58,117 nt of DNA, from the IMG/VR virus record IMGVR_UViG_3300032271_000996, positions 1 through 58,117 of that record; one strand, 5' to 3'. The notes under the pieces were generated by a model. That model made no database searches, had not been told where the DNA came from, and was given only the letters and a program-made list of their open reading frames with translations. This stretch comes from a virus. Lineage: Duplodnaviria > Caudoviricetes. A program made the translations under genes and the position numbers. This document shows, in pieces, positions 1 to 58,117 of this stretch. How positions within the stretch are numbered: the stretch's first letter is position 1; the number at the start of each line of letters is the position of its first letter.

Positions 1-993
1 AGCAGTTACTATTCCACCAGAAATATTAACTGAACCTAGAGTTGATGGGCCTGTAACGTTTAATGATGTTACTGAAGAAATTCCACCAATAACGTTTGTT
101 GAAACTCCAGATAATGTTGAATATGTAGAAATACCGGCCAAGCTTGCATAAGTTGAAGTTCCGATTAAGTTTCCATATAATGTACCAACAAAATTTGAAG
201 ATTTAACCTCAGTATTGGTAACATTAAGTGCTCCAACAGCTAAGCGAACACCTGATTGAATTTGATTTGTGCCAATCCCAACTCCATAATTAAAAAGAAA
301 GGCATCGGTATTTAATCCAGCAAAAGTGCCGGATTTAATCCACATTAATTGTTTGTAAGTATCGGGTAATGAATTTATACCAGCAATACTGAAAGAGAAT
401 AGTGGACTTCCAACGGTACTTGCTATTGCAATACCACCGTGATTGGCTGTTAAATCTGTGGATATGTCATTGCCAAAGGCATCGGTTGTTATACCTAAGG
501 TTATATCTTTATCTTTAATTTGTAAAGATTGTGCATTTAATACAACAGATGTTCCACCAACACTTAAATTATTTGAAACGTATAAATCACCTAGAACATT
601 AAAATTGTTTGCTGTATTAAGTCTTGATGCTGGAATGAAACCCGAACTTAAATTGCTGGCATTTGTATAATAATTACTGGGATAACCGTTTAAGTATTCC
701 GCATTTAGATTCTGTACTAAAGTTGAAGAAGCGACAGAAATAGGAGAAGTTCCAGTAGTGACTGTGGAAATAAATCTTCCACTTGTTATAACACCACTTA
801 TTACAAGACCACTTGTTGTGAAATTTGTAAAAGAAAAATCACCCTTTACCTTTAATGTATCGGTCGTTAAATCTGTAGTAGATGTGACACCTAGAACAGA
901 TCTACCAATAACATTTAATACGGTTTTAGATTCCGTATAACTGCTTATACCAATATTTAATTCTAATTCCCTTCCGCTAAGATAATCTGACAT
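1..993 (-). CDS. Putative tail fibre/structural protein, partial (runs off left edge)
   Basis: ATG at 993 (MSDYLSGRELELNIGISS...); frame appears open to position 1 (spot-checked); G/S/T/V-rich GIST/GVST repeats typical of cyanophage fibre proteins; absent from ORF track because it has no stop in the window. Confidence 0.7.
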   Translation of the reverse strand, partial: MSDYLSGRELELNIGISSYTESKTVLNVIGRSVLGVTSTTDLTTDTLKVKGDFSFTNFTTSGLVISGVITSGRFISTVTTGTSPISVASSTLVQNLNAEYLNGYPSNYYTNASNLSSGFIPASRLNTANNFNVLGDLYVSNNLSVGGTSVVLNAQSLQIKDKDITLGITTDAFGNDISTDLTANHGGIAIASTVGSPLFSFSIAGINSLPDTYKQLMWIKSGTFAGLNTDAFLFNYGVGIGTNQIQSGVRLAVGALNVTNTEVKSSNFVGTLYGNLIGTSTYASLAGISTYSTLSGVSTNVIGGISSVTSLNVTGPSTLGSVNISGGIVTA

Positions 994-995
994 TT

Positions 996-1337
996 TTAAT
1001 TTTTAGTGTTCAAGATACTGGCAACTAGTTTCATATCGGTTCCATTATCACCGTAGACTATCAAAGAATCCCCACTCTCAAGTGTAAATTTTCCGTAAAA
1101 TGGTTTAAAGCTATCTTTAGCTGGAACTGGTTTTTGTATATGAATTTCTGTAGTTATAGTGACACCAGAAACAACTCTTTGGTGTGAAATAGATACAACG
1201 TGAGTTGTATTTCCGCTATTGACAATATTACAAAAAAGAGTAACACCAGTATAACCAACAGGGGCAGTATATACTACTTCTGGCGTAGTACCTACAATTT
1301 TAGTAATTGTTTTAAATACATTAAGAGCCAGTGCCAT
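996..1337 (-). CDS. Small beta-rich virion/fibre-associated protein
   Basis: 113-aa ORF in the late gene run, tightly packed with neighbours. Confidence 0.6.
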   Translation of the reverse strand: MALALNVFKTITKIVGTTPEVVYTAPVGYTGVTLFCNIVNSGNTTHVVSISHQRVVSGVTITTEIHIQKPVPAKDSFKPFYGKFTLESGDSLIVYGDNGTDMKLVASILNTKN

Positions 1338-1364
1338 TATATTATATTATCTCCTATATTATTC

Positions 1365-1724
1365 TTATTTATATGCCTTAAATTCAGTAATCTCTGAGTG
1401 AAAAAACTCATTAATTTCTTTCTTGACTTTAGAGCGTAAGTCATTAGCCTTGTAAACGCTCCTTGCTAAATCTACAAATTCTTCAGAAAAATTATTTTCC
1501 TTTTCCATTTCTCTTAGAGCATCTTCTATATCCCATAACATAGAATTAACAGTATAAAGAATTCTAATAAAATTACTTTCTAAAACATTGTGTACTTTTG
1601 CAATCTCGGAAAGTTTTTCTAATTCTTTACCTACATCAGTATTTTTAGTATTCTGATATTTTAGCATCAAAATTGTAATCTTATCTAAAAGTTCACCTAC
1701 TGATACTGGAATTGAAACAATCAT
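1365..1724 (-). CDS. DUF6165-like protein
   Basis: IPVSVGELLDKITIL...LWDIED...ARSVYKANDLRSKVKKEIN matches remembered family pattern. Confidence 0.7.
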   Translation of the reverse strand: MIVSIPVSVGELLDKITILMLKYQNTKNTDVGKELEKLSEIAKVHNVLESNFIRILYTVNSMLWDIEDALREMEKENNFSEEFVDLARSVYKANDLRSKVKKEINEFFHSEITEFKAYK

Positions 1725-1726
1725 AT

Positions 1727-4700
1727 TTAATCTCCACCTAGAGCTAGAATAAAGGGAGTCAGCGTTGAAAATAGACTCTTAGTATATGAAGAACCAGAAA
1801 CTGTACCTGTATTTTGATTTACAATAACACCATCTCCAATTCTAAAATTACCCGATTGATCTGTGCTAGTATAAACTACAAGACCACCATTTTTTGATAC
1901 GGTCTCATTTTCCTGTACTGGCACACCACCTAACCAAGGAAGTGCATTATCAATATAATCTCCCGCTCCTATATATTGGAAAGAATGGCCAGATGCTAGA
2001 ACTCTACTCTGTTTGAAGAAAGGTACTAAAGTTCCTGCCGTTACATTAAACGGCACATTTTCATTAAGAGTTATTCTAAAAATATTATTACCTAGAGGAA
2101 CTGAACGAGATATTGAATAATAAGTTGGCTTTATTTCTGCGGAAAGTCTAGCGGTACTGAAACCAACAGAGGGTGAACCAATAGTGATTTTTGGAACCCT
2201 AGTATAACCACGACCGGAAGATACAATATCAATAGAAGTTATAGAGCCATTTTCAATTGAAGCCACCGCCTGAGCCGCAATTCCCCAAGATGTGTCAGGT
2301 TCTTCAATCGTGATATTGGGAACAAATGTATAACCAGTTCCACCATATCCAACTTGAATTGTATCAATTTCTTTATATAAATCTCCAAAATAAACAACTT
2401 GCCCATCAAAAGGTCTAACTGAATTTGTTGTTACTTGTCCACCAGAATTATAATAATGTCTAAGAGTTGATACTCCCACATTTACAGTAAAAACTGTGCT
2501 GGCAAGAGAAACACTAGGTAGGGAATTTAGATTTCCATTACCCAAATTTGTAGTTAAAATTCCAACCAAATTGTCAATATTTGATAAAACATCTGAACAG
2601 GAAAGAGGACTATTATTGGAGCCGGTTACTGGGTCTGGAGCAAGAGCATAATTTTTTATGTTTAGCTGATTGTTTAGGGCAAGTTTTGAGAAGTTTCTTG
2701 CGGCAATGAATGCTATAATAGATTCATTCATTTCACCAACAAGACCATTAGTAATTAGTGTCCCATTTTGATTAAAGTATGCTTTGGTTGCATTGATTAT
2801 TTCTCTGTTCGTATAATTCTTGAGATCGGAAGCTATTGCATCTACAATATAACCAATATCTCTTGCACATTTATTGGTCGTAGAGATGCCAAGATTAGTT
2901 GAGGGTAATGCTGAAATATTTCCAGAACCAATAGTGGTAGTAATTATGCTCACTAGTGTATTGATGTTACTTTGAACATCCATACAGGAATTTGCATTGC
3001 CAGATTGATCAACGGGAATATTGCTTCCACTTCCTTGATAAGTTGATAAGCCAGAACTAACTGTAAGATTCTTTAAATTTAGTTGATTTGTTACCGCCTT
3101 TTTGGCATAGTCTCTTGCCGCATTAAAAGCAGTAATAGATTCATTTGTTTCACCAATCAAACCATTAGAAATTGGAATACCCGAATTGTCAAAATATTGT
3201 AAAGCAAATCCCTTTGCATAAGCATTGCCACCAGTAAACACGTCTGTTGCTAGTGCATCAACAAGGTATCCAAGGTCTCTGGCACATTTTGTTCCACCAG
3301 TAGAAAATCCACCAACATTTACGGTAGGAAGAGAAGAAGTGTTTCCGGCCCCAATTGTAGTTGTTATTATAGATGTTAAATTATCAATATTGGTTCTTAC
3401 ATTAGAACAAGATAGTGGATTAGTATTTGATAAAGTAACTGGATCTACTGTAAGCGTTAAATCCGAATATGCTGCACCAACAAGAGTATTAGTTATAGCA
3501 CTCTTCATTAAGTTTCTTGCCTGTTGAAAGGCATTGATTGATTGAGTTTCTTCTCCAACTAATCCATTTACTATTGGCACTCCAGCATTATTAAAATACT
3601 GAAGAGCGAATTGTCTTGAGTAGTTATTTCCTCCAGTAAAAACATCAGCAGAAATTGCATCAACAAAGAAACCAATATCTCTTTTACATTTCGCCTGAGT
3701 TGTAGATATTCCAGGATATAAAGCCAGAGTATTTGACCAGGCTGTATCTACAATTACATCCCGGTTTCTTTGAATTAGGCGATAAGAATCGTAGTATCTA
3801 TTTCTATTATTAGGTTGAGCATCACCCGGAAAATAGAAATCTGAATGTGCAATAGCGACTGCTGCAATTGACTTATCAATAATTTCTTGTTTATTGATTT
3901 GAATTAAACGAGATGCATCATAATAGCGATTTTGAACGTAAGGAACTGGGTCGGTTGGAAATCTAAAAAATGATGTAATTCCTACAGCAATCGCTGCAAG
4001 TGACTTATCAACAATTTCTTGTTTGTTTGCAATTATTGAATTAGAGGCATCTAAATATCTACCTGGAGCTACAGTTTTAATCTCAAAAGTATAACCTTTA
4101 TTGCCGCTGGGATATGTTAAAATACCTGCTGTAGTATTGCAAGTAAATCCCAGTCCAGAAATAGTGACGGACATTCCGGGATTAAACCCGTGTGCCTGGT
4201 TTGTATAGATTGTAGTAATACCACTAGTATTATCATAAATTGCATTTGTAACACCAATTGAACCGGCTGAGAGATTGACATCAAATGTGTCATTATCAAC
4301 ACCAGCATTTGTGGCAATAGAACCTGTATATTTTAATGGACTAACTCCATCTGCAATTAACCCATAGGTTCCAAATGATGAGTTTGAGTTTGTAAGGTCA
4401 CAGGCTCCGCCTGAACCACAGTAGATTGCAATATTTGGACATATTGTAAAAATTGAAACTAACTGTGCATATGCACTATTGGTAATAGAAACACCAATGC
4501 CACCTTGATTGTTCTGAGTATATGAGTCTACAACCATACTCTTAAGTGGACCAATGGCCTTATCGCCATCAATCTGTAGTCCAATACTACCTGGAATAAA
4601 GTTAGTACAGTTCCTCACATATGGTGATTTTACAATATTTCTTTGAGTGATGGGGTCAAATGAAAATACAGCCTTTCCCGGCATAGTGCCAACGAAAGAG

Positions 4701-5143
4701 GCATTCTCAAACATATTCCCTGAACCCCAGTAAAATAGGTCTTTATTAGAATTTTGGGGTTGAATGAAAACTTCTCTAAGATTGGTTGCGCTAAAACTTA
4801 CATAATCTGGAATGGTAACTGGATTATCTTCAATATAATACCCTGCTGCAATTTCAATAGATGTGCCAGCCTTAGCAATAGCTGCTGCCCCTTTAATTGT
4901 AGCTTTTGCGTCTCCCGGCTTTAGACCACTATTTGTATCTTTACCATCTTTATTGACATATAAAATATTTGGTACAGATGAACCTACTGATACTCTTACA
5001 ACATCTGAACCTATTCCGGCTCTATCGCGAGTAATATAAAGTTCTGCATCATATGTATTGATGGCAATTTGACCCATATCTAAAGATGTGGGCTTCTTTC
5101 CAGGAATAGAAGAACGCTTAAAGCGAATACGTGGAGCAGCCAT
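1727..5143 (-). CDS. Large structural/adhesin-like protein with beta-helix-like N-region and three helical KCxRDxG repeats
   Basis: 1138 aa; N-terminal RIRFKRSSIPGKKP fibre-type start, LYVNKDGKDTNSG motif, three internal repeats, GSGYT-type repeats near C-terminus. Confidence 0.65.
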   Translation of the reverse strand: MAAPRIRFKRSSIPGKKPTSLDMGQIAINTYDAELYITRDRAGIGSDVVRVSVGSSVPNILYVNKDGKDTNSGLKPGDAKATIKGAAAIAKAGTSIEIAAGYYIEDNPVTIPDYVSFSATNLREVFIQPQNSNKDLFYWGSGNMFENASFVGTMPGKAVFSFDPITQRNIVKSPYVRNCTNFIPGSIGLQIDGDKAIGPLKSMVVDSYTQNNQGGIGVSITNSAYAQLVSIFTICPNIAIYCGSGGACDLTNSNSSFGTYGLIADGVSPLKYTGSIATNAGVDNDTFDVNLSAGSIGVTNAIYDNTSGITTIYTNQAHGFNPGMSVTISGLGFTCNTTAGILTYPSGNKGYTFEIKTVAPGRYLDASNSIIANKQEIVDKSLAAIAVGITSFFRFPTDPVPYVQNRYYDASRLIQINKQEIIDKSIAAVAIAHSDFYFPGDAQPNNRNRYYDSYRLIQRNRDVIVDTAWSNTLALYPGISTTQAKCKRDIGFFVDAISADVFTGGNNYSRQFALQYFNNAGVPIVNGLVGEETQSINAFQQARNLMKSAITNTLVGAAYSDLTLTVDPVTLSNTNPLSCSNVRTNIDNLTSIITTTIGAGNTSSLPTVNVGGFSTGGTKCARDLGYLVDALATDVFTGGNAYAKGFALQYFDNSGIPISNGLIGETNESITAFNAARDYAKKAVTNQLNLKNLTVSSGLSTYQGSGSNIPVDQSGNANSCMDVQSNINTLVSIITTTIGSGNISALPSTNLGISTTNKCARDIGYIVDAIASDLKNYTNREIINATKAYFNQNGTLITNGLVGEMNESIIAFIAARNFSKLALNNQLNIKNYALAPDPVTGSNNSPLSCSDVLSNIDNLVGILTTNLGNGNLNSLPSVSLASTVFTVNVGVSTLRHYYNSGGQVTTNSVRPFDGQVVYFGDLYKEIDTIQVGYGGTGYTFVPNITIEEPDTSWGIAAQAVASIENGSITSIDIVSSGRGYTRVPKITIGSPSVGFSTARLSAEIKPTYYSISRSVPLGNNIFRITLNENVPFNVTAGTLVPFFKQSRVLASGHSFQYIGAGDYIDNALPWLGGVPVQENETVSKNGGLVVYTSTDQSGNFRIGDGVIVNQNTGTVSGSSYTKSLFSTLTPFILALGGD

Positions 5144-5182
5144 TTATATCGTCTTATTGATTATATATTATTTATCGGACTA

Positions 5183-6013
5183 TTAATACTCCCCTTCATC
5201 TATTAATATATTTTGAAGTTGTAAACTGTTATTCAGGCAATCAATTACCGCTTTTGGGCCAGATGTGCAACTATTATTTAGCCATAGGCTATCCATTTCA
5301 ACTGGGGCAAAACTTGTTGCAACTAATTGCGGACTATCATAAAGACTTGGTTGATTTGATTGAGAAAAACTGCTAGCAAATTGGTATCTTTTATTGGAAT
5401 ATTCCCAAATTAGTGCAGTTTTGTTTCTAGTATTATTTTCACTATAATTAAAAACTATACCTAAATCCCAGGTAGTATTTATTACGGTTCCAATTCCACT
5501 ATTGGCATTTCCGATCTCAAGTGTTCGGCCATCAATAGTAAGAGCTGGTGTATTAGAGAAAAGATTTCCCAATACTGTTAGATCTTTATTGACTACTACA
5601 TTTCCCTTAAATTCGGCATCACTTCCGGCAACACCGACTACCGTATTACCAGATGACGAAAGAACACTGTTTCCACCAAGACGTATTTTTCCACTGAAAG
5701 AAGTAATTCCAGTGACAGAACCATTACCAATATAAAAAGAAGTTGGACTGTAAATTAGATGGTCTGGACTAATTTGAATACTACTTCCAATGGATAAATT
5801 ACCAATTGATGGATTGTATGTTAATCCATAATTAGTATAAAGTATTTCCTTTGTTGCTGGGTTATTATTTGAATTAACAAATGTTAAATATAAATTTGCA
5901 TCAGAAGTTGTACTTTGAGTGTAAACCTTATATGCACTATCAACCAGTGGGTCTTGAACTGTGCTGACCCTGTAAATTCCTGGTCCCAATCTTACCTTAG
6001 TTTGATCGCTCAT
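5183..6013 (-). CDS. Putative tail fibre-like protein
   Basis: 276 aa, beta-rich, DLGIVFNY motif and IDEGEY C-terminus as in phage fibre proteins. Confidence 0.55.
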   Translation of the reverse strand: MSDQTKVRLGPGIYRVSTVQDPLVDSAYKVYTQSTTSDANLYLTFVNSNNNPATKEILYTNYGLTYNPSIGNLSIGSSIQISPDHLIYSPTSFYIGNGSVTGITSFSGKIRLGGNSVLSSSGNTVVGVAGSDAEFKGNVVVNKDLTVLGNLFSNTPALTIDGRTLEIGNANSGIGTVINTTWDLGIVFNYSENNTRNKTALIWEYSNKRYQFASSFSQSNQPSLYDSPQLVATSFAPVEMDSLWLNNSCTSGPKAVIDCLNNSLQLQNILIDEGEY

Positions 6014-6342
6014 ATTGATGCTGTATCCTCCACGATTATTGACCCTCTGACTGGTTTAATAGTTTCGTATTGATTAGTGAGAAGAACATCAAAATAGTTT
6101 CTTCCAGCGGATAGTTGTTTTGTTGTTTCTTTATCCATACTGATAGTTACATAACCAGTTTCGCCTAAAACTTCGGCAACGAAAGATTTATATGATTTAG
6201 ACGATGGATACTTTCTTATTTTGGCAACTGCGGTATAATCACTTACATTTAATGGTGTTCCGTCAAATGAATCAATTAAAAAGGATACAGAAAAATCTGC
6301 ACCCTTTTCAATAATAATTGAAGTAATTTCTTGAGTTGCCAT
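6010..6342 (-). CDS. Small virion structural protein
   Basis: 110 aa, IIIEKGADFS...AKIRKYP...GRNYFDVLL pattern common in cyanomyovirus structural genes; ATGA overlap with next gene. Confidence 0.6.
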   Translation of the reverse strand: MATQEITSIIIEKGADFSVSFLIDSFDGTPLNVSDYTAVAKIRKYPSSKSYKSFVAEVLGETGYVTISMDKETTKQLSAGRNYFDVLLTNQYETIKPVRGSIIVEDTASI

Positions 6343-6348
6343 TTTATT

Positions 6349-6615
6349 TTAGTTGGTAAACCCTACTTTATTGGCCTTAATAGCAGAGCTGGTATGAATA
6401 ACATCAGTCGGTAGTTTTTGTAGAAACTCTACATTATACCTGGGGAGTGTTAGGACGTTTGCCGTTCCTGCTCCAACTGAAGTTGAAATACTAACGGTGA
6501 CTTCAGCTCCAGTATCGTTACATATTCTAACACAAGTTGCAGAATTGAGACTGGTTGCAGCCCCGGCACTAGTGGGGGTTGTGATCTGAGTTTCAATTAG
6601 TTTAGTGATTTGCAT
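6349..6615 (-). CDS. Hypothetical virion protein
   Basis: 88-aa ORF downstream of a TATAAATA late promoter. Confidence 0.6.
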   Translation of the reverse strand: MQITKLIETQITTPTSAGAATSLNSATCVRICNDTGAEVTVSISTSVGAGTANVLTLPRYNVEFLQKLPTDVIHTSSAIKANKVGFTN

Positions 6616-6638
6616 TATTATAAATCGTTCTTATGTAT

Positions 6639-6646
6639 TATTTATA
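6639..6646 (-). promoter_or_regulatory. T4-type late promoter TATAAATA
   Basis: Exact consensus, 23 nt upstream of the ATG at 6615. Confidence 0.75.
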
Positions 6647-6698
6647 GTAATAAAAAAGAAGTAGGTGTTTTAGATCTACTTCTTTTTTATTACTATAA
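6642..6698. terminator. Perfect 23-bp inverted repeat, probable bidirectional terminator
   Basis: ttatagtaataaaaaagaagtag (6642-6664) / ctacttcttttttattactataa (6676-6698), with A/T tracts in both arms. Confidence 0.65.
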
Positions 6699-6712
6699 TT
6701 CAAATGAATTTA

Positions 6713-6874
6713 TCATTCATCTTCAGAACCGTTAAACAGGGCAGATGATACTTCTGGTACTAATTCGTCAATCTTATCCAAAGCTTTTCCTGTAAGAATT
6801 TCCTTAATTCTATCACTAATTTGTGACTGAGAATCGTCGGCTGCAATTAAATCAAGTAAATCTTGTTCGTCCAT
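6713..6874 (-). CDS. Prohead core protein gp67-like
   Basis: 53-aa acidic ORF MDEQDLLDLIAADDSQSQISDRIKEIL... directly after gp20 (below ORF-track cutoff). Confidence 0.6.
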   Translation of the reverse strand: MDEQDLLDLIAADDSQSQISDRIKEILTGKALDKIDELVPEVSSALFNGSEDE

Positions 6875-6899
6875 TTTAGTGTATAATAACTAAGTCTAT

Positions 6900-9071
6900 T
6901 TAGATTTCTCCACCCTTGGGCATTTTCGGTTCTTTGAGTTTAATGGTCGGTTCAACCGGAACTTTACCAGATTGACCATTTATGTTATCACCCGCCTGAG
7001 AGGGCGCTACAGGCGCTCCTGTGGCCCCTACAGAGCCTTCTGGTGGCGCCATATTGGGATCTATGGGTAAACCAGTTTGTGGGTCAATTTGAGCATTGGG
7101 GTCAGGAATAACTCCATCATCAATTTCCTTATTGATAAGCTCATCCTGCTCAATAATTTCTTCATCGGTCTGACGAAGAATCTTACGACGAAGATAGTCT
7201 TGAGAGAAATATCTACCAACATAAGGTTCGGCCATTGTTACCATATTCAAACGTTCGGTAAATAGCTCAGATTCCTTAAGTTCAGCAAAATGGTTATCAT
7301 AAAGGAAATCAAACTGAATATGCTCAGCCATTCTTTTCCAATCTTCTGGTGTAACAATATTCTTTAATTGAAGTTGTGTTCCCAGCAAGTCAATAAAAAG
7401 CTGAGAGAATCTCTTGCGTAGTCTTCCAACAAATTTTGTAAACTTAACTTCGTCTCTTAGAATTTCAGTTGACCGCCCTAGATTGAAACCGCTATCTCCA
7501 CCAATTCTAGTTTCTGGAACGTTTAATGACTTATATAGATTTCTTTTAAAATATTCCAAATCCGTTAATTCGCCCAAATTGCTGTTTTTAGTATAAATGC
7601 CACAGGAAAGAGCAAAAGTATGATAGTTATGAATAGTCTCATCGGAATCAATTGTTAGAGTGCCCACTTCAATTTCATCATTTAGATATTCAATATTTGT
7701 GACTGTTATATTTTCATTTTTATGGAGGGGAATCATACTCTGTCCTACAGACAAATCCTTTGCATCAACAAAGCCAATATCATAAATTGGGAATTTGTGG
7801 TCGTAGGTACAAATGATACTTTCTCCATTGTCAAGAGTAATTCTCATAACCTTAGCACTCTTTTGAGTAACCCCCGCCCAAGAAATTAAACCGGGTGCAA
7901 ACTCACCAGTTGTTGGGTGGCAAGAATAAGTCCAAAGTTTCTTACCATCTTTCATTTCAGATTCAATCTCTGAAATTGTTAATTCTCTTCCATCTAGTAG
8001 AGATACCTTTGTATCCATTGCTAGACAGCCCGCAGGTAAGGTATCAACTTCAGTACCTCTACCACCTTCACGTCTAGCAAACCAGTAATCTTCCATAAGA
8101 CTCATAAACTTACGGGAAGTGTCAACTTCGCCTGTAATATTATTATAGTTCATCTTATTACGATACCGCAGCATAACCTCGCGCAGATATTGCTCAGCCT
8201 TGGGCTTTGGCATATTACCAACATCAATGTAGAAAATTCTCTTCTCTGTGCTTCGGCTGAGACGATAAATCACAATACTATCTTCAATCATTCTAAGTTG
8301 ATTGAGAATTTTAATTGCCTTATTGAGATACGAAAGAGTAGTTCCCTTGTTTCGGTCAACAAGACCAGAGGTGCAATATGCGATAGACTCTTTTGTAAAT
8401 CTAATTCCCTTTTCGGCACCGGCTGACATATCACCGGCTCCCACTGGATAGGATTGTTTTGGATTATAAACAAAATATTCTTCTAGTTCTGGAAATACCA
8501 TTTCATTTGGACTTTGGTCTCCATACATTTTGGGACCCATAATATCGCGCTTTTGCTTCTTAGTCTGTCTAACAAAGCGGATTTTCATAGAATCCACATA
8601 CCTAAGATCTTGAATACCGGCGTGTGGGTCTTTGAAATCAATTAGCTTATGATAATGCAATCGTCCATCAATATACCAATTTCTAAAAATTTCGTGACAT
8701 TTATTGTCAAAATCAAGCATCTCAAGAATATACCTAAATTCTCTACGAATAGAATCTTTTATGCCATCACTTGCATTAAGATTTGATAGTTCAATTTCAA
8801 CAGGAGAATCATTAGTATCGGAAACAATTGCCTCATTTACAATATCTTCAATCGCAGTATCAACTTCGTGGTGAAGTGACATCTCACGATACCTCTTAAT
8901 TAGGTCAAATTCAGTCCGGTAGACACCTTCAATATCTACATAAGAGCCAAAAAAGCCAGTAGTCAAATAATGGTCGGAGCCATCTTCATTATTTGGGGGT
9001 ACTGGCGATAGAATATTTTTAGATAATTTCTTAGAATCATCCTCAATAGAAAAACCAAATAATTTAGCCAT
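6900..9071 (-). CDS. g20: Portal vertex protein gp20 (intein-containing)
   Basis: LRMIEDSIVIYRLSR, FYIDVGNMPKPKAEQYL, EDYWFARREGGRGTEV, RDEVKFTKFVGRLR motifs. Confidence 0.97.
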   Translation of the reverse strand: MAKLFGFSIEDDSKKLSKNILSPVPPNNEDGSDHYLTTGFFGSYVDIEGVYRTEFDLIKRYREMSLHHEVDTAIEDIVNEAIVSDTNDSPVEIELSNLNASDGIKDSIRREFRYILEMLDFDNKCHEIFRNWYIDGRLHYHKLIDFKDPHAGIQDLRYVDSMKIRFVRQTKKQKRDIMGPKMYGDQSPNEMVFPELEEYFVYNPKQSYPVGAGDMSAGAEKGIRFTKESIAYCTSGLVDRNKGTTLSYLNKAIKILNQLRMIEDSIVIYRLSRSTEKRIFYIDVGNMPKPKAEQYLREVMLRYRNKMNYNNITGEVDTSRKFMSLMEDYWFARREGGRGTEVDTLPAGCLAMDTKVSLLDGRELTISEIESEMKDGKKLWTYSCHPTTGEFAPGLISWAGVTQKSAKVMRITLDNGESIICTYDHKFPIYDIGFVDAKDLSVGQSMIPLHKNENITVTNIEYLNDEIEVGTLTIDSDETIHNYHTFALSCGIYTKNSNLGELTDLEYFKRNLYKSLNVPETRIGGDSGFNLGRSTEILRDEVKFTKFVGRLRKRFSQLFIDLLGTQLQLKNIVTPEDWKRMAEHIQFDFLYDNHFAELKESELFTERLNMVTMAEPYVGRYFSQDYLRRKILRQTDEEIIEQDELINKEIDDGVIPDPNAQIDPQTGLPIDPNMAPPEGSVGATGAPVAPSQAGDNINGQSGKVPVEPTIKLKEPKMPKGGEI
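7584..8027 (-). mobile_element. Mini-intein (148 aa) in gp20
   Basis: TLPAG|CLAMDTKV...CTYDHKF...GIYTKN|SNLGE: Cys1, block B TxxH, terminal Asn, +1 Ser; no endonuclease domain. Confidence 0.92.
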
Positions 9072-9104
9072 TATTAATTGACAATTTTAACTGAGCTATT
9101 TAGC

Positions 9105-9731
9105 TTAAGAAATCACGCTATTTACTTGGTCTTTTTCGCCCTTGGCATCGCCTGCTGTCCAGTGAGTCATATGAAACTCTACTGTAAAAGTTTGAATTTG
9201 GTCAGTAGAATCCCAGCTCAAATCAATCGGACTAATATTTGAAGGCCAGGCATTATGTAGAACATAAGTGCGAATTGGGTTAAAAGAAGAATTACTTGTT
9301 GCATTTGAAATGGTTGAAGATTCAATACCCGTGTCATAACCCCGACCGAATTGCTTGATGTAAATCTCATTAGCAGTATAAGAAAGTGGTTTGGTTACAC
9401 CAGTTCCAGTTTCCATACGATTGATGGCATTTGACCAAGCCTCAAATGCAGTACGAATTTTGAAATTCTCATCATTAATAATAGTAGCAGTCCAGGGATC
9501 ATAAGTTCTATCACCGGGAACCTTTAGTGACCTACCTCTAAAATTAACATCAACTGGATTGACATTAGATCCTGGAATTGCACCGCTTTTAGCCATAAAG
9601 GTAAAAGTGTCGTTGTCCCAACCTGGAACAATTGTAGGAAAAGCTGGAATACTGAGTTCAAATAAATTAGCTCGGGTGCCACCACCAGCAAGTTTGGCCT
9701 TAAAATCTGTAATCGTTTTTAATGTTGCCAT
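9105..9731 (-). CDS. g19: Tail tube protein gp19
   Basis: FKAKLAGGGTRANLF, FRGRSLKVPGDRTYDPWT; position between gp18 and gp20. Confidence 0.95.
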   Translation of the reverse strand: MATLKTITDFKAKLAGGGTRANLFELSIPAFPTIVPGWDNDTFTFMAKSGAIPGSNVNPVDVNFRGRSLKVPGDRTYDPWTATIINDENFKIRTAFEAWSNAINRMETGTGVTKPLSYTANEIYIKQFGRGYDTGIESSTISNATSNSSFNPIRTYVLHNAWPSNISPIDLSWDSTDQIQTFTVEFHMTHWTAGDAKGEKDQVNSVIS

Positions 9732-9771
9732 TTTAGTTCTTAAACCTCCGTGTTATTGTTGTAAAAATAAA

Positions 9772-11937
9772 TCAAGCTCGGCCAATCACTTCTTCAAAGC
9801 TAACTCCAGTGCGAGTAGCAACAAAGGTAAGAGTGACGTAATTGATTGATTTGACTGGTTTCAGGTAAATATCAGCTCTGAACTCATTGTTATCAATTAC
9901 TGCATCAGTATTATTGGAAGCATCACAAATAACTCTATAATCATAAATACCACCTTTAGACTGAATATCTCTCAAATAGGGTTCAACAATATTGATGAAG
10001 TTTGAGCGAGTTTGTTCAGTGTTGTTTTCAAATAGAGTTGCATTTGCAGTTGAACCTAGAGCTTGTTCAACAGTAAGAAATAGTCTACGAACGTTAATTC
10101 TATCAAAAGCGGAGGCATATCCTAGGGCAGTCTTATCACCCCATAGAGTAGGTCCAAAACCAGGGACATTAACAATGGCATTAACGCGGGCTGAATATAG
10201 TCTATCGCGTTGATCCTTGTCTGGACTGTAGGCTAGATTAATTGCACCATTAAGAACTCCACGTTGTTGACCTGCTGGAGAGTTCCAAGGATATGCAATA
10301 ATGCTAGTACGAATCATCAGACCAGCAATATCTGGATTACAAGAAATGTAGCGATAGCGATTATTGAAACGGTCAAAGACATACTTATAACCAGAATCAA
10401 ATACCGCAAAGGAGCTACTGGAAAGTGAGGTGAAGAACTCAATTACATTATTGGTCTGAGTTTCAGTGTCAGTTAAACCGACAACATCTGTTCTATGAGG
10501 CGAAATGGTTGCAATACAATCCTTTCTCTGATTAGCAAGTGAAATGAGTTGATTTGCCTTGGCTTGTGAGTCAATCTTATTGACATAACCAGGACCCATA
10601 ATGAGATAATCTAGAGGGTACTTTTCCTTATTGGAGAATAGTTGATAACCAGAAATAATTTCAGCTAGTGTGGGTTGCATACCACCATTAGCCCCATAAT
10701 CTTTACCACCTAAAAGTGAAAATACTGAATTACCAATGGCACTAAAGGTTTTACTTTGAGTGGGAAGATTCCATAGACCTTCAGCAACAGTTAGTTTGGT
10801 GAAACCAGAACTAAATCCGGTTGAATAAACAGTTTCGTTGTTGCTATTATCAGAAGGGTTATCGCCAACATAGATGTAATTTGAATTGCTGGCAATGTAT
10901 TCTTTCCAGAAAATACTTTGAGGTGCATTTACAGTTGAGCGAGCATCATTTGCCTTAGATAAATTTAAATGCTTCTCCAGTAAATTGCCCTGAATACCAG
11001 TAATGCTGCCAGTATCATCAACAACTACAACGTGAATGGCATCATTCTTGCTATTTCTTTCTGAGGAATATTGATTAGTGAAAGGCTTGGCTGCAATGGA
11101 CTTCCAATAAATTGTACTATTGGTAAGAGGAATAACTTGTTCGTTGTACCAATCTTTAACAACAGATGCAGTAGTTGTGGCAACACTGACTCCACTATTG
11201 TTGATAATTGATACCGAGTTTGAGGATAGAAAAGACCTTAGCTGAGCACGTTCGGCATAGGTTACTTTAGTTTCAACGTTGGATGAATCTACAACTGAAA
11301 CAATCTTTACATCAACTGTGCTATTGCCAACACCAGTTACAATGGATTTAAGATAACCATTAAAAAGAGTGGTAGTACCAATACCGGCTGAGGGTTGATT
11401 TACTAGAGGAGTTGTGATACCATAACCGGCAACAACTTGAGTTGCAGCAACTCCTACTGTAAGAATTTGATCGGCCTTATCATCAATAATGGCAACCTTT
11501 AGATTGTTTGCCCATTCACCTGGAGTTTTGGCTGCAAAAATATAACTTTTTACGTCATCAGTGAAGTTGAGGCTATAGTCTTGAAAATTTTTAATCCTTA
11601 AATCAGCCTGACCAACAGTAGAAACACCTAGATTATCGTGCTTAGAATTAGCATTTACTAGATTACTACCATTACTCCGAACTACCTTTAGAGTTCCACC
11701 ATAAGAGAGAAATTCTGATGCGGATAGCCAATACTCATATTGAGCATCAGTATTTTGGGGTTTACCAAATACTGTGATTAGTTCCTGTTCATTTCTAATA
11801 TTTACAGCCTGTTCTACTGGTCCAATACTAAAAGGACCGACAATCGCGCCGATATTATCAACAATGTTATCTACACGTCCAACTGTTTGATCAACCTCTC
11901 TAATGATATAACCAGGAGATAGTTGCGGGGTCGCCAT
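9772..11937 (-). CDS. g18: Tail sheath protein gp18
   Basis: SPGYIIREVD, WNSPAGQQRG, FDRINVRRLF, ATRTGVSFEEV. Confidence 0.97.
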   Translation of the reverse strand: MATPQLSPGYIIREVDQTVGRVDNIVDNIGAIVGPFSIGPVEQAVNIRNEQELITVFGKPQNTDAQYEYWLSASEFLSYGGTLKVVRSNGSNLVNANSKHDNLGVSTVGQADLRIKNFQDYSLNFTDDVKSYIFAAKTPGEWANNLKVAIIDDKADQILTVGVAATQVVAGYGITTPLVNQPSAGIGTTTLFNGYLKSIVTGVGNSTVDVKIVSVVDSSNVETKVTYAERAQLRSFLSSNSVSIINNSGVSVATTTASVVKDWYNEQVIPLTNSTIYWKSIAAKPFTNQYSSERNSKNDAIHVVVVDDTGSITGIQGNLLEKHLNLSKANDARSTVNAPQSIFWKEYIASNSNYIYVGDNPSDNSNNETVYSTGFSSGFTKLTVAEGLWNLPTQSKTFSAIGNSVFSLLGGKDYGANGGMQPTLAEIISGYQLFSNKEKYPLDYLIMGPGYVNKIDSQAKANQLISLANQRKDCIATISPHRTDVVGLTDTETQTNNVIEFFTSLSSSSFAVFDSGYKYVFDRFNNRYRYISCNPDIAGLMIRTSIIAYPWNSPAGQQRGVLNGAINLAYSPDKDQRDRLYSARVNAIVNVPGFGPTLWGDKTALGYASAFDRINVRRLFLTVEQALGSTANATLFENNTEQTRSNFINIVEPYLRDIQSKGGIYDYRVICDASNNTDAVIDNNEFRADIYLKPVKSINYVTLTFVATRTGVSFEEVIGRA

Positions 11938-11966
11938 ATTTTATGCCATTCATTAAGTCTTATTAG

Positions 11967-11974
11967 TATTTATA
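11967..11974 (-). promoter_or_regulatory. T4-type late promoter TATAAATA upstream of g18
   Basis: Exact consensus in the g17-g18 intergenic gap. Confidence 0.75.
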
Positions 11975-11995
11975 ATAACGGGCATTTAGGTATTT

Positions 11996-13678
11996 TTAAT
12001 AATTATATTCCCAGAAATAAGATGCCGCATCATCATTATCGGTTGAAAACCACACGTTACCATCTTGGTCTGTTGTTCCATCTTTTGCAAGAGAAAGGTA
12101 TCTTTCTGTGATTTCTGGAATAGAAACTGATAATGGAGCAAATCCAAAGGGTAAACCTTCATTTTCTTCCATTTCCTTTTCGTGTTCTTCTCGTATATAC
12201 TTACGAATGTCAGTCTCTGTCATTTCTTTAAAATAATCTTGAGTGACAATCCAGGCGAAAAGGACTAAACACATTACAAGGTCATCATTTTTACCTTCTT
12301 CTGCACTAAAGCTATTATATCTTGATACAAAAGTGGTAAGTTCACCATAAATATCAGAATCTCTAATTAATAGCTTATCCTCTTCAATGAATTGTTTAAG
12401 GCTCATACAGCCTTTACTTTTAACTGGCTTTGACATTTTAATGCCATACTTGACACCTTTACCCGAAAAATTCTGACCGGCAACTTGGCCACCTCTACCC
12501 AAAGTTTTAGTTTGAATTACATTTGGATACCCATATTCATTGTGTAAAATGTCGGCAACGTGTGCATCGTTATTAATTTCACATAATACATAAGCATTGT
12601 TATATGCCCTGGCAACTGGTTCAATAATATCTGGAAATCTTAGAGATGGAATATTATTATTTCTGTATTTTGCAACAACTCTATATGGTATTTGAGATGC
12701 ATCAAAAATAATAAAGGCTGAATAATCTAATTCAATTCCTTCTGCAATATCTACAGTTATTACATATATTTTATCTGGTTGGGGTTCTTCATATACATCT
12801 AGAAGTTCTTGATTGCGTATTGGATGGTCTAAAACCATATTGGATAGTTTTGCGCCACTGATGAGTGTATCAGATGAACCTAAAAATGCGCACTCGTATT
12901 CCGCATCCCAACGAGATTGTCCAATATTTGCAATAGTTTCATCTTTAAATGCGACATCATATTTGTCTTGCCAATAAACTCTCATTGGGATGTAATTATT
13001 CACTCCCTTTATTGCGTCATCCCACATTCTATAATAATGATTCATACCCGCTGGAGTTGAAACTATTATAACCTTTGATTCTTTACCAGAAGTAATAGTT
13101 GGATAAACCGAACTCATAAATTCATCGGCAACTTGGTGCGGCACGAAAGCAAATTCATCAAGAAAGATAATATTATAAGAACCACCTCGCACGGATGATG
13201 CGGAAGTTGATGCCGAAAAGATTTTAGAGCCGTTTTCTATTTCTAATGATGCTTTATTCCAAGAAATAACGCCTTGTTGGAGCCATTTTGGAAGATTTTC
13301 ATAACCTTTTTGTAATCTACTAAGAAGCTCCTTTGCGGTGCTTGCTTTATTTGCCAGGACTGCAATGTTTACGTTATCATTAAAAATGGCATAGTGAAGT
13401 AGAAAAGATACTACCGCAGTAGATTTTCCAACTTGGCGAGGGCATAACACTATATTGAATCTATTAGCTTGAAATGAAGTTAGCATCCTTTCTTGAAAGG
13501 GATACATATTAAAATTTTGCAACCCGTGGTCAAGGGTTACAATTTTCATATATTTTTTGGCAAAATAAATCGGATCTAGAGAACACCTGATCAATTCTTC
13601 TAACTGTTCTGCATTCAAATCAACTCGGGTATTCGCTTTCTTTAAAAGCGGATTACCAAGATAATGTTCTTCCGGCAT
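11996..13678 (-). CDS. g17: Terminase large subunit gp17
   Basis: YLGNPLLKKAN, Walker A PRQVGKST, Walker B IFLDEFAF, nuclease DIAEG and DDLVM. Confidence 0.97.
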   Translation of the reverse strand: MPEEHYLGNPLLKKANTRVDLNAEQLEELIRCSLDPIYFAKKYMKIVTLDHGLQNFNMYPFQERMLTSFQANRFNIVLCPRQVGKSTAVVSFLLHYAIFNDNVNIAVLANKASTAKELLSRLQKGYENLPKWLQQGVISWNKASLEIENGSKIFSASTSASSVRGGSYNIIFLDEFAFVPHQVADEFMSSVYPTITSGKESKVIIVSTPAGMNHYYRMWDDAIKGVNNYIPMRVYWQDKYDVAFKDETIANIGQSRWDAEYECAFLGSSDTLISGAKLSNMVLDHPIRNQELLDVYEEPQPDKIYVITVDIAEGIELDYSAFIIFDASQIPYRVVAKYRNNNIPSLRFPDIIEPVARAYNNAYVLCEINNDAHVADILHNEYGYPNVIQTKTLGRGGQVAGQNFSGKGVKYGIKMSKPVKSKGCMSLKQFIEEDKLLIRDSDIYGELTTFVSRYNSFSAEEGKNDDLVMCLVLFAWIVTQDYFKEMTETDIRKYIREEHEKEMEENEGLPFGFAPLSVSIPEITERYLSLAKDGTTDQDGNVWFSTDNDDAASYFWEYNY

Positions 13679-13706
13679 AATGAATTATATTATTGTACGC
13701 TATTTA

Positions 13707-15305
13707 TCAACACTTCCAACTTTTTCTTGCGGCTAATCCACGCTCACCGTGCCAACCTCTAGAACGAGCGCAAAAACTCTTGCGTCGGTTTGCCGCTTCA
13801 CTACCAGGTTTAACTTTTCTAGTTACTCGTGCCTGAAGATGTGAACCTGTTGCACTATTTAATATTCTTCTTCCCTCTGGCGTTAAACCTGCTCCTTTTT
13901 TTACTGGATACTTTTCACCTCTACCCACAGAAAGACTTGGGCCTTCTTCACTTAAACCACTACGTCTTCGATCTAATCTTTTATTGTCATTTCTTATTGC
14001 AACTACGGTTCGGTTATCCTCTCCATTCTCCCAGGGGCAAGGCTTATCTTTTGTTTCTTGTTGTTTGGGGGTTGGTTCTTGATTATTTGATGCTTTTTTA
14101 TTTCTCCAAATCTCTTTTCTAACCTCTCTATTCTTTCTACCATTAGCTACCCTTTTATCGGCTTGAGCTTTTTTTCTTTTTTCCAAATAATCAAAAAGAC
14201 CTTCTTCAACAGATTCAACTTCTTCCCCAATGGTTTTATTATTAAGTAGATAATTTTTTGAATGACTATTTGGCACTTGAATTAATGGTTGGCCAACATT
14301 TTGACTACTTAATTTATAATTTAATACCTTTGCCTCTGGATAAACTTTAACAATGGCATCTGTAACTTCTCTACGGTTAGGAACTCTAACTTGAGGAAAG
14401 AAGAGTTGTGAAGACATCATCTTTCCTCTCCAGGAAAAAAGAATCTGCATCACTTGTCCATTTTGGACTGGTATAACTGCTTCTTTAACACAATTTGGAA
14501 CAGTTTTACCCCTCTTCTTTTTTGTTCCAATCATCTCATAACCCTTCCAACAGGGATCGTCTTTCATCTTTCTAACTTCGGAAAGAGTATAAGGCTTAAC
14601 TAGGCCAATAAATTCAAACTTGGGATTACCTAAAAGGTCTGTAACTATGGTAGATTCTGTTTGAACAGTCTCTACCTTTTTTAGTTTGCTATAATAATCT
14701 GGCTTTTCTGCAAGATGTTGAAGAGCAATTCCTTCGGCTTCTTCTTTATTTGTAGTATGTTCTCCTTCTATTTTAATTCCCATCTTCAGTTGCTTTTGAA
14801 TAGTTGCAACTGAAACACCGTGCTTTTCTGCAATTTTCTGAACACTTCTTACTGGCTTTGTTCCCTTCACTGACCCTTGTTCTTTTTCGTTTGGATTGCT
14901 TTCATCACAGGAACATTCTTCTTCTGTGAGTGATTTCAATACCCTATCAACAACAGATTCACCAAAATTTGGTAGAAGTGGAGTATTTTTTGTTACTTTT
15001 TTGATATTTGGAACTGTAGGGAGTTTACTTGTTGGAATATTTCTAGCTGCCTTTGCTCCAGGTTTAGGTTTAGCTTTTTTATGTTCTTCTGGGTCAATTT
15101 TAAAAGATGCCTCGTCTATCTTTTCACCAGTATTCAAATATTGTGCAGCATCGGTTGTATAATCGGCAGCTCGGGTAATTTTAGATTGAATCCAGGCTGG
15201 GAGCTGTTGGTCTTTACTCTTGATTTTGGATTTCAATAGTTTAATATTCTTTTCAATAGTATCTAATTCAACATTAGACATATACCCTTCAGTATCTTTC
15301 TTCAT
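13707..15305 (-). CDS. Modular basic/acidic protein between gp16 and gp17 (putative internal head polyprotein)
   Basis: 532 aa of short modules (GIKIEGEHT..ALQHLAEKPDYYSKL; DPCWKGYEMIG..VPNCVKE; RRKSFCARS) separated by (I/L/V)xE acidic linkers. Confidence 0.6.
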   Translation of the reverse strand: MKKDTEGYMSNVELDTIEKNIKLLKSKIKSKDQQLPAWIQSKITRAADYTTDAAQYLNTGEKIDEASFKIDPEEHKKAKPKPGAKAARNIPTSKLPTVPNIKKVTKNTPLLPNFGESVVDRVLKSLTEEECSCDESNPNEKEQGSVKGTKPVRSVQKIAEKHGVSVATIQKQLKMGIKIEGEHTTNKEEAEGIALQHLAEKPDYYSKLKKVETVQTESTIVTDLLGNPKFEFIGLVKPYTLSEVRKMKDDPCWKGYEMIGTKKKRGKTVPNCVKEAVIPVQNGQVMQILFSWRGKMMSSQLFFPQVRVPNRREVTDAIVKVYPEAKVLNYKLSSQNVGQPLIQVPNSHSKNYLLNNKTIGEEVESVEEGLFDYLEKRKKAQADKRVANGRKNREVRKEIWRNKKASNNQEPTPKQQETKDKPCPWENGEDNRTVVAIRNDNKRLDRRRSGLSEEGPSLSVGRGEKYPVKKGAGLTPEGRRILNSATGSHLQARVTRKVKPGSEAANRRKSFCARSRGWHGERGLAARKSWKC

Positions 15306-15336
15306 TTAATTTGAATAATAGAGAGCTTTTTGCTAT

Positions 15337-15765
15337 TTATGATTCCTCACTCATTTGCTTCTTTATTAATTTTAATGCTTCAGCCGTTGTTCCAGTAAAT
15401 ACAACATTATTAGTTGTAACACTTGAAGGGCCTTTTGGTCTTTTATCGTCAATATCCTTCATCTTTTGTTGAAGATTAATTAATTTATCGGCTGCATCCG
15501 AGACGCTCTTGATAAGATGACCAACAACTTCATATCCCCTGGCCGTATCAAGCTCTTGAGCGAGACTGAGAGCATTTTCAATAGCTTCTTGGCCCTTTTC
15601 TATAATTGTATAATAATTATCTCTCGAATACTTATAATCAGTCTCAATATCATTTGATGCCTCCTTGACTACGGGTTCAGATTTAACAATTTCAGCCTCA
15701 ACATCAACAGGATTAGCAATGTTGAAAGTGTCATTCAATTTTGTAAACTTTTGTGATCTTGCCAT
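15337..15765 (-). CDS. g16: Terminase small subunit gp16
   Basis: DYKYSRDNYYTIIEKGQEAI, RGYEVVGHLIK, NNVVFTGTT; start moved to MARSQ at 15765. Confidence 0.9.
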   Translation of the reverse strand: MARSQKFTKLNDTFNIANPVDVEAEIVKSEPVVKEASNDIETDYKYSRDNYYTIIEKGQEAIENALSLAQELDTARGYEVVGHLIKSVSDAADKLINLQQKMKDIDDKRPKGPSSVTTNNVVFTGTTAEALKLIKKQMSEES

Positions 15766-15766
15766 T

Positions 15767-16771
15767 TTATTTAATATTAGATGAAAAGCCAAAACTATCG
15801 TCATAAGGAATTAAAGAATTATCGGCTATAGTAATTCTTTTTACGTCTGAACCACTTGGATGAACTTTTATTTCAGTTCCATCTTGACCACGTTTAACCT
15901 TTAATTTATTATTATCTTTGCTTTCAACTATTACTTCTTCGCCACCAATATCAAGATAAGAATTGACCGCGATGTTACTAGCATTTAGAACCTCAATCAG
16001 TATATCATTGGATGAAATTTCTTTCGTTAAAGTGGTTTCAACAATTCCTGTATAATTTTGAATAGCTCTAGGGGTACTTTCTAAAACTGCATCTCTTATT
16101 GGTGATGCTGTCAATTCTCCGGCAACCAAACCAATAGAAACTTTTTTGATTATTTGTGAATCTAAAGAGTTAGAAGAAACCGGACCAAAAATATAAGTTT
16201 TTACTGTAAACTTCAAAGTATAAATGAGGGCACGTCTTTCTCTAAAATCTCCTTCATAAGTATCTGAAGTTGAGATATTATCTAAGACTATATCTAAATC
16301 TCTTTTCTCCGCTATTGAATCTAGCAAGGTTGCGCTTATTTTTAAGTTTGGTTGAAAATATGGTATAATCTGCTCAATAATTTGGAGCATATCATCATTA
16401 TGTTTTGTTAATATGCTCAGCTCAAAATTAATATTATAAGGAGCTGGCATAAAAGTCATTCTTAGTGCATTATTATTAATATCTTTAGCACAAAATGAAG
16501 TAGTTGTAGTAACTTTTCTAGATGAATCGTAACTTAGACCAACCAATTCATAAGACATTCTGGGTAATGTAATCTGAACTGGCTTATTGAGGTCGGGGAC
16601 TTCTCTCAATCGGGCTAAAAACTTTTGAGTTGGACCATATGCGATTGGAACCTTTCCTTTAAAAAAGACTTCACCTTCATCGTTTCTCTGTTGAATTTGA
16701 ATATTATTAAAAAGGCTGCCAAAAACAATAACAACTTTACGAATTGATTCGTTATAAAAATATTCAAACAT
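15767..16771 (-). CDS. g15: Tail sheath stabilisation/completion protein gp15
   Basis: FGSLFNNI, VPIAYGPTQKFLARL, TLPRMSYE, QIIEQIIPYFQP. Confidence 0.93.
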   Translation of the reverse strand: MFEYFYNESIRKVVIVFGSLFNNIQIQQRNDEGEVFFKGKVPIAYGPTQKFLARLREVPDLNKPVQITLPRMSYELVGLSYDSSRKVTTTTSFCAKDINNNALRMTFMPAPYNINFELSILTKHNDDMLQIIEQIIPYFQPNLKISATLLDSIAEKRDLDIVLDNISTSDTYEGDFRERRALIYTLKFTVKTYIFGPVSSNSLDSQIIKKVSIGLVAGELTASPIRDAVLESTPRAIQNYTGIVETTLTKEISSNDILIEVLNASNIAVNSYLDIGGEEVIVESKDNNKLKVKRGQDGTEIKVHPSGSDVKRITIADNSLIPYDDSFGFSSNIK

Positions 16772-18150
16772 TAGAAATCACCAAATGGGTTTTTAATTGT
16801 AAAATCTACTATACTATTAGATTCCTCTTGAATATCTATGTTATCTGCATATTTATCTAAAATATTGTCACCATAACTGGGAATCTCAATCTTATAGGTA
16901 GCACCACTTTCTTGGCCAATTATCGTTTCACCTTGTTTGAATATTCCAGTTGGATTGGAAAGTTGTAGAATACTTGTAGGAGAATCCCAGCTCTTAACTC
17001 TTGCGGTTATACTGGATGCACTACTAGTAACTATTTCATTATATTTGTAAGTTCCATATCCAACAAATACTGGACTGGAAATAACAATTGTGGGTGGAGT
17101 GGTATAACCTAATCCTGAATTAATTAACTGAATTGAGGTAATAGAACCATTTTCAACTATTGCCTTTGCTTGTGCTGGCTGCGAAGAAATTCCAACAAAA
17201 GAAACCGTAACTATTCCAACATAGCCACTACCGCCATCTGAAACTGTAACCGAATTGAGAACACCATTTCCTATTGTTGCTATAGCCTCAGCTTCTGAAC
17301 CTCCCCCGCCATTGAATATTACAGAAGGTGCGACAGTATAACCAAAGCCAGAATTTGTTATATTGACTGCCTGGACTCTTAATTTATCGGGGTCTGGTCC
17401 GCATAAATCTACAATACCACCAATCATTTCTGCAATTCCAGTTGCAGTTTGACCATTAGAAGGAGCAGTTCCAAAAATTACATTTGGAGCTGCCGTGAAC
17501 CCATAGCCTCTGTTTATCATTGTTACAAATCTTACGCCACCATTTACAACATTTGCAGTTGCTATGGCACTAGAACCTGCACCAACCATTATGTAAGTTT
17601 GAATAAAACCTTCGGTTGAAACTTTATCATCAATAATATCAACGTTAGTGTTAATAACCTCATTTTGATAGCGAAACAATTCACAATTTAGACTGTAAGT
17701 GTATGTTTTTCCTAACTGATAAAAAGGTTTTTCGTGCTCAACAAATTTTATCTCAAAAATTCTATCCCCCAAGGGGAAATAAATTAAATCTCCTTCTTTA
17801 GGGCGAGTTGACAATTCTACATTTGGGAGTCTTTGTATTAGGGGTGCAATATAGGTTTCAAATCTTTCTTTGGATATTGTAATAGTTAAATCATTCATCG
17901 GCTGAATACCGAATTTTGTCATCAATGTCCCAGCGCCTTCATAACCATCATATGTTTCAACATATGCTTCTATAGGATAAGCATTATTAAATTCTGACTC
18001 AATAACTTCACGAATTACCTTTTTCTTGGTAAGATAAAATCTCGGTAGATAGAAAACATCTACACCATAGATTTTAATAGACTCATTGATTATATCCTGG
18101 AGAAGTCCTTGTTCTACTTTGGAATCGTTATGAAAGAATGGATTGAGCAT
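16771..18150 (-). CDS. g14: Neck protein gp14
   Basis: ESIKIYGVDVFYLPR, RPKEGDLIYFP, FVEHEKPFYQLGK, NPFG C-terminus. Confidence 0.93.
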   Translation of the reverse strand: MLNPFFHNDSKVEQGLLQDIINESIKIYGVDVFYLPRFYLTKKKVIREVIESEFNNAYPIEAYVETYDGYEGAGTLMTKFGIQPMNDLTITISKERFETYIAPLIQRLPNVELSTRPKEGDLIYFPLGDRIFEIKFVEHEKPFYQLGKTYTYSLNCELFRYQNEVINTNVDIIDDKVSTEGFIQTYIMVGAGSSAIATANVVNGGVRFVTMINRGYGFTAAPNVIFGTAPSNGQTATGIAEMIGGIVDLCGPDPDKLRVQAVNITNSGFGYTVAPSVIFNGGGGSEAEAIATIGNGVLNSVTVSDGGSGYVGIVTVSFVGISSQPAQAKAIVENGSITSIQLINSGLGYTTPPTIVISSPVFVGYGTYKYNEIVTSSASSITARVKSWDSPTSILQLSNPTGIFKQGETIIGQESGATYKIEIPSYGDNILDKYADNIDIQEESNSIVDFTIKNPFGDF

Positions 18151-18152
18151 AA

Positions 18153-18959
18153 TTATCCAATTAAATCAAAGACAGGCATTTCATAATCATAAGTCATTCT
18201 TTCCATTATAATATCAATTTCTTTTTGGGCATCATCATAAATCTGTCTACCATTAAATTCAACACCACCTGGAAGTTTCATACCTTGATATTTTATTAAA
18301 TTCTGACCCCACTGACGTTTAATAATAGCGGTAGCGTACCGCTTTATGAATGAATCGTTCCATACTTTATCAGATTCTGATGGGTCCATCGCCCTGTAAC
18401 AATCAATAACAATAAAATTACCAGCTTGAATATCTGTCCAATTTACATCAAGATATAGTTTGTCGCCTCTTTTATTGAACCGAACAATTTTTTCTGGAGT
18501 TAAAATCCAGTCAATATCGGAAAGATACCTTTGTACCATTGTATAAGAAAGAAGTTCCATTGAACCCCAATAATATAAATCATTCAAAAATAGTTGATAT
18601 TTGATATTAAAAAGGCCACTAGAAAGTGTACTCCCCATAGAGAAATTGAATATCTTATTGACACCAATAATATGTGGAGGGATCTTAATATAATTTGCAG
18701 TTTCTGAAAAATTGTAACCGTCAATTGAAGTTGTTGCGGCTCCAACAGGACCTTTAGCTCTATCAATATCTTCTTGTCTTATTTGGTACTTAAGATACGT
18801 TTGAATAACACCATCAAAATGGCGCTCTTGGAATAGCTGTAGAGCATCATCAATCAAATCATCAAGTTGTTCATCGGCAATAGCGATATTGATTACAGGA
18901 GCCCCCAATTTGCGGAGGCAATAATCAATTAATTCTTGACGAGAAGCTGGTTTAGCCAT
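18153..18959 (-). CDS. g13: Neck protein gp13
   Basis: LIDYCLRKLGAPVINI, KRQWGQNLIKY, LPGGVEFNG. Confidence 0.95.
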   Translation of the reverse strand: MAKPASRQELIDYCLRKLGAPVINIAIADEQLDDLIDDALQLFQERHFDGVIQTYLKYQIRQEDIDRAKGPVGAATTSIDGYNFSETANYIKIPPHIIGVNKIFNFSMGSTLSSGLFNIKYQLFLNDLYYWGSMELLSYTMVQRYLSDIDWILTPEKIVRFNKRGDKLYLDVNWTDIQAGNFIVIDCYRAMDPSESDKVWNDSFIKRYATAIIKRQWGQNLIKYQGMKLPGGVEFNGRQIYDDAQKEIDIIMERMTYDYEMPVFDLIG

Positions 18960-18998
18960 TATTTATTTTAAAATTGACTCTACTACTATGTATTAAAG

Positions 18999-19229
18999 TT
19001 ATTGAAATTTACTTAAGATTGTTTGCAGGATGTTTTTTATCTCTGTAATATCGTCTTTAAGATATTCAATCTCACCCTCAATTTTTTCAACTTTGGTCTT
19101 TTCAACCTTTTTAACTTGTGATGCTATGATATATTTTTCATATTCACTTTTATTATTATTCAATATGGCATTGGTTTTTATATCCCTAATTAAGTCGGGA
19201 TGACCTTCTATTTTAGTATGTTTCATCAA
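18999..19229 (-). CDS. Conserved cyanophage hypothetical protein upstream of gp13
   Basis: KIEGHPDLIRDIKTNAILN plus coiled-coil C-terminus. Confidence 0.7.
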   Translation of the reverse strand: MMKHTKIEGHPDLIRDIKTNAILNNNKSEYEKYIIASQVKKVEKTKVEKIEGEIEYLKDDITEIKNILQTILSKFQ

Positions 19230-21733
19230 TAAGATCCAGCTAGAGCTACAACTCTTAATTCTTTAATTCTAGGAGGATATGCCTGATTAGTAGATGTTCC
19301 TACTAATTTGATACTGTAATATCTAAATGATGGTAGATTATCAACGGTAAAGTTATATTCTTTGTACTTAACCTCGTCACCTTCAAATCCAAGAGAATCA
19401 TTCTTAATAACTTTAGTATCATAAAGTCCACTATTTTTAGAAGAATCTACTACCTTATTAAAAGAATTTAAATTATTATAGCCCGGAAATGGATAATACA
19501 CTAGGGAATCATCTTTAGTGTTTGAGATTGAATATAGACATTTAATTTCACTGAATACATTAATATGGCCTAACAGATAGATTTTAATTGCATTTGCCGG
19601 TAACTCAAGTTCAATTGGAACATTTGCATAAACAAATGCAGATGGGTCTCCATTGAGTGTAGAAACTCTATCATCTAGAGCAAAATCTGTAATTAAATTA
19701 TCAACTCTATTAGTCGTAAAGCTCAATGCAACTCGCTGTAATTCAATTGCGGGAGATACATATGGATTTTGAGTATTCAGTTGCATATTGAGAGTCAATG
19801 ACTTATTGCCAATAAATGAATTAAGGTTTTGCTTTTCATTTACCTTTGATGCAACAATTCTTGTGGAATTTAAGTAGTTATTTTCATTTAAAATTATATC
19901 AGTAAATCCAGAATCAACATATGATAATTCGTTGCCACCGATGCTAGTTCCCGTTACAGTCCTCATTTTAGTTGTCAAATTTGTCTGAGGAAGAACAACA
20001 GCATCTACTAATGGATGAACTATTTCAAATTGAATATTTTGGGTAGCTTCAACATTAGCCCCGCCAGTTGATTTTTCTAGATTGAAATATAATTTACCTA
20101 AAGCTGATCCAGAACTTCTATCTGTTAATCCTTGTGGTAGGGATACATTATTTGGTGTGTTTGAAAAGTCTATTTTAATTTTATAATAATCTAGTCCAAT
20201 TGAATTAGGTTCGGTTGAATCACTAAGAATATGCTCCTTGTTTATTCTTCTTAGAGAAACACCATTCAATTCATATTTCATTACTGGATCTAATGCTGAA
20301 TAATATCCAGCCAAAGTTTGGTCAATTTGGCGAGTAATTCCGGTTAAACTGTTTCCAGATATTCCAGTATATGCAATAATTTCTTGTCCTATTAAAATGT
20401 ATCCTGGATTTGAAACAGAAACTGTCACATTCTCAAATACTGTAAAATTGGAAGTATCTTGGATTGCAATATTTCCAGTTGCAGTATTAGAATAAACTGC
20501 TGTCAATTTTGTGCTATTTACATCACTAGATATATTTTTCAATATTACTTTATTAACACTGGAATACATTCCGTGATTTTTATGGTTTACCTTAATATGC
20601 TCACCATTTTCAATTGTTACTAAACTACTTGGATAAGCCTTGGTTAAATCTGAAGAGTAAATATCACTTGTTACACCGGAATTATTAACATAGCTGAGTG
20701 TTTTAGCTGAATTTCCTGAAACAAATTCACCTTGAACGTTATTAACTATAAGTTCATTTATTCCCGCAACATTCTGGACGGAAAGTTGCAAATTCAATCC
20801 TAGACTTGAGCTACCTATTTGCGGAGCAGTTAAAACATCTCCAATTAAATATCCATTTCCACCATTAGCAATAGTAGCACCATATGATGCAACCGAACCA
20901 TTAGTAATGGTAATATTGGCGGTTGCATTTCTACCATTTCCGGTTAGAGAAGTTAAAGGAACATTGTTGAATGTGTATGAACCGGCTAAAGGGGTATAAC
21001 CAATACCAGCATTAATAATTCCCAGGGTATTTGTTGCTGAACCAGCATAGCCAACATAAATGCCAGTTCCAGTTGAATTAACTTGAGATAGCTTATTACC
21101 TGGAGATAAATTTGTTGGGAGTACAGTGGAACCTAGACCTATTCTAATTTCCCTAGAATTTATCTCTAAAGGATTATTAATTAGATTAGCGATCTGATGA
21201 TTACCTATAGCAAGTTCTGGATTGTAAAAATTAATATCTCCAACTGTTGATTTGAAATTTGCCCTATAGAGAGTAAATTTTAGGTCATCACTTTGAATTG
21301 GGGTCCAGGTTGTTCCGTTTTGTGATTTATAAAGAGAACCAGAGAGAGGTTGTTTAGTAACAAAAACACCACTGGTGGAGCTAGAGGCTAAATCCTTTTC
21401 TGTTAGTCTTGAAATATGAACGAGGTATTGGTCAGAATTTGATAATAGGCAAATACAATGAAATGTATCACCTTTAATGAAAACTGGAGAATCAAATGTT
21501 ACTCTAGTTGCTAATGTCCCATCATTAGATGTTGAAATTTTATCTGGAGTTAGAACAACTTCAGAATGACGATAAACAGAATCTGTCGGTAAACCATATT
21601 CTAAAGAGCGCAATTGAACAGTTACTGGCAATTCTGCATCTTTACTATAGAAAAATAAATCTAAAGAAGTTACAAAGTAACCACTAATGGGTTTAACATA
21701 AAAAGATTGTGCAATCGGGTCTACTAATTTCAT
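19226..21733 (-). CDS. Virion structural protein, C-terminal part of DUF4815/VrlC-like protein
   Basis: Begins DPIAQSF; GSLYKSQNGTTWT..DLKFTLYRANF; ends PRIKELRVVAL. Confidence 0.8.
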   Translation of the reverse strand: MKLVDPIAQSFYVKPISGYFVTSLDLFFYSKDAELPVTVQLRSLEYGLPTDSVYRHSEVVLTPDKISTSNDGTLATRVTFDSPVFIKGDTFHCICLLSNSDQYLVHISRLTEKDLASSSTSGVFVTKQPLSGSLYKSQNGTTWTPIQSDDLKFTLYRANFKSTVGDINFYNPELAIGNHQIANLINNPLEINSREIRIGLGSTVLPTNLSPGNKLSQVNSTGTGIYVGYAGSATNTLGIINAGIGYTPLAGSYTFNNVPLTSLTGNGRNATANITITNGSVASYGATIANGGNGYLIGDVLTAPQIGSSSLGLNLQLSVQNVAGINELIVNNVQGEFVSGNSAKTLSYVNNSGVTSDIYSSDLTKAYPSSLVTIENGEHIKVNHKNHGMYSSVNKVILKNISSDVNSTKLTAVYSNTATGNIAIQDTSNFTVFENVTVSVSNPGYILIGQEIIAYTGISGNSLTGITRQIDQTLAGYYSALDPVMKYELNGVSLRRINKEHILSDSTEPNSIGLDYYKIKIDFSNTPNNVSLPQGLTDRSSGSALGKLYFNLEKSTGGANVEATQNIQFEIVHPLVDAVVLPQTNLTTKMRTVTGTSIGGNELSYVDSGFTDIILNENNYLNSTRIVASKVNEKQNLNSFIGNKSLTLNMQLNTQNPYVSPAIELQRVALSFTTNRVDNLITDFALDDRVSTLNGDPSAFVYANVPIELELPANAIKIYLLGHINVFSEIKCLYSISNTKDDSLVYYPFPGYNNLNSFNKVVDSSKNSGLYDTKVIKNDSLGFEGDEVKYKEYNFTVDNLPSFRYYSIKLVGTSTNQAYPPRIKELRVVALAGSY

Positions 21734-21758
21734 TTATTTTTCTATTCTTATATTCTAT

Positions 21759-24700
21759 TTATTTACCAGCAAGTCTTTTGGCTGTTGCATTTAATTGATT
21801 TAGGTCTGAAATGCTATTAATCTTTTTAATTCCAGCCTCATTTCTCAACTGCTCAACACTAAAAGATGTTCCATTCTGAGAATTAATACTATCAACCAAA
21901 CGCTGTCCTTCAGCGTCTTCAGTAATTTTCTTACTACGAATATCAATAACTCCATCTTTCCAGGGGTTTGAAATTTGTACTGTTGGTGTTGGAGCTGGAC
22001 TCGCAACTTCAACTGTTGGTTCTGTATATTGTGGAGTGCTTTGAGGTTGTTGTGGTGGAGTTGGTATCGGTTGTGGAGGAGTTTGGGGTGGTTCATTCCT
22101 AACAATATTTTCCTCAATTGAATTAAGTCTACCTGAAGAGTAGTATTTTTCCTCAGAGAAAGTCGTGGCTACTCCATCAACTAAAGAATTTGTTGAACTA
22201 TTGGTTAATCTGAAAACTCTAGTTCCGCTTTCAAAAGATGGGTTTTGTTGTATATTTCTATCTGGAATAAATACGCAGCCTACTACATCCCCTGAACTAT
22301 CGGAAATAAGTTTAATGTCAGTATTAATTATGGCTTCTGCTCCTGAAGTTTGACCTTTAAGGGTCATACCGCTGTCAATATAGCCTCCAAAATTTCCTTG
22401 AACCATATTCGCAAGACTGTAAGTGTCAACATTTAGAATTGTTGTTGTTGAAGAATAGTATTCAGGAATGATTTTATCTGTTGAGTATGGGTTTTGTGTA
22501 TATGTTACAGTTGGAGCATCATATGGACCAAATTTATGGTTACTCTTTGCATTCCTAAATTTAATTTTTGCTCCAGTATTGTTGTTTGTGCCAACTATAA
22601 CTTCACCGTAATTGAATGTGCCACTAATCATAGTAATTTCAATCAATTTAGGTACGATGAACTTATCCATTGACCTGCCATCAAAATATGAATACATTTT
22701 TGTAAATGGCTTCATTCTTTTTGCGGTAAATTCAATATTTCTTGAGCGAAGATAAGGTACAATTTGACTGCTAAGAAGACTATTTCCCTTAGACCAGATG
22801 CTAGATACAGCATCCCATAAAACTGGATTTAGACCAGTCTGTTGATCATATCCAAGTGCAAGAAGTTGTTGTGGAGTTGGAGTATAATTAGAAGCCGCAG
22901 TGACAACTCTAGTTGAGACTGTTACTTGATCGGCCCAAACATCAGATGAAGGGTATAGTACAATAGTACCACTGAATGTATTATTGCGATATGATGCAAC
23001 ATTATCAACTCTGGTTGAATATGGTTGAACTATTTCTACAACCTCATCGTAATCTAGGGTAACCAGTTCTCCAGTTTTTTTTATATTTGAACCAATCAAA
23101 TCATTTAAGTATCTTAAGTCAACAAGAGTGTCGGCAACTGTTCCAATTCCAACAATAGAATTAGACGCGATGATAAGGTCTAGTTCGGTAGTATAATGGC
23201 TAGGGCGAAGCTCTTCTCGTTTAATATCGATACTATTTTTAATAATAGTATCTTTTTGTTGTGCCATTGTTGATGTAAAATTATCAACAAAAAATCCTGA
23301 CTTAAATCTATTTAATCCTGAATCGTCTGGAATGAAAAGATTAGACGTATCAGTTTCTAATAATGTCAAAGAAGTATAGTATTCTAAACTTGAAATCCTA
23401 TCTTCAAGATTTTTAATATCTTCCATTCTGTATCTTTTATGAGATACAAGTTGAATATTTACACCATTTGTGTCACACAAATATGCTGGTAAATACACCG
23501 AAGCGATTTCCAATGCCCCATCAATAGGATTTGGCGGTTGCGGCAATTCAGCGGGAACACCAGTTACCAATTGAATTTGACTATTTTTGGTTAAAAATAG
23601 CTTATCATATCTGGGGAGATAGAAAGAATAATCAAGATTGATAGATTCATCCGATGCTAAAATATTTTTTGGGTTAGATGATATAGTTGAGAAATCCCTA
23701 CCCAAAAATTCAAAAGGAGACCTAGAATTTTCTGAGACAAAATATTGAGATACTCTAGGTCTTACATCAACAATATCCGATAAAGGAATTCCATTTACAT
23801 TAGGTAAATCGCAATAATCAAAGTTTGTATAAGAATTTACTGTTACAATATCTCCTCCGTCTGATGTTAAATAGTTAGCTGATTCAAATACTACAGTTAC
23901 CTTTTTAGTTGGCTCTTTTACGTTTGGATTTCTTGTGAGTTTTGAATAATCGTAAATTGTAGATTTTTGCCCCGAATCAAATGTAAAGTGTGATGTAATG
24001 TTGGAATCGCCAATTTGATTTGATACGATATTTGCAGTAACGCCAGTTTCTTGGAAAGTGACCGTTTCATTTACAGAGAAACTGTCAGAGTTTAAGTACA
24101 CGAAGTTAATGCTAAGGTCATCTACAGCTCTCACGTAAACGCCCACTGCCCTTGATAAATTACCAATAAACTGTTCTCCAATTAGAAAATCACCAGTTTT
24201 ATTAGTTTGACCGTTGATGGATGATAAGATTAATTTAGGTAAGGATGCCGAATTTACTGTAGAAGATTCAAACACACCATAAATTTTAGTAACATCTGGA
24301 GAAAGTAGACAAATATCATTATCTTGAACTCTTGAACCATAGGGGTAGTTGCCAAAGGTAAGACCATCATTTAATGTGGTATTACCGATACCAGAACCGC
24401 TATATTTTGATTTATCAAATGTTACAACATTAATTCTATTTTTATATTTTACTTTTTCTTTAACATTTACCCGCCTTAATGTTGCAATAAGTTTTGCATT
24501 TGAATTACTACCTAAACCACTAATGGTTAAAGTTGATGAGCCGTTTCCATATGTAAATTTATCTGGTGTTAGGACTTCAGTTGCTCCGTCTTCTCGGATT
24601 AAAACATAACGCTCTTCATCAAATGGTAGAAAAGTTTCATTTGAATCAGATGAAATTGGACCAACCGCATTGGAAGAAATTGTAACATTAAATTGTTTTC

Positions 24701-26792
24701 TAATAACAAGATTAGAATTTGAGAGATTAACGTTAGAGACTTTATCTTTTGGGAATTTAGTGTAAAGGGTATTATCCTGAGATTTTGTAAATTGTGAAGA
24801 AAGAATTGTAAAATCAGACGGATTGATTGCCGATAGTGGAAGTTTACCATCACAAATTCCAGCAACTGAAGATACGCCAACTATAGTTAGAGTTTTTGGA
24901 TTAACTTTAGTTACCTTTGCATAGGTGCTAGTTGTTATTCCGGGTGAAGTGAATGCTACAATATTTCCAACACTAACGTTACCAACAAAAGTGTCAGTTG
25001 TTCTCGTTACAGTAGAAATTCCAGAGTCCAGGGCACTGATATTTACCTGGCCTACTTGTAGAGTTGGATACTGTTTAATATCAGCAGTAAAAGTATATGC
25101 AGTACCAACTATTCCATAAACAGATTTTACGTCATTTAGCGAATATGCTGTAACGGCAGTTGCTACTCTTGAATTTTCAATACCATCAAAAACAAGTTTT
25201 TCGCCTACCGCAAAAGTGCCCCTAATATCATAGGCAGTGACAATTCCACTATTTCTTGAATCATAACGAAGAAAACCAGTTGCTCCACTAGATTTTCCTA
25301 CAACTTGACAGGGAATATTGTAAAAATTGCTGCCATCTAAGTTTTGATTGAGAGTAATTTCAGTATATGCCTGAACATCAAATAGCGAGATGTCCCATTC
25401 ATTTAGATTGAAATTAGTTGAAGAATAAGAACCTGATTCAAGAGCAAAATCGTAAACTCTAGCTAGACCAATTTCTTTTCCAGCCGCAACCGTTTGAATG
25501 TTGCCCACTCTTGAATCTCTAAGACTTAACGTGTAATTTGTTGAGATTCCGATGATAGGGGAACCATAAACTCTATTAAGTGTTAAAGTTGACCCAGTAT
25601 AATAAACAAGTTCTTGCTTTTCTAGTAATTTGGTTGTTCTTGGCTTTTTAAAATCAACAAAAGATGGACTTATCTTTTTGGATTCATACCCCTGAACATA
25701 AGCTTTTACTGGTGATACCTGATAAATTCCTAATTCCTCACTAGGAATATTTCCATCATATGTTATTTCTGATGAATTATATACACCATTGTTCCCTAAA
25801 AGATTATTTAATGATTCACTAATGGAAACGGACGGTGGATTTACATAATAGTTTCCAGACTCGTCAAAAGTTCTTTTTGCAAATTCTTGCTCTAAAACAT
25901 TGTAAGAAGAAACTTCTTGTTCCGATACTAAATTTCCATCTCTAACTTCTAAAAGTTGGACAAAATTACTAGGCTTATCTTCATTTGAACCATATTTTGT
26001 TAGAATTAATTGTATAGAAAACCTATCAGCTCCGGGTGCGGTATAGTTTGGTGAACCGCTGGCGTTATCCAAAAGTTCAAGTTTATCATAAGAACTTATG
26101 ATAGTTTCATCAACAAAAAAACCTACCTTATATGACGAACGATTTGAATATTGGTCTAATAGTAAAGTTTGCTTGTAAACGTTTACAAAAGTTCCCCTAA
26201 TGAAATAAACTCCATCTGTAATTGTAACAGAAGAAGCAATAGAATTACAGTTACTTGTTATGGTGGCTACAACCGTCTCTCCTGCGGTGAAAACTACAGT
26301 TTCTCCGGTTGAAATGGTTTCAGTTGAAGATGTTTCTAATGTAAGTTCCTCACCATCTGCAAATAGTTCATTTGTACCATTTGATGAATTTGAACCGATA
26401 TACTTGAGATAAAGAGTGGCATTACCTCTAGTTGATTCTTCTTGAGTTTTAACTAGTATTACAGTTGCTCTAATACCGCTGGTTTTTCCTCTAATTGTTT
26501 TATTAACAAGAAGGGGAATATAGGATGATACGCTAATTCCGTTATATGAATTTTGAAGTTCTACTACTTGGAGATTATTATCATAATCAATATTTCCAGG
26601 AATTACAACCGAACCTTCTTTAAAGACGTGACTCCCAAATTTTTCAATCTGATCTTGTAAGATTGATTGTAAATTATTAATTTCTCTTGCCTGAACAGGT
26701 TTTGATGGTTTAAAAAGAACCCGATGATAATTATCACCAGGATTAAAATCGTCGTTATAAGGAGTAATATTTAGATTTGTTTCCTGGGGCAT
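21759..26792 (-). CDS. Virion structural protein, N-terminal part of DUF4815/VrlC-like protein
   Basis: PYNDDF..YHRVLFKP..VQARE, APGADR, RTFDESGNY, RYRMEDI..LEDRI, RFKSGFFVDNF. Confidence 0.85.
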   Translation of the reverse strand: MPQETNLNITPYNDDFNPGDNYHRVLFKPSKPVQAREINNLQSILQDQIEKFGSHVFKEGSVVIPGNIDYDNNLQVVELQNSYNGISVSSYIPLLVNKTIRGKTSGIRATVILVKTQEESTRGNATLYLKYIGSNSSNGTNELFADGEELTLETSSTETISTGETVVFTAGETVVATITSNCNSIASSVTITDGVYFIRGTFVNVYKQTLLLDQYSNRSSYKVGFFVDETIISSYDKLELLDNASGSPNYTAPGADRFSIQLILTKYGSNEDKPSNFVQLLEVRDGNLVSEQEVSSYNVLEQEFAKRTFDESGNYYVNPPSVSISESLNNLLGNNGVYNSSEITYDGNIPSEELGIYQVSPVKAYVQGYESKKISPSFVDFKKPRTTKLLEKQELVYYTGSTLTLNRVYGSPIIGISTNYTLSLRDSRVGNIQTVAAGKEIGLARVYDFALESGSYSSTNFNLNEWDISLFDVQAYTEITLNQNLDGSNFYNIPCQVVGKSSGATGFLRYDSRNSGIVTAYDIRGTFAVGEKLVFDGIENSRVATAVTAYSLNDVKSVYGIVGTAYTFTADIKQYPTLQVGQVNISALDSGISTVTRTTDTFVGNVSVGNIVAFTSPGITTSTYAKVTKVNPKTLTIVGVSSVAGICDGKLPLSAINPSDFTILSSQFTKSQDNTLYTKFPKDKVSNVNLSNSNLVIRKQFNVTISSNAVGPISSDSNETFLPFDEERYVLIREDGATEVLTPDKFTYGNGSSTLTISGLGSNSNAKLIATLRRVNVKEKVKYKNRINVVTFDKSKYSGSGIGNTTLNDGLTFGNYPYGSRVQDNDICLLSPDVTKIYGVFESSTVNSASLPKLILSSINGQTNKTGDFLIGEQFIGNLSRAVGVYVRAVDDLSINFVYLNSDSFSVNETVTFQETGVTANIVSNQIGDSNITSHFTFDSGQKSTIYDYSKLTRNPNVKEPTKKVTVVFESANYLTSDGGDIVTVNSYTNFDYCDLPNVNGIPLSDIVDVRPRVSQYFVSENSRSPFEFLGRDFSTISSNPKNILASDESINLDYSFYLPRYDKLFLTKNSQIQLVTGVPAELPQPPNPIDGALEIASVYLPAYLCDTNGVNIQLVSHKRYRMEDIKNLEDRISSLEYYTSLTLLETDTSNLFIPDDSGLNRFKSGFFVDNFTSTMAQQKDTIIKNSIDIKREELRPSHYTTELDLIIASNSIVGIGTVADTLVDLRYLNDLIGSNIKKTGELVTLDYDEVVEIVQPYSTRVDNVASYRNNTFSGTIVLYPSSDVWADQVTVSTRVVTAASNYTPTPQQLLALGYDQQTGLNPVLWDAVSSIWSKGNSLLSSQIVPYLRSRNIEFTAKRMKPFTKMYSYFDGRSMDKFIVPKLIEITMISGTFNYGEVIVGTNNNTGAKIKFRNAKSNHKFGPYDAPTVTYTQNPYSTDKIIPEYYSSTTTILNVDTYSLANMVQGNFGGYIDSGMTLKGQTSGAEAIINTDIKLISDSSGDVVGCVFIPDRNIQQNPSFESGTRVFRLTNSSTNSLVDGVATTFSEEKYYSSGRLNSIEENIVRNEPPQTPPQPIPTPPQQPQSTPQYTEPTVEVASPAPTPTVQISNPWKDGVIDIRSKKITEDAEGQRLVDSINSQNGTSFSVEQLRNEAGIKKINSISDLNQLNATAKRLAGK

Positions 26793-26798
26793 TGGGGG

Positions 26799-28346
26799 TT
26801 AGAATAGCAAAATTACTTTAACGTCTTCTTGTTGATTGATAGACCGAGGTGTAGATGGCCTGTTGTCAACGTGAACAATATCTCCAGAATATTTCCTTAC
26901 TTCAGGATTTGATAGGCCATTTGTAAAGTTTTGCCCTAGATAACTATTATTTATTGTATTGTAATCACCGTTAAAATTAGTATCAATGGGTACAACATTT
27001 GATTTACAATATAAATTCAAAGAACCACCAGATGAAGGTGCATTTGTAAACTCATTTACATTGAATCCATAAACAGGCGAGGTATTTTGTGTGCCATCCG
27101 TATTAAAGCCCACGAGAGAGCGATCTTGCCAATATTTTAGAACATTATTTGTATAATCAAATGATGCAACTCTCCCGACAGCAGTTACTCCAAGTCCAAT
27201 AGTTTGCGTGAATACTGAATTTGCTGGAAATGTATTTGAATTTAAATTAGAACCTGAAACTTTAATTGCATATAATGCACTAGCTTTATCTTCACTTAAT
27301 AATGCTGTTGATCCATTAGTCTGTGCATTTTTTATGATTCCAAATCTAGCTGTCTGGTTGCCGACAATAAAATCTGGATTAAGAGGGTCGTTTTCAAATC
27401 TGGAATATAAAATAACCCGAGTTGAGCCCAATTCTCTATAAATATCATAACCGTGACCACCTTTAGGTGGAATGATCACATTAAATACTGGAGCAGTTGT
27501 TCCAACTTGAATGTTCGCTGAACTCAAATCAACAGTGCCATAAGTATATCCTGAGCCACCTTTAGTCACAGTAATGGATTCAACCTTTGAATCATTATTG
27601 ATTACGACTGTTGCTTCCGCTCCAGTACCATCACCTTTAATTTGAACCTTAGTATATGCAGTATTAGGTGTTCCTACAGATACCCCTCTATTTGTAACAG
27701 TTACAATTTTTAATTGACCACTTACAGTTGCATTAGACCTTATGGGTGAATATTCTGAATTGGTTTCCCAATCTAGTGGAACTGGGATATAATTGGTTGT
27801 GACAAATTTAATTATATCACTAGGTTTTATTGTGTAAATATATTTCCAAATATAACCGTCTGATCCATCCCCGGCACCTCTTGGCTCTAAATCAGTAAAA
27901 GTTGGCTCATTTAATGAGGGTCTACCGTTAGGATTTTCTGGGTCTGTGCCATTGAATAAGCAACTGTAAACTTTATAATCCTGATTTACCACATAGTAGT
28001 TTGAGGAATAAAGAGAGGTTGCCCCAGAAGGCTTAGATATATTAGTTCTGGTAATATCATTACGATACATATCATAAGTTGTTCCAGATGTCCAGGTTGC
28101 TTTTCTAATTACAAGTCTGGCATTATTTGTGGATACCTTTTTAAGAGCAATCATTGTGTCCCAATAATCATTCTCCTGATCAAAGCTATCTTTCGGTGCA
28201 GGGGGATATGAATTCCAATCGGGTTGATAATCCGTTGCATTAGGAAGACCAATAAAAGTATAATAGGTATCTTTACCAGTAGACACAGAATCTACAAAGT
28301 TCTTCGCTAATGATATTCTGTGTTGTTCTGTAATTATTGCGGACAT
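26799..28346 (-). CDS. g8: Baseplate wedge subunit gp8
   Basis: WTSGTTYDMYR, DGYIWKYIYTI, PKGGHG, QQEDVKVIL. Confidence 0.9.
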   Translation of the reverse strand: MSAIITEQHRISLAKNFVDSVSTGKDTYYTFIGLPNATDYQPDWNSYPPAPKDSFDQENDYWDTMIALKKVSTNNARLVIRKATWTSGTTYDMYRNDITRTNISKPSGATSLYSSNYYVVNQDYKVYSCLFNGTDPENPNGRPSLNEPTFTDLEPRGAGDGSDGYIWKYIYTIKPSDIIKFVTTNYIPVPLDWETNSEYSPIRSNATVSGQLKIVTVTNRGVSVGTPNTAYTKVQIKGDGTGAEATVVINNDSKVESITVTKGGSGYTYGTVDLSSANIQVGTTAPVFNVIIPPKGGHGYDIYRELGSTRVILYSRFENDPLNPDFIVGNQTARFGIIKNAQTNGSTALLSEDKASALYAIKVSGSNLNSNTFPANSVFTQTIGLGVTAVGRVASFDYTNNVLKYWQDRSLVGFNTDGTQNTSPVYGFNVNEFTNAPSSGGSLNLYCKSNVVPIDTNFNGDYNTINNSYLGQNFTNGLSNPEVRKYSGDIVHVDNRPSTPRSINQQEDVKVILLF

Positions 28347-28364
28347 ATTATTCTTTTTAGCTAT

Positions 28365-31300
28365 TTATGTGTAATTTTTATATTTAAGAGGATTAATTCT
28401 CTTGACGGCAGGAGATGTGTTTATCCCCGAAATTCCATTATTATAAATTGAAAATTGCCCAGAAGAAATTCCATTTGGTATGGTAATTCTCCCCCAACTG
28501 TAAGTTCCATAAAAATTGGTAACTCCAATACCACTTACATTGTTATTATCTACTGAAGTGATAACTTTAACAATAGATGTAGTTCCAATACCGGAAACAT
28601 ATGTACTGGCAATTGAAACTGCTGCTACTCTGTAAACATTATCTATGTATGTTGTACTATTAGAAATTAAATTACCATTCTCATCTAAAGACTTATTGCC
28701 GCTGCCGATATAAGAATTTTTAACGACAAAATAGTATCCGGTTTGAATACCACTAATTGTAATTGCAGAACCAACAATATTAGAATTTCTTAAGAAAGAA
28801 TCTTCGGGGATATAGAGATCAAATACAAGAGCCGTTGATGCAATTCCGACAGAGGTTTTTCCTATGCCAGATATTAGCCCAAAATCTCCCTCATATTTAC
28901 TTGCAGTTACATCCTGAAAATTATTCTTGGGGCTTTCAATCATAACTTGCGGAGGTGAAGTAAATGTATATCCAACTCCCGGTGTGTTTATCACAATTGA
29001 ACTAATTGAACCTGTGGTAACCGTTGCGGTTGCATATGCTCTCGATGCCGTAGTTAAGCCCACTGGAATTGGGAATGATATAGCCGGAGGTGTAACATAT
29101 CCCTTTCCACCATCATTAATGGTTACAGAATTTATTGATCCAGAATTAGATACGGTTACTGTGGCAATTGCAACTCTAACATCATCTTGAGTGATAATTC
29201 TCAGTTCATTTCTATAATTTTGAATAGTATTTTCACGTTCATCATCAAAGATTGTCTTAACATTTTCAACAAATAGTACAGTTGTATTAATTCCAACGTT
29301 TTTAATAATTTTTGTTGTTGGCTCTATAATTTCCTCATAAATTACTCTATTTTTTGTAACTTCAGCTTGATTAATGAATAGGTCTTCTGTCTGCTTTCTC
29401 CATCGTACTGGCCGCACGTATGATACATCTTCGGAAATTCCAGCTCCAGTGTATGTAATAGTATTAACCGAGTCAGATGAAGTAACACTTGAAACTAATC
29501 TGTCAGTTTCAGCATAGCCAAAATCATCATCCAATCTAACTAAATCTCCGGGTTTTATAGTCTCTAAAACATCTACGTCAATAACATCTGTTGTACCAGA
29601 GCCGCGATAAAATAAAATTGTGCAGGAACAGGTTTCCTTAGGGGGTTCAGTAAATGTTATAAAGCTACTGCCTGTAACAGAATAACTTTCTCCTGGATTT
29701 TGAAGGATTCCATTTACAAATATCAAAAGAGTAGTATTAATATCAATTAATGATCCATATGTAGTTCTAATACTCCTTAGTTCATTGTCAATTTTGATTG
29801 GGAAAGACCGTCTAATTCCATCAAATAGGCTCTCAATTGAGTCTATAAGCTGCAATTCGCCAAACGTCCAGCCTGAAAATTTATTGTTGTAAATTTCATC
29901 CACCAGAATCTTGAACTCAGAATATGATGGGGATAATACAGTAGGAATACCCACTGTACCACCAGTGGCCAAGGTTAGTACATCACCTTTCCTATAACCA
30001 AATCCACGTTGAATCATTTCGACATCTATTACACTTGATGCAATACCGACAGTAAGATTAATTTTAGCACCAGTTCCAATTCCAGAAGATAATAGTGGAA
30101 TATTTGCATAGGGTAGTGGACTGTCAAATTTTACTGTGGGTGGATTTGTGAATGTAAAACCTGCACCAGGATTGGTCAAATTGACCGAAACAACTCTACC
30201 ATTTAAGACTGATGCTACTCCAACATTTTGAAATGTTGATAATCCAGAAGTCGGAGAATATACTTTAACGTTTACCGTTTGTAGACCCACTCTATATCCA
30301 GAACCAGAATTATTAACTGATATTGATGTAATTGTTCCGGCTAAAGAAACGTTAGCGGTGCCACCGGCTGAAACTAATGGTTGTAGACCAAACCCTTGAG
30401 TATAGCCGATAGAAACGATAACTCCACCTACAGGTAGTCCAGATCCATTTACATCATTTGACTGTGTTGCAGGGGCTCCTAGGAATCTAATAGAGGAGAT
30501 TCCAGCCGTTTGTGAAATCGTATAGCTGTTGTAAGCCCTATTAAAACCTGTCAATTCTGATGGTTCTTGAAAAACTTCATTGATAAGAATTGCTCCAGTA
30601 TTTGTTGCAATTCCAGTAATATTTTGTGAATTGTTTTTTAGTGTGAATGTTGACGAAATACCATTAAATCCACTAGAAATGTCATCAAAAACAAAATTAG
30701 TATAATAGGCATCATTAATTGTATTTTTAATACCATTTCGCATAAAAACTCTACCGTTAAAGTTTAATGTTGTTGTAATACCAATAAAATCTTCAACGGG
30801 TTGATTTACTACTCCGGGTGAAGTTATATTCATATTAGACGGATTTACAGTAATAGTAATAGTTCCACCACTATTTTCAGTGCGGTCACCTTGACCTATA
30901 TTACCGTTGTTAATATTACTAAACGCGGTATATTGAAGTGTGCCTGTCCTGCCAGATGCCCCAAATACAATGTTATAGATATTGCTAGTCAAGCTATTTT
31001 GGTTTCCAGCCCAATTGATTCCACTATTAGATTCATCAATATATTGAGCTTGTCCTACTGAAGAAGCACTAAGTATGCCTACGGCATTGGCTGGACCACA
31101 AAAATCTAAACTACCATCAAGATAGAACGACCCAAATGAAAGGTCAAGATTATTAACCCACTGATTGATTTGAGGTGGACCCGTAATTATTGAAGTAGCA
31201 GCCTCAAAATAATAATCAAATCTTTGTTCATTTGGTCCTAGACTACCAGTTCTACCTGTCTGTCCCACAGGAATCAAATTACCAGCCGGGGCATAATTGC

Positions 31301-34300
31301 CACTCAAATATTGATAGATAAAGTTTCTTGTGTTAGGTATTACTCCTGTAGACAAAGCAAACCCTCTTCTGTTCAATTGAAGTGGTCGGGTGTTGGTGTC
31401 ATAGTCGGGAATACCCAACCAGGTTGCCTGGTCAGTGGTATAGGTAATTGTAATAATCCCCTCAGTTCCAACTCCAGATGTAGACCCCTGCGAATTACCA
31501 GAAAAACAGCAATCAGTTCCAGTTGGAGAAGGCCCCTTGGGTGGTTCAACAAAATGGATAGTATTGTCAACGATATTGTAATCACCTTGTATTTTATAAA
31601 CAGAAGAATTTATTGCGTGAGTTGCAATACCAGTCCCAACCCATCCCCGATTAACTGATACGCTATTAGTTGAGGCAACACCAACAGAGATTACTTTTAC
31701 GATTTCATCGTCAATTTTAGCATAATCTCCGCTAGAAAAATCACCAACGCTCATAAATGAAATTGTTGTAGATCCTATTCCAACATAAGAGGTAGTCCGA
31801 GTTGATGTAGCCGTTGCCACAATTGGCGCCTGAATAATACCACCTAGAGAAATAATTGCTTTAGTATTTTGGATAGTTGATTTTAGTATATGTGTACTAC
31901 CTGTACCAACAGAAGAGAGAGTAAGTGGTACTGGTTTTCCTTTAATTGCATTTTCAGCAGTATCCGCAAATCCAATGTCAGTTTCGCTATATTTAATGAC
32001 ATACAGTGTTGATGGTAATTTATTCGTTAAACCAATTCCACTGATATTTGTTGTTTGGATTCCAATTGGAGAGCCGGTATATGAATATGAAACTTTTTCG
32101 CCGTTTGTGAAATAATGATTTGGTATTTTTATAATATTATTATTAACATCAACTACAGATTGACTGCTACCATCAAAGTTTCTAAGAAAAATATTTTTAT
32201 TACTACTGGTTAAATTAAATTGACGAGCAATTCCATCAAAATTTGAACTAATATCATCAATAACTAGAACCCTATTGCCAACTGCTTGTGAGTAGTTTTG
32301 CAATATCCTGTTTGTAAAATAAATTTGATTTGAGGCAATATTGGAGCCTATTTTATAGTTATTCTCTGTACCCAAATCGTAGTCATCAATAGCATTTAAA
32401 TCAACTTCGGAGATGATGAATAGATTTGCATCAGAAAGACCAATATTCTGGTCGGTATCAATACTACTAGACACTTCAGACTCAAGGATAAAATCTGCAA
32501 ATTTTTTGAAACCAGCAGTGTGAGTTAGACTACTTACGGGATTATTCCAAGTTTCGTAATCAATTTTAGATTTAAGGGAATATGCAAAGGCTTGATAATA
32601 ATTACTATCTTGTATTCTTTGAAACTCATTGTCAAAAAATCCCTTTTCAGTATTCCATCCTTTTTTTACAATAGATGAAGATTTTATTTCATACTCAGAT
32701 TTAAATTCATAAACTTTATCCACTGTTCCTTGTGACAGAGAATCGGTTCCTAGAACTACTATTCCTGAGCTAAACTCATCTGCGGTTGATAAAGTTAAAA
32801 GTTCATTTTGTTCATTCCAAAATTGAACTTTTCCAATAAGATTTCCCGATGTAACAATTTCATCTCGTAGGAAAGAATTTTTAGTCAATTCAATCGTAAA
32901 TTGTGGAAAAAACTTTTCGGGGATTACTGAACCCGATGATACTGCGGTATTAAAGATACCTGGGTATTCTCCATAGTTTAACTTATCGGATAAATTATAG
33001 GTTATAGTCCCATTAGCACCGCCTATATTTGGAGAGATTTGCTTAATTTCAAATCTTGAATAATCATATGAAGACGAGTTATAACCTTTAGCGGTAGGAT
33101 CTGTATAGATTGAAACATTTTCAATCAATACTTTATCGCCAACAATAAAGGGAAAATCTAATGGGTTACTATAACTTTGCGCTAAAAATAAAGTTACATC
33201 TTTAGTAATATTATTGAATGTAATTGAATTTATTCCGATAGCATTTGAATTATTGGTTGGAATAATTATTGGTTGAACGTTATTGATACCCTTGCTATTC
33301 TTAAAAATTGTAACGATACTATCACCAAGAGTGTACCTCAAATCAACATCAGTGACTCTCTTTAATGTTAGACCATCCAATAATACTAAAAATGGAGCTG
33401 TATTATAGTTCTTACCTGGTGCGGAAATGACAACGCTTTTGAGTGTTGTTTGTGGAACTACTTTTAAAACTATGGGCGTCTGCGTTATTGGGGTTAATGT
33501 TAAATCTGCTGGATAATCATAGCCAATATCATTAATGTTTACATTGTTTATTCTACCAATAGATTTGCTAAAAACTTCAAATATGGCATTTGAACCATTA
33601 TCTGAAATAACTGAACCAATTCCAGGAAGAGTTTTATAACCACTTCCGCCGGAAGTGACTACAATTCGATCAATAGGGCCACTTGCACTATTTGAATTAG
33701 TTGTATATTTTATGTTATTGATATAAATAGATTGTTCGGGAATAGATGCTAGGGTATAATTAAATGAAGTTGAACCAATACCACTAACAATATGTTCACC
33801 TGAATATGTGCTTTCAACGAAAATAATTTTGTTGAAATTTGTAATATTCTCTTTATCGTTGTAGACAATTTTATCTGAATTTGGAATTAAATTGTAATAC
33901 AGTTCATTTGGCAAATTATTGTCATATCTAATGGTAACGTTAGCCGTTGAGTCTATACCGATTTTTCCAGCTTTAATAACATTAAAATTGCTATCGCTAT
34001 AAGTTGTGTAGAATTTATTGAAAAATTGTTTATCGGTAAATATATCAAAATTAAAAGATGATATTCTTTCAAATCCATTAAAATCAGAAAGGCTTGAATC
34101 TGATAAGTCAAATATTATTGAATTACTGTTTAAAACATTAATGCTAGGATTGATTTCTGAAAATGCTCCGGCTGAGGTCCCAGTTAATTCTACAATTTCA
34201 TTACCTACCACTGAACCATAGTAAGAATTGCTTAATCCAATTTTATCTGAATTTATTACAATTGCATAATAAATACCATTATTCTCTAGACCCATTGTTG

Positions 34301-37300
34301 GATTGCTTGAGGTGTGAATGATTTTTTTGCCGTTATAGTAACCGTGATTTTTTAACGTAATAAAATTTCCAAAAACATCTGATGTGGTAAAGGTTCTAGG
34401 GTTAAGTAGAAGCCTCTGAGTTTCTTTGTTATATGCAACCTTAATAACTTGACTATCTGATGGTAAAACTGATACAGTAACACTATCTCCAGCGGATAAT
34501 TCCGAAAAATAATCCGTAAAAACTGATACTAGATTTTTATTAACCTGTCCAATAGTTGAGTCGTATGTAGTAATAAGACTATGCTTATATCCTGAACCGC
34601 TTGTGTTGTAATATAAAATTTTAGCAGCACTTGTGGTATTATAGCCTACAAAATTGCCAGTTGAACCTATACCAACCTTTTGAGTTGAAAGTCCAACAAA
34701 ATCACCCGAAAATGATACAACATAGACTGATGTATTATCGTTTAATGTAGTTGTAGTAATTCCATTTGTTACGCTAAATGATGAACCACCATTACTCTTG
34801 TAGATCAACTTATCGCCAGTGGTTAAACCGTGTTCGGGAATATAAATTGATTTTGTCGGAACATATACACTCGTTGGGCCAATACCCGGATTGGAAAAAA
34901 CTATGGTATTACCATATCCAATACCTACCGATTCTGACGGATTAAAATATATTTCCCTATTAAAAGTAGAATTAGTGAAATTCTGCTTTCCTGATGGAAT
35001 AAAGAATTTTCTAGGAATTTCTTTAATTGGGGTTCCAACGTCGTGTGTAGTTCCAACTGAACCGCCATACTCTCTCTCAACTCTTAGTCTTGAAGATTTT
35101 TTGTCAACATTTAAGACTCTTACCTTTTCACTGTTTATTTGAAAAATATCATTTTCTCTAACATAGGGGAAGTTAAAATTTCCGTATAAATTGATATAAG
35201 TGATATTTCCGGTTGCAGTTGGGTCCCCTATGCTAGTATTTAAAGTGTAGACTTGAGGAATAACTGAGGCATTGAAAGAATTTTGCAAATATGATTTATT
35301 ATGAAATAAATTTGAGATGCTTACGTTGTCTTTATCTTCAATAGAATGTGGAATTTTACAATAACCTATAATGCCAAATTCAGAACTTGGAGTAAATTCA
35401 ACATCATAGAAAGATGTTGAGGCGATGCTAATTGAAGATACTGGCTTTCCAGATATTGAGGCAACTTCAGCAGTTGCATTTATACCACCAGAAATATCAC
35501 TATTGAATACTAATTTGTCTGCAATTTTATAATTAACACCGCCACTGGAAACAATAACTCTTTCAATTGAACCTGGAAGGGTACTAGTTACAGTTGAGGA
35601 TTGTTCGTATTGATTAAAAGGTTGAATTAAATATTTGTAAAAACTATTTTCCGAGTTGAAAGCAAATGGAGTTATATTTCTCAACCATCCTGTATCATTT
35701 AAATCAATTATATCTTGATTTGAGGCATAACTAAAATTGAAATCTATAATTTTTGAATGATATGTATTTCCAATAAAGTATGGAAATACCGGCTTAAAGT
35801 AATTAGCAAATGCACCTGTAGTTTCGTATCCATTTTTTGAAACTGTTGCAAAATAAGCATAAGTTCCATTTGGGAATTCAGGAGTTACACAATAGCGACC
35901 ATTATGCTCGTCTAAATCTCCGGTATTTGTAAATTGATAATCTTCAACAAAAAATCCTTGAGGATATAAAGTTAAATTGGGCCTATAGCTAGAAAGAGCG
36001 ATTTTATATGAACTTTCTACAATTTTTATCTTACCTCCATTTTGAGCCTCATAGCCATATGGACCATAAATCGGATTTCCATCATATGCCCACCCTAGAA
36101 TAGGTGAATGTGAATCAGAAATCTTTTCTTTGTTATTAACAAGTTGTAAATCCGGCTGATAAGTTAAATTACCGGAAACATATTTGGAGGCGGATAAAAT
36201 TTTCCTTAACTTTCTTGGGGCATAACCGTGGACATATTGTAAACCATATTCAGAATTTATACTCTTAGTGATGATACCATCGTCATCTACAATTTTATTT
36301 GTTTGTATTAAACGTTCAATATTATTAATCGTCCATCTTTTCATATTAGCTCTAAGTTGAGCATCCGTGCCGGATGAAATGACATTCAGATATGTATTCC
36401 TAGAATCATAACCATAGCCAGAGTTAATAATTTTTACTTCTTTTAACTCACCATTTTTTACAATAGGGGTCAACTTAACCCCAGTACCAGTACCAGAAAC
36501 GCTAATAATTGGGGGTGCATTATAACCAGAGCCGGAATTTATTACAAGAACTTGAGTTATTTTTCCGTCAATTATAATTGGCTGTACTTGTGCAGACTCT
36601 CCACTATTAATCTTGATAGATGGTTGTCTATTATAATTCAGTATATCTTCCTGGCCATATTTTTGACCACCATTTTCAATTGAAACAGAGGTTATTTCCC
36701 CCCTGAAAATTGGTTGAATTTCTGCTGAAAAATAAGAACCAGTATTAGTTCCAACTCCAGAAATTCCATCAATAGTTACAACAATTGGCTCATAATTGAA
36801 ATAATGAGTACCACTGCCCGAATCTGTAAGAGTTACAAATTGACCAGTTTTAAAATTATAATCTGGGGTAGTTGCTGCAACTTCAGATAGTTTAAAGCTA
36901 TTTTCATTTAGAGGAGTAACATAGTAACTTTCAGTTGTGGTTATACCTGAAATTGGAATATTAGTATAATCTTGATAAACAATCAATTCACCACTCTTAA
37001 ATCCGTGGCCAACCTTGTTGATTATATTTGTTTCGGTACTAATTCCAGATGAATCAATTGAAACTTTGTGATTTACATAACCAGTTCCATAATTAATTAC
37101 ATTAACGGAAGAAACTCGTGTCTTTGCATCTGCCGAAACGATTCTATGAATTGCTATTCCACTTGGGGTTAAGGTAATAGTATTGATACCAGAGATTGCA
37201 TCACTATACGTCTTATGAAGCTTAAGTTGCAGAGAATCTACGGTATATGTAAAGTATTGTGAATCGGTTGTTATTCCACTAACTTTAGACTTTCCATCAG

Positions 37301-39698
37301 GCTTGAATAATACTTTTTCTGCATTATTAAATCCGTGAAATGTAGAGAAACCAATAGTATTATTTACGATTGATGTTGAATCAAAACTAGAGGAATGTTC
37401 AAAAAGGCTAATCTCAGCCCTGGCTTTAGCATTTTTACCATTACCACCCGAAATTGTAATGGAAGGCTCAGATGTATAATTAAGTCCAGGATTTACAATT
37501 CTAATTTCTTTAAGTTTCCCTATTACTTCACAATTAGCCCGAGCATTAATTCCAGTTTCGTCTGTTATTTCAATTACAGGAGGATTAATAACATCATAGT
37601 CACTTCCTGGAGAAATTACAACAATAGAGTCTATAGGGCCATAAAAAACAGCATCTTGTGACTTGTAATTCAAAATCTCTACGCCATTATTCAGAATACC
37701 AGTATTTCCAATAGGTGTTTGCGCTGGTTCTGTTGCTGAAACTGATTGAGAAATTTTTCTAAGAAGCTTTTGGTGATTTAATGTCTTGCCCGAAAAATCA
37801 TTATAAGATAAAGTGTTATTTGTTACAGTACCAAAAAGACTAATAAAATTTCCAGCCTTTAAATTTGTTCTACTTGTTGCAAGAGATAAAGAATCCTTTG
37901 TAACTTTCTTTATGTAATAAATTCCTTTTGCAATTCCTAGATTGCTGCTTGAATAATCATAAACTACTACATCCCCGCTAATAAAACCGTGATTTGTATA
38001 ATTTATTACTGTGCCACTAAAAGAACCATTTAAAGAAATTTCTCTAGCTGATGCAGCTAATGGTTCCTGAAAGTAAACAGGAAGTGATGGTGATGCAACA
38101 TAATAGTTTTCAGTTGAATCCACATAAACATTTTGAATATTTGCTGAATAGTTACTAACATCTGCAAAATTGGAAGAGTTTGCTCTTGCAACTTGATTTT
38201 CAATATAATCAATATTTGAGAATACTAGTTGCCCCTGACCTTGAACGACAAATGTTGTAAAATTTACCTTTGAATATATTGTGGTGCTTATAACAGTTCC
38301 ATTTTTATAATAAATTTTGATCGCATCGCCAACATTGAGGAAATTATTATCAATAGTTTTGATTTCATATTGACTCGTTAAAGAATCTAATAGCTGTACT
38401 GATTCTAAATTATAACAATTTGGAATATTATAGAACCAATTCTTTGAACGAATGTCGGTGCTAGATTTACCCAGTGATTTGGGGCGAATAATATCATCTA
38501 CGTTCAGATGATATGCCTCATCAATCTCTTTAAATTCACCAATAACTCCTGTTACCCGAACGCTAACTGTATTCGTGGCATTTTGATCAACGTAACCGTA
38601 AGCAAAGGCATTTACGGCAACAGTATCGCCAGAATTAAGGTTAAATGTAACACCTGAGCAACCAAAAAATTGATTAATGGATTTTGATGTATATGTTAAA
38701 ATTGAATTATCACTTAAAAGTAAAGAACCAGATTTAGGAAAACCTACAGTAGAATCTACATCTAAAGTTTTAGCCCCAACTGGAGCAAAACTTGTTAGTT
38801 GAGTCTTTGGATGAATTGAAAATTCTCCAAAATGGCTGTTATTTCTATTAAAATCATAATCTAGACTAATAACATAATAAGTTTTTTCTCCACGATAAAT
38901 TTTCTCTACTTTGCTAATTGCACCAGTGGCTTTGGAGTAATTTTCGGTTTCATCTTGAAAAAGAGTCCTATTTTCTAATAGTAATGGGTCCCCGAAAATG
39001 GACTCAACAACTAAATCTTTTGATACTCTATATTCTGCATCAGACGGTGTGAAAAGATAGTCTCTGGGCTTTATTACTGATACTGGTTCACCATAAAGAG
39101 CACCAAAAAGAATTTCAAATGCTCTATCTGTTCCTTTGGTTGCATAGAAATCCTTTGACTTTTCTATAAAAGTAGTCTGATTTAGGGTATCTGTAAATTC
39201 TCTGCCTTCAAATCCTGGAATCAGTTGCTTTTTTAGCTTTTCTAGAAATCTATTAAGAAAAATAACACTAAGGTTTTCAACAACAGAATTTGCGGAATGA
39301 CTGGCAGATTCTGATGTTGAAAATTCTAATTCGTAATTGGATGTACCACAAAAACCTCTGACGCAATTATTGAATGTGGTATCGGTTTTATTGGTATATG
39401 TTATAATTTCCGAATCTATTTTCAATAAGCCATAAGAATCTGGAAATCCTTTCGTTGATGTTACATTTATTTCTGTATCGGAAAAAGAAATGCCAGTAGA
39501 TAAGACAGTTGATTGTATATTTTTTGTTAGACTTTCTAGTTTGGTGTAGCTATCAATATTTGAGATTAAATCAAATGGCCCGCCCGCATACTCCCCGGAA
39601 ACAAAGTATTGCCGTATAAATTCCACCAATAGAGGTGATTCTTCTCTTAGAAAAGAAGGAATTTGACTTTCAACGATAGAACTTATTTTGACTTTCAT
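28365..39698 (-). CDS. g7: Baseplate wedge initiator gp7-like giant protein
   Basis: 3777 aa between gp6 and gp8; DFYATKGT, HSPILGWAYDGNPIYGPYGY, DLDEHNGRYCVTPEFPNGTYAYF, IQDSNYYQAFAY. Confidence 0.85.
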   Translation of the reverse strand: MKVKISSIVESQIPSFLREESPLLVEFIRQYFVSGEYAGGPFDLISNIDSYTKLESLTKNIQSTVLSTGISFSDTEINVTSTKGFPDSYGLLKIDSEIITYTNKTDTTFNNCVRGFCGTSNYELEFSTSESASHSANSVVENLSVIFLNRFLEKLKKQLIPGFEGREFTDTLNQTTFIEKSKDFYATKGTDRAFEILFGALYGEPVSVIKPRDYLFTPSDAEYRVSKDLVVESIFGDPLLLENRTLFQDETENYSKATGAISKVEKIYRGEKTYYVISLDYDFNRNNSHFGEFSIHPKTQLTSFAPVGAKTLDVDSTVGFPKSGSLLLSDNSILTYTSKSINQFFGCSGVTFNLNSGDTVAVNAFAYGYVDQNATNTVSVRVTGVIGEFKEIDEAYHLNVDDIIRPKSLGKSSTDIRSKNWFYNIPNCYNLESVQLLDSLTSQYEIKTIDNNFLNVGDAIKIYYKNGTVISTTIYSKVNFTTFVVQGQGQLVFSNIDYIENQVARANSSNFADVSNYSANIQNVYVDSTENYYVASPSLPVYFQEPLAASAREISLNGSFSGTVINYTNHGFISGDVVVYDYSSSNLGIAKGIYYIKKVTKDSLSLATSRTNLKAGNFISLFGTVTNNTLSYNDFSGKTLNHQKLLRKISQSVSATEPAQTPIGNTGILNNGVEILNYKSQDAVFYGPIDSIVVISPGSDYDVINPPVIEITDETGINARANCEVIGKLKEIRIVNPGLNYTSEPSITISGGNGKNAKARAEISLFEHSSSFDSTSIVNNTIGFSTFHGFNNAEKVLFKPDGKSKVSGITTDSQYFTYTVDSLQLKLHKTYSDAISGINTITLTPSGIAIHRIVSADAKTRVSSVNVINYGTGYVNHKVSIDSSGISTETNIINKVGHGFKSGELIVYQDYTNIPISGITTTESYYVTPLNENSFKLSEVAATTPDYNFKTGQFVTLTDSGSGTHYFNYEPIVVTIDGISGVGTNTGSYFSAEIQPIFRGEITSVSIENGGQKYGQEDILNYNRQPSIKINSGESAQVQPIIIDGKITQVLVINSGSGYNAPPIISVSGTGTGVKLTPIVKNGELKEVKIINSGYGYDSRNTYLNVISSGTDAQLRANMKRWTINNIERLIQTNKIVDDDGIITKSINSEYGLQYVHGYAPRKLRKILSASKYVSGNLTYQPDLQLVNNKEKISDSHSPILGWAYDGNPIYGPYGYEAQNGGKIKIVESSYKIALSSYRPNLTLYPQGFFVEDYQFTNTGDLDEHNGRYCVTPEFPNGTYAYFATVSKNGYETTGAFANYFKPVFPYFIGNTYHSKIIDFNFSYASNQDIIDLNDTGWLRNITPFAFNSENSFYKYLIQPFNQYEQSSTVTSTLPGSIERVIVSSGGVNYKIADKLVFNSDISGGINATAEVASISGKPVSSISIASTSFYDVEFTPSSEFGIIGYCKIPHSIEDKDNVSISNLFHNKSYLQNSFNASVIPQVYTLNTSIGDPTATGNITYINLYGNFNFPYVRENDIFQINSEKVRVLNVDKKSSRLRVEREYGGSVGTTHDVGTPIKEIPRKFFIPSGKQNFTNSTFNREIYFNPSESVGIGYGNTIVFSNPGIGPTSVYVPTKSIYIPEHGLTTGDKLIYKSNGGSSFSVTNGITTTTLNDNTSVYVVSFSGDFVGLSTQKVGIGSTGNFVGYNTTSAAKILYYNTSGSGYKHSLITTYDSTIGQVNKNLVSVFTDYFSELSAGDSVTVSVLPSDSQVIKVAYNKETQRLLLNPRTFTTSDVFGNFITLKNHGYYNGKKIIHTSSNPTMGLENNGIYYAIVINSDKIGLSNSYYGSVVGNEIVELTGTSAGAFSEINPSINVLNSNSIIFDLSDSSLSDFNGFERISSFNFDIFTDKQFFNKFYTTYSDSNFNVIKAGKIGIDSTANVTIRYDNNLPNELYYNLIPNSDKIVYNDKENITNFNKIIFVESTYSGEHIVSGIGSTSFNYTLASIPEQSIYINNIKYTTNSNSASGPIDRIVVTSGGSGYKTLPGIGSVISDNGSNAIFEVFSKSIGRINNVNINDIGYDYPADLTLTPITQTPIVLKVVPQTTLKSVVISAPGKNYNTAPFLVLLDGLTLKRVTDVDLRYTLGDSIVTIFKNSKGINNVQPIIIPTNNSNAIGINSITFNNITKDVTLFLAQSYSNPLDFPFIVGDKVLIENVSIYTDPTAKGYNSSSYDYSRFEIKQISPNIGGANGTITYNLSDKLNYGEYPGIFNTAVSSGSVIPEKFFPQFTIELTKNSFLRDEIVTSGNLIGKVQFWNEQNELLTLSTADEFSSGIVVLGTDSLSQGTVDKVYEFKSEYEIKSSSIVKKGWNTEKGFFDNEFQRIQDSNYYQAFAYSLKSKIDYETWNNPVSSLTHTAGFKKFADFILESEVSSSIDTDQNIGLSDANLFIISEVDLNAIDDYDLGTENNYKIGSNIASNQIYFTNRILQNYSQAVGNRVLVIDDISSNFDGIARQFNLTSSNKNIFLRNFDGSSQSVVDVNNNIIKIPNHYFTNGEKVSYSYTGSPIGIQTTNISGIGLTNKLPSTLYVIKYSETDIGFADTAENAIKGKPVPLTLSSVGTGSTHILKSTIQNTKAIISLGGIIQAPIVATATSTRTTSYVGIGSTTISFMSVGDFSSGDYAKIDDEIVKVISVGVASTNSVSVNRGWVGTGIATHAINSSVYKIQGDYNIVDNTIHFVEPPKGPSPTGTDCCFSGNSQGSTSGVGTEGIITITYTTDQATWLGIPDYDTNTRPLQLNRRGFALSTGVIPNTRNFIYQYLSGNYAPAGNLIPVGQTGRTGSLGPNEQRFDYYFEAATSIITGPPQINQWVNNLDLSFGSFYLDGSLDFCGPANAVGILSASSVGQAQYIDESNSGINWAGNQNSLTSNIYNIVFGASGRTGTLQYTAFSNINNGNIGQGDRTENSGGTITITVNPSNMNITSPGVVNQPVEDFIGITTTLNFNGRVFMRNGIKNTINDAYYTNFVFDDISSGFNGISSTFTLKNNSQNITGIATNTGAILINEVFQEPSELTGFNRAYNSYTISQTAGISSIRFLGAPATQSNDVNGSGLPVGGVIVSIGYTQGFGLQPLVSAGGTANVSLAGTITSISVNNSGSGYRVGLQTVNVKVYSPTSGLSTFQNVGVASVLNGRVVSVNLTNPGAGFTFTNPPTVKFDSPLPYANIPLLSSGIGTGAKINLTVGIASSVIDVEMIQRGFGYRKGDVLTLATGGTVGIPTVLSPSYSEFKILVDEIYNNKFSGWTFGELQLIDSIESLFDGIRRSFPIKIDNELRSIRTTYGSLIDINTTLLIFVNGILQNPGESYSVTGSSFITFTEPPKETCSCTILFYRGSGTTDVIDVDVLETIKPGDLVRLDDDFGYAETDRLVSSVTSSDSVNTITYTGAGISEDVSYVRPVRWRKQTEDLFINQAEVTKNRVIYEEIIEPTTKIIKNVGINTTVLFVENVKTIFDDERENTIQNYRNELRIITQDDVRVAIATVTVSNSGSINSVTINDGGKGYVTPPAISFPIPVGLTTASRAYATATVTTGSISSIVINTPGVGYTFTSPPQVMIESPKNNFQDVTASKYEGDFGLISGIGKTSVGIASTALVFDLYIPEDSFLRNSNIVGSAITISGIQTGYYFVVKNSYIGSGNKSLDENGNLISNSTTYIDNVYRVAAVSIASTYVSGIGTTSIVKVITSVDNNNVSGIGVTNFYGTYSWGRITIPNGISSGQFSIYNNGISGINTSPAVKRINPLKYKNYT

Positions 39699-39700
39699 TT

Positions 39701-41611
39701 TTATCTGGTTAGATTTCCATTGAGATAGCTTGAGGACATAATGTAGGTTGAACCTGATATATCACTACCAGAAGAAATATCATCTGATACCATATTAACC
39801 GTTGAATAATTTAGGTCCATTTGTAGATATAAATCTTGTAAACCTATCACATCATTTGATTTTGGAATAACGGAAATTTCAACTATATTTTGAACTCCAT
39901 TTTTCTTAACCGTTGATAAAATATTTATTGAACTTATTTTAATCTCTCCGGTGGAATAATTAATGGTTCCAACATTATTACGAATGATTGTTGGAGTATC
40001 TTTATTGGTAAACAAAAATAGAGAACCAGTATATTCGTCAAATGGCTTATCTGATAAGTAAACTGTATCAGCTATTCCACTAACAGTGAACCCAGATGAC
40101 TTTATATTGTAGCCATTAATATTTTTAATATGAAATGGGTTTCCAAAACAGGATTCATAATTGACAAAAGTGTTTAGAATTACTCCGATGTCGCGTCTTA
40201 GTTGAACTTTTGTTATATTAGATGTAATGGCAGCGTGACTATCATCAATTAATTTTTGTAATCTGCTATATTTAAATCTGGCACCAAAACTATTAAGATC
40301 GTAAGAACTTGAATAGTTTTGAATGTTTTTAGTTACAATATTCTTAATATATTCTGGAGATGAGGCTAAATTTGGATTGTAATATACATCACTGAATATT
40401 TCAATATAGAGATATTTTAAATCAATAATTTCTGGAACTATTCCACTTACCGCATAACGCTTTAGTTTATTTTTAAGATTATCTTTAATGCTATTTGGTA
40501 CAAAATTACCATAAAATGGCTTAATTGTAATGAATACTTTACCATATTGAGGTGGTGATAGAGTTTCCCCGCCATATGCAGTTACACTTTCTGCTTCTGG
40601 ATAGATTCTCGGAATGATAGATTCATAATCTTCAGGTGTTACACATCTACCTTGAGCTGCATAGTTCTTGGGGGCAAGATTTTTGATTGAATTTATAGAT
40701 TCAATTTCCTTTCCACCACTAGATGCAATATTGGTTGTAATTACAGAAACACCAGATGTTACTGAATTATTGTTATTATCTACAAGTCTTCCAATAAACG
40801 AAAAAGAAGAAACACCATTAGCAGCAAAATCATTAGTTGTAACATAAGAAACCTCAATGTAATTTTGATTTTGTAGATTAACACCAAAGATTCCGTCACC
40901 AAAAATTAGTTCATATCTTTGGTCTTCAATTTCTTGAATGAAGAATATTTTGGATGTTGGATTTACATTGAAAAGATTATCAGCAAATGTGAACTTATTT
41001 GAATTTGATTCATTTGCACTCTTTCTTACGGTTACTCTAATTGTTGAAGTATCAATCTTTGGATTGTCTAAAATATATCTTTGCGGTGGAGCTGGATTTA
41101 ATGATTGTACTGTAAATGTATCAACTACAAATGATCCCTCAATTACATCAATAGAATCAAAAAGGGCAATATTATTAACAACTGGTACTGTTATATCGTT
41201 AGCAATGGAAAAAGTATAAGATTCATTTCCAAAGGCTAATGAAGAGCACACAAGGCCCTTTTTAAGAGTCAATGAAACTGGATTGCTTGAAAAAGAAGAC
41301 GTATCAATAAAAAATGAGATATTAGCCCTTGCTGCTGTAGAACTTCTTGGTAAGTAGCCAATTTCTCTTGCTGCTGATACTACATTTTCTCTTAATGTCG
41401 CACTATCAAGAAATACTTCATTAGAAATCATATTTCCAATGAAGGCATTAGTATAGGTATTATAGGCAAGAACGTCTATAATTACCGATAGATTTGAGCC
41501 TTCAAAATCATAATCGGTAAAGTTTGAATTAGACCTTAGATACTCCTTTAGAGAAGTTCTTATCTGGTCGTAATCTAATGTTGTAAAATTGACTATGGGT
41601 GATGTAGCCAT
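39701..41611 (-). CDS. g6: Baseplate wedge subunit gp6
   Basis: FTDYDFEGSNLS, FLDSATLRENVVS, YELIFGDG, QGRCVTPEDY. Confidence 0.95.
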   Translation of the reverse strand: MATSPIVNFTTLDYDQIRTSLKEYLRSNSNFTDYDFEGSNLSVIIDVLAYNTYTNAFIGNMISNEVFLDSATLRENVVSAAREIGYLPRSSTAARANISFFIDTSSFSSNPVSLTLKKGLVCSSLAFGNESYTFSIANDITVPVVNNIALFDSIDVIEGSFVVDTFTVQSLNPAPPQRYILDNPKIDTSTIRVTVRKSANESNSNKFTFADNLFNVNPTSKIFFIQEIEDQRYELIFGDGIFGVNLQNQNYIEVSYVTTNDFAANGVSSFSFIGRLVDNNNNSVTSGVSVITTNIASSGGKEIESINSIKNLAPKNYAAQGRCVTPEDYESIIPRIYPEAESVTAYGGETLSPPQYGKVFITIKPFYGNFVPNSIKDNLKNKLKRYAVSGIVPEIIDLKYLYIEIFSDVYYNPNLASSPEYIKNIVTKNIQNYSSSYDLNSFGARFKYSRLQKLIDDSHAAITSNITKVQLRRDIGVILNTFVNYESCFGNPFHIKNINGYNIKSSGFTVSGIADTVYLSDKPFDEYTGSLFLFTNKDTPTIIRNNVGTINYSTGEIKISSINILSTVKKNGVQNIVEISVIPKSNDVIGLQDLYLQMDLNYSTVNMVSDDISSGSDISGSTYIMSSSYLNGNLTR

Positions 41612-42012
41612 TAACGTGTCGGCTGAAGAGCAAAGGATAATTGTTGAGGTTGAGCATCAATTCCAATAATATTGTATCTTATGACAACATCGTAGGCATT
41701 TTCATCATAATTTGGATTTACTTCAACTGTTGATAAAAATACTCTGGGCTCATAGTTTCTTATTGTGTTCTCAATTTCACTCTGAATAATTGAGGCTGTT
41801 GAATCTGTTAAGTTTTCAAATAAACTTCTTGAGACGTTGCAGCCTAGATTACTTTGAAAAAACCTCTCACCCTGTAAAGTATAGACTAAATTACGAATAG
41901 AGCGAGATATTGCTGTTTCATTTTTTATTACAATAGTATCAAAAGTTAAAGGATTAACCTTAAAAGAAGAAGAAATGTCTTTGAAAGATTGACTTATTCG
42001 CTCTACTGCCAT
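41611..42012 (-). CDS. g25: Baseplate wedge protein gp25
   Basis: AISRSIRNLV..GERFF..LG, IRNYEPRV. Confidence 0.93.
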   Translation of the reverse strand: MAVERISQSFKDISSSFKVNPLTFDTIVIKNETAISRSIRNLVYTLQGERFFQSNLGCNVSRSLFENLTDSTASIIQSEIENTIRNYEPRVFLSTVEVNPNYDENAYDVVIRYNIIGIDAQPQQLSFALQPTR

Positions 42013-42041
42013 TATTATAAAGTAATCATTATATCTATTTA

Positions 42042-42167
42042 TTAGCCAAGAATAACTTTTTCTTTATCTTTAGTTTCCTTGCGTTCAAATAGCTCGGTTT
42101 CCTCTTCTAATGAAGATTCCATAAACTCTTCGCTATCCACTTCTCTGATTAGTTTTGCTTGTTCCAT
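42042..42167 (-). CDS. Small acidic hypothetical protein (41 aa)
   Basis: MEQAKLIREVDSEEF...VILG*, read manually, fills gap upstream of g25. Confidence 0.45.
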   Translation of the reverse strand: MEQAKLIREVDSEEFMESSLEEETELFERKETKDKEKVILG

Positions 42168-42225
42168 TGTATTATGGTATGAATGTTATTATTTATCTAA
42201 ATAATGTTACATTAACAGAAATAAA

Positions 42226-43032
42226 ATGGAAAGCAGGGATTTTACTGGTCTATATGAATCTTATCTTGGTGTTTATGAACAGGAAATTGATGAAGTTACT
42301 GGTGGTGGCGAGGTGGAATATAAGCGAGTATTTAGTGGCTCTTCTACAAGACCAGGTGTAAGAATCAACCCGAAGAGAGAAAACGATCCGTACAAAAGAA
42401 AGATGGGTAGTTACCCAGCCTATAAAACGCAAGATAAAATAAATCAATTAAATTATGAAAGATCTAATACCCCGAAGGAATCGAGAAGTAAATTAGATAC
42501 AAGAATTGCAAAATTACAGGCAAGATTTGATAAAGATGGTGGAGAAATGCAAGCTTATAAAGAAGAAGTAGATCTCTACGATCTAGTTCTTGAGTATCTA
42601 CTAGATGAAGGTCTATGTGAATCGGTTGAAAATGCAGAAATTATGATGGCTCATATGAGCGAGGGTTGGGTTGATTCTATTGTTGAATCGTATCCTATTG
42701 GGGATAAAGTAGGACGACAACCAATTATGAGAGTTGTATCTCCAGATGGGGTGGAAAGATCTAAAATAAGAAAAGGGGCTTGGGGTCCATCTGATTACTA
42801 TATGCACGAGAATCCTAAAGAGATTGCAAATAGAAGATTTCATCAGCATCTAACGGATAAAGAAAGGGAACGAGAGCAAAGAATGGCCGCTGGACGAGCA
42901 ACAGTTGCACGGAAACGTGGAATTGATAAAGCTACAAATAGATCAGATAGATATGATAGATATGAAGATTACACCACAGATGAGCCTTCGACCGATTATC
43001 GTGCTAGAAAGCGCAGAGCAAGCGGTAGATAA
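42226..43032 (+). CDS. Putative internal head protein (acidic modules plus basic cargo)
   Basis: N-terminal LYESYLGVYE; internal DLVLEYLLDEGLCESVENAEIMMAHMSEGWVDSIVE module shared with 44293 and 46484 ORFs; TAAATA upstream. Confidence 0.7.
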   Translation: MESRDFTGLYESYLGVYEQEIDEVTGGGEVEYKRVFSGSSTRPGVRINPKRENDPYKRKMGSYPAYKTQDKINQLNYERSNTPKESRSKLDTRIAKLQARFDKDGGEMQAYKEEVDLYDLVLEYLLDEGLCESVENAEIMMAHMSEGWVDSIVESYPIGDKVGRQPIMRVVSPDGVERSKIRKGAWGPSDYYMHENPKEIANRRFHQHLTDKEREREQRMAAGRATVARKRGIDKATNRSDRYDRYEDYTTDEPSTDYRARKRRASGR

Positions 43033-43039
43033 TCCCAAC

Positions 43040-43067
43040 AAAAAGCCCTCCTAATCGGGGGCTTTTT
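43040..43067. terminator. Bidirectional intrinsic terminator
   Basis: aaaaagccctc-ctaatc-gggggcttttt between convergent genes. Confidence 0.8.
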
Positions 43068-43071
43068 AATG

Positions 43072-43206
43072 TCAACCTTGACCGCGATAACGCTTTCGGG
43101 CCTTATTTGAGCTAGTGGAAGCATATTTGGTATGCTTTCCGTCACCTTGTCTTGACTTCTTTGGTCTTGATTGAATGTCGCTGGAACTCTTTGCTTTTAC
43201 TGCCAT
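43072..43206 (-). CDS. Small basic protein of T4-like phages (44 aa, ends RKRYRGQG)
   Basis: MAVKAKSSSDIQSRPKKSRQGDGKHTKYASTSSNKARKRYRGQG*, GGAG RBS upstream. Confidence 0.75.
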   Translation of the reverse strand: MAVKAKSSSDIQSRPKKSRQGDGKHTKYASTSSNKARKRYRGQG

Positions 43207-43217
43207 TGTTTTTCTCC

Positions 43218-43358
43218 TTAGATGTATTGAAAGTCAATTTTGTCTTCGTCAATTTCGCCATTATAGGCTTTTTCTGCTAATTCAACTAAAATAACCAGAG
43301 ATTCTTCTTCGGTTATTTGCTTATGAATTACCTCACCGTTGTAAAGAATGTTTAACAT
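43218..43358 (-). CDS. Small hypothetical protein
   Basis: MLNILYNGEVIHK... (46 aa); start moved downstream to avoid overlap. Confidence 0.6.
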   Translation of the reverse strand: MLNILYNGEVIHKQITEEESLVILVELAEKAYNGEIDEDKIDFQYI

Positions 43359-43360
43359 AA

Positions 43361-44197
43361 TCAGATTGCGAATGTCTTTTCGTGGCCAACTCTGATTCTG
43401 GGATCTACCCATACTTCAAAGCCTTTTTCCTTTGCGGTTAAACAGAAGCCAACATCTTCACCGCAATAATCAACGATTTCTCCATTATTAAAGGATTGAA
43501 GCAAAGGTGGCCACCAGGGATATTCCATACTTTCAAATACACCCTTTTGGACCATCAGCCAACCACCACCAACATAATCACAAGTAAATGGCTTCTTTCT
43601 GGCAGTCATTGTTTCAATTCTCTCCATATTCATCATACCCTTGTTCTTGACAAATTCATCGGATTCTAACCAAAAAGCACAAGCAGTATGTTCGCGATCT
43701 TCGGTTGAATACCAGCCAGATGCAATGGGCCTAGTTTTAGTTTGGTCTACGAATTGTTGAAGACCGAGTAGCTGGTCATTCTCATCGCGCACTTCTTGAT
43801 AAGAAACTGCATCATCAGGAAGAGCTAGATCACATAGTTGCCAGAAATTCTCAGGAGTGAACGCAATATCACTATCAATCCACATCTGATAATCATATTC
43901 TAATTGACCCTGCCAGGGCTTTTGATTAGGACCAGCGAGAACATTAGCCCCTAGAACCTTACAACGGGCAAAATTTACCATACTGCTATAATCTTGTCGT
44001 ATTTGCACTTGCATATTGTTTGATGCAATTTCAAAACACAACTGAACGAAATTCTTTAGAAAGTTATAAGAACAACCTCGTCCAGGTAGACATAGAACTA
44101 TGGATTTTCCTTGCATTTTCTGCTTGATTTTATTATAATCCCATTCAGGCTGAACTACTGTAGGTTGCCTTTCCTTAATTTGAAAACCTTTTGCCAT
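43361..44197 (-). CDS. GT-A-like glycosyltransferase-related protein
   Basis: VNFARC, WIDSD (DxD), GEDVGFC, VWVDPRIRVGHEK; start likely MAKGF at 44197. Confidence 0.75.
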   Translation of the reverse strand: MAKGFQIKERQPTVVQPEWDYNKIKQKMQGKSIVLCLPGRGCSYNFLKNFVQLCFEIASNNMQVQIRQDYSSMVNFARCKVLGANVLAGPNQKPWQGQLEYDYQMWIDSDIAFTPENFWQLCDLALPDDAVSYQEVRDENDQLLGLQQFVDQTKTRPIASGWYSTEDREHTACAFWLESDEFVKNKGMMNMERIETMTARKKPFTCDYVGGGWLMVQKGVFESMEYPWWPPLLQSFNNGEIVDYCGEDVGFCLTAKEKGFEVWVDPRIRVGHEKTFAI

Positions 44198-44292
44198 ATT
44201 GTTTGCTTGTATAAAAATAAAGGGTTTGCAATAATGCGTCCTATATAGGTGCTCTTCAACCATAAATAATTTGAAGAACCGAGGATTTTTAG

Positions 44293-44784
44293 ATGATTGA
44301 TACGGATAAATTAAAGAAACTTATTGATAAGAAATCTGCTGAACTGAGCAAGCCTTCGCCCCAGGGACAGTCACATAATACTCAAACGAAAGATGCTGAG
44401 AATAAGTTTAGACGTGACCGCGATAAAATGAAGGAAGATATTGAAATTGTTGCCGATATTCTATTCAATGAAGGATATGTTGATTCTCAAGAATCGTTAA
44501 ATGTTATTCTTAGTGTTATGAGTGAAGAATTTATTATGGAGGTAGCTCAGAATTATAGAAACGGCTACTTTGATTTTAAAGGTGGAAATTTGGATTCAGG
44601 CAGCACTCCCCAGGGAAAATTAACAAGAAAGGCTCTAAAATTAATTGATAGCCCCAAGTTAAAAGATAGACAACGCGCAAATAAAATGGACAGAGTTCTT
44701 AAATCATTAACGCATCAACCAGAACTCAATAAAAAGAATGGTTTGAAAAATTCTGCAAATTCTATCGCATATACAAACCGATGA
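44293..44784 (+). CDS. Putative internal head protein (acidic module plus basic cargo)
   Basis: EDIEIVADILFNEGYVDSQESLNVILSVMSEEFIME module; CATAAATA at 44261-44268. Confidence 0.65.
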   Translation: MIDTDKLKKLIDKKSAELSKPSPQGQSHNTQTKDAENKFRRDRDKMKEDIEIVADILFNEGYVDSQESLNVILSVMSEEFIMEVAQNYRNGYFDFKGGNLDSGSTPQGKLTRKALKLIDSPKLKDRQRANKMDRVLKSLTHQPELNKKNGLKNSANSIAYTNR

Positions 44785-45419
44785 AGACATTTGACGAATT
44801 TATCATCGAGGCCAAACATGGTCCCAGAACTCCACGCGAACGAAGACAACAGAGAGGTGAGAATCTCTCAAAAATTTTACAGAGAAGAATGGGGACTAGA
44901 GCAAAAATAAGAGGTGGAAGTAAGGAACACATTCATACAACTGCTGAGCCCGATGATGTTTCAATAGAAATAAGAAAATATAAAAATCCTGCTCACTATG
45001 CCGCAGGTGAAACTCCGAAAGTCAACACGATTAACGGTAAAAATAAGGTGATCAAAAACTCAGAAAGAGCATTTAGAGCAAGACAGTTATTAAAACAGGT
45101 AACTAAAAATCGTAGAAATCCAAAAGGAGCTGTATTTACTACTGATATTGTTCCAAATCTAGAAAGAGAGCACGGTGATTTTGAGAATATCAAAAAGAGA
45201 ACTCAAAATCTTAAAAAGGCGGTGGAAAATGTACCCAGAGAAATTAAAAAAGCTGGAGCAAAAATCGGTGATGTAGTAATAGGAAAGCCTGGACAGACTC
45301 AGAGTGGTGGCCCGGAAAAAGCCGGGAGAAATTCCAGAGCCAGACTATATAAAAAATTACTCCCTAATGCCAGTAAAATGAACCCGGTTACAAATCGTAT
45401 GATGGGTAGAGTAAATTGA
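44781..45419 (+). CDS. Putative capsid-targeted internal protein
   Basis: Starts MKTFDEFIIE-A (T4 IP CTS is MKTYQEFIAE); very basic remainder. Confidence 0.7.
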   Translation: MKTFDEFIIEAKHGPRTPRERRQQRGENLSKILQRRMGTRAKIRGGSKEHIHTTAEPDDVSIEIRKYKNPAHYAAGETPKVNTINGKNKVIKNSERAFRARQLLKQVTKNRRNPKGAVFTTDIVPNLEREHGDFENIKKRTQNLKKAVENVPREIKKAGAKIGDVVIGKPGQTQSGGPEKAGRNSRARLYKKLLPNASKMNPVTNRMMGRVN

Positions 45420-45802
45420 AAACATTTGAAGAATTTATAAATGAGGCAAATCAGCCTAAACCCGATGCTCTTAAAACCATCAGTAAAAACTGGGAAAGAA
45501 GGCCAAATTATAGAGGAGTGAATGTTTATGCATCTCAAAATAAAGACCATATAAAAGTTCACGACTTATTTGTACCATCTCATTTGAGAGGTAAAGGTGC
45601 TGGTAGTAGAATTATGAAGGGTATCACAAAATTAGCCGATAAACAAGGGTTCAAAGTATCATTAAATCAGGCTCCAGCACCTGGTTATAAGAAAAAGTTG
45701 GGCACTTTTTATAAGAATTTTGGATTCAAGCCCAATAAAGGAAGAAATAAAGACTTTACGACAAGAGATACTCATATTAGGCAACCCAATCAAAATAAAT
45801 AG
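45416..45802 (+). CDS. Putative capsid-targeted GNAT acetyltransferase
   Basis: TTG start MKTFEEFINE-A; acetyl-CoA motif A LFVPSHLRGKGAGSRIM and motif B FYKNFGF. Confidence 0.75.
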   Translation: MKTFEEFINEANQPKPDALKTISKNWERRPNYRGVNVYASQNKDHIKVHDLFVPSHLRGKGAGSRIMKGITKLADKQGFKVSLNQAPAPGYKKKLGTFYKNFGFKPNKGRNKDFTTRDTHIRQPNQNK

Positions 45803-45822
45803 TTCATCTAATTGTAACATTA

Positions 45823-46449
45823 ATGAAGACTTTTAACGAGTTTATAACCGAAGCAAGAGCAAGACCCTCTCAAAGGGCTAGTAAAGGTGGTAAAACTCCA
45901 AAATCTGGCAACAGAAGTGGAAAGTCGGAACTAAACCACGATGTTATTATGAGAGGTGTTCCGGGGTCAGGTAAATCCACAATGGCAAAAAGACTTGCAA
46001 AAGCGACAGGAGGTACATCTTATGGATTCGATGATGCCCGTAAAGAAATTCACGGTCATCATAGCGTTCAGGGTCCAATAAAACCTGTTAAAGATCTGAC
46101 TTATAAAACACTTTCTGGGGCAAATCGTATAAAACCTAGAATTTTAGATAATACTGGAACTGCTAAAAACTTTAAAAAGTCAACTGAAAATGAACTTAAG
46201 GATATTGGATTCAGAAATCCACAAGAGGTTTCACCTGATACTAAATCTAGAGCAACATTCCGTCGCAACAGAAAAAGAGACCATTCGGTTCCTCAGTTTG
46301 TTCTAAGAAGAATGTCTCAGCAGAATAGAGAAAATCCTGGCAGAAAAGAAGCAATTGAAAGAGGTAGAGAACTTACAAAACGTTATAGGCTTAACCGTAA
46401 ATCAACCGGGGCCAAATTAGGATTACCAAGAAGAAGAGGTTCAGAATAG
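45823..46449 (+). CDS. Putative capsid-targeted P-loop kinase (PNK/AAA_33-like)
   Basis: MKTFNEFITE-A; Walker A MRGVPGSGKST, DDARKE, ILDNT, lid RRNRKR..VPQFVLRRM. Confidence 0.75.
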   Translation: MKTFNEFITEARARPSQRASKGGKTPKSGNRSGKSELNHDVIMRGVPGSGKSTMAKRLAKATGGTSYGFDDARKEIHGHHSVQGPIKPVKDLTYKTLSGANRIKPRILDNTGTAKNFKKSTENELKDIGFRNPQEVSPDTKSRATFRRNRKRDHSVPQFVLRRMSQQNRENPGRKEAIERGRELTKRYRLNRKSTGAKLGLPRRRGSE

Positions 46450-46467
46450 ATGAAAACATTCAATCAA

Positions 46468-46475
46468 TATAAATA
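46468..46475 (+). promoter_or_regulatory. T4-type late promoter TATAAATA
   Basis: Exact consensus 8 nt before the ATG at 46484. Confidence 0.75.
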
Positions 46476-46483
46476 CTATAAAA

Positions 46484-47197
46484 ATGGATACTAAAGAACT
46501 TTTTAATTTATACGAGTCTTATCTGAATATTTACGAGGCCCCGTTTGAGATTACTGGTCCACACTCTTATAAAACTGGTGATGGTCGCCCTCAAGATGAT
46601 TCTATAATAAAGAATACTCCAACCGTTGTGGGCACTTATAAAGGTGACGACAGCGCCACAAGAAAAAAAGCAAGAAATAAGGCCGACAAACTTAATCAAG
46701 AATATGGGGCTAGTGTCTATAGAGTTAATCGTACCGATGAGCCCAGGAAAAGAGGAACAACTGTAAAAGATTCAGTTGAATCTGATTACGATAAGTTGAT
46801 TAATGAGAGAACCAATATCAGTTATGCAAGAGAGGCAATAACAAACATTAGAAATAATTTAAAGAAATACCCTCAAGGCTATAAAGGTGATGACTTTAAT
46901 CACGAACTTAAACTTGCTAAAAGCGCATTTAAAAATCAAGTTAAGCAGGAAAGAGAGAAAAGAAAAGCAAATGAAGATGTAGAATACGTTCTAGATTATC
47001 TTGTAAATGAAGGCTTTACTGATTCTTATGATGGGGCAGAAGCCATTTTAGAAACAATGTCAGATGAATGGTTAGATAGTATTATTGAGGCCAGAAAAGT
47101 TAAAATTAAGGTTGATGTTAAACGGCCAATAGAATGGAAAATCGCGGATATTGGTCCGGGTAAAAAAGAATACAATATAAAAACTTCTAAAGACTAA
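46484..47197 (+). CDS. Putative internal head protein (acidic modules plus basic cargo)
   Basis: LYESYLNIYE N-terminus; EYVLDYLVNEGFTDSYDGAEAILETMSDEWLDSIIE module. Confidence 0.7.
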   Translation: MDTKELFNLYESYLNIYEAPFEITGPHSYKTGDGRPQDDSIIKNTPTVVGTYKGDDSATRKKARNKADKLNQEYGASVYRVNRTDEPRKRGTTVKDSVESDYDKLINERTNISYAREAITNIRNNLKKYPQGYKGDDFNHELKLAKSAFKNQVKQEREKRKANEDVEYVLDYLVNEGFTDSYDGAEAILETMSDEWLDSIIEARKVKIKVDVKRPIEWKIADIGPGKKEYNIKTSKD

Positions 47198-47538
47198 ATT
47201 GCAAAAGACTGCAACATTAACAATATAATAAATCAATAAATAGTAGTGAGAAGAGAAATCTTCTTATTAGAAGTTAAAGATTTATTACTAAAAGATTCCA
47301 GAAATGGTCCTTTCATTAATGCTTCACCTCTAATTGGTATTAAAATCCAATTACAATGAGTAATAATCCCAGACGACTTATTTAAAGTCATTTGCGGAAT
47401 AATTCGTCTGGCATTATGTCGGGAATGAATTGGATTTTATTACCTCAAAAGTAAAATCCCATTCTTTACCTAAAAATAAAACAAATGGCAGACACAATTT
47501 ATGCGCGTTTGTTATTAAAATTTGCGTAGTTGTGTAAT

Positions 47539-47565
47539 AAAAAAGACCCTTCGAGGGTCTTTTTT
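47539..47565. terminator. Bidirectional intrinsic terminator
   Basis: aaaaaagaccct-tcg-agggtctttttt between convergent units. Confidence 0.85.
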
Positions 47566-47590
47566 ATTTCTTATTAATAGTGTCAGGAGT

Positions 47591-48496
47591 CTATGTAAAC
47601 TTACATTCAAATTCTTGGTTCCAGGCATCAACACCAACAGTATTAATTATCCGTTCTTTCCATTCCTTATCTTTTCCCGGAATATCATACCATTTGATTA
47701 GAGTTCTTACGAACTGATTCTTACCGTCTTCAGAGTCTTTCCAGATTTTATTGAAGCAATCATCCTGTCGTTTAACTGAAGATGCAATGATGACTTTAAT
47801 GGAGTTATCCCCAGTAAACATAGGAAAAATCTTAAGGAAGAGGTCTTGTGCATCCTTATCTGAAAAAGATGCAAACTCATCAAGATATACAAGGTTAAAA
47901 TTCCAACCCTTAAAACTACTGTAAGTTGTATTATTCATAATAACCCTAGAACCATTCTCCAATTCTAATGTAGACTCATTCCATTTGATAATTTTATGTT
48001 GCATCCATTCTGGAAGATTTTCATAGGCATTCAGTAACATTTGAAAAGCACCACGCCCCATTGCGATTTTGGGGAAAAATATTCCATCATTTACATTATC
48101 ATTAAAGATTATATGATGTAAAACATAGAAAAGGCCGGTTGAAGTTTTACCTGCTACTTGTCTGGGTGCCTTCAAAATATTGAAGCGGTTATTGTGATAT
48201 TTATTGATAAGTTTCTCTTGTGGTTCATATAATTTAATATTAGTCAATCCATCTTTAAGATGTTCAAATTTTACATAATTATTGATGAAATATACTGGGT
48301 CGTCCTTGCACTTTTGTAGTTCTTCAATGTGTTTTCTGGATTTCTTGTATTCATCCGTGGACCAATGGTAATTATCCCATCCACACATTATTGCATTTGC
48401 AAACCAGGAGAGCATTAGGTCTTCGTCGCCACCGTATAGTTCTACAAATTCTTTTGCCCATCGTTGAGCGTTCATATCAGTATTTAAGGGTTTCAT
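47591..48496 (-). CDS. Terminase large-subunit ATPase-domain paralog lacking the nuclease domain
   Basis: DPVYFINNYVK, APRQVAGKTS, YENLPEWMQ, LELENGS, VYLDEFA, ends QEFECKFT; aligns by eye with the N-half of gp17 in this window. Confidence 0.85.
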   Translation of the reverse strand: MKPLNTDMNAQRWAKEFVELYGGDEDLMLSWFANAIMCGWDNYHWSTDEYKKSRKHIEELQKCKDDPVYFINNYVKFEHLKDGLTNIKLYEPQEKLINKYHNNRFNILKAPRQVAGKTSTGLFYVLHHIIFNDNVNDGIFFPKIAMGRGAFQMLLNAYENLPEWMQHKIIKWNESTLELENGSRVIMNNTTYSSFKGWNFNLVYLDEFASFSDKDAQDLFLKIFPMFTGDNSIKVIIASSVKRQDDCFNKIWKDSEDGKNQFVRTLIKWYDIPGKDKEWKERIINTVGVDAWNQEFECKFT

Positions 48497-48570
48497 AGTG
48501 TTTGGGTTTGGGGGGTGTTATATATGGTTATGAAAACGGGGATAGTATGAATAGGAAGACTCCGAAGAGA

Positions 48571-49332
48571 TTAAAGAATAGAAGGATTTGGAGCATTTTG
48601 AGTTTTTGGTTTTCTATGCTTCCAATTTTGTTTTCCAGTATTTGCTTCTTTTGTTCGTTGTATTATTTTATCCCTACAAATACCTTCCCCTGAATTTGGA
48701 TTTTTATCTCCAGACCAAGCGCCCCTTTCTATTGCTTTTTGAGAAATTTTAGCTCTAACTTCTTTGTCGTCCATAGGATTTCCATAATCGTTTCTATGTC
48801 TTATTTTAACTTTCATTTCATCTAATGATTTTCTAATCCAAACTAATCCACATCCCATAATAGTTTTTATTTCCCTTAAGGTTTTGCCTTCTTTATAGAG
48901 CTTTGCAATTTGTTCTGGAGGATAATTATTTCTTAAATCATTTATTTTCTTCTCATTTAATACTTTTAAATGAGTTTTTTCTTTCATTATTTTGCTATGC
49001 TTTGGTCTCTTCTTTCCTCTACGTATATCTCCCATTTTTTTCCTTTGTTCTTCTGTATAAACATATCCAGAGGGACCATCCCCACCATCAGTTAAATTAT
49101 AGAGAATACCAGTTTTTAAATCCTTTCTACCAAAGATAGCAATCATATAAATTTCGTGTTTGAATGCTTCTTCTTCTGTAAGATTTTTCTTCAGAAACAA
49201 AATCCTATTTTTTGAAGGCACATAGGCACTATGTCGTCTTCTATCATATGCCCTTTTTCCCTTCCCTTTACCAATATAGTAAGGAGAACCATCTTCTCTC
49301 AAATAAGCATAGGTATAATATACATTTTTCAT
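48571..49332 (-). CDS. Free-standing GIY-YIG-type homing endonuclease
   Basis: YYTYAYLREDGSPYYIGKG..R, catalytic-like E in AFKHE, YNLTDGGDG, NUMOD3-like TEEQRKKM; TATAAATA at 49361-49368. Confidence 0.8.
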   Translation of the reverse strand: MKNVYYTYAYLREDGSPYYIGKGKGKRAYDRRRHSAYVPSKNRILFLKKNLTEEEAFKHEIYMIAIFGRKDLKTGILYNLTDGGDGPSGYVYTEEQRKKMGDIRRGKKRPKHSKIMKEKTHLKVLNEKKINDLRNNYPPEQIAKLYKEGKTLREIKTIMGCGLVWIRKSLDEMKVKIRHRNDYGNPMDDKEVRAKISQKAIERGAWSGDKNPNSGEGICRDKIIQRTKEANTGKQNWKHRKPKTQNAPNPSIL

Positions 49333-49367
49333 TACTTCTACTCCAAAGTTAGTCCTATACTATTTAT

Positions 49368-49392
49368 AAAAAAGGAACTCCAAAGAGTTCCC
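49368..49392 (-). terminator. psbA terminator
   Basis: Minus strand gggaactc-tttg-gagttcc-tttttt. Confidence 0.8.
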
Positions 49393-49420
49393 TTTATTAT
49401 ACCAGTATTAGGTTTTTATA

Positions 49421-53400
<3,980 letters not shown>

Positions 53401-53542
53401 ATTTGAAAAAAAGGTAACAAATATTCGCGGGGACGAATGTGATTATTATTTCTTCTCACCCCCAGAGAAGATATGAGAGACGTATTTAACGTGCAAAGTC
53501 TCGGTAAGCGCGGGCAGCAAGTTAGGATTTCCTGACTTGCTT
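53401..53542 (-). ncRNA. Structured psbA 5' leader, PhotoRC-II-like motif
   Basis: Hairpins gcaagt..acttgc, gagac..gtctc, cttctc-tgggggt-gagaag, attcg-tcccc-gcgaat; resembles remembered cyanophage psbA leader. Confidence 0.65.
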
Positions 53543-53548
53543 ATGTAT

Positions 53549-53577
53549 ATAGTAGCATTGTTTTAAGGTTTTGTCAA
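53549..53577 (-). promoter_or_regulatory. Sigma70-type psbA promoter
   Basis: TTGACA-17 nt-TACTAT with extended -10 TG. Confidence 0.85.
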
Positions 53578-53591
53578 GGGGTCTGGGCCAG

Positions 53592-53873
53592 TTAAGAAAG
53601 TGTCCCATTCCTATTAAATTTAAAATTGAGATGATTACTTTCATCATCAATAAAGTTAATAAAAAGACTATCAACCTTACACATTTTTAAAATTTTATCT
53701 GCACATTCTAAAACCAATGCCAGTTTATACTCACAGTTTCTTATGTTAATAAAGACCGAATCAATTCTTTTGCTATCACCCTTAAGACGCCTAATTTCTT
53801 TCACTAAGGCTATAATAAAATCAAAATAGTGATCATATCTTGAGAATGCTTGTTCAAATGTTCTTTCTTTCAT
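53592..53873 (-). CDS. Hypothetical protein
   Basis: 93-aa ORF, ATGA-coupled to upstream gene. Confidence 0.6.
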   Translation of the reverse strand: MKERTFEQAFSRYDHYFDFIIALVKEIRRLKGDSKRIDSVFINIRNCEYKLALVLECADKILKMCKVDSLFINFIDDESNHLNFKFNRNGTLS

Positions 53874-54178
53874 TTCGTATTTTTAAACATTTCAGGAAAC
53901 TCTTCTGGTTTTAATTCCACTACATTACACTCGGAAACATTTTCGGGCTCCTCTAAGTAAAAATATTCAAACAATAGATCAGTCGGGCTATCTGCAAAAT
54001 AATCACCAAAGGCTTTAGGTGTACTTAAATCATCATAATCGTGCTGATTTGCATTAAACCCAATATAAAAAGTAACTTTATAAACGCGCATATCTTTGCG
54101 AGATTCTTTATGAATTTCAATATCTGTTTGAAGTTGTGTAAGCTCTTCAAAGGAGAGTTTGCTCAAATCAATTTTCAT
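53870..54178 (-). CDS. Hypothetical protein
   Basis: Likely start MKIDLSK at 54178; part of packed operon. Confidence 0.6.
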   Translation of the reverse strand: MKIDLSKLSFEELTQLQTDIEIHKESRKDMRVYKVTFYIGFNANQHDYDDLSTPKAFGDYFADSPTDLLFEYFYLEEPENVSECNVVELKPEEFPEMFKNTK

Positions 54179-54545
54179 CGTGGGTGTTCTCCACATTATA
54201 ATTTAAATTATTCAATCGTTCTTCTCCATTGAGACGACACCTCATAAAATATCTTTCAACTCCCTTTAAAAATTCAAGAGTATTGTCGTCGTTTTTATAT
54301 TTATACTTATCTGTAATATCTCCAATAAGACGGTAAACTCGTTCGAGTAAAAAAGTTCTTTCAATAGTTGCCGAGTTGGTTTTGGGCGCATCTCGAAGTT
54401 CTGTGCTTAAATGATCAAGCAAATATTTCGGGTCATCAATACTTTCTAAATCTCTACAAAATTTCTCATAGGTAAATAAATTGTCTAGTTCTCTTAACGG
54501 AAGCTCTTCTGGGCTAAAAAAATCAATTTTCATAAGATTCCTCAT
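54168..54545 (-). CDS. Hypothetical helical protein (weak NblA-like resemblance)
   Basis: PEELPLRELDNLFTYEKFCRDLESIDD; operon context. Confidence 0.55.
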   Translation of the reverse strand: MRNLMKIDFFSPEELPLRELDNLFTYEKFCRDLESIDDPKYLLDHLSTELRDAPKTNSATIERTFLLERVYRLIGDITDKYKYKNDDNTLEFLKGVERYFMRCRLNGEERLNNLNYNVENTHDEN

Positions 54546-54712
54546 TCTTTAGTGTATTCTAAACCAATCATAGTCCGACGAGCGATAATTGCATCAAAAA
54601 CCTGACCAAGGCTATTCTCTCGCCCGCAGTAGTCATCAATACCATCGGGCCCATCATACAATGACCATTCATAAGAATCTGTTTCTGGTATGTAACATAT
54701 TTCAATGTTCAT
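54542..54712 (-). CDS. Small hypothetical protein (56 aa)
   Basis: MNIEICYIPETDSYEWSLYDGPDGIDDYCG...TKE*, ATGA overlap with next gene; below ORF-track cutoff. Confidence 0.6.
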   Translation of the reverse strand: MNIEICYIPETDSYEWSLYDGPDGIDDYCGRENSLGQVFDAIIARRTMIGLEYTKE

Positions 54713-54772
54713 ATTATTAAAAATTGTAGTTTACAGGAAAATAATAAGAGTTTCTAACCGATTAAATTATGA

Positions 54773-55174
54773 TCATAAGTCCAAAAGAAACTCAAATGCC
54801 CTCTTAGTTTGAATAATTTCTCTAGTTGAACTTGTATTGTTTTCAACCCAGTAGCGAACCCAAGAATCCTCATCTTTTGCAAGAATGATTAGAGTTTCTG
54901 GTGGTGTGTTGGAGTTTTGAGCAACCCCCAAGCGAACACACCAATCCTTATCTTTTGCAAGAATGATTAGAGTTTCTTGTGGTGTGTTGGAGTTTTCGGC
55001 AACCCTACAGCGAACCCACCGTTCCTCATCTTTTGCAAGAATGATTAGAGTTTCTGGTGGTGTGTTTGAGTTATTGGCAACCCTATAACGAACATTCACA
55101 TTTTTATCTTTTGCAAGAATGATTAGAGTTTCTTGTGGTGTGTCAGCACTTAATGCTAAATCAAATTTGTCCAT
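54773..55174 (-). CDS. LRV/HEAT-like repeat protein
   Basis: Four 24-aa repeats TPxETLIILAKDxxxxVRxxVAxNSN. Confidence 0.8.
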   Translation of the reverse strand: MDKFDLALSADTPQETLIILAKDKNVNVRYRVANNSNTPPETLIILAKDEERWVRCRVAENSNTPQETLIILAKDKDWCVRLGVAQNSNTPPETLIILAKDEDSWVRYWVENNTSSTREIIQTKRAFEFLLDL

Positions 55175-55180
55175 AATAAA

Positions 55181-55411
55181 TTATTTGGTCCAAGAATGTC
55201 CAATAAAATCAATAGAAAGATCAAATTTCCAAAAGCATAACAAAAAACTTAAAAAGGGATTTTGACTAATTTGAATTTGCAGAAAATAAACGGGAGTTTT
55301 GCTATACCCAACTGAAATCTGTAGAAACGAACGACGACGAATTTCCAAAATCCCGAGGTTAAAACAAACTCCATAGTCATCAGTTCTGTTAAATTTAAAT
55401 AGTTTCATCAA
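55181..55411 (-). CDS. Hypothetical protein
   Basis: 76-aa ORF in packed operon. Confidence 0.55.
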   Translation of the reverse strand: MMKLFKFNRTDDYGVCFNLGILEIRRRSFLQISVGYSKTPVYFLQIQISQNPFLSFLLCFWKFDLSIDFIGHSWTK

Positions 55412-55751
55412 TCAAATCTCCAAGATCTTCAAAGAAATTTTCATTCAATGGAACACAATCATCTAGATTGATGTTTGCAGTCACTTTTATCAAATCCTCT
55501 AAAAACTCTTTAGGATAGGTATCATCATCATTCAAATCATACCAGAAAGTTAAATAGCATTGTTCAAAAGGATCATCATCATTTAAAAGAACATAATTCT
55601 TCTGATTATCGGGAAACCATACAAGGTCCATCCAAGTATGAAAATTATAATAAATTGATGTCCATCCAGTCATCCAACAAAGTTCAATCCAATAATTCCA
55701 CCAATTTAATTTAATCTTATCAGATGCTCTAATGAATCTTGAAAATGTCAT
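55395..55751 (-). CDS. Hypothetical Trp-rich protein
   Basis: 118-aa ORF in packed operon. Confidence 0.6.
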   Translation of the reverse strand: MTFSRFIRASDKIKLNWWNYWIELCWMTGWTSIYYNFHTWMDLVWFPDNQKNYVLLNDDDPFEQCYLTFWYDLNDDDTYPKEFLEDLIKVTANINLDDCVPLNENFFEDLGDLIDETI

Positions 55752-56158
55752 AGTTTTGCGTACTCAAGAAAAAAGTTATGTGCTCTTACGGTTTGAATAA
55801 TTTCTCTGGTTGAATTAGGATTGTTTTCAACGTTATCGCGAACATCAAAAACCTTATCTTTCGCGAGAATGATTAGGGCTTCTGGTGGTGTGTTGGAGTT
55901 TTTGGCAACCCAATAGCGAACACCAGAATCCTTATCTTTTGCAAGAACAATTAGAGTTTCTGGTGGTGTGTTGGAGTTTTTGGCAACACACAAGCGAACA
56001 TCCCAATCCTCATCTTTTGCAAGAATGATTAGGGCTTCTGGTGGTGTGTTGTAGTTTTGGGCAACCCTACAGCGAACATAAGAATTCTCATCTTTTGCAA
56101 GATTGATTAGAGCTTCTTTTGGAGTGTTGGGGTCTATACTTTCGCTAAATTGACTCAT
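55748..56158 (-). CDS. LRV/HEAT-like repeat protein (paralog of 54773-55174)
   Basis: Four 24-aa repeats; shared C-terminal STREIIQT. Confidence 0.8.
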   Translation of the reverse strand: MSQFSESIDPNTPKEALINLAKDENSYVRCRVAQNYNTPPEALIILAKDEDWDVRLCVAKNSNTPPETLIVLAKDKDSGVRYWVAKNSNTPPEALIILAKDKVFDVRDNVENNPNSTREIIQTVRAHNFFLEYAKL

Positions 56159-56526
56159 AATGTCTCTGGAATGTGATGTTTAAGTTTCATTAACAATTCA
56201 TACTCAGCACCCGAACCTTTATCTGCAACCGATGCCTCATAAAAATCAATTGCCTCATTGTGATACTCAAAAGAATGAGAAGTCCCGGTTGTTACATTAT
56301 TTACAATGAATCTAATGTTATCATCGGGAGTGTCTTTCTCAAGTTCAACATCTTGAGGTAAAGGGGAAATACTAAGGAATAGAACTTCCTTGACTTTAAG
56401 TTCTTTAGCAGTCTTGGCTTCTAATTCTAGAAGACTCTTTTTAACGAGGTTCAGTGGACCTGGTACAATTCCTCTTCCCACAACTCCACCATCAGTAGAA
56501 TAGTGAATCAAATAAGTTGTTGACAT
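56155..56526 (-). CDS. Hypothetical protein
   Basis: Likely start MSTTY at 56526; ATGA-coupled to next gene. Confidence 0.55.
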   Translation of the reverse strand: MSTTYLIHYSTDGGVVGRGIVPGPLNLVKKSLLELEAKTAKELKVKEVLFLSISPLPQDVELEKDTPDDNIRFIVNNVTTGTSHSFEYHNEAIDFYEASVADKGSGAEYELLMKLKHHIPETL

Positions 56527-56528
56527 AA

Positions 56529-56729
56529 TCACCAAAGATAAATTGCATCAGTATCGCCATCTTTATCATCTTCGTGAGGACCATAATACCAGGCACTATT
56601 GATATTTAACTTTAGTTTAACATCTTCAACGTGTGTAACATCGCTGAGACCACCTTCATAACCAGGAATTACTACCATAGTGTCATCGGGATAATCAAAC
56701 ATCATTTCAATCAATTCGGCTTTTGTCAT
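56529..56729 (-). CDS. Hypothetical early protein
   Basis: MTKAELIE..YPDD..VVIPGYEGG; first gene after repeated promoter element. Confidence 0.65.
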   Translation of the reverse strand: MTKAELIEMMFDYPDDTMVVIPGYEGGLSDVTHVEDVKLKLNINSAWYYGPHEDDKDGDTDAIYLW

Positions 56730-56753
56730 TTTGGGGTTGGTGAACTATGCGAG

Positions 56754-56799
56754 TATTATGAACCAATTTTCAGATTAATGGAGAAATGGTGGACAGTTT
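56754..56799 (-). promoter_or_regulatory. Repeated early-promoter element, copy 1
   Basis: aaactgtccac...CATAAT on minus strand; 42/46 identical to 57891-57936. Confidence 0.7.
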
Positions 56800-56853
56800 G
56801 AAAACTGACTCGAACGATTTTTTAATAAATACTTCAACTAACATTTAAATGTA

Positions 56854-57543
56854 ATGAAAACTTTTGAAGAGTTTATTTCGGAAAGGTATTACTCACCTAA
56901 TACAAAACTTCCAGGTTCTGGTAAAACTCCAGTAGAAAAAGCCGTTAATAGGAATAAACAAAGAAATGATAATATTGGACCAAATTCAGATATTGTAAGA
57001 GCAGTAAAGCACAAGTCATTGATACCAAAAGTAAAACATGGAGCCGATAACAAAAATTACAATCCACATTCAAATCATCCTGATGTAGATATAGATGCTC
57101 ATAAAGACCATTATATGACTGTTCATCATCATCCTTCTGGAATTAGTTTTAATGCAACAAAATCAGCAGATGGTATTCATAGTGTTGAATGGGAACATGG
57201 TAGAAATACGCGGAACATGAGACCTAGTGAAAGAGTTAGATTGGCAAAAACTGCTAAGCACGTATGGGATAATCACGTTGTTACAAATATTCCGCACAAT
57301 TCAATAATTCATAATCGCCCATATTTTGATATTAAAAGAAGTACCGGTGAGGAAAGAAATAAGAGAGCAGAGATTTATCAAAATAGAGGAGGATTTGGAC
57401 CAATGGATAAACATGGAGATCAATTTGGTTTTGTGGGTCGCCCTCTTTCACCTAAACAAAAAGCAAAAGGTAAAAAGCAAGTTCAACCAAGAAATCCAGA
57501 AGAGGTTAAAAAATCTGTCAATTGGGACGGACCAATGTTGTAA
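56854..57543 (+). CDS. Putative capsid-targeted internal protein
   Basis: MKTFEEFISE-R; basic and His-rich; AATAAATA at 56824-56831. Confidence 0.7.
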   Translation: MKTFEEFISERYYSPNTKLPGSGKTPVEKAVNRNKQRNDNIGPNSDIVRAVKHKSLIPKVKHGADNKNYNPHSNHPDVDIDAHKDHYMTVHHHPSGISFNATKSADGIHSVEWEHGRNTRNMRPSERVRLAKTAKHVWDNHVVTNIPHNSIIHNRPYFDIKRSTGEERNKRAEIYQNRGGFGPMDKHGDQFGFVGRPLSPKQKAKGKKQVQPRNPEEVKKSVNWDGPML

Positions 57544-57559
57544 TGATTAATAGGAAAGT

Positions 57560-57868
57560 TTATTGATTGGAGATCTGTTTAGATAATCTCTTAAGTTTGG
57601 CTTTTCGTTTTTGTAATCTCTCCATCCGAAGCGAATATTCTGCATCTGATTCAATTCTCTCGTAGTATAGAGAAGTTCCATGACCAGATGGCCCGCCAAA
57701 TCCAATACCAAGATATTTGATTCCAGTTGAATCGGGTTCATCGGTATCTGGATTTCTTAGTGTTTGAGACCACTCTTTTAGATGTTGAAGTCTTTCAAAC
57801 AATTCATCAAAAGTTCCTTCTAGGGCATCAATTTCAAGACCAAACTCTTTCAATGTTAGCTTTTGCAT
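57560..57868 (-). CDS. Hypothetical early protein
   Basis: 102-aa ORF directly downstream of repeated promoter copy 2. Confidence 0.6.
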   Translation of the reverse strand: MQKLTLKEFGLEIDALEGTFDELFERLQHLKEWSQTLRNPDTDEPDSTGIKYLGIGFGGPSGHGTSLYYERIESDAEYSLRMERLQKRKAKLKRLSKQISNQ

Positions 57869-57890
57869 AGTTTGTTTTATAAGGCTTTCT

Positions 57891-57936
57891 TATTATGAAC
57901 CAATTTTCTGATTAATGTGAAAATGGTGGACAGTTT
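57891..57936 (-). promoter_or_regulatory. Repeated early-promoter element, copy 2
   Basis: Direct repeat of 56754-56799. Confidence 0.7.
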
Positions 57937-58117
57937 TCCTTTTGACCCTTTTGGTGAAAATTTTTTGGCGGGAAAATTTTTTATGAACGAGGGGTGTCTT
58001 AAAACATATGGGACCCATTGACTTTTTATTTAAAACGCACTTGGGGGGTATGGGGTATCTTATCGCTAGGCCACGGGACCGGCCACCGATGGACGGCTTG
58101 GCTACTGTCCCTAGTAC

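Follow-up and report, generated by a model that had tools for sequence, protein, structure and literature searches.

A T4-type internal-protein leader on unrelated genes, among them a GNAT and a polynucleotide-kinase-like gene, in a putative cyanophage

The window analysed here, a 58,117-nucleotide stretch of viral DNA from IMG/VR, contains four plus-strand genes that open with the same ten-residue leader, MKTF[DEN]EFIxE, and then diverge. Three of the genes are adjacent (starting at 44781, 45416 and 45823) and the fourth starts at 56854; their ORF translations begin MKTFDEFIIE-A, MKTFEEFINE-A, MKTFNEFITE-A and MKTFEEFISE-R, respectively. An earlier note on this DNA had reported the shared leader, and the observation is confirmed by the ORFs, by pattern counts and by profile comparisons. 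Past the leader the four proteins (cargoes 1 to 4) are unrelated, since profile comparisons align their first 9–12 residues only. The leader closely matches the capsid targeting sequence of phage T4, MKTYQEFIAE. We consider it probable that the cassette corresponds to the internal-protein system of T4, here in a T4 relative of cyanophage type, and that its products would be packaged, cleaved and injected.

As a degenerate DNA pattern, K-T-F-x-E-F-I-x-E has four exact matches within the window. When up to two mismatches are allowed there are five matches against 0.06 expected, a count that was reached in none of 100 shuffles. Of the seven conserved codons that follow the start, five differ synonymously among the four copies, so it is the peptide that is conserved, with selection acting on the peptide and not on a DNA repeat. 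All four leaders retain an aromatic residue at position 4 (F4), together with F7, I8 and E10. In T4, according to a review, targeting depends on residues 4 and 7 and processing on residues 8 and 10, and an aspartate at position 10 blocks processing. The earlier assignment of the leader to the T4 capsid-targeting type stands, both on this close match and because the same pattern retrieves ipII and ipIII, two annotated internal virion proteins, from the T4 genome. The pattern misses T4 ipI, and its only other match in that genome is gp61.1, a 54-residue hypothetical protein encoded beside the primase gene and not annotated as an internal protein; possession of the motif is by itself no proof. 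With the first ten residues removed, cargoes 1 to 4 have pI values of 11.15, 10.61, 11.44 and 10.08 and net charges of +17 to +31, in agreement with the strong basicity noted before.

The cassette adjoins baseplate genes and lies on the plus strand. It is preceded by orfA (44293..44784), whose ORF translation is 163 residues long and has no leader. The stop of orfA overlaps the start of cargo 1 (ATGA; 44781..45419), which encodes 212 residues, MKTFDEFIIE followed by a basic protein of 202 residues. The stop of cargo 1 overlaps in turn the TTG start codon of cargo 2 (TTGA; 45416..45802; 128 residues), in which MKTFEEFINE is followed by a putative minimal GNAT of 118 mature residues. Cargo 3 (45823..46449; 208 residues) joins MKTFNEFITE to a polynucleotide-kinase-like P-loop protein. 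Immediately 3' of its stop lies a fifth, truncated leader, MKTFNQYKYYKNGY followed by a stop (MKTFNQ..., 14 codons; 46450..46494, plus strand), which was probably left behind by a cargo gene since lost and which overlaps a promoter motif as well as the start of orfB (46484..47197, plus strand; 237 residues by ORF translation). At the separate cargo-4 locus (56854..57543, plus strand; 229 residues), MKTFEEFISE leads into a basic protein of 219 residues.

Late-promoter-like motifs precede four of these genes. The motif NATAAATA stands 31 nt 5' of orfA as CATAAATA (44261..44268), 28 nt 5' of cargo 3 as AATAAATA (45794..45801), 15 nt 5' of orfB as the exact T4 late-promoter consensus TATAAATA (46468..46475), and 29 nt 5' of cargo 4 again as AATAAATA (56824..56831), in each case on the plus strand. 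The claim that the leader genes sit behind late motifs holds for the genes at 45823 and 56854 but fails for those at 44781 and 45416, neither of which has a NATAAATA of its own; orfA, cargo 1 and cargo 2 probably form an operon that is transcribed from the motif in front of orfA. The same motif also occurs 23–37 nt 5' of the minus-strand sheath, TerL, gp25 and other structural genes. In IMG/VR, the 80 nt 5' of the start contain ATAAATA in 37 out of 123 leader genes, compared with 40 of 2400 random positions, and 34 of those 37 motifs are located at −35 to −21. The T4-type promoter motifs suggest that the cassette is expressed late, together with the structural genes. No RNA run is listed among the public runs that contain this DNA.

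A segment of about 64 residues in orfA is paralogous to orfB (36% identity, E = 3e-10), shares with it the motif NEG[YF]xDS...MS[ED]E[FW], and terminates in EEFIME-V, which resembles a cleavage site. In orfB the paralogous NEGF motif is C-terminal, the N-terminus is a different conserved peptide of 19 residues ending in NIYE-A, and the middle segment is homologous to gp253 of phage B23, a protein that itself bears a standard leader, MKTYREFISE. A homologue of orfA occupies the same place in the closest complete relative, G001. An 'EEFITE-A' style junction is kept between the modules of fusion proteins, such as P0002, in which it joins an orfA-like N-terminus to a cargo-1 homologue. For orfB, a single partial relative was found among IMG/VR loci.

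Cargo 2 had been described as a GNAT acetyltransferase, and Pfam matches, conserved residues and structure comparison all agree with this. It scores above the Pfam cut-offs for Acetyltransf_7 (29.2 bits; cut-off 27), Acetyltransf_10 (26.4; 23.6) and Acetyltransf_1 (25.3; 20.7). GNATs bind the pyrophosphate of acetyl-CoA through a loop of the form R/Q-x-x-G-x-G/A. In cargo 2 this loop reads R58-G-K-G61-A-G63, with R58 and G61 invariant and G63 at least 90% conserved among 55 sequences, and Y99 is invariant or nearly so in the same 55 homologues. The AF2 model has a pLDDT of 82.8, and when it was compared with the PDB using Foldseek all 12 of the matches at E ≤ 0.001 were GNATs. AcrVA5 (6iuf) is the best of the compact matches, with a target-normalised TM-score of 0.69 and an rmsd of 2.9 over 93 columns (E = 7.6e-4), and the N-terminal acetyltransferases Naa50 (E = 1.4e-4) and Ard1 give slightly better E-values. 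From sequence and model, cargo 2 looks like a minimal, catalytically intact GNAT, and by analogy it probably acetylates a host protein. The leader is present at the start of 25 among the 80 GNAT loci retained. More distant relatives are domains of polyvalent proteins of 500–2500 residues that also contain LPD38, LPD22, ART-PolyVal and InPase domains, and at one locus (L209) the domain immediately N-terminal to the GNAT is an ART. In G001 the gene corresponding to cargo 2 is broken and is therefore dispensable there.

Cargo 3 was identified earlier as a P-loop kinase and can be placed more precisely as polynucleotide-kinase-like. It matches Pfam AAA_33 at 33.8 bits, its PHROG assignment is polynucleotide kinase, and among PDB sequences it matches T4 Pnk best (1ly1; E = 3.7e-4, about 30% identity). 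The P-loop, G45-x-P-G-S-G-K51-S52, is invariant and conforms to GxxGxGKS with the essential lysine and serine. Residues K51, S52, D70, R73 and R152 align with T4 K15, S16, D35, R38 and R126; none of the five varies among 26 homologues, every one of which starts with the leader. D70 and R73 are the counterparts of the general base Asp35 and the acceptor-binding Arg38, and R152 is the counterpart of the lid arginine, lying within RRNRKR where T4 has KRNSKR. The V-P nucleobase contact likewise aligns with T4 Pnk and is invariant in the family. An invariant D109-N-T lies one position off-register, in the pairwise alignment, from T4 S84-D85-T86, in which Asp85 is essential. The kinase-domain match spans residues 41–173 of the 208 and is flanked by basic N- and C-terminal extensions; a 3'-phosphatase domain (DxDxT) was not found in the protein, so we file cargo 3 as kinase-domain-like and not as Pnkp. 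It looks like a catalytically intact, kinase-only relative of T4 polynucleotide kinase, and on this alignment it probably phosphorylates the 5'-OH ends of RNA or DNA.

Cargoes 1 and 4 belong to no Pfam or PHROG family. The earlier description of the first gene as a basic protein of no assignable function is upheld, since the model of cargo 1 is a confidently predicted alpha/beta fold (pLDDT 80.8) with no significant match in the PDB. Searches of the protein Atlas gave no usable match to cargo 1, and its sole strong viral match is its homologue in S-SRM01, a phage whose paper comes without virion proteomics. Cargo 1 was considered as a divergent GNAT and rejected as unsupported; the GNATs in its Foldseek output all have E > 0.2 with TM-scores of about 0.25, and a profile comparison with the GNAT family aligned the leader only. 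A resemblance to the DNase-I-like subdomain of RNase E (E = 0.056, TM 0.28) is not significant. Cargo 4 has no tblastn match among cultured phages, and a relationship to GNATs remains at most a weak lead (Atlas neighbours at sub-threshold TM-scores of 0.34–0.44 for a poor model; hhalign probability 3.4%). Structure prediction, which had been proposed for the cargoes, accordingly gave a GNAT fold for cargo 2 but left cargoes 1 and 4 without assignable function.

The leader is widespread and modular. A catalogue of its cargoes, another proposal of the earlier note, was assembled by a pattern scan of IMG/VR, in which at least 120 stretches yielded at least 109 distinct proteins in at least 43 cargo clusters. 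Cultured phages carry the leader as well, namely the Synechococcus phages B3 and B23, whose gp252 is a GNAT homologue, and also S-SRM01, S-SM2 and P-TIM68. Homologues as little as 45% identical retain it. The median pI over 109 leader proteins is 10.4, and 113 leader proteins scanned include 13 S-AdoMet lyases and one ART-PolyVal. Besides the cargo clusters, modularity is seen in the cassettes of relatives and in metagenome contigs. When contigs from four DNA metagenome runs were compared with the window at a likeness of at least 85%, related contigs were found to break at 45413, 45477 and 46469, and in one contig the sequence passes straight from 45477 to 46469. No contig at this likeness covered 45892–46467, the body of the kinase gene, in the four runs, which is a gap in cover and not evidence of absence; the contig linking 45477 with 46469 is the only one taken as evidence. 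The DNA of the cassette gave no match to cultured phages.

The residues around position 10 bear on cleavage. Of 109 leader proteins, 52 have A directly after E10, 20 have S, 11 have C and 9 have V; in cargo 4 of the window this residue is R, which is not small. Throughout the cargo-4 family (18 of 18 members) the mature part starts with [KRE]YY right after an E that is preceded by (I/L)-x. Lengthened leaders in this family always end in (I/L)xE immediately before a conserved [KR]YY, and members with D at position 10 carry a new LQE or IQE just downstream. A P-TIM68 protein likewise has D10 with a second (I/L)xE after it. The compensating (I/L)xE sites, like the small residue favoured after E10, point to proteolysis.

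A candidate protease is found in relatives of the window virus. Genes for gp21, gp22 and gp23 were not found in the 58-kb window, which is a fragment (CheckV 27%). Peptidase_S77, the family of T4 gp21, was found in all five of the complete genomes with the leader that were tested. One of them is G001, which shares 85% portal identity with the window and has a syntenic cassette. The window portal is 70% identical to those of Synechococcus phages B3 and B23, and psbA is present in complete leader-bearing relatives. Judging from these relatives, the window virus would be a cyanophage. No convincing leader gene was found in the genomes of S-SM1, S-PM2 and Syn9, the three cyanomyoviruses whose virion proteomes have been published, so existing virion proteomes cannot test the packaging idea.

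In the mechanism that we propose, MKTFxEFIxE would be a capsid targeting sequence: by binding the scaffolding core it would bring the protein into the prohead. Cleavage after E10 by a prohead protease of the gp21 type would follow. The mature basic protein would remain beside the DNA in the head and be injected together with it. As a whole, the cassette would serve as a swappable rack of late-expressed cargoes. By analogy with T4, we infer packaging, cleavage after E10 and injection of the window cargoes, along with their putative substrates and a putative role in host takeover or anti-defence. A broader reading, which we advance tentatively, is that MKTFxEFIxE is an address label for injected proteins across the T4 superfamily, and that the GNAT and kinase of the window are pre-made enzymes that would disarm host immunity before phage expression begins. 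The GNAT might acetylate a defence or translation protein, like AcrVA5, and the kinase might repair or redirect RNA ends cut by host nucleases. AcrVA5 acetylates Cas12a. The SAM lyase and ART-PolyVal cargoes and the polyvalent GNAT relatives suggest, again by analogy, a repertoire of delivered effectors.

Three other explanations were weighed against the proposed internal-protein system. The leader-packaged proteins could be mainly bulk basic head proteins that neutralise or organise DNA or act inside the capsid, their enzyme folds being incidental or decaying. Their extreme basicity (pI 10.1–11.4 and net charges of +17 to +31 in the window; median pI 10.4 over 109 proteins) fits this explanation, as do the roughly 1000 copies of Ips per T4 head, the broken GNAT in the nearest complete relative and the lack of an enzymatic signature in cargoes 1 and 4. 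We nevertheless judge it unlikely, because R58, G61 and Y99 of the GNAT (55 sequences) and K51, S52, D70, R73 and R152 of the kinase (26 sequences) are invariant, which argues for selection on activity. SAM lyase and ART cargoes on the leader, moreover, make sense only against host targets, and all three T4 Ips act in the host cytoplasm.

We give still less credence to the idea that the shared N-terminus is a translation context, a recombination handle or another localisation or degradation signal, on proteins that act in the cell late in infection. The peptide is fixed while its codons vary synonymously, and the conserved positions are exactly those that T4 needs for targeting and processing. 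The small residue after E10, the compensating (I/L)xE sites, late-promoter motifs like those on structural genes, and the co-occurrence of the leader with a gp21-type protease also speak against a non-capsid role. In its favour are T4 gp61.1, which has the motif and is not a known internal protein, and the contig breaks near leader and promoter boundaries (45413, 45477 and 46469), which fit a role in recombination. The last alternative, in which the four leaders resemble each other by chance or are functionless leftovers of a recent local duplication, is refuted. Three of the four genes are indeed adjacent, but the match counts (four exact, and five with up to two mismatches against 0.06 expected), the unrelated cargoes, the spread of the leader over at least 43 clusters and at least 120 further viral stretches, and its retention in homologues to 45% identity leave this explanation with practically no probability.

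Injected phage proteins act before phage gene expression, which puts them in the front line against host immunity. Only three injected proteins are understood in T4, and each inhibits restriction. If the tag works in cyanophage-type and aquatic T4-like phages, it would provide a cheap, sequence-only listing of candidate injected effectors in uncultured viruses that infect ecologically dominant hosts. Enzymes would then ride on the tag besides inhibitors, including an acetyltransferase, a polynucleotide kinase, SAM lyases and an ADP-ribosyltransferase, and under the address-label reading a search for a ten-residue motif would list first-minute effectors of uncultured cyanophages and further aquatic T4-like phages. 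The tag is also a candidate natural signal for packaging foreign proteins into cyanophage heads, as with T4. The claim of novelty stands in part. No description of the leader with enzymatic cargoes in cyanophage-type genomes turned up in the literature searches, but diverse cargoes on T4-type leaders in T-even phages, packaged Alt and virion-delivered polyvalent GNATs were already known.

The closest known system is that of the T4 internal proteins. Both systems use a ten-residue leader in which positions 4, 7, 8 and 10 are conserved, and both put it on mutually unrelated, basic, non-essential-looking cargoes from variable T4-type loci. T4 belongs to the Straboviridae, whereas the window is Kyanoviridae-like, and the hosts differ. 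Position 4 of the leader is Y in T4 and F in the window. Packaging and cleavage are proven for the T4 leader and predicted for the window leaders. T4 Ip1-3 are stoichiometric, specific inhibitors of GmrSD restriction enzymes and not enzymes themselves, in contrast to two of the window cargoes, which are predicted enzymes.

For the individual enzymes, the nearest comparisons lie outside the internal proteins. Among small GNATs, AcrVA5 (about 92 residues) is, like cargo 2, a minimal GNAT from a mobile element, although the two are only 19% identical. The GNATs of polyvalent proteins (Iyer et al. 2017, PMC5512222) fall into two families, one of which sits beside ART, belongs to a RimI-like protein-modifying clade and has been argued to be virion-delivered. 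They are modules of large proteins, whereas the window GNAT is a solo domain of 118 residues with a putative cleavable tag, and it was set beside this family by its description and not by its named accession. T4 Pnkp (pseT) resembles cargo 3 in the P-loop, the general-base Asp, the acceptor Arg, the lid Arg and the V-P contact, and Clostridium thermocellum Pnk and archaeal PSTK are also near it. The T4 enzyme has a 3'-phosphatase domain and no capsid leader; cargo 3, with 208 residues and basic tails, is the reverse. The precedent for an injected enzyme that modifies host proteins is T4 Alt, a head-packaged, gp21-processed ADP-ribosyltransferase, which was compared with the window by description and which a review describes as processed at both termini. 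Alt is an ART and the predicted window enzymes are a GNAT and a kinase, and an ART-PolyVal cargo on the same leader does occur in IMG/VR.

Four plus-strand genes in the window encode proteins that begin with a ten-residue leader, MKTF[DEN]EFIxE, and our analysis bears out the earlier note's description of these genes and their leaders. Three are consecutive and form a cassette at 44781-46449: cargo 1 (44781-45419), cargo 2, a predicted GNAT acetyltransferase (45416-45802), and cargo 3, a predicted kinase (45823-46449). Cargo 4 lies at 56854-57543. The pattern K-T-F-x-E-F-I-x-E has exactly four exact occurrences in the window, and allowing up to two mismatches gives five matches against 0.06 expected. 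The leader is a real feature of the window. The four proteins do not align past it, and its four copies vary synonymously at five of seven conserved codons. The mature parts (the proteins minus their first ten residues) are strongly basic, as had been claimed, with pI values of 11.15, 10.61, 11.44 and 10.08 for cargoes 1 to 4. A truncated fifth leader of 14 codons, beginning MKTFNQ, follows the kinase gene from 46450 (+). In both AF2 models (cargoes 1 and 2) the leader is a short helix at residues 4-12.

The acetyltransferase and kinase assignments made in the earlier note both held. By sequence and predicted structure, cargo 2 is a minimal GNAT. It exceeds the cut-offs of three Pfam GNAT models and contains a conserved acetyl-CoA loop; in 55 homologues, R58 and G61 of this loop and also Y99 never vary, G63 is conserved to 90% or more, and a family-specific motif, NKGRNKDF, is present. 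All PDB matches of the AF2 model (pLDDT 82.8) at E <= 0.001 are GNATs (12/12), headed by the N-terminal acetyltransferases Naa50 and Ard1. The most compact fit is the 96-residue anti-CRISPR AcrVA5 (TM 0.69, rmsd 2.9). The leader starts 25 of the 80 GNAT relatives kept, and many of the leaderless ones are domains inside proteins of 400-2500 residues. Three of eight such large proteins scanned contain polyvalent-protein domains (LPD38, LPD22, InPase, ART-PolyVal). Iyer et al. (PMC5512222) describe GNATs adjoining ARTs in virion-delivered polyvalent proteins and assign these GNATs to a RimI-like, protein-modifying clade.

Cargo 3 has the AAA_33 and PHROG polynucleotide kinase matches of a P-loop kinase. 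It matches the kinase domain of T4 pseT by tblastn, and its best solved relative is T4 Pnk. Residues K51, S52, D70, R73 and R152 align with K15, S16, D35, R38 and R126, which are essential in T4 Pnk (PMC2831316), and all five are invariant across a 26-protein family in which every member (26/26) carries the leader. The alignment leaves the counterpart of T4 Asp85 uncertain by one register position, and no phosphatase domain was found in cargo 3. The predicted fold of cargo 1 is confident (pLDDT 80.8), with no significant structural or profile relative outside its own family; structural and profile comparisons likewise gave no assignment for cargo 4.

The 58,117-base IMG/VR record has a completeness rating of 27%. 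On its minus strand is a T4-type structural module comprising portal gp20, tail tube, sheath, large and small terminase, head-completion and neck proteins, baseplate wedge proteins and fibre-like giants; no gp21, gp22 or gp23 gene lies within the fragment. The portal shares 85% identity with that of G001, the closest complete relative found (243 kb, with terminal repeats), 70% with its counterparts in Synechococcus phages B3 and B23, and 63-69% with portals from other Kyanoviridae. psbA is intact in two other complete leader-bearing genomes, absent from B23, and present in G001 as a remnant with two stops about 3 kb downstream of a split GNAT gene. Given this psbA status and the portal kinship, "cyanophage" is a reasonable inference about the host rather than a demonstrated property. 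The portal gene (6900-9071, -; 723 residues) has an insert of about 150 residues at residues ~349-496 that is not in relatives, whose matches span residues 1-348 and 497-719; the G001 portal ORF is larger, at 1038 residues. Because the insert scores 34.9 bits against Intein_splicing, just below the 35.8 cut-off, and also matches PT-HINT, it is likely a mini-intein. The large-terminase ATPase domain occurs a second time, in divergent form and without the nuclease half (47591-48496, -; 301 residues). This copy shares 36% identity with residues 24-265 of the main TerL (11996-13678) and immediately follows a homing-endonuclease-like ORF (48571-49332, -). Two small ORFs (54773-55174 and 55748-56158, -) are made up of leucine-rich-repeat-variant or HEAT-like repeats.

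Two ORFs without the standard leader flank the cassette. The stop of orfA (44293-44784, +) is overlapped by the start of the cargo 1 gene, whose own stop is overlapped by the TTG start of the GNAT gene. orfB (46484-47197, +) is the next gene after the truncated leader; its N-terminal peptide differs from the leader, ends NIYE-A and is kept in G001. Its middle is homologous to B23 gp253, which has a standard leader, MKTYREFISE. orfA and orfB have in common a 64-residue paralogous segment (E 3e-10), and may be additional components of the prohead core, or processed proteins. The segment reads NEG[YF]xDS...S[DE]E[FW]..., ending in an (I/L)xE-A style site, and is fused directly to a cargo-1 homologue in the database protein P0002. 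Between the genes for the two terminase subunits lies a late gene without a leader (13707-15305, -; 532 residues). Its product combines DUF5661, DUF6321 and CWxGY...C modules in a mosaic; these modules are also found on leader-tagged cargoes elsewhere, and the product may be another internal head protein.

Eleven minus-strand genes, among them those for sheath, TerL, gp25 and a fibre, have the motif NATAAATA 23-37 nt upstream, and one further minus-strand gene has it at 8 nt. This placement upstream of structural genes identifies the motif as the putative T4-type late promoter of the phage. The claim that the leader genes sit behind late motifs stands for the kinase gene (28 nt) and cargo 4 (29 nt), and the motif also precedes orfA (31 nt) and orfB (15 nt), but the cargo 1 and GNAT genes lack an individual motif and are linked to orfA through overlapping stop and start codons. 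Among the IMG/VR matches listed, ATAAATA occurs within 80 nt upstream of 37 of 123 leader genes, against 40 of 2400 random positions, and at -35 to -21 in 34 of those 37.

Cassette content varies among relatives. In G001 the surroundings are the same, with a glycosyltransferase-like gene and an orfA homologue ahead of the leader genes, but the content differs: there are an extra 77-residue leader protein, a cargo-1 homologue and a shorter orfB, the cassette has no kinase gene, and the GNAT gene is broken into 45- and 60-residue pieces (locus L145, 4001-4380). The corresponding locus of B23 contains just two cargo genes. Four metagenome runs, freshwater or aquatic, contain related contigs with breaks at 45413, 45477 and 46469, and in one contig 45477 is joined to 46469.

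The exact MKTFxEFIxE pattern occurs in at least 120 IMG/VR stretches. The matches listed comprise 116 complete ORFs of at least 50 residues and 109 distinct proteins, which form at least 43 cargo clusters with the leader removed (blastp 1e-5). For the mature parts the median pI is 10.4 (87% above 9), and E10 is followed by A in 52, S in 20, C in 11 and V in 9. When these 109 proteins and the four from the window were scanned against Pfam, the families found were S-AdoMet lyase (13 members), DUF5661 (4), DUF6321 (2), DPBB lytic-transglycosylase-like (2), GNAT (2), ART-PolyVal (1), Zn protease (1) and AAA_33 (1). The S-adenosylmethionine lyase domains, of an anti-restriction enzyme family, are at L013, L011 and 11 other IMG/VR loci. 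Each of the cultured phages B3 and B23 has two leader genes, annotated hypothetical and adjoining gp25-gp6-gp7, as in the window. S-SRM01 has two tandem cargo-1 paralogues with a variant leader, MKTFQEFQES, and looser variants occur in S-SM2 (MKTLGQFLAE-A) and, on a SAM-lyase-like protein, in P-TIM68 (MKTYKEFIQD-IQE-S). The gene in P-TIM68, a cultured Prochlorococcus phage (118770-119267), is annotated hypothetical and sits behind an ATAAATA motif. With the patterns used, no convincing leader gene was found in Syn9, S-PM2, P-SSM2, S-SM1, KVP40 or HTVC008M.

Several signs point to a protease site at the end of the leader. Among the 18 sequences of the cargo-4 family, every lengthened leader finishes with (I/L)-x-E right before a conserved [KR]YY, and members with D at position 10 have LQE or IQE immediately after; the P-TIM68 leader likewise has D10 followed by IQE. 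In two fused forms an internal leader-like copy joins two modules. Peptidase_S77, the gp21-type protease family, is present in all five complete leader-bearing genomes tested.

The T4 capsid targeting sequence, MKTYQEFIAE, is described in PMC8442874 as being cut once, with the cargo remaining in the head. The aromatic residue at position 4, F7, I8 and E10 are kept in the window leaders. PMC9026906 reports suppressor experiments assigning residues 4 and 7 to targeting and 8 and 10 to processing, with Asp at position 10 blocking processing and not targeting. Applied to T4 as a control, our pattern matched ipII and ipIII, both annotated internal virion proteins, but also the small hypothetical protein gp61.1, and missed ipI; the motif is thus a strong indicator, not proof, of internal-protein status. 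T4 gp61.1 (NC_000866, 18966-19130, -; 54 residues) adjoins the primase gene and starts MKTFKEFIKE, a perfect leader match without internal-protein annotation.

The best reading of the leader genes is that they form a cyanophage-type counterpart of T4's internal-protein system, with enzymes among the cargoes. We consider it fairly probable that the leader proteins are packaged, cleaved and injected; the GNAT and kinase family assignments are firmer than this full mechanism. The novelty claimed in the earlier note stands in part: literature searches for an MKTFxEFIxE-type leader in cyanophages turned up no paper on it, but diverse cargoes on the T-even leader (PMC9026906) and packaged enzymes and GNATs in delivered proteins (PMC5512222) were already known.
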